From NCBI RefSeq assembly GCF_035594765.1, contig NC_085844.1, positions 55,815,923 through 55,879,922 of the forward strand: 64,000 bases of DNA, written 5' to 3'. The notes under the pieces are model-generated. The model was not told the origin of the DNA and made no database searches. It saw only the letters and a list, made by a program, of their open reading frames with translations. Below, piece after piece: positions 1-64,000 of this stretch. This DNA is from Anolis carolinensis (taxonomy: Eukaryota). Every line of letters starts with the position of its first letter. The first letter of the stretch is position 1. A program made the position numbers and the translations under genes.

Positions 1-508
1 GCAAGTTGCTCTGTACTGAACTCTGATAGCCTCCAAACTAGTCATTTCCCTGCCTTCTACTTTTTATTGGTCATAGGCTAAGAGAATAATATCAGGAATT
101 GCATCAGTTGGCTTGCTCTGTATCTCAGCTGTCAGAAGGAGAGTGCACTAATAGTCATGATTAAATGCCATTAATTTGTGGAGCAGAACCAGAGATGCTG
201 GCATTGTTTGGGGGCAGGTCTGGTTAAAATTCAGCAACAGTAGCAAATTATGTCTACTATGGATTAAGTGCAGCCATTTTTGATCCACATTCTTTTGCAT
301 GCACTTGAATTGCTGTCAATAAGCTTGTGCCTTATAGGCATCGATTCCTGCAGGCTGTTTGCTAAAGAACAAAAAAGTATTCAATGTTTGAATCTGGGAA
401 AGTATTGTACTTGCAAAAGGCCAGCGTTTGTGGAAATTGGTGACCAAATCAGCCAGGAAATAGATAAATGTACATTTACTTAAGGGAAACTTAAGAGTGT
501 CTTAATTA

Positions 509-829
509 CAGTAGTCTCACTTATCCAAGCTAAACGGGCCGGCAGAAGCTTGGATAAGCGAATATCTTGGATAATAAGGAGGGATTAAGGAAAAGCCTAT
601 TAAACATCAAATTAGGTTGTGATTTTACAAATTAAGCACCAAAACATCATGTTATACAACAAATTTGACAGAAAAAGTAGTTCAACACGCAGTAATGTTA
701 TCTTGCAATTACTGTATTTATGAATTTAGCACCAAAATATCATGATATATTGAAAACATTGACTACAAAAATGGCTTGGATAATCCAGAGGCTTGGATAA
801 GCGAGGCTTGGATTAGTGAGATTCTACTG
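509..829. mobile_element. Non-autonomous Tc1/mariner (Tigger-like) MITE
   Basis: Terminal inverted repeats CAGTAG.TCTCACTTATCCAAGC ... GCTTGGATTAGTGAGATTCTACTG, TA dinucleotides at 507-508 and 830-831, internal repeats of CTTGGATAA. Confidence 0.85.
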
Positions 830-3024
830 TAATGTGTTTTCTTGGAATTCTCTCTATCTCAACTGTTGTTACATTTGTATTTCTCCCTCTCTTTTTATCT
901 GTATTTTATCCATAGGCACAAGTGAAAATACATATGTTCAGTTTTCCTTTAGTTATGTCAGGTTATGATGGCAACCTAAAATCCAAACTTGAGATGTTAT
1001 ACCACCAACATCACTAAATATGTCAGTTTTTTTAAAGTGATATCCCCCTCTATGCAAGCTACATGCAGCACCTGCCCATATCATAGGTTCATAGAGTACT
1101 TCAGTGTATGAATCCATTGTTGTCTTCTTTACACCCTCACTTTCTATTGACAGAGAAGTGTGCTTTTCATGTCTTTGGATACCAGAATGTTAATTCACAG
1201 TTTCATCCTGGCCTGAGTGGACTAACTATAGAAAAACAAACACATTTCGGCATATTTTGACATGTCGGAAGCTATCAAATTATTTTTGGGTGTAATACAA
1301 ATTAATTGAAATCATGAATGGAAGTTTTACATTTACTCCCTCATACACAAAGAACTTGGTGGGATAATGTGTAACCCTGAGATTAGTGCCCGCTCATATT
1401 TGTAACGGAAGACCACTGTTTTCTGACTGTACTTCTTGAGTGTTTTTTTTTACACTATTATCATATAGCCGTATAAGGACAGAAGGTCAAGAATGTTCTC
1501 ATGGATGTTGGTTCCATAGCTCCATGAATCATGTGATCAAGGATATAGATCTCCAATGAAGAGAGGATCCCAGTAGTGCAGAGATTCTCTGATAAAAGCC
1601 ATTACCTTGAATATCATTTACAAATGAGTTGGCAGCCAGCCAATAGGGATTTGGAAAACTAATGTAATGTACTCTGGTTACACTGCATCTTGCATGCAAA
1701 AGTTGCTTGTTCACTTCAAGACTCTTACCTTGTATAGATAGTGAACTAACCTTGAGATGACACAAAGGCGTTGATAAACCCAACAGGCAGAGCATGTGCA
1801 TGCACATTTGCTCAGCATAAATGTAGGGATAGAAGAATCTGCTTGTTTTGCTTTCTAAAGCATTCACAATTTCCTTCAATCTCAAATTAATTTGGTCTCA
1901 TTGCTGCATTGTTTTGTCAATTTTTTGAAAACTTTGCAAAAAAAATACACATTTTAGTATGCAACTGTACCTAGTATCCACTTTGTTCGAAAGTACTTTT
2001 CTTTTTAATATATGTCAGTTGTATACATTTTGTTTAATGTGCCGATTTATGGTTTAAAAACTGATGAGTTACAAAAATAGGTTAAAAGTATGATTGTGTT
2101 CCAGTTCATTTATTGATTAAGGAAGTACAAAGAAGATCAATTTGTATTCCATGGAAACTGAAGTTCATCCGGTCTATAGATAAACTTTCCTTTTAAATTC
2201 AGAGACGTAACGGGTCTCTTTGTGACCAATGCTACCTGCTCATCCATATAGTCAACTTATAAAAGTACTGGAATGATCTCATAGTTACCAACATTTAAGC
2301 AGTTCTCTAGATTTAGGGGCAAATACCTCTCATAGAAATCATTTGGAGTTTGTAGGCATTTCAGATGGAACACAAAGCTGAAAACCTGAAACCTTCTCAA
2401 TGTTAACATGTTACAGATTATTTGTATCGCCTACTAAATGTTTAGATGTAACTCAAGTTGCACTTACCAGCTTCTATGATACTTACAGCATTTTACAAAT
2501 TTAAAACTCTGCTTGTGGGAGTTAAATTTCCATATTGCCATTGATTCTTAAAAATCAGCCCTGAGGCGGAGACATCAAAGATCTCCTCCCTCCCTTGAGG
2601 GCAGATTCTGCCATTTCAGAAGCAGAGGTCTCAGACTGGATCTGAAAGATTTTGTCCTCAAAGGAATTTGCCTGCTAAGTCCTGTCTCTTCTTTCTCCTC
2701 CCCTTTCCCCCCTTCTACAGGGAGCTTTTTTTTCCTGGAAGCTAGATGCCCAGATTAACTAGGTTATAGCCACTTCCGCTAATGTTGCTTTTCTGGTCAT
2801 ATGTAAGATTGCACTTTAGTGTGCATAAAAGGAAGAGCTATGTCTTTGATTTATGATGTTTTGACCATTCAGAGTGGAATGTAGGTCTTTAACACAGATC
2901 TGACTACATGCCCAGAGGGAGGGATAGAGTAAATGTATTTACCAGAACTGAGTTATCCTTACAGTTCCAACACTTTCCATTTTTATAATAGTAGGAACTT
3001 TCATGTAGTAAGGAGGAAGAGGCA

Positions 3025-3387
3025 AGTTGTAGATTTGAATTTAATATTGGGAGGAGCTTCTTGAAAGTAAGAATAGTTCAGCAATAGAACTAATTGCCTA
3101 GAAAAGTTGTGGGGTCTTCTTCTCTGGACATCTTCAGAAAAAGACTGAAGGGATGCTTTAGATGAGTCGTTGGGGATGCTTTAGATGAGTCGTTCTCAAC
3201 CTTTGGGTCCACAAGTGTTTTAGCCTCCAACTCCCAGCCAGTTTTTCCAGCTCTTAGGATTTCTGGGAGTTGAAAAACAAAACATATGGGGACCCACAGG
3301 TTGAGAACCATTGCTTTAGATGGATCTTCAGCTGGAGCAGCAGGTTGGACTCAATGGTCCATAGGGCACCTTCCAATTCTATGATTC
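3025..3387 (+). mobile_element. CR1 LINE 3' end fragment, interrupted by a hAT MITE
   Basis: Degenerate CR1 ORF2 C-terminal sequence (..TTGCCTAGAAAAGTTGTGGGGTCTTCTTCTCTGG..) and a CR1 3' terminus GGTTGGACTCAATGG..CCTTCCAATTCTATGATTC. 5' boundary approximate. Confidence 0.75.
3187..3313. mobile_element. Short hAT MITE nested in the CR1 fragment
   Basis: Ends GAGTCGTTCTCAACC / GGTTGAGAACCATTG; 8-bp TSD CTTTAGAT at 3179-3186 and 3314-3321; internal inverted AACTCCCAG / CTGGGAGTT. Same family as 29373-29492. Confidence 0.85.
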
Positions 3388-3888
3388 AAAGAGGTATCTT
3401 CTCAGTAACTCTGAAGTTATCTAACTCCATACATCTATCAACAGACACCTTGCTATGCCCCTTCACTATTTAATATATAGCAAGACTTCTTGCATTTTCA
3501 CTTCCTGACTTACCCTTATCTTTTGGAGCAGGTTTATTGCCTCATTGACATGGGAGAGATCAGTCATCATTGTGTTATTCCACTATTGCACATTTTAATC
3601 AGTCCAAAATCATGATTATATGAAATTTCAAAAAGTGTGCAGAATATATGGCTTTATTTTTAGCTTAGACTAGATTGTGTTAACGACAAAGGTATCACTT
3701 GAATCTCACAAACACAAATAGAAATATAGCATTGCTTGTGTAGTAAAAGAGGACATCCTATAGCAGAATATGATTACTGGTTTGTTGTACTGTTAAAATA
3801 GATACTAGTATATTTCTAATATAATCAGTAATAGAAGTGGCCATGTAAATGTGTAAAAAACCCCCTCAAATATGGCAAAATGAACTGA

Positions 3889-3949
<61 letters not shown>
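3889..3949. repeat. (TTA)n microsatellite, probably the tail of a short minus-strand retroelement end extending to about 3990
   Basis: About 20 TTA units followed by CTTGCCCACCTCTCCTCATGGCTTGAGGCGGGTCACA, resembling an inverted L2-type 3' end. Confidence 0.8.
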
Positions 3950-4068
3950 TCTTGCCCACCTCTCCTCATGGCTTGAGGCGGGTCACATCAATTATACACA
4001 CATCTACTTAGAATTAAGTTGTCAGAGTTAAAATGAAGACATGTAGGTATCAATTCGTTTGGTTAAAG

Positions 4069-4789
4069 CAGGGGTCCTCAAACTTTTTAAGCCGAGGGCC
4101 GGTCCACAATCCTTCTGACTGTTGAGGGGCCGGATTATCATTTGAAAAAAAATACAAACAAATTCCGATGCACACTGCATATGTCTTATTTGTAGTGCAA
4201 AAACAACAACAACAACAACAACGAAAGAACAATACAATATTTAAAAATAAAAACAATTTTAACCAACATACATTTATCAGGATTTCAATGGGAAGTGTGG
4301 TCCTGCTTCTGGCCAATGAGATAGTCAAGTTAATTAGGGTTGTTGTTGTTGTTGTTGTGTGCCTTCAAGTCATTTCAGACTTTGGGTGAGCCTAAGTCTA
4401 AAATTTATTATTTATTTATTTACTGCATTTATTTACTACATTTGTATCACACCCTTCTCACCCTAAAGGGGACTCAGAATGGCTTACAAATTATATGTAC
4501 ATACAATATATTATATTATTAGCATAGCACAATATTAGCATTATATATTACTATATTGAACTATACCACTATACTGTAATATTATTAGTAATATTATATG
4601 TAATATAGAATATATAATCTATATTATTATATGGTATTATTATTAGTGTTATATTGTATTACATTATAATATTATGATCAATATTATATGTATATACAAT
4701 ATATGATATTATAAAACTGAGGGCGGGGGCCAGATAAATGACCTCGGAGGGCCGCATCCGGCCCCCGGGCCTTAGTTTGGGGACCCCTG
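4069..4789. mobile_element. Non-autonomous hAT DNA transposon, 721 bp
   Basis: 16-bp TIRs CAGGGGTCCTCAAACT / AGTTTGGGGACCCCTG (15/16 match); perfect 8-bp TSD GGTTAAAG at 4061-4068 and 4790-4797; subterminal GGGCCG motifs. Confidence 0.92.
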
Positions 4790-5321
4790 GGTTAAAGCAT
4801 ACCTTAATTCAGCTTAATTACTTGTTCTTCAGGATTTCATAAAAGCACATCCTTTGCCATTCTGTTTTTATTCAGGTTTCAGCAAAAACTTGGTTGCTAA
4901 CTTCATTGTGGAAGCCATTACAATCTTTCCATATTTAGAACATATCTTGGTCAGATTACTATGCCACACTTAAGGAGTCATCAATGTGAACCAGATGCTG
5001 CAGTGCCTGCAATGTCAAGGATATATAATAAACAAGAACAATAGCATGTTCTTGCCAGCCAAGACATTGAAACATCTGGGAATAATTCTGGATATTATTT
5101 TTAATGGTTTTGTCCCCCGAGAGCCAAATAAGGGTCTTGCAAGCTTACTTCATTAATAGCTCGAAAAGACTGTGTAGGACTCATAGGATTAGTTTGGTTT
5201 TAAGGAATGACATTGTTTGCCAGGAGGTGGTATAATGTTCCTGTTTCCCTGCCCCAAACACATTTTTTCTCTTTCTTAGGGGTATAGCAGTATCTCAGCA
5301 TAGGATTTTCAGATTTCGGCT

Positions 5322-5549
5322 GGCTCTCCATATCTAGCGATTTTGTATCCAGGGGCTCAACCATCCACCACTTGAAAATAACCCACCCTCACCAAAAAAA
5401 TCCATAAAATCAAACTTTGTTTTTGCCATTTTATATTAGTGACATCATTTTGCTACACTATTGTATATAGTGATACGAACACGTCCACAGATTTTTGTCT
5501 CCATTGCGGGTCCTGAAACCAAACCATGGTGGATACCAATGGTCCACAG
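5322..5549. mobile_element. Degenerate Tc1/mariner-type MITE
   Basis: Co-linear similarity to 60626-60850 (TCAACCA.CCAC..., AAACTTTG.TTTTG.CATTT.ATA, TGTATATA, GGA.ACCAA.GG.CCAC). Ends eroded. Confidence 0.55.
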
Positions 5550-5919
5550 TTTGTCATATCAAACTACCACTCTTTCTCATAAATTCAAGGAAGTGAGGAT
5601 GGGTTTGTATTTGAGTTTTCAGATGTAGGGAATTCATTCACAAAATGAAATTATTCATAACACTGAACATGGAAAATAGTTTCAAATATATCACCTGGCT
5701 AGAACTCAAGACAGTCATACTAACCACAAGGTTGGTACTGTGTAAACTGAATAAACTATAAACTCTAATACATTGAGTAAATTATACTAGCTGAGTCTTC
5801 AAAGTTGTTACATTGTTCTTCAAATTGACTAGGCCACATCTGGACTGAACATTTGTAGTTTCAAACTGGTATTGAACAAACAAACAAATCTTTATTATGG
5901 TCGTCATAAGAGAGAGTAG

Positions 5920-6319
5920 GGTACGGTCTCATAAAACCCTCCCTCTCTTCTGAGACCTCCACGTATCCCGGCGTTGCCCGGCTGGAGCGGCAGCAGAAGC
6001 CGAACCTGGCCACCTCTTCCAGGCTCTTGCTGCTGCCGCCGGACTTCACTCTCTCACCTACCTTTCCTTGCTCACTCATCCGGCAGGAGCAGCATTCCTT
6101 CTTAGATGGCTACAGGAGCAGAGGCAGCCAGAGCAACATGGCGGGCCTGGAGCAAGGGCCCAGCCGGCACTGGTAGGAAAGGGTTCACTATCTCCCTGAG
6201 GCTTGCAAGGGGGAGAAAGGCCACATAACAATTAGAATAATGTTTAAATGTATACCCCAGTTTCCCCATGAAACAGCGAGTCCATGATAAGCGAACCGTA
6301 AAGTAGCGGGGAAACACTG
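5920..6319. mobile_element. Partial Tigger-like element with a GC-rich interior
   Basis: Right end GATAAGCGAACCGTAAAGTAGCGGGGAAACACTG|TA is the reverse-complement counterpart of the left TIR at 61582. Left boundary not resolved. Confidence 0.5.
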
Positions 6320-6828
6320 TACCCTTGTTTGTATTTCCCTCTCTTTATGCCTTTGCACAGAGGCCCCTATAATTATGTCACCAGCAGTTCTTCATTTCCC
6401 AATTTCAGGAACATGGCAAAATTGCAATAGCTACTTCAGAGATTCTATAATATTTACAATCAGGAATGTGAAGAGATTCAGGGCCCATCTACATGGGCCA
6501 TGTACCTCAAAGCGGTTAAGAAATTTCTCTGTGTTGTACACATGATGCACACGGCTGCCTCAATCCCAACACATGGTAAAGCTGCATAGCACAGATTTGT
6601 TCAACATTAGGGAAAAGTTGGGGGAATTCTCCAAAGCTTCTGTGAAGCTTCAGAACAGCTTTGGGAGCATGAATAGTTGAGCTGGTACCAATTTGAAATC
6701 AGACCCACTATTCACACAGGTCAGTGTCATCGCCCCTCTTTCTTTGCGCCCTGTGGCATGGGGAAAGGGAGATGGCACTTACCTGTTTTTGCTTTTTCTC
6801 ATGTAGCAATGGTCACTTTAACACCAGA

Positions 6829-7050
6829 AGCCAGTGTGTTGGAGTTGTTTGGGTGTTGGACTAAGGGTCTGGAGACCAGGATTCAAATTCCCATTTGGCC
6901 ATGGAAACCCTCTGAGTGACTTTGGGCAACTTAGACTTGCTCAACCTCAGAAGATGACAAAGACAAAACTCCTTTGAACATATCGTGCGAAGGAAACTCC
7001 TGAAAAGGGTCACCATTAAATCTAAAATGACTTGAAGGCAAACAACAACA
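6829..7050 (+). mobile_element. tRNA-derived SINE with (CAA)n tail
   Basis: B-box-like GGATTCAAATTCCC at 6879-6892, CORE-like GTGACTTTGGGCAA, 3' end AAATGACTTGAAGGCAAACAACAACA. Confidence 0.7.
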
Positions 7051-7084
7051 GACCTAATTTAGCCTGTATAATGTTGTTTTATAT

Positions 7085-7285
7085 TACATAGATAAAGCAT
7101 TATGATTCTAATTCAACTGTCTTGAGTACATTCTATTGAATCCTAGGATCTGTAGTTTAGAGAGGGCTATCTAGCATTCTCAGCCAAAGAGTATAGCGTC
7201 ACACCGTTGCAAACTGGGATTCCACTGGATACAGCCATTGCAGTTAAAGTAACGTCATAGTGCTTTAATTATAAAGTATGAAAGG
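7085..7285. mobile_element. Old palindromic MITE-like repeat
   Basis: Imperfect inverted ends TAAAGCATTATGA / TCATAGTGCTTTA, with an inner GAATCC / GGATTC pair; a related fragment lies near 53325-53430. Confidence 0.45.
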
Positions 7286-8061
7286 GTTCCTGTTTTTCTA
7301 TTTCCAGTGAGCTTTTTGCTCACCACAGTGATTCAAAGAATCACACCTAAACTCCGTTTCACTGAAATGGGACTCATTTGCTTATTAAATACCTACTAAA
7401 ATCAATCACACCAGAAATATTTTTATTTTGTTTCTCGAGCAGAGTGGAGATAATGCTAAGAGAGAGTTATTGCATTGTACACATCTATGTTCTTAGTAGA
7501 CAAAAATATATGAATAAGACCTTTGTACATTTTACTTTGTCCCAAATTAATGAACAAAGTAGTAATGAGGAAACGGTAGGAGGAAGAGAGCAACTACTAT
7601 AGTACCTCTCCTCTTGATTTCTGGTAATGTTTAGCTTGAACAAAAAAATAAATGTATGATTTGTTTATTATAGATGAGTGGCATTGTGTAGTGTTAACCA
7701 CCGAAAACTGAAACTTACAATAAAACGAGCTTTCTTATTTTTTTTGTTTACCCTTCAGGATACTGTTTACCTTATCACTATAGGGGAAGCTCGCATTGTA
7801 TCCTTTTTAGAAACTGCACTGAGTTCATTCTGTATCTCCGGGTCTTGGACTGGCGTGGCCAATGATGAAATGGGCATGTCAGCCTGGGGTTAAGAAAGCT
7901 GTACAGGGAGCTGTTGGACTCATTTTCTCTCCCTCTCGCCCCGCCTGTCTCTTTCTCCCCACCCTTCCTTTCCAAAACAGCTCTCTCTCCCTTCCTCTCT
8001 TTCTCGCCCCCTCCTTTTCTTCCTTCCTTCCTTTTTTAGCTGAAATTATCCCCCTTCTCTC

Positions 8062-8417
8062 NNNNNNNNNNNNNNNNNNNNNNNNNNNNNNNNNNNNNNN
8101 NNNNNNNNNNNNNNNNNNNNNNNNNNNNNNNNNNNNNNNNNNNNNNNNNNNNNNNNNNNNNNNNNNNNNNNNNNNNNNNNNNNNNNNNNNNNNNNNNNNN
8201 NNNNNNNNNNNNNNNNNNNNNNNNNNNNNNNNNNNNNNNNNNNNNNNNNNNNNNNNNNNNNNNNNNNNNNNNNNNNNNNNNNNNNNNNNNNNNNNNNNNN
8301 NNNNNNNNNNNNNNNNNNNNNNNNNNNNNNNNNNNNNNNNNNNNNNNNNNNNNNNNNNNNNNNNNNNNNNNNNNNNNNNNNNNNNNNNNNNNNNNNNNNN
8401 NNNNNNNNNNNNNNNNN
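8062..8417. other. N gap (356 bp)
   Basis: Run of N. Confidence 0.99.
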
Positions 8418-8638
8418 TTGGACAGCCCGAGGAAAACTTGGGAAGCATCAGGAAGTGAACTCAATCACCTTGGGGATGAGAGGGTAGAGCCAGATGAAGG
8501 CATTTGACTTCTTTTGTAACTCCCACTAAGGACAGATTGCCAGTGTGTGATCCAGCCTCTATAACTGCAAATCAGACCCTTTCCCCTATGTCGATTTCAT
8601 TAGAATGGCCAGCATGGTGCAGCACGAGAAAGGGAGCG

Positions 8639-8817
8639 NNNNNNNNNNNNNNNNNNNNNNNNNNNNNNNNNNNNNNNNNNNNNNNNNNNNNNNNNNNNNN
8701 NNNNNNNNNNNNNNNNNNNNNNNNNNNNNNNNNNNNNNNNNNNNNNNNNNNNNNNNNNNNNNNNNNNNNNNNNNNNNNNNNNNNNNNNNNNNNNNNNNNN
8801 NNNNNNNNNNNNNNNNN
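8639..8817. other. N gap (179 bp)
   Basis: Run of N. Confidence 0.99.
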
Positions 8818-10093
8818 GGGCCCTTGGAGAGAAGGCTAATTATAGAGAGAGGAATTGTGTTTACTGGTCTGTCTTGGGCAAAGATATGGGAAGAAGAGCA
8901 ACCAAGTTTTGCAGCTAAACATGAAAATTGTGTTAATAGAGATATCAAGGCGCTGCTTGTAGGTTGTCACATGGCTAACCATGGGAAGTGAGAGAGATGA
9001 GATTTACCAAAGAGTAAGCACCATTGAGTACAGTGGGATTTACCTCTGAGTAAACATGCATAATCTTGTCCTGTAATGTCATATACACACTTAGTTAAAA
9101 ATTTTAAATGATACAGTACTACACATACACTAAGAGAGACTCACAAATATTTGCTGAATAGAAATATATTCATTATTTAAACAGCTGTCATTATATGTGA
9201 GCCCAGTTCTTTTGCACAAAGATAAACTGAACAATCTATTCTTACTTAAGTGTTCCTGTTTTAAAAGAGTAAATTGCTTCTATGAAATTCATGGAGTGGC
9301 CATAAGCTGACACGCAACATATTAACCTACCACCAGCATTCAAATAAAATTGGGTCATATGCAGGAAAGCTACAGTTATTGCCACTCTGATAGTGTACAA
9401 TACAGTTATGTTTGTGCAACATGTTCTGACAGGATGGACATCAGCCTTTCAAATTCAAATCAAGAGCAATAATATATGTCCTCAGAAGCCCCTAGCACAG
9501 GCCTATCAGGATACTTTGCAACAGGGGCTGATGGGAATTGTAGTTAAATCACCTGAGTGTTCAGGAAGGGTTATTTCAGAAAGTATTGTAGTCATTTTGA
9601 TTTAAAACCCCTATTTTAAGAAACAGAGTATAGTTTATGTCTATATTCATCTTTTATGTAATACATCTATTGAAGCAAGGTTACTAACAAAAGCTCTTGT
9701 GATAATATACTGTTCATTTTCTGTGATGCCACAGTTCATAATTAAAACTGCAGTAAGATTTTTCCACATTATTAAATTAAATTGTAAGTGTTATGCTGCG
9801 TGGAACATACATTCAGTTTAGAAATTGTTGATTTTGCTTTATTTATGGTATTAACAAAATTCACAAGTGCACCTTTTTAGGAAAACTTAGGCTCTTCCAG
9901 ACAGCCTCATAATCCGGGACAAATAAGTGGGACAAAAAAAATCACAGTACCTGACAGTAAGTCCAAGCACAGAGCTGTCAATCCCGGTAAATAGTCCCCC
10001 AACATCCTGACATTCGTTTGTGGCAGATTTTAGAAATCCGCAAGATGGACAGTTGACATCTACCGGAAGTTTACTTTTACTTTTTAAAGATTA

Positions 10094-10212
10094 CTTTTTA
10101 AAGCAGAGGCTGGATGGCCATCTGTTGGGGGTGCTTTGAATTAGATTTTCCTGCTTCTTGCAGGGGGTTGGACTGGATGGCCTGTGAGGTCTCTTCCAAC
10201 TCTATGATTCTG
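10094..10212 (+). mobile_element. CR1 LINE 3' end fragment
   Basis: TTTAAAGCAGAGGCTGGATGGCCATCTG...GGGGGTTGGACTGGATGGCC...CTTCCAACTCTATGATTCT, a typical CR1 3' terminus. Confidence 0.85.
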
Positions 10213-12913
10213 TGTGCTGGACCTCATAAGCACTGGCACAGATATCTGAATGTGCACACAAGCAGATTTCTTGTCATTATATCTCCTCACCCTCCTGCTG
10301 CCTTTCCTTTTTTCCTCATGAGCCACATTTCCCTTTGGTCACTTCCCTCCCATACTGGTGCCCACTGTATAAATTCAAGCTCTTTTATGTTTTATAAACA
10401 TCAGAACAAAGGAATGGTTGCAGAGAGTTCTTATAGGAATTGTTTTCCAATTCTGCTTCCATTTAGCCGCCTGTGTGTCCATGGTTCCATTTGTTTACAG
10501 CTCTCATCAGCTGTTTTGGCATTTTAAAATGTGGACATGTGCTGGAGCACTCCACGCCAGCATATAGGAACAAAATCACGTGTTTTCCTTGAGTGCAGGG
10601 ATGTGAATATGTGCACTTCAAAGCCAAAATCAGGTTTTAAGTGCACCTGTTTAAAATGTGTTTTTTGGTCATTAATGTGATCCAGCGTGCATTTTCAGCA
10701 AACATCCTTTAGCCACTCTACCCTGCTTTTATCTTAGTTTCTTCCACTTTCTAGATCCTGTGTTGAAGGACCCTTAATGATGAATGTGATCCCATACTGC
10801 TTCCAGAAGTATTCATTTTCTTCTGTGCCATTTTCCATGCTAAGTTTCCTGGCAGAGGTGACTGATTCTAGCTTTCTCACATTTTTTCTTCCTAAATATA
10901 CAGAATTTTAAGATTATCCCCAAATTCCACAACTTCTTGTGAACTACTTTTGGGTGTGGATACTTTAGCTATCGGAAGGCATAACACTCCTAACTATTGC
11001 CTTCTGGTCAGAAGGGCAGAATTAAATAAGTCTTTATGAAGGATTTTGTTCATTGAGCTTCTTTTAACAAAAATGCACTTTCCAGCAAGCAAAAGCTCCT
11101 TGAGGATGAAAAAATAATATGTACAGAGAATGTGAACCTGTGTACGTCCTTCAGGGATATGATGCATTGAGGAGACATCTTTGGGAGGCTCCCAGACCAA
11201 AAGGGAAAACAATATATGTGCATGTAAGATGTTACCTTTCTTTTCACTAATGTGTGGCTGATTGTAAAGAAATGCCGTTGTCTCTTGAGTATTGCATTCT
11301 GTAGCTCCAAACTGGTCCCAAGGCACAAAAAATCCAAATAGTAGTCAAACTATATTGAGGGTATTAAAATCTGCATGACATTCAGGGTCATGCTGCACCT
11401 CCTGGTTTAGGAGGTAGAGTTTACCACAACGTCTTCTCCCACCTCCTATCACATTAGAGAGAGATGTGCAGATAAACTCTATTATTGCTAGAGCTATGTT
11501 AGAAAGAAATGTGCAACTGGGTGTTCTTAATTCCATTTTCACTTCAGCAACCCCCAACTAAACATCAAACTGCATTTTAAACACTAGGGAGCTTAAAACA
11601 TGGTTTGTCTCTTCAATGAGACCTAAGGGAGTGACAAACTGCTGAAGTTGAATTTGTTTCATATAATATTTGTATTCTGTCATTTCTCCAAGGAGCTCCA
11701 CAGTCACGTTTACCTCACACCAGTCCCAGGAGGTAGACTACGTTGAGAAAAATTGGCTGCTCAATGCCACCCAATGAGCTTTGTGTCTTGACTGGAACCT
11801 GGGTGTCCTGCTCCTGATCCATCACCATAAGATAACAGCACCTCTGTATACTCATTTATAACACCCAGCACACAAAGTTGGAAGCAGTTCTTCAAAGACC
11901 ATTCCAGATAGGTGGCCTTAGCGTCAGAATCCACGTATCTTGCTGGATACATATGGGATTTTGACATTTTCACATTGATTTCATATGAGACTAGTAAGAT
12001 TTTGAAAAAAGGAGAATGTATTCTGAATTACAGTAGCAAACAACAAAACAAGTACAGGGGGCATTGTTTGGCTTGTTCTTGTCTTCTTCTAGTACAACAG
12101 CTTGTATAAGAAACTTCTAATTCACAAAATCACAATGAGTTGTGGAATAGGTTTTGTAACTGCTTTAGGAACAGCTGGTGAAATGCTTCCTGTAATAACC
12201 TGTGCATCAGCCTTTCACCATTGCTCTCAGCCATCATTAACCTTCTGCAGTGAGTCTGGCCTTCTATCGTTCCCCATTCCTTAATCATCTCCATGCCATT
12301 GTAGTTTCTGACCATTTGCATTAGATGTTAAAGAAAGAGAAGTGCATTTAATTACTGAATTATTTAAGTCTCTTGTTATTTTGTAAGGTCTCTGTGAGTC
12401 TATAGTCAAGATCACTCAGCATAATTAGTATTCCCAAAAGAAGGAAGTTCCCTAGGATACATCCAGGGAGCCTTCCAGTTTAATGCCTTTTTTCACATAC
12501 CCACACTGCTATTACAACTACTACTACTTGTTGTTGCTGTTGTTGTTGTTGATTTTTTTTGTACCTTGATGCACTTTAATAGTTGATATTTGGAATCATT
12601 CTGCTATTTATATTAGAGCAATCATGCCATCATGATATATAGACATTGAAAGATTCCTTTAACAGACCTATTCTTTGTGAATTTGCTATCTGAACTTGTG
12701 GTTATCACCATATCTCATGCAACTGAATTCCACCCATTAATTGTGCACTGCTCAAATTGCATACTGCTATTATCACATGCAGGATTGTAGAAGGCAGGTT
12801 TCCCCTTGAAATGCAATTCTATATTTGAACCAGGATCAGGAGCTGTATTAATTATTGTACTTGTAGAGTAACTGAATAATTAAAGGTGTCGCAGTTTCTG
12901 TGTGATGTATGTA

Positions 12914-12967
12914 AGTAAAGGTAAAGGTTTCCTCTGACGTAAAGTCTAATCGTGTCTGACTCTGGGG
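12914..12967 (-). mobile_element. Sauria-type SINE 3' tail fragment
   Basis: Reverse complement CCCCAGAGTCAGACACGATTAGACTTTACGTCAGAGGAAACCTTTACCTTTAC matches the SINE ends near 30440-30492 and 62233-62287. Confidence 0.8.
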
Positions 12968-13109
12968 AGAAAATATAAAGAAGATATGGTGAACATCGTG
13001 GTTATACGTTGAAGAACATAAAAGACTACTACAAGTGATGTATGTAGTAGTCCTTTATTTTCTTCAACCTATAACCACGATGTTCACCATATTTTCTTTA
13101 TATTTTCTC
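12967..13109. repeat. Long inverted repeat: 67-bp arms, 9-nt spacer
   Basis: 12967-13033 versus the reverse complement of 13043-13109 gives 63/67 identity without gaps. Confidence 0.95.
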
Positions 13110-13676
13110 AGCCTATTGATAGTTTTTCATGTGACCAGTTATTCTTCATGTGTAGTACCTGAAATCGTCTACTAAAATGCTGATCAAGCAAAACAATTCT
13201 TCTTTCCCTTCTTCTTTTGACAAAGAGCACTGATTCGTCAAGAGGTTCAGGATTAATCTCACATATGCTTGGCGTATCTGTCCAGTCATTCTTGTAGTAT
13301 TAATCTACATGAATTGAGCACATCCATTTTACCTGCACTGTACAATTTTGAATGTCACATGGTGTTTAAATAAAAAAATTAATCCAAGAACATGCAGTAG
13401 CTTGCATTTTACTGCCAGAGTGAAACTTCACCATCCTATCAAGGGAGCTTTTTGTAATGTTTGTAATGTGCTGCTTTCGTGCTTTAGCAAAGAAAAATGT
13501 CACTGCTGGGCTTTATTTTTAACAGACTTTTAAAACATCAATTAATGCAAGCAAATGTAAGGGAGAGTTTCTGGTTTTTTATTTACATGGGCGTGCAAAA
13601 GAGAAAGAAAAGAGAGGAGGCAGCTAGGGAGAGCAAGGTTATTTTATTTTTAACTCCAAACGATTGGAGAATATTC

Positions 13677-13698
13677 AGTGTGTGTGTGTGTGTGTGTG
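13677..13698. repeat. (TG)n microsatellite
   Basis: Direct reading. Confidence 0.9.
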
Positions 13699-15464
13699 CA
13701 TGTGTCTGAAAGGCAGAAATGGTCAAATGCCAAACATTCACCAAAAATCAAGAGTTTTTTAACCATGTCTTCAAATAATCATGCTCAAGGTATATTTTCT
13801 GATGGTCTAGAGTGCATTGTTAGCTATCAAAAGTGCAGGCAAATCTAGCAGAGTTTAAACGTCATTGGAGGACCACACTATTGAAATAATGAGTTAAAAT
13901 AACTGTTTTGGCAAAAAGGCCAAGCATGCAACTCTCAAAGCAGGGCATTACCACCACCCCAACATACATACAATCACATGAGCATGCAACAGGCTCAAGA
14001 ATGCCACTTACCTTCTGCTCCATATAACTTATATTTGAGATCTCCCTTTAAAGAATGAAAATATCATATGAATAATTTCAGCTGCTCCTAACTGAACTTT
14101 TGGGATGAAAAGGGAGAATTTTTACTTCGTTTTAACTTTTCAGGATTTCTATCCTAGCTTAATTTAATGTACCGTGATCCACTTTACTTATTGCCAACCT
14201 AGATAGATTAAACCTTGGCTTCTTACTCCTTTTCCTGTCTTTTGTATTCATTGTACATAGAACGTAACAACGGCACCAAGTGATTTTTATGTTTATCGGA
14301 TGGCCGTTCCTTGAAATTGAGAATTTGTTTTCCAGTAAATTTCCCTCAGAGGATCATGAAATTAAATGTGAAATTTCTCCACCTCAGTCAATAAAATACA
14401 CTTATAAAAGGAAGAAGGAAAGGGAAGAGTGCATCCTTTTTTGTGTGTTTCAGGCCATTGTTGTACATCACATCCATTTTGCATAGAATTCTTTTTCTAA
14501 AGTTAGAAAAAAGATTGGTAGCATCTTTTACTAGCGTTTGAATGGACAGTTAATTACATAATGTCTTTCAGCTTTTTTCATTCTCCTTTCCCCATTTTTT
14601 TGCTTTTGAAAATATAACTTTTTTCTCAGTTTTGCCTTGTTACAGACATTCCTTATGTGCATCTCTATCCTTTTAAGATCTTGATTTCTTTCTAGTGAAA
14701 GAAGGAGGCAGAGAAATAAATTCGTCCTGCTTTAAATCAAAGTGTTCCATTTCCTTCTCTTGTTTGTAGACTGACAAGTCAGCATAATGTAACTAGTGCT
14801 ATCGGAACATACATTAGCTTGTTAGCTTCAGATTTCTGGTTTAGAGTAATATTTGGGATTCAAACTTGACAGTCCGAAAACTTCCTGAGATCTATATCCT
14901 GAGTGGTTGCATGCACAGATTTGAATATCACTCCCACATACTGTTAGATTTTCCACACTTTGCAGAGCTTCAGCCAACTACTAAAGTGGATGGTTTGGGA
15001 AGCAGGATGCCACAAGTTTAATTTGTGGCATACAGAGATCACAGTCCGATCTTGGAGACGATGTGGATCCCTCAGTAGTTCGCTAGATGAAACAGTGGTT
15101 TGACCAAGGCCTCATCTGCATTGCCATATAAATTGCCCTCTTAAGGGCTATTTCTTTTCTTTTCTTTTTTAAACCATCAGTTCTAAAAGGCTATGAGCTG
15201 TCCTTGCCTTTTTTCCAGAAGAACAACTAGGAGGGATCTGTTCTGGCTTCTATGGGAAGGGAATTCTGGAACACAGGGACAGCCAATGAGCAAACCCTAT
15301 TATACACTGTGCCAACTGGATAGGCAGTGTTTAAGTTTTCAGATCAAGGTCCTACATACATTTAGCATAACAGAAATATTCACCAGTGTAGTTACTTTGG
15401 ATCCCACATTTAAACAACTTTATGTGCAGTAGGCCCCATAAACCTTGAGTTTCCCCGTTTCATT

Positions 15465-16460
15465 TCCCAGATCGGAGAGGACGTTTGGTAGTGATCGTGT
15501 CAATACCCTGGTTAGATTTTGATTCCATTTGTTGACCAAGGATTCAACAGGATCATTGGTGATGCCTGCCATAGAACCCCCTAAGACCTCCTGGAATCTC
15601 AAAGAATCCATTAGTCTTCGATGGCGGACCATTTTAATAGGTCCTCCCCCCCTGCAGGGGTAGGTTACAGCTGTGATACTAGGCCTGACCAGAAAGTGAT
15701 ATGTCCATGACAACTTGGAGGTATAGATCACCTCCGCCCACAGATCTGTATGCTCCAAGCTAAAAATCGCATCAAGGGTATGACCTGCTGAATGTGTTGG
15801 TCCTGAAACCAATTGAGATAAGCCCATAGTTGTCATGGATACAATGGACTTCTGAGCTACACCTGACAAACTGGTCTCCAATGGTATGTTGAAGTCACCC
15901 AGAAGCAGGAGTCTGCAACAACACCTCTGAGACCAGTTCTGTAAAATTGGCAAGGGAGACTGTTAGGCAGCAGGGTGGATGGTACACTAACAGAATCCCT
16001 AGTTTATCCCTGGTTTTCAGACTCAATGTGATTCATCTTCCTAGTAGGTAGTCTTGGTCTTTATAGACCACAGCTACTTCCCTCCAACACCACCACTCAC
16101 TTTCCCTCACTTGCTCACTAATGCAGTGCTTGGCTGGGAGGGCTTGGGCCCGCGTTGGAGCAATATAATCTCCCAGCCAAGTTTGAGTGAAGCATGCCAG
16201 GTCAGCTCCCTTGTCTTTGATAAGTTCATAGATGATATGAGTCTTATTTTTCACTAACCTGGCATTACTTTAGAGCAAGGTAAGATTTTGTGGGTGGTCT
16301 GCCTCACTCCCCAAGTTCCTAAGGCTGGCAGGTGACTGGACGATGGGATAAGTATTAAACACCTTTCTCTCCTTCCTCTATGAGGACAAGTGACCCTATC
16401 ATCACCATATCTCCTTCTGCCTTGCATGACTTGTATTGCTGCCCCAGTTTCTGTATACAT
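15465..16460 (-). mobile_element. Degenerate L2/CR1-group LINE: 5' part of ORF2 (APE endonuclease), frameshifted
   Basis: Minus-strand ORF fragments carry endonuclease motifs KNKTHII..DLACFTQTWL (TETW-like), LLLGDFNI and GPTHSAGHTLDAIF. Sequence up to about 16860 may be the element's 5' region. Confidence 0.85.
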
Positions 16461-16597
16461 TGAATTAGAAACAAAGGGCAAAAGACATATAAAAAAATAA
16501 AAACACAAAAGACAAATTATGAGACATTAAGGCAACACTTAACACATAACTGTAAAGAGCTGCGCTCAGTGTACTGGTCAAGCTAGCTTCAGGCAGA

Positions 16598-16840
16598 AGT
16601 TCTTATAGTCCAGAAAGCAGGCAGCAGGAATGCTGGTGTCAAAGCTTTTATCTTCTGCACCGTTTCTGCCACTGAGCAGAGCAGGCTCTTAAAGGGTCCA
16701 GTGACCCACCCCCCAACTGCACCTGCCTTCAAGTGGGAGCCCCAGTAGCTGTAGGTAAGGCTAGCTGGACAAAAGTTCTTGTAGTTCTTATAGTCCAGAA
16801 GGCAAGCAGCAGGAATGCTGATGTCAAAGGTCTTACCTTC
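16598..16840. repeat. Dispersed direct repeat, two copies of about 58 bp (16598-16655 and 16783-16840)
   Basis: AGTTCTTATAGTCCAGAA.GCA.GCAGCAGGAATGCTG.TGTCAAAG occurs twice. Confidence 0.85.
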
Positions 16841-19800
16841 ATGCTAGTATAGTGCGCAAGTAACATTTGGGCCCCAAGCTCCAACTCAAATGATCTTGCA
16901 CAGGGGTTTATCATACAGCAAGGAAATTAAATATGTATTGTTACTGAAGCTTCTTTGTAAGTCTTCATTATATTCCTTAGAAATATTTAATAATGAATGA
17001 TTTTTTTTGTTTAGATTTTTAATGGATGCGGCTGGAACTGGCATGAGGAATCATAGGATGAATGTACTTTGATTATTGGTTTTTCTTAAATGATGTTTGT
17101 TGGCTTACAGATGCCTCATTTTTCTTTTCAGTAGTCTTGACCTTCTACATTAGCAGATGCATTTGTGTTTAGGTGCACTTTCATCAAAAATCCCCATTTC
17201 TAATTGAGTTATGATAATATAGGGTAAAGGATTCAGTACTGTAACCCTGTCCTGAAAACCACTGCATTTGTGTTTTTACTATTATAGGGAAGGAATAAGA
17301 ACCAATCTTTCTTACTCTGCTCTGAGTTGTGAAGAATGCTCACTGAAAAGCACATAATCAGTGATTTTATTGTTTTTCATTGTTGTATTACTATAGTACC
17401 ACATATACGCAGAAAGATGCAAAAGAGAAAGTGTGGTGAATTGTTAATGCACTGGAATAATCTAAGTACATATACATATCTAAGTAATCTCTGCTATTTG
17501 ACCCTCTCTAAATCCAGACACATTTTTGCTTTTTCACAGCTAGAAGGATTTTGGTGGGGGGGATTTTTGTTTTGTATAGATGGAAAGAAAAAAAACCTAG
17601 TACTACATATTTTATATATCATTAAAGAAGGGATTATTATAGCCAGTGATCCCCATCAATGCAGGGTTAGGACATATGGACCCACAAGCCAAATATAGTC
17701 TCCCAAGGCTTTTTATAGAAAATATTTTTACCTATTTACCCCAGGACTAATAGGCCATGGATGACTATGGGATGGCAGGGAAGCAAGTGGGAGTCACATT
17801 AGACTGTCCAGATTTGCCTTGCATTTGCATGTTATCCTGCAACTAATGACAGTGCTTGATTTTACATTATATAGATAATGATATCTATATAATACTAGGT
17901 CATTAATCTGGCCATAGCAGATGTGAAGAGGATGCCCAGCTGCATGCTAATTTAAAAATGATTTCTCCTAAGCAGTGGATAATTTTTCATATTTAAAGAC
18001 AAGTTACAATTGCATTATTGTGCTTGTAGCAATAGATAGAAATACTCTCTGTCTGATTAAAAATATTCCTGGCTTCTGATTTCAGCCTGCTTAGAGAGCT
18101 AGCTATCCATGGGTAAAGAGATAGAACTATTCCATGGATTGTATATTTTCTCTTCACTTTTCCCTTGTTTGAATGAGGACCACTTACTTTCCCTCCCCCC
18201 CCCCCAACCCAGCATAAGCTAAATACCATAAAGTAGCTGAAATATTAGTCATTGTCATTATTACGGTAATTACATGTGAAGTTTTTTTCATTCCCTACAC
18301 TTGCCACCAGTAGACTAGTATTTGCTCATGATACTCTGAACTCCTGCTCCCATCCCTGGTGTTAAAACACTGCTTTTCAATAGCAAGTATAGAACCGTTC
18401 ACACCCAAAGTGCAAAAGAATGAAAGATGATAATTTGGAGATCTCTAATAATGAAGTATACCTTTATTTGGCTGAAATTAGAGCAAGAAAGAGATATGGG
18501 AGAAAAGGAGAGCAAGAAGAAGAGAGAAAAGAACATCTGTTTGATCCAGTTTCAAGTTTTATTGGATGAACATTCAAAAGCATTTATCTCTGGACAGAAC
18601 CCTGGCAATTTACTTCATCTCCAATGGCAATAATAACAAATGCGTTTTTTACAGCCAAGTGGTTCAAGCAGCCAACAATGTATCACTATATAATTAATAA
18701 CAATAAGCAATTAAAGAGAACAGCAGGTTACAACAACGAAACACTGAAATATATTAGCACGCAAAAGAAATACAGAACATCTACGTGAAAAAGGAGTGTA
18801 TTGGGTCAATTTATAGCCCTTTTTCTTATGGTGAAAAGATACATACCCATGCTGTACTGTTTCTATGAAACCTTTTATAGAAGCTTTTATTCTGGAAAGT
18901 TTGTGTGGGAATCTTGTGTGAGCCTCACAGGAACAAAAGCAGTACAATATCCAAAACCTACAACTTTGAACGAAAGCAATGGTATATTCTAAGTTGATCA
19001 GTATTGTAGAATCCCAAAGTAAGGTTAATTTCCGGAAGAATTAAAAAAATTACACAGAATTTAACTGTAACAAAGGTGGTGTTGCACTGTCTTTGAATTA
19101 AGACTTCATGAAAATGTCCAACTTTAAGTCCCTGAAAGTTCAGGATGGGTAGCTCCTCTAATAACTCTGCTTTAGAGGGCTAGAAATGAAACTGGAAGTG
19201 ACACATCTTACTCCACATCCTATGAGGCATGCCAGAGTGGCCCTCAGAAATTGAATAGTCCCCACTTTATCCACAATTTCCCATCCCTGCATAAAACGTA
19301 TATTTAGGAGGTGATGGCTGAAAAGAAAATACAGTTACTCTCCAGTGTTTTCCATTATTCAGAGAAAAGCAGCCAAAAGCAATTAAGTCCAGCTAGCTTG
19401 CTGTTTGAGGCCAATGCCTCACCCTTCCTAATGGTAGGGCTAGCACCCAAACTCTCAAAGGGGAAGCAGGGAGTTGAGGGACATAGAGAAGCTATCAATA
19501 TTCATGCTTCATACATTTTACTCATTGTTACTGAGAAGTACTCCATAAATGGATTAAACTGGATTAAACACCATATAATCTCATTTATGTCAGTAGTACA
19601 GCACTGGTGTAAATCCAAATATCATGTCCAGTTCTGTTTTATTATGGTTATTCCTCGACAGATTTATATCTCGGCCTTTAAATATTTTCAAAGTAAATCC
19701 TATTGAAATCAGTCCAACTTTCTTTCAAGAAGCATCTGTGAGGTATTTCACTGAGATTATCCTATGAGTTTTCTCTGGAGCAAGTGGTTTGCGGATTACA

Positions 19801-22800
19801 ACAAAGTACTGAAGTTTCTCACAGTAAAACAAAAAAAAGGGCACTTGATGTAATATTTAGCTATAGAAGCAGGTTATTTCCCTACTCACATGTAACCTTG
19901 AAGTAGAGTTGAAATCCCTGACAAAAGTAATGTTAGTTATAAAACCTCTATTTAAGCATAATTTTGACTTTACTCTTTCTACTTCAAAACCTACTTTATC
20001 TACATGCATACTACCCCACTTATGTGACGCTTACTTAAATATTGACATTCATGTAACTATAAAACATGGGTGGCAATCTCCTCCAGATGTTGCTAGACTA
20101 AAACTTGCATCATCATTCATCTTTGGCTTTCTTGGCTTAGGCTATTGGGACACACAGCCCAGGAGGATCACGTGACTATCACTTTAGCTATCCTAGAAAG
20201 CAGCATTAAAGTTCTGGATGTATTTTATTCAAGTGACATTATTGGTATTAGATGTCTGATAGCTTCCAAGCAGGAATCCAGAGCTGGGAGAAAAAAAAGA
20301 CTATAAAGTAGTTAGGTAGGTAATAACAATAGCGAGGTGTGTCTGCAAGAGAGGTATGATTGTGATAGCATGGCTGTGTTGCATCTCTTGCTCCAGACCC
20401 TGAAACCAACCTTAAAAACCACTAATATGTCCCAAGCAATGAACAATGGCTCAGCCTAGTGGAGTGCTGGAGGATAATGTTGCCAGCCCCCTTCCTATTG
20501 AAAGATGATACAATAAAGATATGTGACAGGACCCACTAGAGTACCTACTTCAACTCCTCACACCATTCACCATTGGCAAGAAGGAGCTGGTTCTGCTTAC
20601 CAAAATCACAACACTTAGAACAGTTGCTCAGAACAGCTGACTGGCTTTTAAGATGAGCTTCAAGGGCAGCCATGATTGTGCCAATGATACCATCATCATA
20701 AATGTGAATAGGCAATAGTTATGCAATCATAAGCCTCACCACCTACAACATCATAACAGGATGAGAACCTATGTATTTCTGTGATCAGCTTCTGTACAGC
20801 TTATATAAACCTTAAATAATCCACTTGTAAAAATGAGGGCTGATCATGGCAGCCATAAAAATAAACTCTCATACCGCAACCACCTCCAACTCCAAAGAAA
20901 AGTAAACCCTGGTCCCAAAATAAGATCTTGTAAAGCCACTGTAGCTAAGGTTAAAAATATGGTTGCATCTCATATACTACTACACCACTTTGAATCTGAT
21001 TTAAGAGAGGAACATGGGGTAATAACAATAACAATAATACTACACTGGTAATGTATTTTCTAGTAAAATGAGAATCATAATAATACATACATAATAAAAG
21101 CTAATTGAACTCATCTAACCATATGAATGTATGTAATAATATGCTAGATAGAACAACTCTGAAGAAAGATGAAGCAACCATCTCTCTTGAAGAAAATGAA
21201 AAACCGAATTTAAGATTAATGTTTGATCCAGTCATGTCTGAAAGTTTTAAAGAAATAACGCTAGTTTGTTCATTTTATAGATCAGATTAAATGTAGCCCA
21301 AAAAACCCCAGTGATGTCATGAAACAGCTTTATGTCATTCTATGTAGTATATCAACATACTACTCCTAATACATTGTGATTGATATTCAGAAATCCTTAG
21401 GAAATTCAACCCGGCTCTGTTTTGCTCATTTAGAAGGTTTAGAAGGACAAGTGGTGTTTTTGTGATGATCCAAGTTCTTTGTAACTCACCTACCCCCCCC
21501 CCCCCTTTGTAATGATTTAGACTCTCGCTGCACATCTGAGCAAAAATTACTTGATGTGCATAGAAGTGAAGCTGATCCATTGTAGTGTGGAATTCATATT
21601 GACTTGACTACTTGTCTCAATGTTAAAAGATGTTTTCCCTGTAGAACAGGTAGCATTTGGTTTATGCTGCATGAAGTATCCATGAAGTATCCTCTTTCAA
21701 TTTTACCAATTTGTGTTTTTTTTGTGTAGAACTCGATGGTAGATATACCAGTACTTCCACCAGTTCCAGAAGTCCCAGACGGGTGGGCAATACTAGTAGG
21801 TATTTAATATCAAGCAACAGAGAAAGTTATCTCTTGAAACATGACAATTACTTTTAAAAAATACACTCAATATAGCATTATAGAATTACTTACAAAACTG
21901 AGAGATACAGTGCCTTAAAATAGCCCATAACATTTTGACTCTGACTTAAAATATGTTTTCCATAATGTCAGTGTAATCTTTATTAATAGCAGCTCTCCCC
22001 TCAGAAACATACACCTATATTATGTAGTTTTAATTGCTCATTTTATTATAATTTTATGTAATTTTATGTTGAAGGGAAATACTAGAAACGTAATTTTCAG
22101 AGAGAGAAATGTTATACAAGCACACAGTTAGAAACCTGGAACTTGCGGGGATATCTACACAAATCTAAAATGTCGATTGGCTTGTTCCCTGTGGAATTTG
22201 GAAAGTGTATGAGTTCTATGAGCCAAAGGATTAATTTCTACTACAGTATCCTTGTAATCTGAGTCTCCTTGTAAAAACTTCAGTATCCAAGATGTCTCTG
22301 GGAAGTCAGGGCATTTAAACTGGTGTAATAGCTACTCGCAAAATATATGCACACCTAATTAAATTACCTATCATTTTAAGTACCTTCTAGGTTCTAGTCC
22401 TACTTTGACTATAGCATGTTTCTATTTTTGTACTGTGATGGAGCTTCCTCTAGGAAATGTTTTCAAGTCACAGTAGCAATGTTTCAAATGCAGCATTACA
22501 TGGATTTCCTTAATTGCAGGGTTTTTCCCATGCCAGGATCTCCCTTTCTTTGGAATATGGCACAAATGATATTAAAGATTACATTACTACTGTGACAAAA
22601 TAAACTGAGGGTGGGGAGAGAAGGAGCACTAATACTGGTCTATGTTATCTGTCAGAAATGTCCCACTATCTTCAGTGAGAGCAGGATGAGAAATAATTGG
22701 TCAAAGAGTTTGTTTTGTTCCATAAACTAATGATTGCCATCATTGTTGGCTGATGATTTCCAAGTCAAGTGATGCCATCAATCCCTACTGGGCCTTAGTC

Positions 22801-22848
22801 TGAACTTTAAAAGGGCTATCCAAAAGGATGGGTGAGGGCTTGATAAGG

Positions 22849-23005
22849 TTATTTATTTCATGTCAAAAGGATTGCATAAATAAGTGTAAAACTGATAAAA
22901 TAGAGGGAGCACAAGCGGCTAAATAATTTTAAACCAAAAATGGGCAACAGCGACCACATTGTCTGTAGCTTTAAACAGTTCTTCCTCTGTACATGAGGCA
23001 GGGCA
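22849..23005 (-). mobile_element. LINE 3' end fragment, Vingi-like
   Basis: Minus strand reads CPASCTEEELFKATDNVVAVAHFWFKII*, then a short 3' UTR and a TAAA-type tail. Family assignment is from recall. Confidence 0.65.
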
Positions 23006-24570
23006 CAAGGTGGAAGATTCTTCTAGGTAGTGCTGCTATGCCAGGTTGTCTTTTGATCTGCCGACTCCGCATCTGAGTCTGTTCAGGTTAAGGACATGGA
23101 ATAACCTTTTTAAAGGGATACGGTTATGCACATGGGATAGATTTTTTTTTAAATGGTCTAAAAGTCAGAGTGGGTTCTTCACTCGATTGACGTGGAAGCT
23201 ACTACTGAATGCCATAAAAGAGAGGTGTATTTGAATTTCCTTATTTTTGCTACATTTTCAGACCAATGAAAAAAGTGATTATCCCATATCTTCAAAAATT
23301 ACTGTCAATGCAATTAAAAGTGTCTATAAGATAACAGAACAGCAGTGGTTCCCAAATGGTGGGTGACGGGAAATGTTGGTAGGGTTTCCTTATGGTGTAG
23401 GTTGCACACATTTACCTGGTTAGAAGAAGTCAAAGCTTACCTTATCCTACTCAAATACAGGATTGTAATCCACACAAGAGGTCTAATATAGCATTAGAGT
23501 TTGGCTGCCAGTTACTGAATGGGTAATGGCACACATCCATGGCAGCTGTCTCCCACCTTTCCCCCTGCTCCTGGCAGCCTTCTCCTGTTGCATATAGAGC
23601 AACGCTGTAGTACTCTTTCCTGTTGAAACTTGCTGTTCCAAAATGGCAAAAGCAGCACTATTAAAATGGCACTACATCAGCATACCCTGGGGAGGAAAAG
23701 TCCTTTCCATCTGGTTCTAAAGCAAAGCTGCTACATCCCAACAAATTGCTGCCCTAGGCTTTTATCTAGGGTCATCCACTATAAGTCCAGCATTGCTTAG
23801 AGTGATAGGTAAGACCTGACACACTCTTCCACTGAAATTACTCGTGTTTGGAGTGGGATGCAGTCATGCCACTTATGTTACCTTGAAGTTGAGATTCCAT
23901 TTCAAGCTATGCTTTCTTAAATAGCAGAAAGAAATATATTGTTTTTACTTAGAATGTTTCGTATAACATAATCTGCAATAGCAAGAGTGTAACGTAACTT
24001 TACAATGGAACCCAGTCTTCCCTTTTATGACATTGTCTATTTCTGAATGTCAGACACTAAAAGCTAACAATAGATGAAGCTATTGTGATGATTCCCTGCT
24101 TGTGATCTTCCCTGTGGCATCTTTTCTCTGCAGTGAAGAGGACAAAATACTAGGCGAGGATTACTCTCAGTGTGCCCCAGCATGGCATTTCTTGGGAAGA
24201 AAACCACAGTTCAGTAGCACAGTACATGTTTTATCCCTGGCATCTCCAGTTTAAAAGGGAGCTTGAGCAACCGAATTGGGAAAGATAGCTACTTAACAAC
24301 CTGCACCAGTCAGAATGGTTAGCATTTAGTGATATGGACTAACTTCCCTTATTCAGTGTTAGGCAGCCTGATGTATGTGCCTTTATGATCTCACAATTCA
24401 GTCAAAGCTAAATCAAATCTATACATTATCATCAGACTACAAGTAGCAAATCGCATGTTTGATTTTAATCACATGTCAAAAAGCTTTTCAAAAATGGAAA
24501 CAAACCATGATACATGGAAGCGAATATGCTGAGTTTCTACAAGCATGGAGTTCCTTACACAATTAAACAT

Positions 24571-25372
24571 ACATGGGTTGTTGTGCATTTTCCAGGCTGT
24601 ATGGCCATGTTCCAGAAGCATTCTCTCCTGACGTTTCGCCCACATCTATGGCAGGCATTAATGGCTGTGCAAGTTTCATTCCTGCCTGGGGGAATCCTTT
24701 GTTTGGCAGCGTTAGCTGCCCCTGATTGATTCATATCTGTAATTCCTCAAGGAACATGAAAGACTCTGCAGACTAACTCAACCAGAGAAGTCAGCCATAG
24801 CAGAGCCCTTAATGAGCCAACCTGGACACAGCATATTATTTGAGAACACAGCAGTGCTGGAACACTCTTAACAACCACTATGTCAGACTACACAGAGAAG
24901 CCATTGAAATATACAAACATGTGGACAGTTTCAACAGAAAGGAGGAAACAATGAAAATGAACAAAATCTGGCTGCCAGTATTAAAAAAATCTAAAATCAG
25001 AACAGTAAATAAAGAGCAACACTCTGAAAACAGGAATTACAGACATGAATCAGTCAAAGGCAGCTAATACCACTGAACAAAGGATTCCCCCAGGCAGGAA
25101 TGAAGCTTGCAAGGCCATTAATGCTAATCAAGGTGATTAATTACAACATTAACACTGGCCTTCAACAGATAAGAGTCCTTTTTCCCACCTTGGACCTTCC
25201 ACAGATATATATACCTCCCTTGCTTAGTTTTCCAATATACCTCACAACCTCTGAGGATGCCCGCCACAGATGTCGGCAAAACATCAGGAGAGAATGCTTC
25301 TGGAACATGGCCATACAGCCTGGAAAATGCACAACAACTTATTGATTTCGGCCATGAAAGCCTTCAACAACA
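24571..25372 (+). mobile_element. Penelope-like retroelement, 5'-truncated, with inverted pseudo-LTR
   Basis: GIY-YIG-region C-terminus HYVRLHREAIEIYKHVDSFNRKEETMKMNKIWLPVLK; inverted arms 24577-24658 vs 25257-25338 and 24658-24748 vs about 25032-25121; 10-bp flanking duplication AATTAAACAT at 24561-24570 and 25373-25382. Confidence 0.88.
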
Positions 25373-26262
25373 AATTAAACATTCAGTTCTGAAAAGTTGC
25401 AGAGGCCTCTAACATGGTAGCTTCCTCCATGGTATTTTACTTTCTTGTTGTTGTTCTCCACTTTTGACTTCTTTGTAGGTAGAAGGGAAAGCGAGAGTTT
25501 TCCTCTATAGTTTACTCCTAGCTTGATCAACATCTAACAAGGGAGGACTGAACATTATTTAGCCTATATACTGGGTTTCTTTTTTCTTTCCTCTTCTTTC
25601 TTGCAGTTGCAGCTTCTTCTAGCACTGTAAACATTTCCCTCTAGCAAATCCCAGCGGAATATTTGATTTTAGCATCTCCATTTCCATACTGCTATATCTC
25701 TGAATTGTTTTTGGTTTTGGTGATAATTCCTGAGAAATTATAAATGACAGGATGCCCTTTACAATCAGGAAGAAATGATGAGCATATGCTAGAAGTCTTC
25801 AGGCAATGTTAATTTCTGTACATGGTCTTTAAAGTGTCAATGTGCGTTGACTCAGTGTAGTTATGAACCATTTAGAGTGCTAGGAAACAGCAGGAAGAAA
25901 AGGCCATTCCATGTTGAAAGAAAAAGGCAAAATTTGGGATGGTGCTGCAGGGCAGCTTACAGGGAGGAATTGACTTAAGACTGCAGCAGAATCAGTGAAG
26001 AGAAAGGGAGACCCTTGGGAACCTCTCTATGTGATCATGCCTCATCTCCATTTTATCTTTTGTATAGCACTTATGCAAGCCCCACCCAGAGACTGTGATG
26101 AAATGCTCCATAAACACAGTATTGGGAGGGGGGTGTTAGGTGTGCTACAGCAAAAAAGTAAAGGGTTTACAAAATTGCGTAACAGAGGAATGTAGAGAAA
26201 AATAGTGGTCAGATTCTTTAGTGCTTTAATGCAGGAATCCTGTGTGTATTTAGTTGGGAGTT

Positions 26263-26535
26263 CTTTTCATGTCAGGAATGACTTGAGAAACTACAAGTCA
26301 CTTCTGGTGTGATAGAATTGACCGTCTGCAAGGACGTTGCCCAAGGGATGCCCGGATGTTTTGATGTTTTACCATCCTTGTGGGAGGCTTCTCTCATGTC
26401 CCTGTATGGGGAGCTGGAGCTGACAGAGGGAGCTCATCTGAGCTCTCTCTGGATTCAAACTGGAAACCTTCAGGTCAGCAACCCAACCTTCAGGTTAGCA
26501 ATCCTGCTGGGTTTAACCCATTGCGCCACTGGGGG
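26263..26535 (-). mobile_element. tRNA-derived SINE (head related to the Sauria-type SINE), near full length
   Basis: Minus-strand head CCCCCAGTGGCGCAATGGGTTAAA (A box), B-box-like GTTTGAATCC, duplicated GCTGACCTGAAGGTT motif, short A tail; GGGAGTT present on both flanks. Confidence 0.8.
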
Positions 26536-29372
26536 AGTTGATTCTAATAAATTCACTCTTATCACAGGTGTGAATCATTTGGCTTGTAACATGCATTTAG
26601 TCCTTTGGGCATCCTTGGGACCCATTCTCAAATAACCTTCTAAATAAATTTAGTAAACACCAGCCCCTACAGACACATACACACACCTTTTAAATGAGAA
26701 AAATATATCTTTGTGGGGCTACTAAGTTTAGGGTGCTTCTCAACTTGAAACAGCCACCTTCTCCCAAAAAGAACAGCTGAAAGGGTAAATGGATGTGACA
26801 CGTTTTCATTTCGGGTCACTACAATGTGGCTGCAGAGCTTCAGAGGAGCCAGAAACAAAACAGTGCAGCCGACTGACCTCCAAAGCATTCTCACTCCTTG
26901 TCCAAGTACAGTAGAAGTATGTGAATAGGCAAAAGCTAAAGTGGAGAAGGCACACAATAGGAATAGTATAATTGCTCTATGGTTTATATACCATGTATAA
27001 CTGTTAGTTCATTTTGGTAGTTATCACTTTTATTTGCAAGTCACCGTTCTTGAAATATGTTTTTACAAAGCTTGGAATGTTAAGCTTGAAAAAGTAATTC
27101 AGCAATCAAGAGCATAAATACTAATAGTTGGAATTGTTTAATTGACATTTAGAGGAACACTTTTTGATCCTAGTTCCTTCACTACATTTCTTTTCCCCCA
27201 TATGGACTACAAGCCCATAGTAGGAGTGTTGCCTGGGAGTGGTGGGAGCCCAGCATATCTGGGAACTCTGGGGTTGGTGAAGGCTCCCCAAAACATGAGG
27301 TTTTGTTTCCAAGATGTGATCTAGTTCTTGTGAATAACTTTCTCATTCTTCACATTGTTGTTTTTTTGCTCACCACACACATGGTAAGATTAAAGAATCA
27401 TTTATCAGTGGCATACTTGAGTTATTATTGCTTAACAAAGGCCTCCACATTGCCTCAGAAACCACCATGGTTGCACTATGCATTTGCGAGCTTTGTATTT
27501 TATCTTAACCCATAGAAGTAGTTGCTTAGAAATTCCATAGAACTGCTTGTTTCTCACCTATAACTCTTAATAAAAAATAGAACTGTGCCAACCTGTTAAA
27601 TCCTTAATAGAATATTCTAATGGTTATTAAATCAATTGACTCTGAATTTTACTTTAATAAATGAGTTAGACAGTATTTTCCAATTACTGTCATCCACCAC
27701 CTTTCTAAAGAGCAGATTATTCTGATTGAATTTTTAAAAGCTGTTCAGCACTGTGAGATTTTTTTTCATGTAGGTTTGCTGAAAGAAGGTAGCTTTGAAG
27801 TGGGTACAGGACAGAGAGAGAATAACCTCTCAAAGTGATTTTTTGGCACTCCATTTCACTTCATATTTATCCCAAATGTAAACTGCCATGGTCATTTTTC
27901 ATTGTCTTGTTTGTTTAGTTGTGATATGTCATTCAAGACGTCCATTTTAAAGCTGTCTTTTGGGTAGGGAAGCAGGTTCTTTAGAACAGCTGTCCTTCTA
28001 CTCATCATTCTACATTTTCCAATTGTGTAATAAGCTACAAGGAGCAGCAGGAACAAAAATGTGCTGGTGGAAGAACTGTAGGTGTGTATATAATTGACCT
28101 TTTCAAAGCCAAATGTTAACACGGTGTCTGAAAATCAGGGTATTTTCAGAAGGACAGCAGTCAGCCTGGGCCAGATTGACACCTGCTGGTTTCTCCTCCA
28201 GGTCAGCCACACTCCAGTGCTGTTTCTGCCTTATCCCTGTCACTATCCCAGAATGCAGTAGTGATCAAAGGAGATAGTGGGTGAAACACACACAAAGCAG
28301 TGTGTTAACAGCTCCAAAGGAATATTGCCTTCTGCCCTGGAGCCTAGATGTATTTTGTCAAGCAAGAAAAAACCCTGCCTAAGTTCATAGCTAAGGGCAG
28401 CTGTCTTGACTAGTAGTGGTCCACCTCATTAGTGAATAGAAATTCTAAAGATAAATGGCAAAAGCAAAAAAACTCTGATCAAGTCAACACAGCTTGTTGT
28501 CAGATACAGAGCAGCCCTGTATAATGCGGAGGGCTAGGTGAACAGCCCTGTTCCCCTAAGCACAAAAGAGCCAGCCCAAATTTCATCTTCCTGACCTAAT
28601 GTAGGGAGACATCCATATCATTGGTCTTCTTTATAGAAAGAATTATAGTGTCAGTTTTTATGGAAGAAGGTGTCCACCACATATGTGCAAAATCGAATTA
28701 CAAGTGTAGGCTGTATTTAAGCTATCTGGTGCTATCCTTCATATTGGTACAGATAAACAGACGAACTATAGTTAAGTCTGAGAAATGATATAGGAAGATT
28801 TCATGAGAAGGAGAGTATACAAACCTACAGGACACTATAATTTATTTCACTCAATTTGTAATCACCAATCTCTTAGAGATTCTTCCACAGTTATGAACAT
28901 TAGTTGGGAATGTTAATCTTTGTGGTGACTTTTATATATAGAATGCCTATCTTTAACAGCTAATATTTTTAAATAGACTTGTATTTCTCTAAGTTGAAGG
29001 GACATAGTTTGATAAATATTTAAGATCTATGCATGTAATTTTGTGCCTGTGATTTGAAATATAAAATGTTTAAATTTATCTTGAATTTACACGCTATAGT
29101 TTTTGTAGCAAAGTTTTGCTTGCTAAGTTTCAAATGTTAACACCTTATGAAACTTTTCAGATGTGGGTTCCCCCCCACACCATTCTATTATATTTGTGAT
29201 TATGCACATAGTTACCTTCCAGTTCCTCTAATGATGCACAAATGTGCACAGGGAAGTTAACTTCTTAGACTTCTCAGTGCATGATGTGGCTATTATAGAT
29301 AGGGGTGCCTTTCTTCTTCTGATGCAGCTGGTGCTGACCACTGTCAGAGACCAGATACTTGATAAACTAAAT

Positions 29373-29492
29373 CAGTGGTTCTCAGATGTTTTGGCCTTCA
29401 ACTCCCAGAAATCCTAACAGCTGGTAAACTGGCTGGGATTTCTGGGAGTTGTAGACCAAAATACCTGGAGACCCACAGGTTGAGAACCACTG
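29373..29492. mobile_element. Short hAT MITE
   Basis: TIRs CAGTGGTTCTCA / TGAGAACCACTG; degenerate 8-bp TSD AACTAAAT / AAGTAGAT. Confidence 0.85.
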
Positions 29493-30343
29493 AAGTAGAT
29501 CCTTAGGCTGGTCCAATGTTAGAAGTATGCATTTTAGAATTTCAAACCAACCAACCCCAGGCGTAAAATGAAAGCTAAAGATTTCTTTCATTCCCGATAC
29601 CATTTGCATCAGCTGTAACATGTATCAATAACACACTTATAATTTAGTGAACATAACTTTTACGTTTCTTTTTAAGATGAAATTTTATTTTGAAATCAAG
29701 TTAAAAATGCAAGCAATGGAGTGGCATCTCTGTCTTGTATGTTTTATATGATTTATCATTTATATTTTCTTGGCTACACTGAGGTAACAAATATGCTTTC
29801 ATCTAGTCTTCATAACCATATAGATCATGAACTGGAAGAACAGTGACACACATTTATTGATCCCATGTCTACAGAGCTGCATCAAAATATCCAGCTTCTT
29901 TCTTTTCCCACTTGAGTGGTGTATCTGATTTTTCTTCAGGAAGTGGCAAATCTGAGCCAGTCCGATAGTTTCTCTCCCAATACCAGTATAGCTGAACATC
30001 ACATAGCCTAGAGCAGGAGTAAGCCACCTGGAGTACAACTCCCATAAAACTTGATCACTGGCCATGCTGGCTAGATTTACGGTGGCTTCTGTGTCAGGGC
30101 AACTTGAGATGGGCTTTCCGGGTGCTGAACCCATTTTGGAGAAAAGATACAGAATCTTGTATGGCTCTTTTAAAATCTGGCATTAAATTAACAAGTTCGC
30201 TGTCCTTGTGACATGGAAGGCACCAATTAGTCCAAAATGTCTGAAGGACATCAAGTTGTCTATCCCTGACTTAAAACAAGTTCAATCCCCAATACTGTTT
30301 ATGGTGGCAGCACATTTGTAATAATTCTTTATTAGAAGAACCC

Positions 30344-30492
30344 TAACGGCGCTACATGCAGTCATGCTGGCCACATGACCTTGGAAGTGTCTGCGGACAA
30401 CGCTGGCTCTTCAGCTTAGAAATGGAGATGAGCACCAACCCCCAGAGTCAGACATGACTGGACTTAACGTCAAGGGAAACTTTTACCTTTAC
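30344..30492 (+). mobile_element. Sauria-type SINE, 5'-truncated
   Basis: Matches the 3' half of 61977-62287 (GGCCACATGACCTTGGA..GCTTAGAAATGGAGATGAGCACC..CCCCAGAGTCAGAC), with a TTTACCTTTAC tail. Confidence 0.85.
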
Positions 30493-30935
30493 TAGAAGTT
30501 ATTACAAATAACTTTTTAATAACTAATTTGAAATAACTCTAGTAAGGAAAAGGAATTGAAGCTAATGCAATCACTCTTATTAGTTATTACCAGTGTTGTT
30601 TCTCAGTAGGCTGATTGCAAGTTGAGAGAGAGAGCCTTTGGATTAGGTGGACTAAAGGGCAGCTGATTTGTGACTTTTTCCTGTTTACCTTAAGGATAAT
30701 TTCAAATTCTAGGTACTGCAAATTGAAACAAGGATTCACATTTAATTATTTTTCCTGCATCTATCTGCTCATAGTTTATTAGAATGTCCAAGTGATGGCA
30801 TATGGATTACAGGCTACAACTGATGTTAATTCAGTTGTTATTGCCATCTGTTTTGATGATATCTTCACAGTCATAGCTACCACTCATTGCATGCTGTGTC
30901 ATATTAAACAGGCATAGCCTAGTGTTATACTTGGA

Positions 30936-31303
30936 TGTCATGCAGCCAGATCCCAGGGCTGAATTTCCAAGCCCTGAATCTGACTTCATAACATAAACAT
31001 GCGAGCACCTGGCGGGAGAAGATAAAATGAGCCTGGGAACTCAGGGGTGAAAGTATAAACAATTATAATTGCTGTAGTGTGGGGGGGATAGAAACCTTGG
31101 TGGAAATGTGATCCAGAAGGTGGGGTTTGATGATGATATTTGCGTGTGATATTACGTTGCATCAGAAGTGATAAAATTAGATGTATGTAAACATTAGGTC
31201 ATTCTCGACTTTTCCAAAGTCATGTATTCTTCAATAAAGATTGTGTTTGAGAGCAGCTGTCTTTGATCTGCGTTCAGACTGGTCCTTTGAAGTAAGCCTG
31301 ACA
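30936..31303 (+). repeat. 5' LTR (368 bp)
   Basis: TG...CA ends with 5-bp inverted termini; no difference from 36255-36622 found on manual comparison. Confidence 0.97.
31170..31238 (+). promoter_or_regulatory. Predicted LTR core promoter and R region
   Basis: TATA-like GATAAAA at 31170-31176; initiator-consensus TCATTCT with A at 31201, about 30 nt downstream; AATAAA at 31233-31238 (36552-36557 in the 3' LTR). Confidence 0.65.
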
Positions 31304-31305
31304 TT

Positions 31306-31317
31306 AAAGTCGAGAAT
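31306..31317 (+). promoter_or_regulatory. Primer-binding site of self-priming type
   Basis: AAAGTCGAGAAT, 2 nt after the 5' LTR, is the exact reverse complement of ATTCTCGACTTT (31201-31212). No TGG tRNA-type PBS is present. Confidence 0.85.
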
Positions 31318-31358
31318 CCCATTTCTCACCCTCCTGCGGAATTCGCAGTGAAGTGATA

Positions 31359-34300
31359 ATGAGCGAGGAAGAAGATCAAAGCCCAAATGAGGCAGAGAGG
31401 CCTTTGCAAGGGGCCCGGCCGAAGAGAGAAGAGACGCTGCAAGCCATAGCTTCCTCTACGGGGTACCCCAAGCCGAACGGCGTGACCCAGAGAATTCCCA
31501 GGCTCGGAAGAGGCGTCTCTGCAGCTGCAGAAACCAGTTGGGGATCTGGAGGAAGTATGCCGGAGACCGTGGCCCTGCGGTTATCCATCCTGGAAACTAA
31601 TTTATCCAGGCTGTCGGAAACCGTGGGGAGATTGGTGCCATTACTGGAAGAGGATCTCCAGAAGGAGGCCAGCCGATATGGCGCCGAGAGAGAACCAAGC
31701 AAAGAAGGAGATTGGAGCCAGAGGGGCCAGCGGGCGTCAACGCAGAGCCCCGTGGCGGCAAGGGACGAGGGAGATGAGGAATACTGGCAGGAGCTGCAGT
31801 TCCGGGACAGCATGGCGCGAGAAGTGGAGCGTCAGCGAGCCCTGGGGACCCTGAGGCCGCCGTCTCCAACAGAGCTCCCAACCCCCCGAATGGGCGTCGG
31901 GGTGGAAAGGCCACTGGGGCCAGGGATCGGGTCCAGTGGATTCGCAGACGAAGGCGGAGAGGAGCGGGGGGTCCAGGAAGAGGAGGAGGATGTGCCGTAC
32001 GACGAGGAAAGGCGAGATGAGGGGGCTACAGCTAGGCCAGTATGCGGATGGGCGGAAGAGCCAACAGCGGCGGCAGACTTCCAGGAGCCGCGCAGAATGA
32101 CCACCGGAGTGGGGCGCGGCGTGTTCCAAGGAGCCACCCGAGGAAACCTGATGCAACCCTTCCCCATGCCGCCCAGACAATATCAAAGGGCTGCAGAATG
32201 GATGCCTAGAAGGGAAGATCTCAAGCTGGAATACGGAGGGGAATCAGAGGAACTGAACTTTTTTCTAATTAGCATTAGAGGATACATGGAAGACAACGCA
32301 CACACATTTCCCTCCGAAGCAAGCAGGGTTCGAGCCATCGGCAACACACTAAAGCGAGGAGCAGCCAGCTGGTATGTGCAATTGCATGCCAGACGCGACC
32401 CATGCCTGAGGTCAGTGCCCCGCTTCCTCGCCGCACTGGAGAACCGGTTCAGAGACCGGCTAGAGCAATTGAGGGCTCGAGACCAGCTGAAAGGAATAAA
32501 ACAGAGGGACAAAACGGTGCCCGAGTACGCAGAGGAATTCCTCCACCTCGCGGAAAGGGTACCGGAGTGGTCTGAAGTAACCAAAGTGGAACTATTTAAA
32601 GAGGGACTACGCCCCGAGATTTTCAGCTGGGCAGCGCACAGAGACGACCCCGAGACGCTCCAGGGATGGATTCAACTAGCGGGGCGCGTCGAATCTACCC
32701 TGGCACAAGTAAAGCGCTTCAGGAGCAGCAGCGGCCAGCAAAGACCGGTGGCGAGAGGTCGAGGAGAAACGAGGAAGCAAGAAAGACCCGGAGGGAGGCC
32801 GGGGATTCCCTCCAGAGGAGACGACAACAAACCTAAACCGGGATGCTTTGTATGTGGGAAGACGGGCCACCGAGCAGCGGAATGCTGGGCCCGGAAGGGG
32901 GAGCCGCCAAAAGCCCCAAAGCCCAAGCCAGCAACCGGGAGGCGTGCGGAGGAAGAGGTGCAGGCCCCAGAATCTTCGGAAAGATTGGTGAGTCGGGACA
33001 AACGCATGATAGTAGTACCAATTTGCCTCTCGGGGCTAGAAAATCGGGCCACCTGCAAGGCGTTTGTAGACTGCGGGTGTTCTAGGAACATTATAACCCC
33101 AGAATTAGCAGGAGCGCTGAAATGCCAGCAGATGGCACTTGACTCCCCAATTGCATTTTCGCAGCTGGATGGGTCAGTCGCTGCTGGGGAAGTATCTACA
33201 AAGGAATTACGGGGAGTTCCATGCAAAATAGGCAAATGGGGAGGAAGAATATCCTTTGTGATAGCCCCTATTGCCACATACCATGTAATATTGGGGATAC
33301 CATGGCTCGAACAAGCAAATCCTGAAGTAGATTGGAGAGGAAAAAGCTTAGCATTTAAAGAACAGCAGATGCAATGGGAGATAAGCAAAATTGCAGAAGA
33401 GGAGGACGAGGAAGACGAAGCAGGGGAAATAGACCCACAGCTATTGCCACCTGAATACAGAGACTTTGCGGATGTTTTCAATCAGAAAGAGGCCAGTAAA
33501 TTGCCTCCCAAAAGAAATGTAGAAGTAGGGATTGAAATAACCCCGGGAGCAGACTTACCAAAACCAAAAGTGTATCCCATGTCTGTGCAAGAGAAGGAGG
33601 AATTGAGAAAATACATTGATAAAAACCTGGCTCGAGGCTTCATTAAGCCATCTAATTCTCCTCTCGGGGCTCCAGTGTTATTTAGGAGAAAGAAAGACAA
33701 TTCCCTAAGATTGTGCATTGATTATCGAAATTTAAACGCAATTACCAAGGACAATAAATACCCTATGCCCTTAGTCAAGGATTTAATTACCGTATTGAAG
33801 AAAGGAAGCATATTTACTAAACTGGATTTAATTGAAGCGTATCATAAATTAAGGATCAAACCGGAGGATACTTGGAAAACCGCATTTTCCTGCGCATTCG
33901 GCCATTTTGAATACGAAATTTTGCCTTTCGGGTTAAAAAATGGAAGCGGCTGCTTTATGCAGCTTATAAATGAAATACTACACCCGTTATTGTACAGAGG
34001 GGTGTTCATATTCCTTGATGATATCTTGATCATTTCTGAAGATAAGGAAAAGCACGTAAAATTGGTCCGGGAAGTTTTGCAGAGACTAAGAGAAGCAAAG
34101 CTGTACGCAAAACTGTCCAAATGTGAATTTAATAAAACTCAAATTGACTTTCTGGGATATCGGATGTCTCCAGAAGGGTTAGCTATGGATCCGGCTAAAG
34201 TAGCAGATGTGAAAGAATGGGGAGTGCCTCAAACAAGGAGGCAATTACAATCATTTCTGGGGTTTGCAAATTTTTACAGACCCTTCATAAAAGGCTTTGC

Positions 34301-36179
34301 ACAAATAACCGCACCCCTTACAGAACTTTTAAAAACAAAAGGGAAAGGGGAGACAGCAAAAGTGAAAGCTCCCGGCGCCAAACTGAGTTGGACGCCAGAA
34401 TGCCAAAAGGCATTCGAGACCTTAAAAGAATGCTTCACTGAAGGACCCATCCTAAAACACCCTGATATCAGGAGCCCTTTCATAATCCATTGCGATGCCT
34501 CAGACTGTGCGTACGGGGCAGTGCTATTGCAAAAGGATCAAAATGGGAACTTAAAACCCTGTGGATATTTGTCACGGAAGTTCAGCGAAACTGAAAAAAG
34601 TTGGCCAATATGGGAAAAAGAGGCATTAGCCATATTAAAAGCCTTAGAATGCTGGCGACACTTCCTCGAAGGAAGCGGAATCCCATTCGAAATTTGGTCT
34701 GACCATAAGAATCTCCAGTATTTAAAGTCTCCTAGAAAATTGTCCCCCAAACAAATCAGATGGGCGCAATACTTCAGCAGATTCGATTTCCAATTAAAGT
34801 TTTTTCAAGGGAAACAGAATGTCTTGGCAGATGCTCTTTCACGCATGCCTCAACACGAAGGCCTAACCACAGCAAAGGAGGGGACAATATTCTCTGACAA
34901 ACAATGGGGCTTAGCTGTCAGGACAAGAGCACAAACCCAAAAGGAGGACACGGCTTTTGTCGAACTCGGCGGGGAAGATAACTGGGGAAATGAACTAAAA
35001 CAGTCTTATAAAGGAGATCAATGGATCGCGTCCAACGCAGAAAAGGGGGACCAGAAGGGGGGATTTTGGTTTGTAAACAAGAAACTGTATATCCCAGCAA
35101 TATTAAGGATTAAGATTCTGCATCGTTTTCACAACAACCAGAGCGCTGGTCATACAGGAATTACCAAAACAACAAAGGCAATAGCAAAACATTGTTGGTG
35201 GCCAGGAATGAGGAAGGACATAAAGAATCATGTTGTCCAATGTGATGATTGTGCCAGAAATAAATCGGGAGGAGGGAAGCCTATGGGATTGTTACAGACA
35301 GTAGCGGAACCTACCAGGCCTTGGGAATGTGTAGCTATGGACTTTGTGGGAGAACTGCCAGTCAGCAAAGGACATCGTTATATTTGGACAGTATTAGACC
35401 TGTTTTCTAAACAGGCCCACTTTATAGCACTGACGAAGCTACCATCGGCTGAGAAACTAGCTGAATTGTACATAAACCATATTTACAAATTACATGGATG
35501 TCCAAGTAGAGTAGTCAGTGACAGAGGAGTACAATTCACAGCAAAATTTTGGGAAAAATTCTTGGAAATGCTAGGAGCAGAAAGGAGTTTAAGTTCTGCT
35601 TTTCACCCCATGACAAACGGGGCGGTAGAACGTACTCAGCAAACGCTTGGGCAGTTCCTTCGAATGTACTCTAACATGAGACAAAATGACTGGTCTAGGT
35701 GGTTGGCGTTTGCGGAACTAGCCTTTAATTCAACTATACATTCAGCAACAAACAAAACCCCCTTTGAAGTAGTTTACGGGTATGAAATACAACCTTTACC
35801 CCAATTGCCGAGGTGGACAGAAAATGAAGGAACAGAGGCAGGGAAATGGAAAACGCAAATGATGGAATGTTGGAATCAAGTGACTGCTTCGTTAAAAGAA
35901 GCACACAAAAAGTATAAAACGTTCGCAGACAGAAAGAGGGTGGAAGGCGATAAATTAGATAAAGGAGATCTAGTGTGGTTAAGTACCCAGAACATCAAAT
36001 TGGGGTTACCTTCAAGAAAACTGGGCCCCAAATATATTGGACCATTCAGAATACAGGGTGTTATCAATGAAGTGACTTTCCAATTGGCATTGCCAAAAAG
36101 TTTAGGGAAAATACACCCAGTCTTCCATCGCAGCTTGCTGAAAAAATATATGGGGACTTTAGACAAAATGGACCCATAG
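31359..36179 (+). CDS. Gag-Pol polyprotein, single ORF of 1606 aa from the first ATG
   Basis: Retrotransposon capsid region (LKRGAASWY..FLAALENRF..IKQRDKTVPEYAEEF), CCHC knuckle CFVCGKTGHRAAEC (32844-32885), protease AFVDCGC (33069), RT LRLCIDYRNLN / FLDD (34011), RNase H DASD..E..D, integrase HHCC zinc finger, D-D-E and GPF motif. Confidence 0.97.
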   Translation: MSEEEDQSPNEAERPLQGARPKREETLQAIASSTGYPKPNGVTQRIPRLGRGVSAAAETSWGSGGSMPETVALRLSILETNLSRLSETVGRLVPLLEEDLQKEASRYGAEREPSKEGDWSQRGQRASTQSPVAARDEGDEEYWQELQFRDSMAREVERQRALGTLRPPSPTELPTPRMGVGVERPLGPGIGSSGFADEGGEERGVQEEEEDVPYDEERRDEGATARPVCGWAEEPTAAADFQEPRRMTTGVGRGVFQGATRGNLMQPFPMPPRQYQRAAEWMPRREDLKLEYGGESEELNFFLISIRGYMEDNAHTFPSEASRVRAIGNTLKRGAASWYVQLHARRDPCLRSVPRFLAALENRFRDRLEQLRARDQLKGIKQRDKTVPEYAEEFLHLAERVPEWSEVTKVELFKEGLRPEIFSWAAHRDDPETLQGWIQLAGRVESTLAQVKRFRSSSGQQRPVARGRGETRKQERPGGRPGIPSRGDDNKPKPGCFVCGKTGHRAAECWARKGEPPKAPKPKPATGRRAEEEVQAPESSERLVSRDKRMIVVPICLSGLENRATCKAFVDCGCSRNIITPELAGALKCQQMALDSPIAFSQLDGSVAAGEVSTKELRGVPCKIGKWGGRISFVIAPIATYHVILGIPWLEQANPEVDWRGKSLAFKEQQMQWEISKIAEEEDEEDEAGEIDPQLLPPEYRDFADVFNQKEASKLPPKRNVEVGIEITPGADLPKPKVYPMSVQEKEELRKYIDKNLARGFIKPSNSPLGAPVLFRRKKDNSLRLCIDYRNLNAITKDNKYPMPLVKDLITVLKKGSIFTKLDLIEAYHKLRIKPEDTWKTAFSCAFGHFEYEILPFGLKNGSGCFMQLINEILHPLLYRGVFIFLDDILIISEDKEKHVKLVREVLQRLREAKLYAKLSKCEFNKTQIDFLGYRMSPEGLAMDPAKVADVKEWGVPQTRRQLQSFLGFANFYRPFIKGFAQITAPLTELLKTKGKGETAKVKAPGAKLSWTPECQKAFETLKECFTEGPILKHPDIRSPFIIHCDASDCAYGAVLLQKDQNGNLKPCGYLSRKFSETEKSWPIWEKEALAILKALECWRHFLEGSGIPFEIWSDHKNLQYLKSPRKLSPKQIRWAQYFSRFDFQLKFFQGKQNVLADALSRMPQHEGLTTAKEGTIFSDKQWGLAVRTRAQTQKEDTAFVELGGEDNWGNELKQSYKGDQWIASNAEKGDQKGGFWFVNKKLYIPAILRIKILHRFHNNQSAGHTGITKTTKAIAKHCWWPGMRKDIKNHVVQCDDCARNKSGGGKPMGLLQTVAEPTRPWECVAMDFVGELPVSKGHRYIWTVLDLFSKQAHFIALTKLPSAEKLAELYINHIYKLHGCPSRVVSDRGVQFTAKFWEKFLEMLGAERSLSSAFHPMTNGAVERTQQTLGQFLRMYSNMRQNDWSRWLAFAELAFNSTIHSATNKTPFEVVYGYEIQPLPQLPRWTENEGTEAGKWKTQMMECWNQVTASLKEAHKKYKTFADRKRVEGDKLDKGDLVWLSTQNIKLGLPSRKLGPKYIGPFRIQGVINEVTFQLALPKSLGKIHPVFHRSLLKKYMGTLDKMDP

Positions 36180-36202
36180 AGTTATTGTTTGATTTGTTTC
36201 AG
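32988..36202 (+). other. Predicted GT-AG intron spanning the whole pol region (3215 nt)
   Basis: Donor TTG|GTGAGT in phase 0 between the zinc knuckle and protease; acceptor GTTATTGTTTGATTTGTTTCAG|G 23 nt after the pol stop; the downstream frame stays open for 35 codons to TAA at 36308-36310. Confidence 0.6.
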
Positions 36203-36211
36203 GACTATGGT

Positions 36212-36254
36212 GAAAGAAGAACCGAAGAGGAGGACGAAGAAAACGGGGGCGCCA
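36212..36254 (+). promoter_or_regulatory. Polypurine tract region
   Basis: GAAAGAAGAACCGAAGAGGAGGACGAAGAAAACGGGGGCGCCA directly precedes the 3' LTR. Confidence 0.8.
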
Positions 36255-36622
36255 TGTCATGCAGCCAGATCCCAGGGCTGAATTTCCAAGCCCTGAATCT
36301 GACTTCATAACATAAACATGCGAGCACCTGGCGGGAGAAGATAAAATGAGCCTGGGAACTCAGGGGTGAAAGTATAAACAATTATAATTGCTGTAGTGTG
36401 GGGGGGATAGAAACCTTGGTGGAAATGTGATCCAGAAGGTGGGGTTTGATGATGATATTTGCGTGTGATATTACGTTGCATCAGAAGTGATAAAATTAGA
36501 TGTATGTAAACATTAGGTCATTCTCGACTTTTCCAAAGTCATGTATTCTTCAATAAAGATTGTGTTTGAGAGCAGCTGTCTTTGATCTGCGTTCAGACTG
36601 GTCCTTTGAAGTAAGCCTGACA
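36255..36622 (+). repeat. 3' LTR (368 bp)
   Basis: Copy of 30936-31303. Confidence 0.97.
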
Positions 36623-37630
36623 CTTGGATGCGTGGAAACAAATGCATTTTTAAAGCAAGAACCTCGACCTTTCTGCTTCACACACATTGGAGTGATACAC
36701 CAGGTGCGGTTGTGTGTTGTTGTTTTTATTAATCGGATAGTGTATTTACCTGTAAGATCAAACTATTTGTATAACATACCAGTGACATACAGAAGGACCT
36801 TTTCTCAGATATGCTGAGGGAATTGAACCCTGTACAACAGAGCTGGGAGCTGCGTCTTACCTAGCAACTGTTTCTAAGTAGGACAACCTATCACTGCTCC
36901 CATGGAGGAACGAAAGGAGCTTGCAATACTGTTGGGAAGAAAGACTAATGCTAGGCCTGAGATGGAAAGGGGGAGGAGGGCACCAAAGAGCTGCGGCTCA
37001 GAGCAGGGAAGGTTTTAGGATCAATTTGGCTGTGCAAGGAATGCCTGTAGCCGAAAAAAAACAAAACAAAGGACCTTTGCAGTGGTAGCGGGGTAGTAAT
37101 TAATAAGAGGAGAGGAGCTTAAGCATTAAGGATACTAGAAAGCTTTCTTGTTTAAAGCAAAGATTCATGATACCATACACATTTAAAGCACAAAAAACCC
37201 CCAAAATTAGCTGCAGAAATCCACATTCCTCTTAAAATATTGTTTCTAAAAATGAGTCTAATATCTCACAAACTCCAAACTTTGTCATTCACAAATACAC
37301 ATCTATATTCCTTCCAAATTAAAGTCAACCTGAGAATTAAGATTTACATGGTTTTTGGAACATTTTAAAATTAAGGCTTTGACAGTTGGCACTGAGTAAA
37401 ATCTGGATGTTACAGATGGAAGCCTTAGATAGGTGAGATGAGTATGGAGGACTAGGACATTTTGGCAAGTTCATTTCCCTGATGTTTTTAGGCACTTGCA
37501 TATTGAAATAAAAATTAAATAGCTTGCAGTCCCTCTGTTTAACAACAGTATTTTTAACTCTCTTCTCCCCCATCCTGATAATTGCTTCCCATCATGGGGC
37601 CTAGAGAAGCTTGCAGTGATTGTTTTAGCC

Positions 37631-37631
<1 letters not shown>

Positions 37632-37666
<35 letters not shown>
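37632..37666. repeat. (CA)n microsatellite
   Basis: Direct reading. Confidence 0.9.
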
Positions 37667-37668
<2 letters not shown>

Positions 37669-37760
37669 TACATCTATCAGGTATAGGATCAATGTTGTGG
37701 AGCAGAAGGCCCTTCCTCCCAGCCCCCTATTTAATCTACTACAAATTGCAAGATAGATAG

Positions 37761-38267
<507 letters not shown>

Positions 38268-39481
38268 TGATGTCATTTATGCCAGACTGTGACTTTGGGT
38301 CAGCTTCTGTGCGAATATCAGATTAGTGATATTGATTAGGAATTATTTAAAAAGTCAAGTGTGCAGAAGGATCAGGCATGCATCTACCTGAACTGCTTTT
38401 CAAATTCCTTCATATAATTCACTTTATCATACTTAGTGATGCAGGATTTTAACAGTCTTGGTGTTGAGCAAAATATTCTCTTCTCTCGAAGGAGGTCCCT
38501 GGGTTTTGCTCATTTCTCCCTCCACTTGTCACCCTCAATTCCACATCCCATGTTGCTCTGGAAAGACCCTGAACCTTACTAGGAAGGTACTACAGTGGGA
38601 AGAAGGCAATTCCCAGTATGCCTTATTATTCTAAATGCTTTCCACGAATTACTCAATGTATTTTCCATGTAAACGTCCACTCTTTTTTATAGTGACTTTT
38701 AACTGTATCTGTTTTAATTTTTGTAAGCTACTTTTGGTCCCAGTATTGTGAAAGGCAAAGTATGAATGGAATAATAACACCAAGAACAACATCAGAAGTG
38801 TTTTCTGCACTCTTATTCCCCAAACCAAGGCAGCGCTGAACATGGAGTTCAGTGTTGCGTCTCTTCTGAATTAAAGACGGCTTTCAAAAGCAGGCTGTGA
38901 TATTACATTGAGGATGAAATGTCTTATTGAGAGATATATTAGAAAACAGTAGGTTATAGTTCTTGAGCATATTAAAGTAGCTTTTTGAATTGTGGTCTTC
39001 ACTTTTTCTCCAGAGAAAGTTTGTGACATGTTCTTGATATAGGAGACACATGGCTATTCTAACCTTATGCAGAAGAAATGGAAAACAGGGTGTGAGACAT
39101 TGCATGTGTGTTACAAAATCATATGGTGCAGATGGATTCCCATTGAGTCTATTGTATTCTTTTTCCATCTGCCTATATAAATTCTTAAGGAAGAGAACAT
39201 CACATTTGTACAGAGCTAAAACAGGGTAGGTCTAGAATTCAGGAAATTTCTTATTTTCTCCTCATAGCACCACAAACCCAATTTGGCTGTGGCCTGATTG
39301 GTCACTGTACTTATATGTATGCAAACGTATTCATATACATGCCTACATCAAACTGCAAAGAGGGAAGCTTCTTTTCTCCCAAAGGGAAGAATCTATTATT
39401 GCCTCATATTTGAATTCCCAATACAGAACAGAGGCATGCTGGAATTTTGCTCAGATGTTTATGAACACACAATATTTCCAG

Positions 39482-39484
<3 letters not shown>

Positions 39485-39515
<31 letters not shown>
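39485..39515. repeat. (CA)n microsatellite
   Basis: Direct reading. Confidence 0.9.
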
Positions 39516-39518
<3 letters not shown>

Positions 39519-39722
39519 CTCAAGCCTCATTTTTTCATATATATCTGAAAACTATATATTGGAAAACAAATATATATGAGATTCAAGCCTGATTTTTCAT
39601 GTATATTGAGAACAATCAACAATCAACTTGCAACTGAAAATCCCCATTAAATGTTTTAGTTTGAGTATATTTTAGTGACTGTTTCATACATAATAGGCTC
39701 TATGTGATGCTGTTGCTCTTAC

Positions 39723-40677
39723 TAGGCATATGCCAAAAAAATCGGAATAGTCGGAAATCATAAGAAAATGAAGAAATCATAAGAAATCATAAGAAGTTTT
39801 GTAAGCCAGTAGCCATATCTGAAGCGCTTCCATGGTCCACACCAAATATTTAAGAATCGAAACTAACTCTATCCTTTTTTGTTTTAGTTTTGTAAATCTC
39901 AGAAGACTCTCAAAGTCAGTTTCATATTCAGTACAAGAAAGCAAAGCCATTAAGCCAAAAGGGCTGCCTGCCAGCTTTGCCATTCCTCTCCCTGGAATTA
40001 ATGGCCTCTTGCCATTAGAAGAGGCCAGAAAAGGAGAAACAGTGAATTTTGGGAACAGCACAGAAATCCGGGAAACGTAGTTTGGGAAGGGGAGAAGCCC
40101 TATGCCAAAGAATGCAAAAGGCTCTGCCCTCTATACTACATTTCTCAGTATGCATTAGCATCAGAATGCACCAATCAGGAGAGGAAATCGGTCTGTAGCC
40201 ACTCCCAGTCAGAGCTCCCATACATTTGTTAATATTCTAAAATTTATCAAAGCTTTTGCCCCAAAAACAAAGTTTCTGGAGTAGAACAACTACTTTCAAA
40301 GTAAGGACTACACAATTAAACAGGAAATACATTGAAACTAGGAACAGATTTTCTTTATTATTAACAAATGTTGAGGTTTGAAAATTTGCCAAAAATCCGT
40401 GGATAAGTGAAACTTTTGAAATTTGGTGGGCTAACATGGTAAATGTGTTCTATCATTGTTTCACTCCAATAGCTTTAAAAATGAGCCCCTGAAGTTTCTC
40501 CAATTAAAGTAATTTTGTGCATATGCATAAATAAAATAGTAACAAAATTTTGTTACTCTCGTTATAGTAACAAAATTTTCACTAAGTATGCTTCAGAAAC
40601 ACTTTAGAAACAAATTGCCGGCACTCCCAGTTTTATAATGACTTTTGAACCATTTTTTAATGAATCACACATCTCTA
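39723..40677. mobile_element. Possible old non-autonomous DNA transposon
   Basis: Short imperfect ends TAGGCAT / CATCTCTA, similar flanks (CTCTTTAC / ACTCTTAC), clustered subterminal short repeats and a palindrome. Confidence 0.35.
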
Positions 40678-42074
40678 ACTCTTACTAAGTGATGAGGATG
40701 TAATTTTGAAGTTGCTTTAGCACAGCTTAGAATGCTTTACCTGACTTCCCTAGAAACCATTTCACCACTCTGTGCCCCTCAGTCCTTCACTTTGCCAATA
40801 TTCTATCCTGTATCTGTTTCTCACCATCCTCTCCTAAACATTATCTCTCTACCTGAGCTGGGATGTACAAAATTCTTCCGCTTGTGACTTCAACGAGTGA
40901 GAACACCCAGCCAATAGCTCTTAATACGCATATTACCAATCAGATACCCTTTCCCATTCCAGTATGAAATACATTGATGTACCAGATGAAACTGAACTTA
41001 TACATATATTTTAAGTTAAAACTCCAAAGAGTTTTTGTTTTTAAGATTTTTTTTTAAGGATAATAAGACTATTTAAAATTGTTCATGCAATCACAGTATA
41101 TACTGTAAATGCAGGATTTGTTTTTCTAAAATAAGAACTCCAACAATGTTCATAGCTGTGTCAATAAGAAACTATTGGGCTGTTCTCTGTTGCTATATCT
41201 TGATAGGATAGCGTGGCCATTTAGTGTTTTTATATTATTATTCTTTGGCAACTCTACTTCAGAAAAAAAAATTAAGCAAACCATGGTACTCATGCGACTA
41301 TTTATTATTACCTTCCTGTGTGCTAGTTAAATAGGTCTCCCTTGCTTTATAACATTTAGTTAATTTTCACTACATGTCTTGCACTAATAATGTCTGAAAC
41401 TATAAAAAGTTCTCCTTTGTATAAGGAAGTGGATTTTTTGTTCCCATAATGCAATCTGTCATTCTGAGAGTTAAGTTCTGGTAGTATAATTTAAATACAA
41501 CAATGTACAAAATAGATCTGAAAATGAACCCTATTGAAGTGTATTGCCATAATTTCCCCTGATTTAAAAATAACAATAAGAATAAGAATTGTTTAGGATT
41601 TCAGCCCGTGGTCTTGTATAAAATGTTGTTAGGAAATATGTAGATAACTTCTGTTCCAATCTGTGTTTTTAAAAACCCATTTTCCTTTTTTTGCTGATGG
41701 GGTAAATAGACACAGTACATTAATCATAGGCAATGAAATTTTTTGAGTAATATGTTATTAAATTATTTCAGTATGTAGAATATTAACAAGAACCTAAATT
41801 CACCAATATAAATTTTATATGGAAAATGGAATCTAATCCTTTTTAAGGTAATGAGAAATGTGATTAAAATGTATGACTCACAAGCACACAATTCTAATTC
41901 TTTCTTTCTTTGTTTGTTGGCATTCAATTAGAATTATTTTAATGATTAGGAATGGAGTCAATTTTAAATGCCAGCATCTTTAATAAATCCTTTCCATGCC
42001 TATACAGATTAATATTGTAGATGCAAACTTTTTTTAGGTCACAGTGCACCAGGCATCCATCAGAAGTCAGTGCT

Positions 42075-42222
42075 NNNNNNNNNNNNNNNNNNNNNNNNNN
42101 NNNNNNNNNNNNNNNNNNNNNNNNNNNNNNNNNNNNNNNNNNNNNNNNNNNNNNNNNNNNNNNNNNNNNNNNNNNNNNNNNNNNNNNNNNNNNNNNNNNN
42201 NNNNNNNNNNNNNNNNNNNNNN
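42075..42222. other. N gap (148 bp)
   Basis: Run of N. Confidence 0.99.
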
Positions 42223-42731
42223 CTCAGAGTTGATCTTAAAGTATCCAAAGAGAATTTACCTGCAGTTCTGTTTTACGTTTATAGACATTGCCCCAATGTA
42301 GCTGTGGGATATAATTTTTAACGGTAACATATTTAAATACAAGATTGTTTGTTAAATTTAACTTTTGAGCAAATGCAAAGCAAATAAATAAAAAAGACTT
42401 CAGATTCTATTGTTTGCAAATAGAATCTTTTTTAAAATCTTGCTTTTGATTTTCAATGTGGTGTGGTTCATTCTGAAATTACTATGGTAAGAGCAAAATG
42501 ATTGAGGCAAGAAGGAAAGGGTAGTTTCTAAATGTTTTAGATTTAAATGTTATTTGATTATGTTTTTACCAGACATACAGGAATGGTTCTTTTACAAAGA
42601 GAAGAAAAGAAAATTAGGATTTGAATGTAGAGCTGAGCAATCATGGCTGGTGCCTATTATAGCAACAGTATAATCAGAAATTATAGGTTTCCTGGATAAT
42701 TGTACCCTTTGCAATTGCTGTGAGTTAATGA

Positions 42732-42953
<222 letters not shown>

Positions 42954-45900
42954 TAGAGGGGATTGTAGCATATATTATTGATCAGAGTCAATTGGGGAGT
43001 GCTTCATCACAAGAACTTGTGAGTACTTCATCAGAATGGGAGCAAAGGGATGGAGAACCAGAAGGGGAAAGAGACACCTATTTGCAGGAAGTCCATATAT
43101 GAAGCCATTAAAAGATAACTCCAAGAACTATCTGGAGTGCTATACAAGAAAAACGTCTCTCTGTACTATGGATGTGATTGACTTTTTTTTTTTTACAATT
43201 AGGGAAGTACGTGAATATGGTAGAATTTAAAGTGTTTAAAGTGTTTAAAGTTGCCGGCTCTTAATATCTATGGATTTGGCAAGAACATTTTTGCTACAGC
43301 TGTTGAAAAATAAAGAAAATTCCAAAGCTCAAAATATTGGGCTATTTTTCACATTAGAGTTCTGTATAATAATACAGCACCAAATGACCTAATGGCTTGT
43401 AATTTATGTGTTTGTGAATAAATATGCACCTATCTATATGCTAATAAGGCAGAATCAAGTACTAAACATGTTGAGTTCAAGTTCTGCTTAGCCTTCTACA
43501 TCATTTTTATTGGAATAACAAATACTAATCTTCCACTTGAAAACCAACAAAGAGTAGTTATATCTGTGAAATGTAACTATTTATATCTGTTAGTTACCGT
43601 ACTCTTTTGATATGGCAAAATTATAATTTCCCACTTTCAGTTTTGTTTCTTTGTTGGTCACTGAGTTTGTTCTCAGTGCATGATTCATTGTTCCAGATGT
43701 TTTCCTGAGAGGTCACTTGAGGAACTGAGTCATTGAGAAGGAGCATCATTGTCAATTACCAGTGAAAACATAAAGCTTCATCAAGATCCTTTCTTGTGGG
43801 GCATAAGTGGAGGCTGATTTTTTTTCCAATTGGGATTCCATTGCTCTCCTGAGATTTACTATTACTGTTGTGAATTTTTTTCAGGGAATTATTATTTGCT
43901 TAGTGAAACATTAGAGTTAGATTTCTGGGTGAGCTACATGATTATCCCACAAGTTTAGAAATACATGATAAAAGAATAAAACAAGAAGATCAGCATCACC
44001 ATCATCATTACCACTGCTATTAGATTTTGTATCTTCATATTACACTCTTACAGGATTCCAGGTGGCTAACATTTTACATCAAAGGGTAGGAATTTCTTTC
44101 AGTGCAAGAACATAACTTAGGGCTTGCCTATACAGATCACAAAAACCTGTAGTGGCCAAGAAGTCACTCTTGAATCTTTAGATGTCATCGAGGGTGTTCC
44201 AGTCCTTAATGCAGGGTAAACTGGGTTGAATCACTTTAGTCTCATGTTAAGAAAAGTCAGGGAATGCTCTAGAGTTTTGGTAACTTTGATGGAACCAAAT
44301 ATACTAGGCTCTTTTTGCTGAAATCTCTTACTTCTAGTAGCTATGCCTTCAGAGATGCATTTTAACCTTTTGGAATAGAGAACATATACAAAAGCTCAAT
44401 AACCACCAAACAGTGGTGTCATAGTGATGATACAGTTTTCACTGGCAGCTTTAAATCACAAAATAGTGGGGAATACTGGGCTGGGGAGAGGGAAGCAGAA
44501 AAGCTTGGTAGCTGGTTTGAGAAGGCTAGATAACTTCCTGTCTTAAGATGCTTTCAAGGCAAATTTAGGTAATCAATAAACAGGGAAGCATATAAATATA
44601 TTTACAATATGTTTTAAAGATGGAGCAGGTTGCCCTGAATGACAATTGGAACAATGTAGTGATTTTTTTTTTTACCATATTGTAAAAGAGGGTTTGCTGA
44701 CCCAGGCTGCCATTTTCAAGGCAAATATAAAACATGTATGCCCCCTTCCCAAAATCATACAAATAGAAGTATTTGTACCTTGCAATCATCTGTTTTGGTT
44801 GCAAATTTAGGATTTTCAGCTATGTTCTTGATTTCTTTTTCCACCTTCCCGGGAGGGGGGGGGGGGGGCGAGGGAAAATGAGAAAAAATATACTTATCAC
44901 TGAAGCTGCTATTTCTGGAAGGGTCATGATAATGGTGTGTCATAGCCATCATGCCAAATGGATACATGCAGGAGATCTGTTCAAGTACACCTTTCAAAGG
45001 ATTATCAGCCTACGTATTTTAAGCCAACCAAAGTATCTTCAGGGTCAGCCAAAAGGTTACAGATTTGTAATGACGGTGCTAGTGCTAGTTCAGCTCTAAT
45101 GATACTATTACTCAAGCTATTGAGCTGCCACTCCTTGGGGCAGAGGTCGCTTGTGTTTAATTTCTAGACAGAGGCTATGAGAGGGCTTCCAATCAAGTGT
45201 CTAAGAAATAAGATTATGGTGGGCATAAAGCCAACAATACCACCTTACTATTGCTTCTCTAATGATTCATAGGTAGCATCTAGGGGAGAAAAACATTCTT
45301 TACTTCCAGTCCAAGCAATCAGTTTAAAATTTCAAGAAAATCTTCACAAGGAAAAATGGCCAAGGAATGTGTTTTTAAATGAAGCAAAGGATTAGAGTTG
45401 ACATTTCTAGATCCCTGGAGTCACTGAGAAAAGGGGGAACAGCCACTGCTTTTTAGGCCCTGAAGGCCAGCTGTGATTATGCATCCAGTAAGGAATATCT
45501 TTTTGGTGCTCCTTTGAAAGGAAATCTACCTGAAATCCAATTAATATAAGTCAGCTTTAGGCCAACATCTTCATAGATAATAGCAATTTTTTAAAGATTT
45601 CCTCAGCATCAGGAGACATGATTTAAAGCAGAGAGAAACGGCATTATTCAGCACATGTAAAAATCTAACCAAAAGCATCAGAATTTAGAAATCAGCATAG
45701 GACACGAAACCTATACCAAACTATTGCTATTGCCAATGTTCTCACGGATACTGAACAAATGGCTTAAATATTATGATTTTCGCCAGCTGTAGAAGGCAAA
45801 CAGCTCAGTGTTAGTTAGAGAATATTTCAGAGATATGAGAGGAATTTCCAAGAGAGTTGAGACGCATGCTTAATTTGTACCAGGGCTTAGACTCTTTGAA

Positions 45901-47901
45901 GGTTATAGTCTGAAGGTAATTCATTCCCATAACTCACTGCAGGTGTGTTTTCCAATTGCACTATTGCCATTTCTTGTTACATTTAATAATTAACTCATGG
46001 AGGTCTCCAATTCTCCACCCTTCATTTATCATATCATCTAAAACAATTCTAAGTCCAAACAAAACATACAAATATCCAAAGAAGAGAGGTGACAGATCAA
46101 TGGGAAAGGAAGTCGAAGTGCTTTAGATTTCCTCAAAAAGGAACCAAGAGGAACAGGCATTGGAACCAATTTGTCATTGGCAGCTCTACCCGAAATAGAT
46201 ACTAGCCTTTATAGTAATTGTCACGAATACATTTGTACAGGTATTTGTGCATCTTTTGAAAGACACTACTATTTCAGAACCATGGTCAATCTGCGTTGAG
46301 ATTTCATTGTGTTTGTCACTTTCTCCAACATAATCTCTTACCTTCTAGCACTTAGGAAAAAGAAAGTGCCTACATTAGCAAGCTACTATGATTTAATTGT
46401 TAAGAAGTGGTAATGCAACCACATATACTTTTGCTTTCTATGTTCTGTGGGTGTATGGGGCCTGCATTTCAACATACAGGTCTGTTAGCGTCATATGCCT
46501 ATTTACATGGCCTTACTTTTCTGCTCTTCATTCCAATAAAATGATATATTTTGGAGAAATTCATGGTGTAATTTACAAAGAATTACCATAAAATCTTATT
46601 CATGCTAGTAATCCTTTGTTTCCAATAGAAAAGAAAAAAAATTAGTCATAACATTAAAATGCATTGGATGTCAATTGCTAACAATTAAATTCTTATGTAT
46701 GTGATGGACTTCATTTTTAGTATGTTCCTGTATCATTTGCAATACAAAGATGGTTTTAATTTGTTAAAGGCAAACTTTCATTAATGTTATGGTAGTTTAG
46801 TTTTCTTATATTTTATTTAAAGAAAAATAATTTACTGGATTATCAAAAAAAAGATATCCTGTATTTTTGACAGACCATCTCCCCAAATACTCAACTTGGT
46901 TTTTAGGTGTAAGAAAGTTTATAACAGAAATACTGGAGAAAAATGTATTCCCAAATATGCTTCTGTCCCTTTGTGTGTGCATGTGCCTTTAAAGATTTAA
47001 CGCCTAAGGAAAAAAATACTTTGAATTCCTTCCACTATTCCTTTTCTCCCCTGGGGATTAAAGAATTTTACAGCCATATTAGTCTTTCATAAGGTAATTC
47101 TTTTCTGAAAAAGAAACTTCCTGGTCTGGAGTGTGTGAACCCAACCTTCTTTGATTGGCCTATTCAAATGTAATCACTCCCAGTGGGTAGGTGGTTCATT
47201 AGGCCATGAATATTTATAGTCCCTTGTAAAACCCACCAGGTCTGATATGCCACAGTCACATTCTCATTGTACCAAGGAGTATGTAAAATGCATAAACAGC
47301 TTGGCTATTTGGCTATGGGTTTTTCTCCATACAAGTCCTTATGCTCCATACAGATCCTTATGGTCACATTCTGAACTATCTGATTTTGTCTCCAAAAACT
47401 CTTGTCGCTGATTTGGATTCCATTGCACATTTTATAAAAAAAAATAATGTCCATAAAATAATATTATTAATTATTATTAATATTATTAATAATAATATAG
47501 TGTTTTTGTTTTCCTTTGGCATTTTCAGTATGTGGAGTTATATGTCGTTGCCATTTTACCCAATCATAGATTTCACACTGAGTACTGCTTCATGACATGT
47601 TCTTGCCATCTTTCTTTATATATCTCTACATATGAAATAGAATTGGCTCATTTTGCCACATCTTGTGATCGGCTAATCATACAGTAATTAACCTCTTTAG
47701 TCTGAAAATGTAGCATAATTCTAAATGTCTTTGATATACTGTATGTTCTTTATTTGCTCATGTGAAAATCTGCACATTAAGTTAAGACTCATGATTGGGT
47801 AAGTGTGGTCCTGTTTATACCAAATAATACCAAATATAAAACTAATAATCAACATAGTGTTGATTAGCTCAATCAGTTGATAGTATGGCATAATTAGAAA
47901 A

Positions 47902-47927
47902 CTCTCTCTCTCTCTCTCTCTCTCTCT
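47902..47927. repeat. (CT)n microsatellite
   Basis: Direct reading. Confidence 0.9.
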
Positions 47928-49326
47928 TTCCATATATATATATCATAGATTTTTTAAGAAAAATATCTAGTTTTTGTATTATAAGGAAAAGATAAGATCA
48001 TGATTTCGTTCACACTAGAAATGGTTATGCAGAACAATAGCAGTGGGGGCATAACTATTGGTAACAAGAAACTGTAATGGAGCAGCAGAGTTTGATTGAG
48101 CCAAGTCTCCCTGAATCAGAAATACCCAGCTCTGAACCACAGGGAATTTCCCCACGATCCTTCATCACCTAATTCCCATGAAGGGAAAGTGGGAATCCAA
48201 GTGATCCTCAGAAATGAAGTTGGTTGATTGTAGTATCTAGGGTACTCACTTCATCTTCCATTCTGTTGCTTCCCTCGTTGGCTCAATGTAGATTATTTGG
48301 GCTATTTAGAACAATAGTGCTCCAGTATTTTGAATTGCACATAGAACCTCCACAAGTAAAGAATATTCTCTGCAGCAGACATTTTCCTTTAATTTATGGA
48401 AAGTAATGGGGGATGGTGACAGAAGGGTTCATTCCCTTTTAATGGAAAGCCTAAAAAGGGCATCTCTCTTGCACAAGTTTCACATATCAAAAATCAAGAT
48501 CATATTAAGTAGCTCAACTGTATGAGACTTGCTTGTATACAAATTATACACTGATGTACAATATCATAAGTATTGCCACTGCTGCTTTGACATTCTGGGT
48601 GAAATGTGAAATAATATTTAAAAATTTGAGTAACTTTTTGTTGGGCTGCCTATCTCCAAGAATACTTTATAGCAAGTTGAGTCTTCCTCAGTGTGTAAGG
48701 AACTATGCAAATATAATGAGAGCCTGGCAGCAAAAGCAATAGAAACTGGTGTTGAGTGATATTCCACAGAAAGCACACAGAACCTTTAGCCTGCTATTTC
48801 CTGCACCACAAAAAATCAAGACTAAACATAAACCAAAGTTGTGTGCTTTCTGGTGATGTCTGGCGTGGATGTCAGGAGGAGGGACTAACTTTTGACATAC
48901 TACTTATTTACTGTCAGACTCTCCCATTCATTTCCATCAGTTTAATGCAGTGTAATACATTGTTCTGCTTACTGAAAATGTGGTCACTCAGAATCCCTTG
49001 CAGTTTTTGCTGTAGGCTACATGCTACTTTGAGACTTCATGCTGGTTCATTCAATTTGCATATGACTGATATGAAAACATATAATAATTCTTAACTATTA
49101 ACTATTAGTATTTATAAAAGTGGTGGGTGTTTTTTTACTTGAAATCAAATCTTATTTGATTTTGCTTACCACATTAGCAACCTTGCTTCGAGATCTCTTC
49201 TCTGTAAAATTCATATCCAATTGTATGCTTTGTTTTTAGGATAATGGGATGCATCCTCACTAAATATAAATAAAAACATCCCCAATAAGACTGTAGGACT
49301 TATATAATAAATGGGTATCTAATTAG

Positions 49327-49528
49327 TGAGAAGACAGGAAAGTTTGGAGAAGATAATGATGTTGGGGAAAATGTAAGGAAAAAGGAAGAGGGGCCGACCA
49401 AGGGCAAGATGGCTGGATGGTATCTTTGAGGTGACTAGCTTGACCTTGAAGGAACTGGGAGCTCTGGCGTGGGCTGGTCCATGAGGTTGCGAAGAGTTGG
49501 AAGCTACTGAATGAATAAACAACAACAA
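49327..49528 (+). mobile_element. RTE/Bov-B LINE 3' end fragment
   Basis: Encodes RRQESLEKIMMLGKM*GKRKRGRPRARWLDGI, the Bov-B-type C-terminus, and ends in (CAA)n. Confidence 0.85.
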
Positions 49529-52500
49529 ACCTAACTAAAATTATTCCACAGTGTTTGGAATGCAGAATAAATTTCATGGCTTAATATGCAGGATTGGATT
49601 TCTGGGTTTGGCCCAGTATTGCATGCAACACAGTGAGGCTTGGCCATTCCAAAGCCCAAAACCTATGGAACCAGCAGATCATGTTAAGTGTCTACATATA
49701 ATACCAATTAGTTACCCCATAGTAATTTTTAACCCTGTCTTCCTTCTCATAGAGTAATTGAACAGTGCTAGATGGGATAATTCGTTTTTTACTATAAAAA
49801 TGCTGCACAGATACCTTTTTAAAAAAATACTATTTGTTTAATCTGAGATGACATTCCTGAATTAAATGCTTCTCTAAATATGCACTGGAAAAATAGTAAG
49901 AATGTACTGGGCGAACCCTTTTAGGAACCCTTTTAGTAATTTTTTAAAGATCCGCTGTAATATGAACAGATTAAAGCTAATCCCAATTGGATGATTTTGG
50001 AAACAGCAATTTAAATTGTGGTATTCTGATCCAGTCAGTTTAAATCAGATATATTCAGAATGTAGCCTTTGATTTCAGGAGTGAACCAAATTATACACAG
50101 CAAAACAAAGATGGCTTGGGTGAACTTAACATTTAAGTTGTATTTGTATAATTTATGTCAGCTACATTTTATGAACCATCTACCATGTACATTATAAATT
50201 GCACTATCTCTACATTCTAGGACTTGTCCCTGAATTTTCCGCTTCTTTGCTGTTATGCAGGAATTGACCTTACAGTATCTTTCATCTGAATCAGAGTTAG
50301 TAACAGATGGTCACCTCTGGGACTGTTATCAGGGTGACTTGTAAAGCTTCTAAGATGGGTCTGTTTGAAGAGACTCGTGACTAGCTCTCCCTCCATTTCC
50401 CCTACCAATCCTGACTCCTTAATAGTTACTAGAAACCCTTTCAATTTAGGAATACTTATGTTCAAAGCAAAACTACTGGATGGAATACTTGAGACATTTC
50501 TGACTTCATATAAATGGAAGTGGAGCACGGGGAGAGGGGAAGCCCCTTTCATATTTTAGAGCTGGAAGCTGGAATCCACAATCTTATAATGTGTTTTTTT
50601 ATTTTCAAAGTTTATCCTAATTATGAAATGTGAAATGCAGGGTTGCATCTTCTATTAAGTCAGTCAATTCAGGTGGCAGATCCAAGGCCATGAGGAGTGT
50701 CAAAAACAACAGCATCCCCTCTCCAGCCCCTCTTGAGTCCCCCAACCATACCTATTTCTTGTGTGACATGTGTGTTACATGTCATGCACTATGCCACTAA
50801 ACTAACTTTCTTTTCACGGATGTAAAAGGTGACATCTCACTGGCAGTGCCTATATTGAGGATTCAGTAGTGCCGGCATAGTAAGATTTCCTTTAAAACCA
50901 ACCTCACTGCTACATAATAGGCAAAATCAGGTTTCTGCTGATCATTGGTCATACTAGCTCTGAGAGCTACACCGCTGCAAATGAGCTGTATATCAGGGTA
51001 AATTACAGACTCCATAGCAATGGATTTGGTGGTTAGGAGTGATTGTATCAGTCAATAACAACATTGGTGGTTTTGGCTAGAACCCAAATTAGATATGTGG
51101 CAACAATGGTGTCTAATATGTTTGCATGCTTGGGTCTCAGCTCCAATTCCTTATTGGCGCCTCCCATGGGTGGAGGGTGGATGGAGGATAGGACCATCAG
51201 ATGAGTACTGTTCAAGGCCCTAAAATGTCATGTCCAAAACCTAAAGACTAAAGACTGGTCTTGTTACAAGAGATAGTTCTTGGTGATGTCATTAAACATG
51301 CTACATTAATCATCAACCACAGTTGATCAAAATGTGTCATTCGTTTTTTTTCAAGTGTGCTAAAAGAGAATATACATACGCACATTTCAAGGCACCGCTT
51401 GTAGATTCATCCCCCTTGCCCTGAGGACTGGAGAAAAAAGGCCAGGTTCTGAGCTCTGGGAAACCTGAGGCTTTGCGAATATGCATAATAAGCTTAAAGT
51501 TTATTCACTAGTGTTAATGATCTACCATAGGTTCTCCATTTTGCTACCAGACTTCCTGAAGTGTCCTCAGTGAGGGTATTCACTCCTAGTATCAGAGAAG
51601 GATCATACGTTCGCATTTCAATTTGAACAGTCTACAGCCTTTTCTGTTGCAATGATAGCTCGGACAATACCCTACCCTGCTATAGCAACTTGGACCAGTT
51701 GCTGAGGGAGGCTAGAATCTTTGGTTGTATTATGCTTTACTATAGCAGCAGCCCACCTTGCCTTCATAAATACAAAAGAAGCCAGAAGAGATACCTTCAC
51801 GGTTTAGTCAAGTTGAGACAAGGCTAATGGTGGCTTCTTTCCAGAATCTAGTAAATCCCAACCAAACATTTGGGAGGTTGATTTCCTTTTTTGTTTCTTA
51901 AATGATGTTGATTTTCTTTGTCAATCTGAGACTTTGCTTCTGGCCTATCCACTGGTTACTGTTTTTAAAAAATTCTTTCTCTTTCCTTTTATACTTCTCT
52001 CATTTTCTATTTTCCTTCTTCTATGGAAAATATAAACCCCCAAAAACCAGAATGCATTTATCTTTGCATGCCAGTTGCCATAAAATGCTCCCAGGAGTCC
52101 TCAGAAATCCAGCTAAGAAAAGTGTCTGCTTTCCTATTTGACTTCATATAAATGATGCAGAAATTTCACCTATTAGACACTCCTGGACATAAGCAACATG
52201 CTTCCTGGCTGTTTGATTCTTTGGTTCCCTTTCAAAAACTTCTATTTCTCCTGGAAAATGTCCACTTCTGCTTTCTGTCTGTAAAATGGGAATAATTACT
52301 GATGACAGTTTTCCTATACCATCACAACTTTTGCCAAGGCAGAGTGTTTTTCAAGGATTATAAAGTACCATTGCCAAGTCAAGGAAACCGATACAGTATT
52401 AGGCAAGAAAGAGAGGAATACAATGAACAGCATTAGCCACTATCAGCCCATAACTTAAAAACAAACGAGGAAAAAACCTTGTAACACTTTAATGCATTCT

Positions 52501-55500
52501 TCTGTACCATTAGCTCAGATGCCAATCTAGCTAGCGCTAGATTATTTCCAGAGTTGAACCTGTATTTTAAGAGGAATTCACATTTGTATCCTTTATTGTG
52601 ATATTTGGCGGCAAGTCGGCTGCTAGTTACAGCCTCTGCCCTGCAGCTATGAAGGAGTAAGACTCCATTGTTGGAGAGAGAGTGGTGCTCTGTGTAAAAA
52701 CCTGAGATGTGGTAGGCAAGATGAATCGTGCTTAAAAGCAGTGCTTGCGGTGCTGTCATTTAGAACAGGGAACACAGAAGCTTTAAACGAAAGTGAAAGG
52801 CAGGATAAACGCCCCTTTAAAAGTGGTAAAATTCTTAAACTGCCTACAACAACAAATCTTCTCCATTGATGACTTCGCTAAGGGCAAGACAATTTGGCAG
52901 AGGATGTCTCTCCCTTGGGTTCAGATCCACAGAATCCTTTTTTTAAATGTAAATACATTTTTTACAAAACATTATGACTAGTATTGCGTGAAATACCGTG
53001 TCCCAGAAACTGTAACAAAAAAGGATTTGCCTGACTATATTCTCAGACTGCTTCATACCTTGTTTTAAGACAGATATTTTTGCAGAGATTCAAAAAGCAA
53101 ATTCTGTGTGGCACAGCCAGTTTGCATGCTGGAAACATGGTTACCCCTGGTCCTTGGCATGCTAAATGCCAGATTTACACCGCAGTCTTAGCGATGTCTG
53201 TTCATTAGTAATCCCACTGATCATAGTAGGACTTACTCTCAGATAAGCTTGTAGCTTTGCTTGTTTTGTTTTGCATTATAGTCACATCTTGGTTTTTTTC
53301 CTAATAAAAACATGTGGCAAAACCTTTCACATTATTATAGAACTATGGTTTCACTTCAACACCTGTGGCAAGATCATATGGAATCTATGGAATCCTTGGA
53401 TCTGCCATTTATTGCAGCACTATAGCATGTCCCTTGCAGCCATGTAGTTGCTTAGTTACTTTAAACCTTTAAAATGGTATTACCTAGAGATGAAGTTTGT
53501 AGTCCAGCAAGGTCTGTATATTAACCAGTACCATGTTCATTGTGGCATAAATTAGCAGAACAGCTGATTCAGCACTTCCTCTCCAATGTCTTATACCCTT
53601 CTTTTGTAGCATACCCAATAGTCTACTGCAAGAAATGTATAGGGACTAACTCTGTAGTTGTACCAAACAGCAATATATGGTTCCACAGTGTCATATAATG
53701 CAGTTCAAACTGCATTGTTTGGCAGTGTAGATCCAACCAAAGCGAGGAGGTTCTTCTAATGAAATCGTCTCCGATAATCTGTTTTGGAAGTTAGGCTTTG
53801 GATGAAACCATGGTTTTTCAAGTTACCTGTCAGGATATATCATTTACTGGATATCCTTTACATTTTTAAAGCTATGTTTGCTTTGGTTGCATTAACATCT
53901 GGATACTACCATGCCTGAGCAGCATATGGAAGACATTTAATGCAGAATGAAAATTCACTTCTTGCATTAGCCAAAGACATGAGTATTCCAGTGTTTTGGT
54001 AAAGGACACAGAATATATGGTAAATCTTTGCACAAAACTACTATGTCCAGCTGGGGAGGCATATCTTTTCTGAGTTCTTTACATATTTATTCCATTAAAT
54101 GCACCAGTAAAAGATACTGTGTGTATATCAGCCTTAGACTGGTAGTTTTTTCTCTCTTAGTCTGTAAGTACATCTCCTGCTTTCTGCCCATATATGCCAC
54201 GCCACATAAAGAAATGCTGTAGCACTAGATATTAGCAGTGCATTTTGCTTTGCTTTGAGTTTGTCAAGGTGAAAGGTGATTGTGCAGGAAAATGGAACAG
54301 TATATTTGCTGTGAGACAGGCAGTAAGAACTCACTCCCTGGCTCAGTTATAATTTATGACTGTACTGGTGGGAAGTCCTTACCCCTCTGTGGAGTTAATG
54401 CATCTCTACTGTAGCCTGCTGAGAGCACCCTGCATCCCCTCCCACCATCTGTGCCTCCACTTGCATGCCTTTGCCGGTTGCCTTTACTATGAGATCTCTT
54501 GGTGTTAAAACTGTCAGATGACTTCTGCCTGGTAGAAGTGGCTTGGTGATGTGTATTAATGCTAAATTGTTGTCTAAATGGGAAAAGAGCTGGAAGAGAG
54601 ATTTATTGCAGGCCTCTTTTAGAAAAATATTGTACCAATGGGGATCTGCCTGTTTTAAACTGATTCCTTGACTTAGGGAGTCTCTAATTTGCTTTGCTTT
54701 CCTGATGGAATCTCTGTATGGGAAGGGTGGTGAGCTAAATGGTTTTTGTCACTTCTCCGAGCCTTCGGCTGATTTGTTAGCAGGTTGGCTTTTTATTTAT
54801 TTATTTAAGCATTTGTATAGAGCACTTGCCTAAAACACAGCAAACTGAAGAGCATTTACCCACCCATCACCTAATTTTGCACTCGCAACTATGTTCTGCT
54901 CATCTCTCCCCCCAGGTTTATTGCCTTCCTCAACTCAGGCAGCCAACTCAGAGGTAGAAAACTAATTGCCTCCACATTTCCCAAGGCATAAGAGTCACGT
55001 GAGCAGGGACTATAAGCACACCGGGTCATATCTGGAAAGGACCCCATATGAAGATTTTTACAGAGTGAAAGCATTGCCTGAAGACAACTGAGGTGTGACA
55101 GCAGCCTTGATTGAAGCATGGGAGGGTGAGAATTGGACTATGGAGATTTGGAGCAGTGCTCTGTTACTGTAGCCTCTTCTTGGTGCTCTAGATTCTGGAC
55201 TCTGATAAGATAGAGGCCTAGAAAGAAAGAAAAATAGACAGACATATTTTATTGCTTCAGCAATATTTATTTCAGATTTCCTTTTGTGTATTGTTGTCAT
55301 TTGTTATTAACTTAGGACCTAGGAGCTGGTCCCTCTTCTCCAGACTTTGGTGCAAAGGGATGGGATACAAAGAGTTTGGAAGGAGTAAGTCCATACTCTC
55401 CTCTGAAGCTCCTTTGCTTCCTGAATGATGAAGAATCAGGAAGTACAAAGCAAATTAGCAGGAATTTTCTGTCCTTTTGGGGGACAATGGGGGTTTTAGG

Positions 55501-56308
55501 GGGGATGCAGGAATGCAATACCATCCCACCTTGCCAAGCTGCCTAAGTCCATTCTGGATCCCACCTTGGGCTCCAGGATGGCTGCTCCAAAACTGGGAAA
55601 AGTCCAGATCTTGTTGCAGGATTCAGGCCTTTCCCTGTGTTTTTTCACCTGCAGTCAAGCCAGATTAAGTGGTTTACCCCTGGTTCAATCACATTAGTCT
55701 GTGTGATTGCATGGCAGTGTGTATGGGCCTTGTAAGAATCTTGTTTGTTAGGGCATGTGATACCACTGGTGATATGACACTTCAATTTACCATGAATTTT
55801 TTCCTGCAGAATTATTTATTTATTTATTATTGTGTGCTCCATCCATACTACTCAGGTACTTAGCAACGGCTAGATATGTTTATTTAGAAATAAAAGCAAA
55901 CTTTCCATCTTCATTTTTTACTATCATCTAATTCTCTGAACCTGAGTGAATTAAGCAAATTCCAGGAGGCTTTAAATTCTGGCTTGCAAAAAAAAGAAAA
56001 GAAAAGAAAGAAAAACTGGAAACTGTTGCATTTGAACACATGTATCTGATCTGTCATTATGAGGACTGGATATAAAACCTGAGGCCATGGAAAAAGCTAG
56101 TGCATATAACGATAGCAGTAAGAAGTCTGATTTTTTTTCCCCTCATCTAAAAAGGCAGTATATGCCAAGTGAAGCATCACAGTAAAGTTCCACAGCTTTC
56201 AAAAAAGAGATGAGAAAAAGTAGGGCAGAATGACTGGAGTAGCTCAGTGTCCAGGTTTTCTTAGGTGAAAGATCACTTTGAGATGACATGGCTGAGTAGT
56301 CAGGTTGA

Positions 56309-56488
56309 NNNNNNNNNNNNNNNNNNNNNNNNNNNNNNNNNNNNNNNNNNNNNNNNNNNNNNNNNNNNNNNNNNNNNNNNNNNNNNNNNNNNNNNNNNNN
56401 NNNNNNNNNNNNNNNNNNNNNNNNNNNNNNNNNNNNNNNNNNNNNNNNNNNNNNNNNNNNNNNNNNNNNNNNNNNNNNNNNNNNNNNN
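56309..56488. other. N gap (180 bp)
   Basis: Run of N. Confidence 0.99.
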
Positions 56489-57838
56489 CGCCCCTGAGTC
56501 TTGGGCTGATTGAATAACTCCTGGGCCTCTTCCCCTAGGCCGCCATCAGCAGGGGTCCGGTGGAAAGCAATCTCCCGCAGACTGGCACAGAAGTGAGCTT
56601 TAAACTACTATTTTCTGCTCTCCAGAGGAGCCTGGAGTACTAAAAGATAGATGGACTGCAGATATTTTATGAGAAACTGTCAGAAGAAGAGCAGGGTAAA
56701 TGTTTTTTTTTCTCCCCATCTTCTTTGAGTCATACGCTGTCTCATTCTGCAGTTTCTCCTGGAATCTCGTACATTTAAGAGAAGAAATTAATTGGTTGCC
56801 GACACTAATTCCTTTGCCTGTGTCCCTCTTGTTTTGCACCTTTTTTCATTCTGTTTTTTTTAATTCACTCAGCAGCCCTTTGCTTAACCACAGTTGCAGA
56901 AAATCAGTACCATTTGCACTGAAATATTTATAATGACAGAATGAAAAATTGGATTCATTTTCTGGCTTGTAGCCGAACAGTCGGCAACTTTGGGAAGCAT
57001 TGTTTAGTATCTCTCTGCCTTCATTTCATTGGGGTTGTCTTCCTATGCACACACCGAAGATGCTTCATAGAAATACTTACAAAAACACACACATCTTTTT
57101 CTCTCTTTCTACAATCTCAGCAAGAGAAATCAAGTGCCACATAACCTTTCAACCATTTATAATATGTGTAGTCAGAAAGAGAGGGTGGGAGAAAGTGGAA
57201 CAAGTAGGGGAGATTATGAAAGATGACATACTGTAATCTATTTTGTACAAGGAAGCACTGTGCAGATGAAGTGTAGAGGATTACTTCTGTGCATTTATTG
57301 AGAGGCAGTGTATGGGTTTAAGACAAGAGAGAATGCCAGGAAATTCTGGCTAGTTGTTGCTCTGACACTGACTCTAGGGCCAAGCTAGATAACTGCTCAA
57401 AGAAAGGAAGCTTTCCTTGGTTTCTGTTTGTTACAGGAGTGTGTGATTTAGAGTGTATAGGAGCTGGAGAGGCACACTAAAGTGTAGGGGAAATGGTAGG
57501 CACAGGAGGTTGAGAGTTTCACAGAGAACTTCTTTCTGTCTTTCCATTCATACCTGAAACACGAGTAGACATCAGATGAGAAATGGCTGCATGTATCTCA
57601 TTTATAATATTCCTTCATTTGTTGGACACACAGGTAATGTTGAGTGATCTCCAATCAGTTAATATGAGAAGGGAGAAAAGTGTACATATATACAATTTTC
57701 CTGCTGCTGACCATACCCTTGGGGTATAGTGAACTCTATAAGGCCAGTTTTATGGGGAGGGGGGAGAAATTTCCACATGTCTGTATCCCCACTGGAAATT
57801 GTATACTGGCCTCCATTTACTCATAGTTTTAATGAATC

Positions 57839-57925
57839 AGTTGTTGTGCACCAAGTTGTGTCCAAGTTATGGTGACTCTAAAGCAAGATTTGTTCAGATG
57901 TGGTTTGTCTTTGCTTTCCTCTGCT
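57839..57925 (-). mobile_element. Fragment of the SINE family seen at 6829-7050
   Basis: GTTGTTGTG..ATGGTGAC..GATTTGTTCAGA..GGTTTGTCTTTG is the reverse complement of its 3' half. Confidence 0.5.
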
Positions 57926-58997
57926 TTGCTCGAATAATGTAATCATAATATGATTATCCACACTATAAAAACATGTTTTGTGAACAGCTCATAATTGGAA
58001 GCAAGCTTTAGATTAGTTTGTCATCTGTATTATGGACTGGGATACAATCTATCAGATAAAATTTCTTCAGGCAAACTTGTGTAAATGTCAGAGATCAATT
58101 GGTGAAAACACCTTGTGCTCATGTTCCATCATGTGCATTGCTGTTTGGTGTTTCTTCTTCAGTATTCTGGTTATGGCCTATGGAGTGTTAAGTGACCTAT
58201 GCCAAAGAGTCTATGGCCCCTAATACACACCCAGAATGTCTTTCTTCGGTTTACTAGAGATGCATCCATTTAGAACTGCCAAGACTTATCGAGAAGTGGT
58301 CTCAAAAAAGCCCAAACTGAGCATCCTAAATCGGCACTAGGTATTTTGCTAACTTGCCTACTGAAATAAGTATCTCCCAGCAATAGTTAATCTGCCAAGA
58401 TCATGCACTGCTTTTGACTATCCTGGAAACTCTGTGAATGTTTCATCCTAGAATCCATGTTGTGCAGAATAAGTAGACTGTGGAGAAGCTGTTTGCAAAT
58501 CTCTATCCCAATATCAGGTCTTCACGGGAAAGAAAAGGGGATATTCAGGAGGCCAGTTATCACAATTTTGAAATAGGTTTTTTTTTCCTTCAGACTCTAC
58601 ACATGATAAAATGGATTTAAGGTGAGATTACAAAAACACTATGCTAGATGAATGATGGCAATTGAAATGTGGACAGTTGCATCAACATGATTGAAATATA
58701 CTTTGAAAAAATATTTTAATTGAATTTTTGTCACTGAGCTTGAACTTAATTTGGAGTTTCACTATTATAAGAGCTCTCTGATTTCAATTTTCAGTTGCCT
58801 TATGAATCAGATTTGGTCCACATATTTTCATAGTTCCGGAAGCACAGGAGCAATGTGCCCTCCTCCAGTTCAAGATGCATGTTGACCAAAGTGCCCAAGT
58901 TTTAGCACCCAACCCAACAAATCCCCTTTTCTCTTCAGGAAAAATTCAACAACAGTAAATTTAAAAAAACATTTCATTCATCTTTCCCGACATGTAG

Positions 58998-59655
58998 AGC
59001 CATGGTAGTCCACACTCTTGTTACATCTGGAACAGGCTACTACAACACGCTCTACATGGAGTTGCCTTTGAAAACTATTCAGAAGCTTCAAGTAGTCCAA
59101 TGGGCGGCAGCCAGGTTCTTCACTGGAGCGGCTTATAGGGAGCATACAACTTCCCTGTTACACCAGTGTTCGAACTTATCTTCCCTCTATGAACCATCAC
59201 GGAGATTAATATCTTCTGGAAAGGCCCTGCTCTCAGTCCCGACTCCTTTGCAGGTGTGGTTGGTGGGGACGAGAGACAGGACCTTCTCAGTGGTGGCCCC
59301 TCGGCAGTGGAACTCTGTCTTCAGTGATATTCGATCAGCCCCTTCCCTTTTAGCCTTCAAAAAGAAAGTTTAAACATGGCTATGGGACCAAGCTTTTGGA
59401 GAATAACTGCAGTGCAATAAATGAATGTAGAATCTGTGCAATGACAGTTGGAATGGCCCTGGATTACAACTTTGGATTATGTGATTTTAATAATTGATGT
59501 AACTGTTTTTAGGTGTTTTTAATTTTCTGGTTTTAATGTAGATGTTTACCTATTGTATGTTACTTTAAGGCATTGAATTGTTGCCAATATCTGAGTCCCC
59601 CTCGGGGTTGAGGAGGGCGGGGTATAAATATGATAAATAAATAATAAATAAATAA
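58998..59655 (+). mobile_element. L2-group LINE 3' end fragment
   Basis: VVHTLVTSGTGYYNTLYMELPLKTIQKLQVVQWAAAR and RDRTFSVVAPRQWNS correspond to the L2 ORF2 C-terminal motifs; 3' UTR ends TGAGTCCCC..GGGCGGGGTATAAAT followed by (TAAA)n. Confidence 0.88.
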
Positions 59656-60031
59656 CACCACAATCAGTTACCTGGCTCGATCACCTGCCCAGTGATAAAG
59701 GTGGCCTGGCATCATCTTTGTGGGAAAATGTTGCAACAAAGATTTGCCTAATAAATAGGATTATTTTACAACTATAATGTGAAGTAAAGGAAATGGCATC
59801 CAGTGGCATTGTGTATCATTTTCTTCTCCCATCAGTCACAACCTCTCTGGATAATAAGTAGCTTTACTTTTGTTCTTTGGGGGAAATAATTGACGCAAAT
59901 TCATTTTGCTATGTTTATTTTATTTAATGATTTATTTAGATCAGTACAAATCAGTATGAATGTGTCATCTCCTGTAATTTGTGTGAAATATATTTTATTA
60001 ACAGCAAAAGTTCTATTCAGTCTTGCAAATC

Positions 60032-60053
60032 TGTGTGTGTGTGTGTGTGTGTG
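60032..60053. repeat. (TG)n microsatellite
   Basis: Direct reading. Confidence 0.9.
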
Positions 60054-60625
60054 TTCCCAAAGAGGGTTTGAAGGAATGTACTGTCAGGTCAGCATAAAGT
60101 GATGTGCGTTCTGCTACAAACAGCATTGTAACGATTACCCTAAAATTGTTGCTTTTTTAAAACCAGAGCAAATGCTTTGATTTTCAAAGAGAAATGTCTA
60201 CAAAGTAGTCTGTCGGCAAAGAAATGGCAATTTTTTGTCTTGCTCAGTGTACATGTGTGACTGCTTTTCTGCTCAAAGTCAGTTTTCATTTTGGTCTGTA
60301 TGACAGGATGTAATTTATATCTTAACAGCATTTTAGCAGCAGAAATAATAGGAACCTTGCAGAGTATCATAGTCACTGATGCAGTCTTCTTATAGTCGAT
60401 GAAAAAGTATTCTGTGTCTGTGAAAAGTAAACATTATACACAGTATCTTCTATATGGTTACTGTTTCAGTCTAATTTAAACAGAATACCTGCTTTTGCTT
60501 ACTCAAAGGATGTATATGGATACCTGCCTAAAAAGTGGTGATTTGCTACTCACAACTTCTCTATTGAACATAACTGTCCTTCTCTCATATCCACTGCTCT
60601 CAGCAGACTTTCCATGTAGATTATA

Positions 60626-60850
60626 CTCTCTTGGATTCTAGATCCATTGATTCAACCAGCCACAGTTTTAAACTATCCCCCCCCCCCTCAAAAAAGAAAT
60701 CCAAAAAGCACACTTTGATTTTTGGCATTTATATAAGGAACACAATTTTACAACCTCAATGTATATAATTGGACTTCAGCAACCATAGATTTTGGTATTT
60801 GGGAGGGGAGGGAGTTGGGTCTAAACTGCAGTGGATGCCAAGGCCCACTT
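60626..60850. mobile_element. Degenerate Tc1/mariner-type MITE
   Basis: Second copy of the 5322-5549 family. Confidence 0.55.
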
Positions 60851-61581
60851 TCAAAAGTAGAAATGATATGCAGTAAACGCCACTTCTGAGAGCTGTGAAG
60901 GAACCAGCAAAAATCAAAATCCTATCTTAGGGCCTGTTTTATATTAAAATTACACTTTAGATCAGGGCTCAACGACTGGTGTTTTTTTTTTCCTCTAGAA
61001 CAAATCTGGCCCAGTTCAGTACCTTGTTTACACTTGTAACTAATATCACATGCCACTTGAGCCTGTTTTCCACACTCTCAAAACAATAAATGGAAACAGC
61101 AGAATACATTTAACAAATTAGTAAATTAATTTTGTTATAAGTTTATATGGCAGTACATAGTATGTTTCAACTCACTTAATTCATTTCGTAATAATCTTCT
61201 GGGGGGGAAAGAGGAAGTTTATATATTTAGGCAGAAAAAAATATGTAATGACTTCCATTCCTGTTACACCTAGTTGTTGCTTTTCAGATCTGTTGTCCTC
61301 TATAATCAGTGCTTCTTTCTCCCTTGGGTGTCTACAGCACAGGTGGTCATCCTGAGGCTCTCCTGCTGTTGTTAGATTCAGAGGCTGAAAAATGTCTTGC
61401 TAGTAGAATTCCAGTTCATAGAAGGATTTGAAAACTTACAAATGATTGTAAGTAGACACCATTGTTCAGGGAGTCTAGGATGTGATGCCTTCATACCACT
61501 CCCTAACCCTCTTTGTCAATGCAGTTAAACTGCATTATATGAGTCTACATTGACCATATAATGCAGTTTAAAATTGTATTA

Positions 61582-61909
61582 CAGTGTTCCCTCACTACTT
61601 CATGGTTCACTTTTCACAGATTCAGTTTTGTGGTTTTTCAATAAACTCAAAGACTATTATAAATCATAAAAAATTACAATTTACAGCCTGAGGAAGGAGA
61701 AGCCAGGAGAGAAAAAGAGCCCAAGCAGCAACGGGAGGAGAAGGAGGCGATTTATCAACACACGATTGGTTGATAAAGACTTAAAATAGTGTATAACTAC
61801 TAAAATAATGAATAAATAGTAAAATAAATATAGTGTCCCTACTTCGTGGATTTTCACTTATTGTGGGTGGTCCTAGAACCTAACCCCAGCGATAAGTGAG
61901 GGAACACTG
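61582..61909. mobile_element. Tc1/mariner (Tigger-like) MITE, 328 bp
   Basis: TIRs CAGTGTTCCCTCACT / AGTGAGGGAACACTG; TA at 61580-61581 and 61910-61911. Confidence 0.9.
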
Positions 61910-61976
61910 TATATAGCAGTGTAAGTGCAAGATGGTGCAAGACTAAAGTAAAAATAGACAAACTACCATACATGGA

Positions 61977-62287
61977 GGAAGCTTCCGGTGGCACAGCGAG
62001 TTAAACTGCTGAGCTGCTGAACATGCTGACCGAAATGGGACTAGAGTGAGCTTCCGCTGTTAGCCCCAGCTTCTGCCAAACCTAGCAGTTTGAAAATATG
62101 CAAATGTGAATAAATCAATAGGTACCACTCTGGCGGGAATGGCGCTCTATGCAGTCATTCCAGCCACATGACCTTGGAGGTGCCTAAGGACAACGCCGGC
62201 TCTTCGGCTTAGAAATTGAGATGAGTACCATCCCCCAGAGTCAGACACGACTAGATTTAATGTCAAGGGGAAAAACGTTATGTTTAC
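61977..62287 (+). mobile_element. Sauria-type SINE, near full length
   Basis: tRNA-like head GGTGGCACAGCGAGTTAAA, conserved body and TTTACCT tail; 14-bp degenerate TSD CTACCATACATGGA / CTACCAAACATGAA. Confidence 0.88.
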
Positions 62288-63499
62288 CTACCAAACATGA
62301 AACTTTGTATATTATATACCACTGTATGCAGAGATTTGGTTGTTTGTAAATATTGTGAAGCCAAGAGCTTTAGCTTACTATCAAATGTCACGATAGCATG
62401 AGAACATGATGAATGACTGTCTAGAGGGAAGAGACAGTTTCAGCTTAGTAAAATTATGTAATAAATAGAAGAGTAAAATATAGTATGTGGAATACTGTTT
62501 GTTTGCTGAAAGAGTGAGAGACAAAGAAAACCTGTATATAGATTGTGAAAGGATACAATAATATATGGCAGCTGTAACTTGAAAATTGAGCTACAGATGG
62601 TTTTTCAGGAAGCTAAACAAAAATTGCTGTGACAGTGGGACCTGGTGCAATACAGATCTTGCTGATGTTGACGATCCAGTGCAGAGATATTATTGAACTG
62701 TGGGGACTTTCATCTTAACCACACACACATACATTTTCTTTCATTGTTGGAAACAGCACATTTTGGGGTAAACAGCAACCTTCCTACTACCACCTTATAA
62801 GCACAGAGCTTTTTAGCTCAGCTTTTGTTGCTTATATATTTTGAGTGCTATGTCGGTTTAGCAAAGTTATTAGTTTATACATTTTACAGAGGTGAAAATA
62901 ACCATAAGAGCTTTAAATTAGAATAAGTGCCACTTCACTATGACAGATTCCTTTGAGGACTGATTAGAAAGGAGGCTGCCTTTTTCTTCCTGCTGCCTGC
63001 TCCTTTACCTTTTGCGGCTTGATCAGAGCTTACTTTTTCAGTTGGTATAAGTATGGTGGAAGATGCAGATGGTTAGGAAGATGATGAATAGCCAAGATCT
63101 TAAGGTGGTTTATACACCAAAACAAATTAAGCATCATAATACAAATAAAACATCTGGAGAAGCAGAGCTTTATGGCGATGAGGTTAGGGAATCAGGTGAA
63201 ATGGAACCAGAAGTGACTTATCGATAAGATCCTACATAGTAAAGGTTCCAAATTGTTTCTGAAGCCAGAGCAAATATTTCCACACAGGTGAGATATTCAT
63301 ACTGCCAGACGTCCCATTTAGGGCACTAACTGTAGCCTCTACCTTCAGCATCTGAGCCAATTTCAAGGGTAGCACCACAAAAGCATACATTATGGTAACC
63401 CGAACATGAGATTTGCTGTGGCAGTCCAGGAAAGGGCATAATTGATAGGTTATCTTTGTAGAGGATGCAACATCACCTCCAAACTCACAGAATTGATAA

Positions 63500-64000
63500 G
63501 GAGGTCTTTAAATGGAGTTATGCGTGAGGGGAGGAGATAGTATTCTTGAGAGCAGCAGCTCATCAAGAGTTAGAGATAATAGCCGAAATATTACAGAGAA
63601 AACTGGACCAATAGTACAAGAATCCAATATGTTATGGGAAATAAACTTAAATAAGCAGCTAGGGAGAATAGTTTTAGATGTCTCTACACTAATGACAAAT
63701 GGGGGTTTATCAAACAAAAATGAAATATTGAAGGCATAATTACAAACAGTTCCAATGGAGAGAGAAAATGGAAAGTGTCCAAAACATCCAGAATGGATTA
63801 CTAAACACTAAGCTAAGTTTCAAAAGTGACATGTACAAAAAAGGGGAGAAGAAGAAGTCACAAAAGAGGGCAGTCAGAAGAGTTAAAAAGCAAAACAAGC
63901 TCTATTGGTTATGTCCATAGCAAAAGAAAGGAAATGGTAGAGCCAATGTATGAATAAGATGATGAAATATGAACAGAGGTTAAAGAAAGGGCAGAAATAC
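63500..64000 (+). mobile_element. Highly degenerate CR1 LINE internal fragment, running off the window end
   Basis: KNEILKA*LQTVPM..NGKCPKHPEW, later ..DMYKK.. and ..KERAEI, resemble the CR1 ORF2 region between endonuclease and RT. Left boundary uncertain. Confidence 0.6.

What the first reader, a model, noticed from the sequence alone, without database searches (positions are those of the whole stretch)
32985..36310. Pol appears to be a removable intron: predicted spliced Gag with a C-terminal exon encoded across the PPT and 3' LTR
Seen in sequence: gag and pol form one ORF with no frameshift or stop between them. A consensus donor TTG|GTGAGT (intron start 32988, phase 0) lies between the CCHC knuckle (ends 32885) and the protease active site (33069). 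The short stretch after the pol stop is a T-rich island ending TTTGTTTCAG|G (36202) in otherwise purine-rich sequence. Joining the two sites keeps the frame: ...ESSERL|DYGERRTEEEDEENGGAMSCSQIPGLNFQALNLTS* (stop 36308-36310), giving a 578-aa Gag. The PPT and start of U3 would thus double as coding sequence. Established: retroelements need Gag in excess of Pol; sushi-ichi/PEG10 use a -1 frameshift at about this position, Tf1 degrades Pol products, and Drosophila copia and Arabidopsis EVADE use spliced gag RNAs. Inference: this vertebrate Gypsy lineage sets its Gag:Pol ratio by splicing out pol. I do not know of a description of this for vertebrate sushi-like elements but cannot check the literature.
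Basis: partly seen in the sequence, partly recalled or inferred. Interest (0 to 1): 0.9.

Follow-up and report, generated by a model that had tools for sequence, protein, structure and literature searches.

The report
Lizard retrotransposon splices pol out
A young Ty3/Gypsy retrotransposon of the green anole has gag and pol in one reading frame, and it also makes a shorter spliced RNA that removes pol as a 3.2-kb intron and encodes Gag alone; this trick was known from fly and plant Copia elements but, as far as I could find, not from vertebrate Gypsy elements.

Summary

- **Element:** an intact Ty3/Gypsy element of Anolis carolinensis with identical 368-bp LTRs and one gag-pol ORF.
- **Junction in a run:** one transcriptome-sized run (X1) has a contig joining 32987|36203 with GT..AG ends. 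A 1.7-Gb genomic run lacks that joint.
- **Gene models:** RefSeq holds at least 18 gag-only models of 566-578 aa. Four have a C-terminus identical to the predicted tail.
- **Conservation:** the same design recurs in six Anolis families (Gag 47-99% identical, two species) and in three snake species. It consists of a phase-0 donor GTRAGT read as Val-Ser, an intron usually of 3.2-3.5 kb that holds pol, and a pyrimidine tract plus AG between the pol stop and the polypurine tract.
- **Tail:** it varies from 5 to 35 residues, so it is probably incidental.
- **What is inferred:** that splicing sets the Gag:Pol ratio rests on analogy with Drosophila copia and plant Ty1/Copia elements; no protein data exist.
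- **Caveats:** one contig in one of three runs, whose RNA status is only guessed; contigs cannot quantify.

I class it as a new variant of a known strategy.

The parts
30930..30935 (+). Target-site duplication, left copy (CTTGGA; 5 or 6 bp, because the A also precedes the 3' LTR)
30936..31303 (+). 5' LTR, 368 bp, TG..CA, identical to the 3' LTR
31201..31212 (+). LTR stretch complementary to the primer-binding site; presumed start of R and of the transcript (Tf1/sushi-type self-primer)
31306..31317 (+). Primer-binding site with 12-nt complementarity to 31201-31212
31359..32987 (+). Exon-1 coding part: Gag, 543 aa (PEG10/Ty3-type capsid, CCHC knuckle at 32844-32885)
31359..36179 (+). Unspliced reading: a single Gag-PR-RT-RNaseH-IN polyprotein ORF
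32985..32993 (+). Splice donor TTG|GTGAGT, phase 0; GTG-AGT is read as Val-Ser in the polyprotein
32988..36202 (+). Intron of 3215 nt holding all of pol (protease to integrase) and the pol stop
36180..36202 (+). T-rich tract plus CAG: the splice acceptor, lying in the 23 nt after the pol stop
36203..36310 (+). Exon-2 coding part: a 35-codon tail plus stop, reading through the PPT region and 56 nt of U3
36212..36254 (+). Purine-rich polypurine-tract region, translated as an acidic run in the spliced RNA
36255..36622 (+). 3' LTR; AATAAA at 36552-36557
36623..36628 (+). Target-site duplication, right copy (CTTGGA)

Best explanation
This is an intact, very young Ty3/Gypsy LTR retrotransposon of the green anole, of the self-priming type with a PEG10-type capsid.

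The full-length RNA encodes only a Gag-Pol fusion and presumably also serves as the genome. Part of the transcripts are spliced from a donor at the Gag/protease boundary (32987|32988) to an acceptor placed between the pol stop and the polypurine tract (36202|36203). This removes all of pol as a 3215-nt intron. The resulting RNA of about 2.2 kb encodes Gag plus a short tail that simply reads on through the polypurine tract and the start of U3 to the first stop.

**Shown:** both sites exist; the junction exists in a sequenced contig and in RefSeq models; both sites are conserved in diverged relatives.

**Inferred:** the spliced RNA is translated; it supplies the excess of Gag over Pol that particle assembly needs; the moderate acceptor keeps splicing partial.
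For: 1. **Junction in a run (table 5).** Run X1 has a contig joining 32986/7 to 36202/3, skipping 3215 nt, with GT..AG ends. Its shorter side is 28 nt plus 2 ambiguous letters. That equals k-1 if Logan builds its contigs with 31-letter words (my assumption), which is what a junction-specific piece would show. The upstream X1 contig ends exactly at 32988. The joint is absent from the 1.7-Gb genomic run X15, so it is not a DNA deletion copy.
2. **Gene models.** At least 18 RefSeq models of Anolis carolinensis are gag-only proteins of 566-578 aa. Four of them (P0002-P0005) have a C-terminus identical to the predicted junction and tail.
3. **Models span full elements.** They cover 4.6-5.0 kb, with one phase-0 GT..AG intron of 3191-3228 nt holding pol. 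The gag-pol frame is intact in 4 of 5 loci.
4. **Conservation.** Six Anolis families (Gag 47-99% identical, two species) keep YTG|GTRAGT and a pyrimidine tract plus CAG|G. The acceptor lies 19-24 nt after the pol stop in the four loci with an intact frame. The flanking sequence differs between families.
5. **Snakes.** Three snake species, with Gag only distantly related, have ATG|GTGAGT at the end of Gag and a pyrimidine tract plus AG between the pol stop and the PPT. One of these models is a GenBank submitter annotation rather than a RefSeq model.
6. **Donor specificity.** GTRAGT occurs only 1-2 times per element. The copy at the Gag/PR boundary is the only shared one, always as codons GTR-AGT (Val-Ser), in 7 of 7 loci.
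7. **No other route to free Gag.** There is no stop or slippery site between gag and pol, so the unspliced RNA alone cannot give Gag in excess.
8. **Precedent.** The same logic is established for Drosophila copia and plant Ty1/Copia elements (PMC5580714, PMC3735527).
Against: - The junction was seen in one contig of one run out of three transcriptome-sized runs. The tool only guesses that these runs are RNA, and contigs cannot give levels.
- The evidence behind the RefSeq models cannot be inspected here.
- The loci were found through models that already contain the junction, so they are not an unbiased sample of copies.
- The window's pyrimidine tract is only moderate.
- The tail is not conserved: 5-35 aa, with variable sequence.
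- There is no protein, ribosome or particle evidence.
- Tf1 shows that a single-ORF element can reach a Gag excess without splicing (my own knowledge).
Confidence: 0.78

Rival explanations
1. The splice is real but has no role for the element. It would be by-product splicing of a long intronic transcript by the host machinery, or a host-side way of destroying genomic RNA.
For: Only one junction contig was seen. The element lies in sense orientation just upstream of a weak C2H2 zinc-finger ORF, so it may sit inside a host gene. In two other runs, foreign sequences abut the acceptor (table 7). RefSeq also has chimeric models that join the Gag donor to exons 10-90 kb away.
Against: Both sites are kept at the same topological places in six Anolis families and three snake species while their surroundings have diverged. 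The donor keeps one codon choice in 7 of 7 loci. A harmful or neutral site would be lost in elements that turn over this fast.
Confidence: 0.1
2. The spliced RNA encodes a distinct Gag isoform with a job of its own, such as a regulator or a dominant-negative copy-number controller. On this view the acidic tail matters and the Gag:Pol ratio is not the point.
For: All five fully mapped Anolis loci read the PPT in the frame that gives an acidic run followed by Met-Ser. The acceptor-to-LTR distances (52, 52, 22, 25, 28 nt) are all 1 modulo 3.
Against: Tail length and sequence vary widely: 13-35 aa in Anolis and 5 aa in two snake models, where the stop falls before the LTR. A purine tract has no stops in any frame and tends to encode Glu, Asp, Lys, Arg or Gly.
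Confidence: 0.08
3. The finding is an artefact. The junction contig would be an assembly chimera, the gene models would be ab initio guesses, and the T-rich island would be only the U-rich box that some retroviruses carry upstream of the PPT for plus-strand priming.
For: The shorter side of the junction contig is 28 nt, below the tool's 31-nt rule for counting a contig as bridging. The RNA status of the runs is a guess. T-rich boxes next to PPTs exist in retroviruses (my own knowledge).
Against: The coordinates were predicted in advance and were hit to the base with GT..AG ends. It is one of only two skipping joints seen in the three small runs. A GenBank submitter annotation that is not a RefSeq model gives the same kind of junction in a rattlesnake. 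A decayed copy whose reading frame is lost still carries both signals.
Confidence: 0.04

Closest known systems
Drosophila copia (Ty1/Copia): a 2-kb spliced RNA made by removing an intron of about 3 kb
   Same: One gag-pol ORF. A very long intron that removes pol. A subgenomic RNA of about 2 kb that supplies the capsid protein in excess. The intron length is cited in PMC5580714; the rest is my own knowledge.
   Different: It belongs to a different superfamily (Ty1/Copia, domain order PR-IN-RT) and its host is an insect. Here the acceptor lies after the pol stop, so the tail is read from the PPT and U3.
Arabidopsis EVD and other plant Ty1/Copia elements (shGAG RNA); barley BARE1
   Same: Alternative splicing yields an RNA dedicated to Gag. 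The splice sites are conserved across families (PMC5580714, PMC3735527).
   Different: In plants a short intron around the protease is removed. This is coupled to early polyadenylation (EVD) or creates a stop (BARE1, 104 nt). PMC5580714 found no conserved splicing features in Arabidopsis Ty3/Gypsy elements.
sushi-ichi / PEG10 (vertebrate Ty3/Gypsy lineage with a PEG10-type capsid)
   Same: Pfam labels the capsid as the PEG10/Ty3 type. The need for more Gag than Pol arises at the same gene boundary.
   Different: Those use a -1 ribosomal frameshift (my own knowledge). Here there is no stop and no slippery heptamer. Many distant relatives in the protein search end '...GN..LL' soon after the knuckle, which fits frameshift-type gag ORFs; I did not verify this.
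Tf1 of fission yeast
   Same: A single gag-pol ORF. Self-priming of reverse transcription (12-nt complementarity). A Tf2-type SH3 domain in the integrase.
   Different: Tf1 is reported to reach a Gag excess by degrading Pol products, not by splicing (my own knowledge).
Cer1 of C. elegans (Ty3/Gypsy) and the plant Gypsy elements Ogre and CRR
   Same: Ty3/Gypsy elements whose genomic RNA is also spliced (PMC10309623, PMC3735527).
   Different: Cer1 splices five exons to make the accessory export factor CERV, not Gag. Ogre splices between ORFs. CRR removes RT.
Foamy viruses
   Same: They set Gag and Pol levels with a separate spliced RNA rather than by recoding (PMC7828637 lists this topic; the detail is my own knowledge).
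   Different: The logic is reversed: Pol comes from the spliced RNA and Gag from the unspliced one.

Membership tests
Ty3/Gypsy (Metaviridae) LTR retrotransposon | Domain order Gag-PR-RT-RNaseH-IN | tested here: met
   Pfam hits lie in that order along the 1608-aa ORF.
Ty3/Gypsy (Metaviridae) LTR retrotransposon | Direct LTRs ending TG..CA, flanked by a target-site duplication | tested here: met
   Identical 368-bp LTRs with CTTGGA on both flanks.
Tf1/sushi group | Self-priming: the primer-binding site is complementary to the 5' end of the element's own transcript, not to a tRNA | tested here: met
   PBS 31306-31317 is complementary over 12 nt to LTR 31201-31212. The transcription start itself was not mapped.
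Tf1/sushi group | RT/IN phylogeny places the element with Tf1 and sushi | not tested
   Only indirect hints exist: an SH3_Tf2-1 domain and a PEG10-type capsid in Pfam.
Chromoviruses | [quoted passage not shown] | tested here: not met
   The Pfam scan gave no chromodomain hit; the ORF ends just after the SH3 domain. I therefore do not file the element as a chromovirus.
Gag-by-splicing expression strategy (copia / EVD type) | gag and pol in one ORF with no recoding site | tested here: met
Gag-by-splicing expression strategy (copia / EVD type) | A GT..AG intron whose removal leaves a Gag-only ORF | tested here: met
Gag-by-splicing expression strategy (copia / EVD type) | The junction is present in RNA and absent from genomic DNA | tested here: met
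   One junction contig in run X1 and none in genomic run X15, plus the RefSeq models. Caveats: a single contig, and the run's RNA status is a guess.
Gag-by-splicing expression strategy (copia / EVD type) | Splice sites conserved among related families | tested here: met
   Six Anolis families and three snake species.
Gag-by-splicing expression strategy (copia / EVD type) | The spliced RNA is translated and gives Gag in excess of Pol | not testable with these tools
   This needs ribosome profiling, proteomics or western blots.

The most novel reading that the evidence does not exclude
A whole clade of squamate Ty3/Gypsy elements, in iguanian lizards and snakes, has replaced the ancestral gag/pol frameshift with alternative splicing of pol, using a donor and acceptor kept since before these families diverged. 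Because each copy carries a working donor at the end of Gag and a working acceptor plus poly(A) signal at its 3' end, sense insertions in introns act as natural gene traps. This would explain the chimeric host-element transcripts and the many RefSeq 'uncharacterized' or 'PEG10' genes, which are really retrotransposon Gag RNAs.
Probability: 0.4. Interest if true: 0.75.

Novelty: new variant of a known kind. Interest (0 to 1): 0.66.

Why it matters
**Convergent solution.** How single-ORF LTR elements get more Gag than Pol has been answered for only a few models. This finding would add a splicing-based answer, convergent with the Copia one, in vertebrate Ty3/Gypsy elements. That is the lineage that gave rise to PEG10, the RTL genes and Arc-like genes.

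**Annotation.** Dozens of RefSeq entries in anoles and snakes, named 'uncharacterized protein LOC...' or 'retrotransposon-derived protein PEG10', are spliced Gag messages of active or recently active retrotransposons. They are not host genes. Surveys of Gag domestication could misread them.

**Effect on host genes.** The paired splice signals give these elements a built-in potential to trap host transcripts.

Tried and rejected
- **Word-indexed profile search.** The search with a five-family Gag alignment returned only Anolis proteins again. The exhaustive search was needed to reach snakes and geckos.
- **Gecko model P0045.** It is an ordinary intronless gag ORF with no pol behind it, so it says nothing about splicing.
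- **Anolis model P0040.** It has only a 123-nt intron inside gag, which is a different matter.
- **Acceptor screen.** My screen (9 or more pyrimidines in 12, plus YAG) found seven other sites in the element and missed the real one. Motif strength alone would not have picked this acceptor.
- **Foreign sequences at the acceptor.** The sequences abutting it in X3 and X6 are not in the window or in any fetched locus, so their origin is unknown.
- **Contig depths in X1.** The exon-1 end is at 34.5, the junction at 17.5, intron pieces at 17-22 and the tail at 33. These figures add up as if about half the RNA were spliced. The tool warns that contig depth cannot rank parts of a gene, so I do not rely on this.
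- **Corn-snake OCA2 insertion (PMC4657000).** It is a Copia element and is not relevant here.
- **Not used.** No complex or structure prediction was run; none would bear on the question.
- **Handling of the spliced model.** The joined model of the window was never sent to a search tool. Exon 1 was searched by reference, and the tail was translated on its own and compared by script. In scripts, the exons of public loci were concatenated in memory only to locate annotated junctions; nothing joined was printed or saved.
- **No reconstruction.** The consensus lines that the alignment tools print by themselves were not used.
Full report
**1. The observation**

- A single ORF runs from 31353 (ATG at 31359) to the stop at 36177-36179.
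- Its Pfam domains lie in the order capsid (Retrotrans_gag / Ty3_capsid), CCHC knuckle, aspartic protease, RT, RNase H, integrase, Tf2-type SH3.
- The knuckle is at 32844-32885 and the protease Asp codon at 33069-33071. There is no slippery heptamer near the boundary.
- Between knuckle and protease lies TTG|GTGAGT, with the intron starting at 32988 in phase 0.
- The 23 nt after the pol stop are T-rich and end in TTTGTTTCAG at 36202.
- Translated separately, exon 1 gives 543 aa and the stretch from 36203 gives 35 codons before the stop at 36308-36310. The total is 578 aa.
- The LTRs are 30936-31303 and 36255-36622. They are 368 bp long, identical and end TG..CA, with CTTGGA on both flanks. The tail therefore crosses the purine-rich PPT region and 56 nt of U3.

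**2. Direct test of the junction**

Twenty public runs of the same organism hold half or more of the element's sampled words. Fourteen of them have contig sets of 11-79 Mb, which is transcriptome size; the tool marks these as 'RNA?', a guess.

I laid three such runs from three studies, plus one 1.7-Gb genomic run, on 31304-36650. Table 5 lists a joint from 32986 to 36202 that skips 3215 nt, with ends GT..AG when the cut is moved by one. That is exactly 32987|36203.

- The joint is in run X1, as one contig with depth 17.5. Its shorter side is 28 nt plus 2 ambiguous letters.
- That sum equals k-1 if Logan builds its contigs with 31-letter words (my assumption). A junction-specific piece would then look like this.
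- The upstream X1 contig ends at 32988, which is the branch point.
- The joint is absent from X3, X6 and the genomic run X15.
- The three small runs show only two skipping joints in all. The other is a 52-nt length variant in U3.

A chance hit on coordinates named in advance is not credible. Absence from deep genomic DNA argues against a deleted DNA copy. If such copies were common enough to give half the family's depth in X1, they should appear among the 12,329 contigs of X15.

Limits: one contig, one run, guessed RNA status, and no quantification.

**3. Gene models**

Searching exon 1 by reference identified the organism as Anolis carolinensis. It returned at least 18 RefSeq 'uncharacterized protein LOC1342...' entries of 566-578 aa with capsid domains only.

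Their C-termini carry the junction. Four of them (P0002-P0005) are identical to the predicted tail. The encoding loci span 4.6-5.0 kb, and each resolves into exactly one phase-0 GT..AG intron of 3191-3228 nt. The read-through gag-pol frame is open for 1500-1606 aa in four of five loci. So these are models of spliced transcripts from full-length elements, not gag-only DNA copies.

I cannot see what evidence NCBI's pipeline used for them.

**4. Conservation**

The five mapped Anolis loci represent the window's family, a 90% subfamily, a 62% family and two A. sagrei families at about 55% Gag identity.

- All have YTG|GTRAGTC at the Gag/protease boundary.
- All have a pyrimidine tract plus CAG|G. 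It lies 19-24 nt after the pol stop in the four loci with an intact frame; L003 has an early stop in pol.
- After the acceptor comes the PPT, read as Glu/Asp-rich residues, and then the LTR start A|TGTCA, read as Met-Ser.
- The pyrimidine tracts differ in sequence but not in character. The linker upstream of the donor is diverged.

A sixth, decayed family at 47% identity keeps both signals even though the gag reading frame no longer continues past the donor.

The exhaustive profile search and cluster names led to snakes:

- **Pantherophis guttatus:** ATG|GTGAGTG in phase 0, a 3524-nt intron holding pol, and an acceptor between the pol stop and the PPT/LTR.
- **Crotalus adamanteus:** a GenBank submitter annotation rather than a RefSeq model. 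It shows ATG|GTGAGTC and a pyrimidine tract plus CAG directly before the PPT. The intron is shorter here, 2244 nt.
- **Crotalus tigris:** the same donor and an intact 1531-aa gag-pol frame. A matching acceptor motif lies 37 nt after the pol stop, although its RefSeq model joins the donor to an exon 10 kb away.

In all seven fully mapped loci GTRAGT occurs only once or twice per element. The shared copy is always the codon pair GTR-AGT, read Val-Ser, while the neighbouring codons differ.

These loci were found through models that contain the junction, so they are not an unbiased sample. Even so, retention of both signals at the same places across this much divergence is hard to explain without selection acting on the element.

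**5. Mechanism**

*Shown:* one ORF; one strong donor; an acceptor after the pol stop; the junction in a sequenced contig and in gene models; conservation of both sites.

*Inferred:* transcripts start near 31201 and end after the AATAAA at 36552-36557. Unspliced RNA gives the Gag-Pol fusion and serves as the genome. A spliced RNA of about 2.2 kb gives the 578-aa Gag. Its stop lies in the last exon, so it should not be a target of nonsense-mediated decay. The only moderate pyrimidine tract and the long intron would keep splicing partial.

The tail varies from 5 to 35 residues, so it is most simply the read-out of whatever follows the acceptor. One weak hint of frame constraint exists: the acceptor-to-LTR distance is 1 modulo 3 in all five Anolis loci despite four different lengths.

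**6. Comparison with what is known**

- The logic matches Drosophila copia, whose intron is about 3 kb, and plant Ty1/Copia elements (PMC5580714, PMC3735527).
- PMC5580714 reports no conserved splicing features in Arabidopsis Ty3/Gypsy elements.
- Ty3/Gypsy elements known to splice do so for other products: Cer1 makes the export factor CERV (PMC10309623). Ogre and CRR splice between ORFs or remove RT (PMC3735527).
- A survey of vertebrate metaviral capsid genes that included the anole worked from ORFs and does not mention this (PMC11011659).
- Six full-text searches found no description for vertebrate Ty3/Gypsy elements. The library does not cover most subscription journals, so this is absence of evidence.
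- The scan's own notes hold nothing similar on other DNA.

**7. Family placement**

Membership in Ty3/Gypsy is met. The Tf1/sushi-type self-priming signature is present, with 12 nt of complementarity. No chromodomain was found. No RT phylogeny was made, so the exact clade stays open.

**8. Verdict**

The splice is real with high probability and is conserved. Its role in Gag:Pol balance is the best reading but is not demonstrated.

It is a new variant of a known strategy, and of clear interest to transposon biology and to genome annotation.

Noticed in passing
window 36200-36211 (table 7): In runs X3 and X6, contigs carry unrelated sequence directly in front of 36203 (X3, 30 nt) or 36200 (X6, 255 nt, compatible with an exon ending in CAG). 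This looks as if other exons splice into the element's acceptor. The foreign letters are not in the window or in any fetched locus.
   Followed up: partly
window 36137-36650 (table 2): In X3 the last ~500 nt of the element (tail plus 3' LTR) have about ten times the contig depth of the rest. This could reflect terminal-exon use, solo LTRs or LTR-driven transcripts. Contig depth is unreliable.
   Followed up: no
L005 1501-91497 and L011 1501-12756: RefSeq models P0037 (A. carolinensis) and P0065 (C. tigris) are chimeras. P0037 joins an upstream exon to a gag segment about 86 kb away, and that segment then splices donor-to-acceptor within the element. P0065 joins the Gag donor to an exon 10 kb downstream.
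   Followed up: partly
P0032, P0041, P0055: Database entries named 'retrotransposon-derived protein PEG10' in A. sagrei and C. adamanteus are spliced Gag models of LTR elements with pol in the intron. They are not PEG10 orthologues. The A. carolinensis entry with that name (P0041) was not mapped.
   Followed up: partly
window 31201-31212 and 31306-31317: The site just after the 5' LTR and a stretch inside the LTR are complementary over 12 nt. This is the Tf1/sushi-type self-priming signature, and it also suggests where transcription starts.
   Followed up: yes
window 37794-38270 (+): An ORF 1.2 kb downstream of the element, on the same strand, has a weak C2H2 zinc-finger hit (E = 0.0055, below Pfam's cut-off). 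This is compatible with the element lying in sense orientation inside a zinc-finger gene. I did not verify which gene.
   Followed up: partly
window 36295-36348 (table 5): One X3 contig lacks 52 nt of U3, which is a length variant among family copies.
   Followed up: no
distant Gag relatives: Many gag-only proteins of other squamates and unnamed sources end '...GN..LL' shortly after the knuckle. That is what a gag ORF stopping just past a GGGAAAC slippery site would look like. If so, the splicing clade sits among frameshift-type relatives.
   Followed up: no
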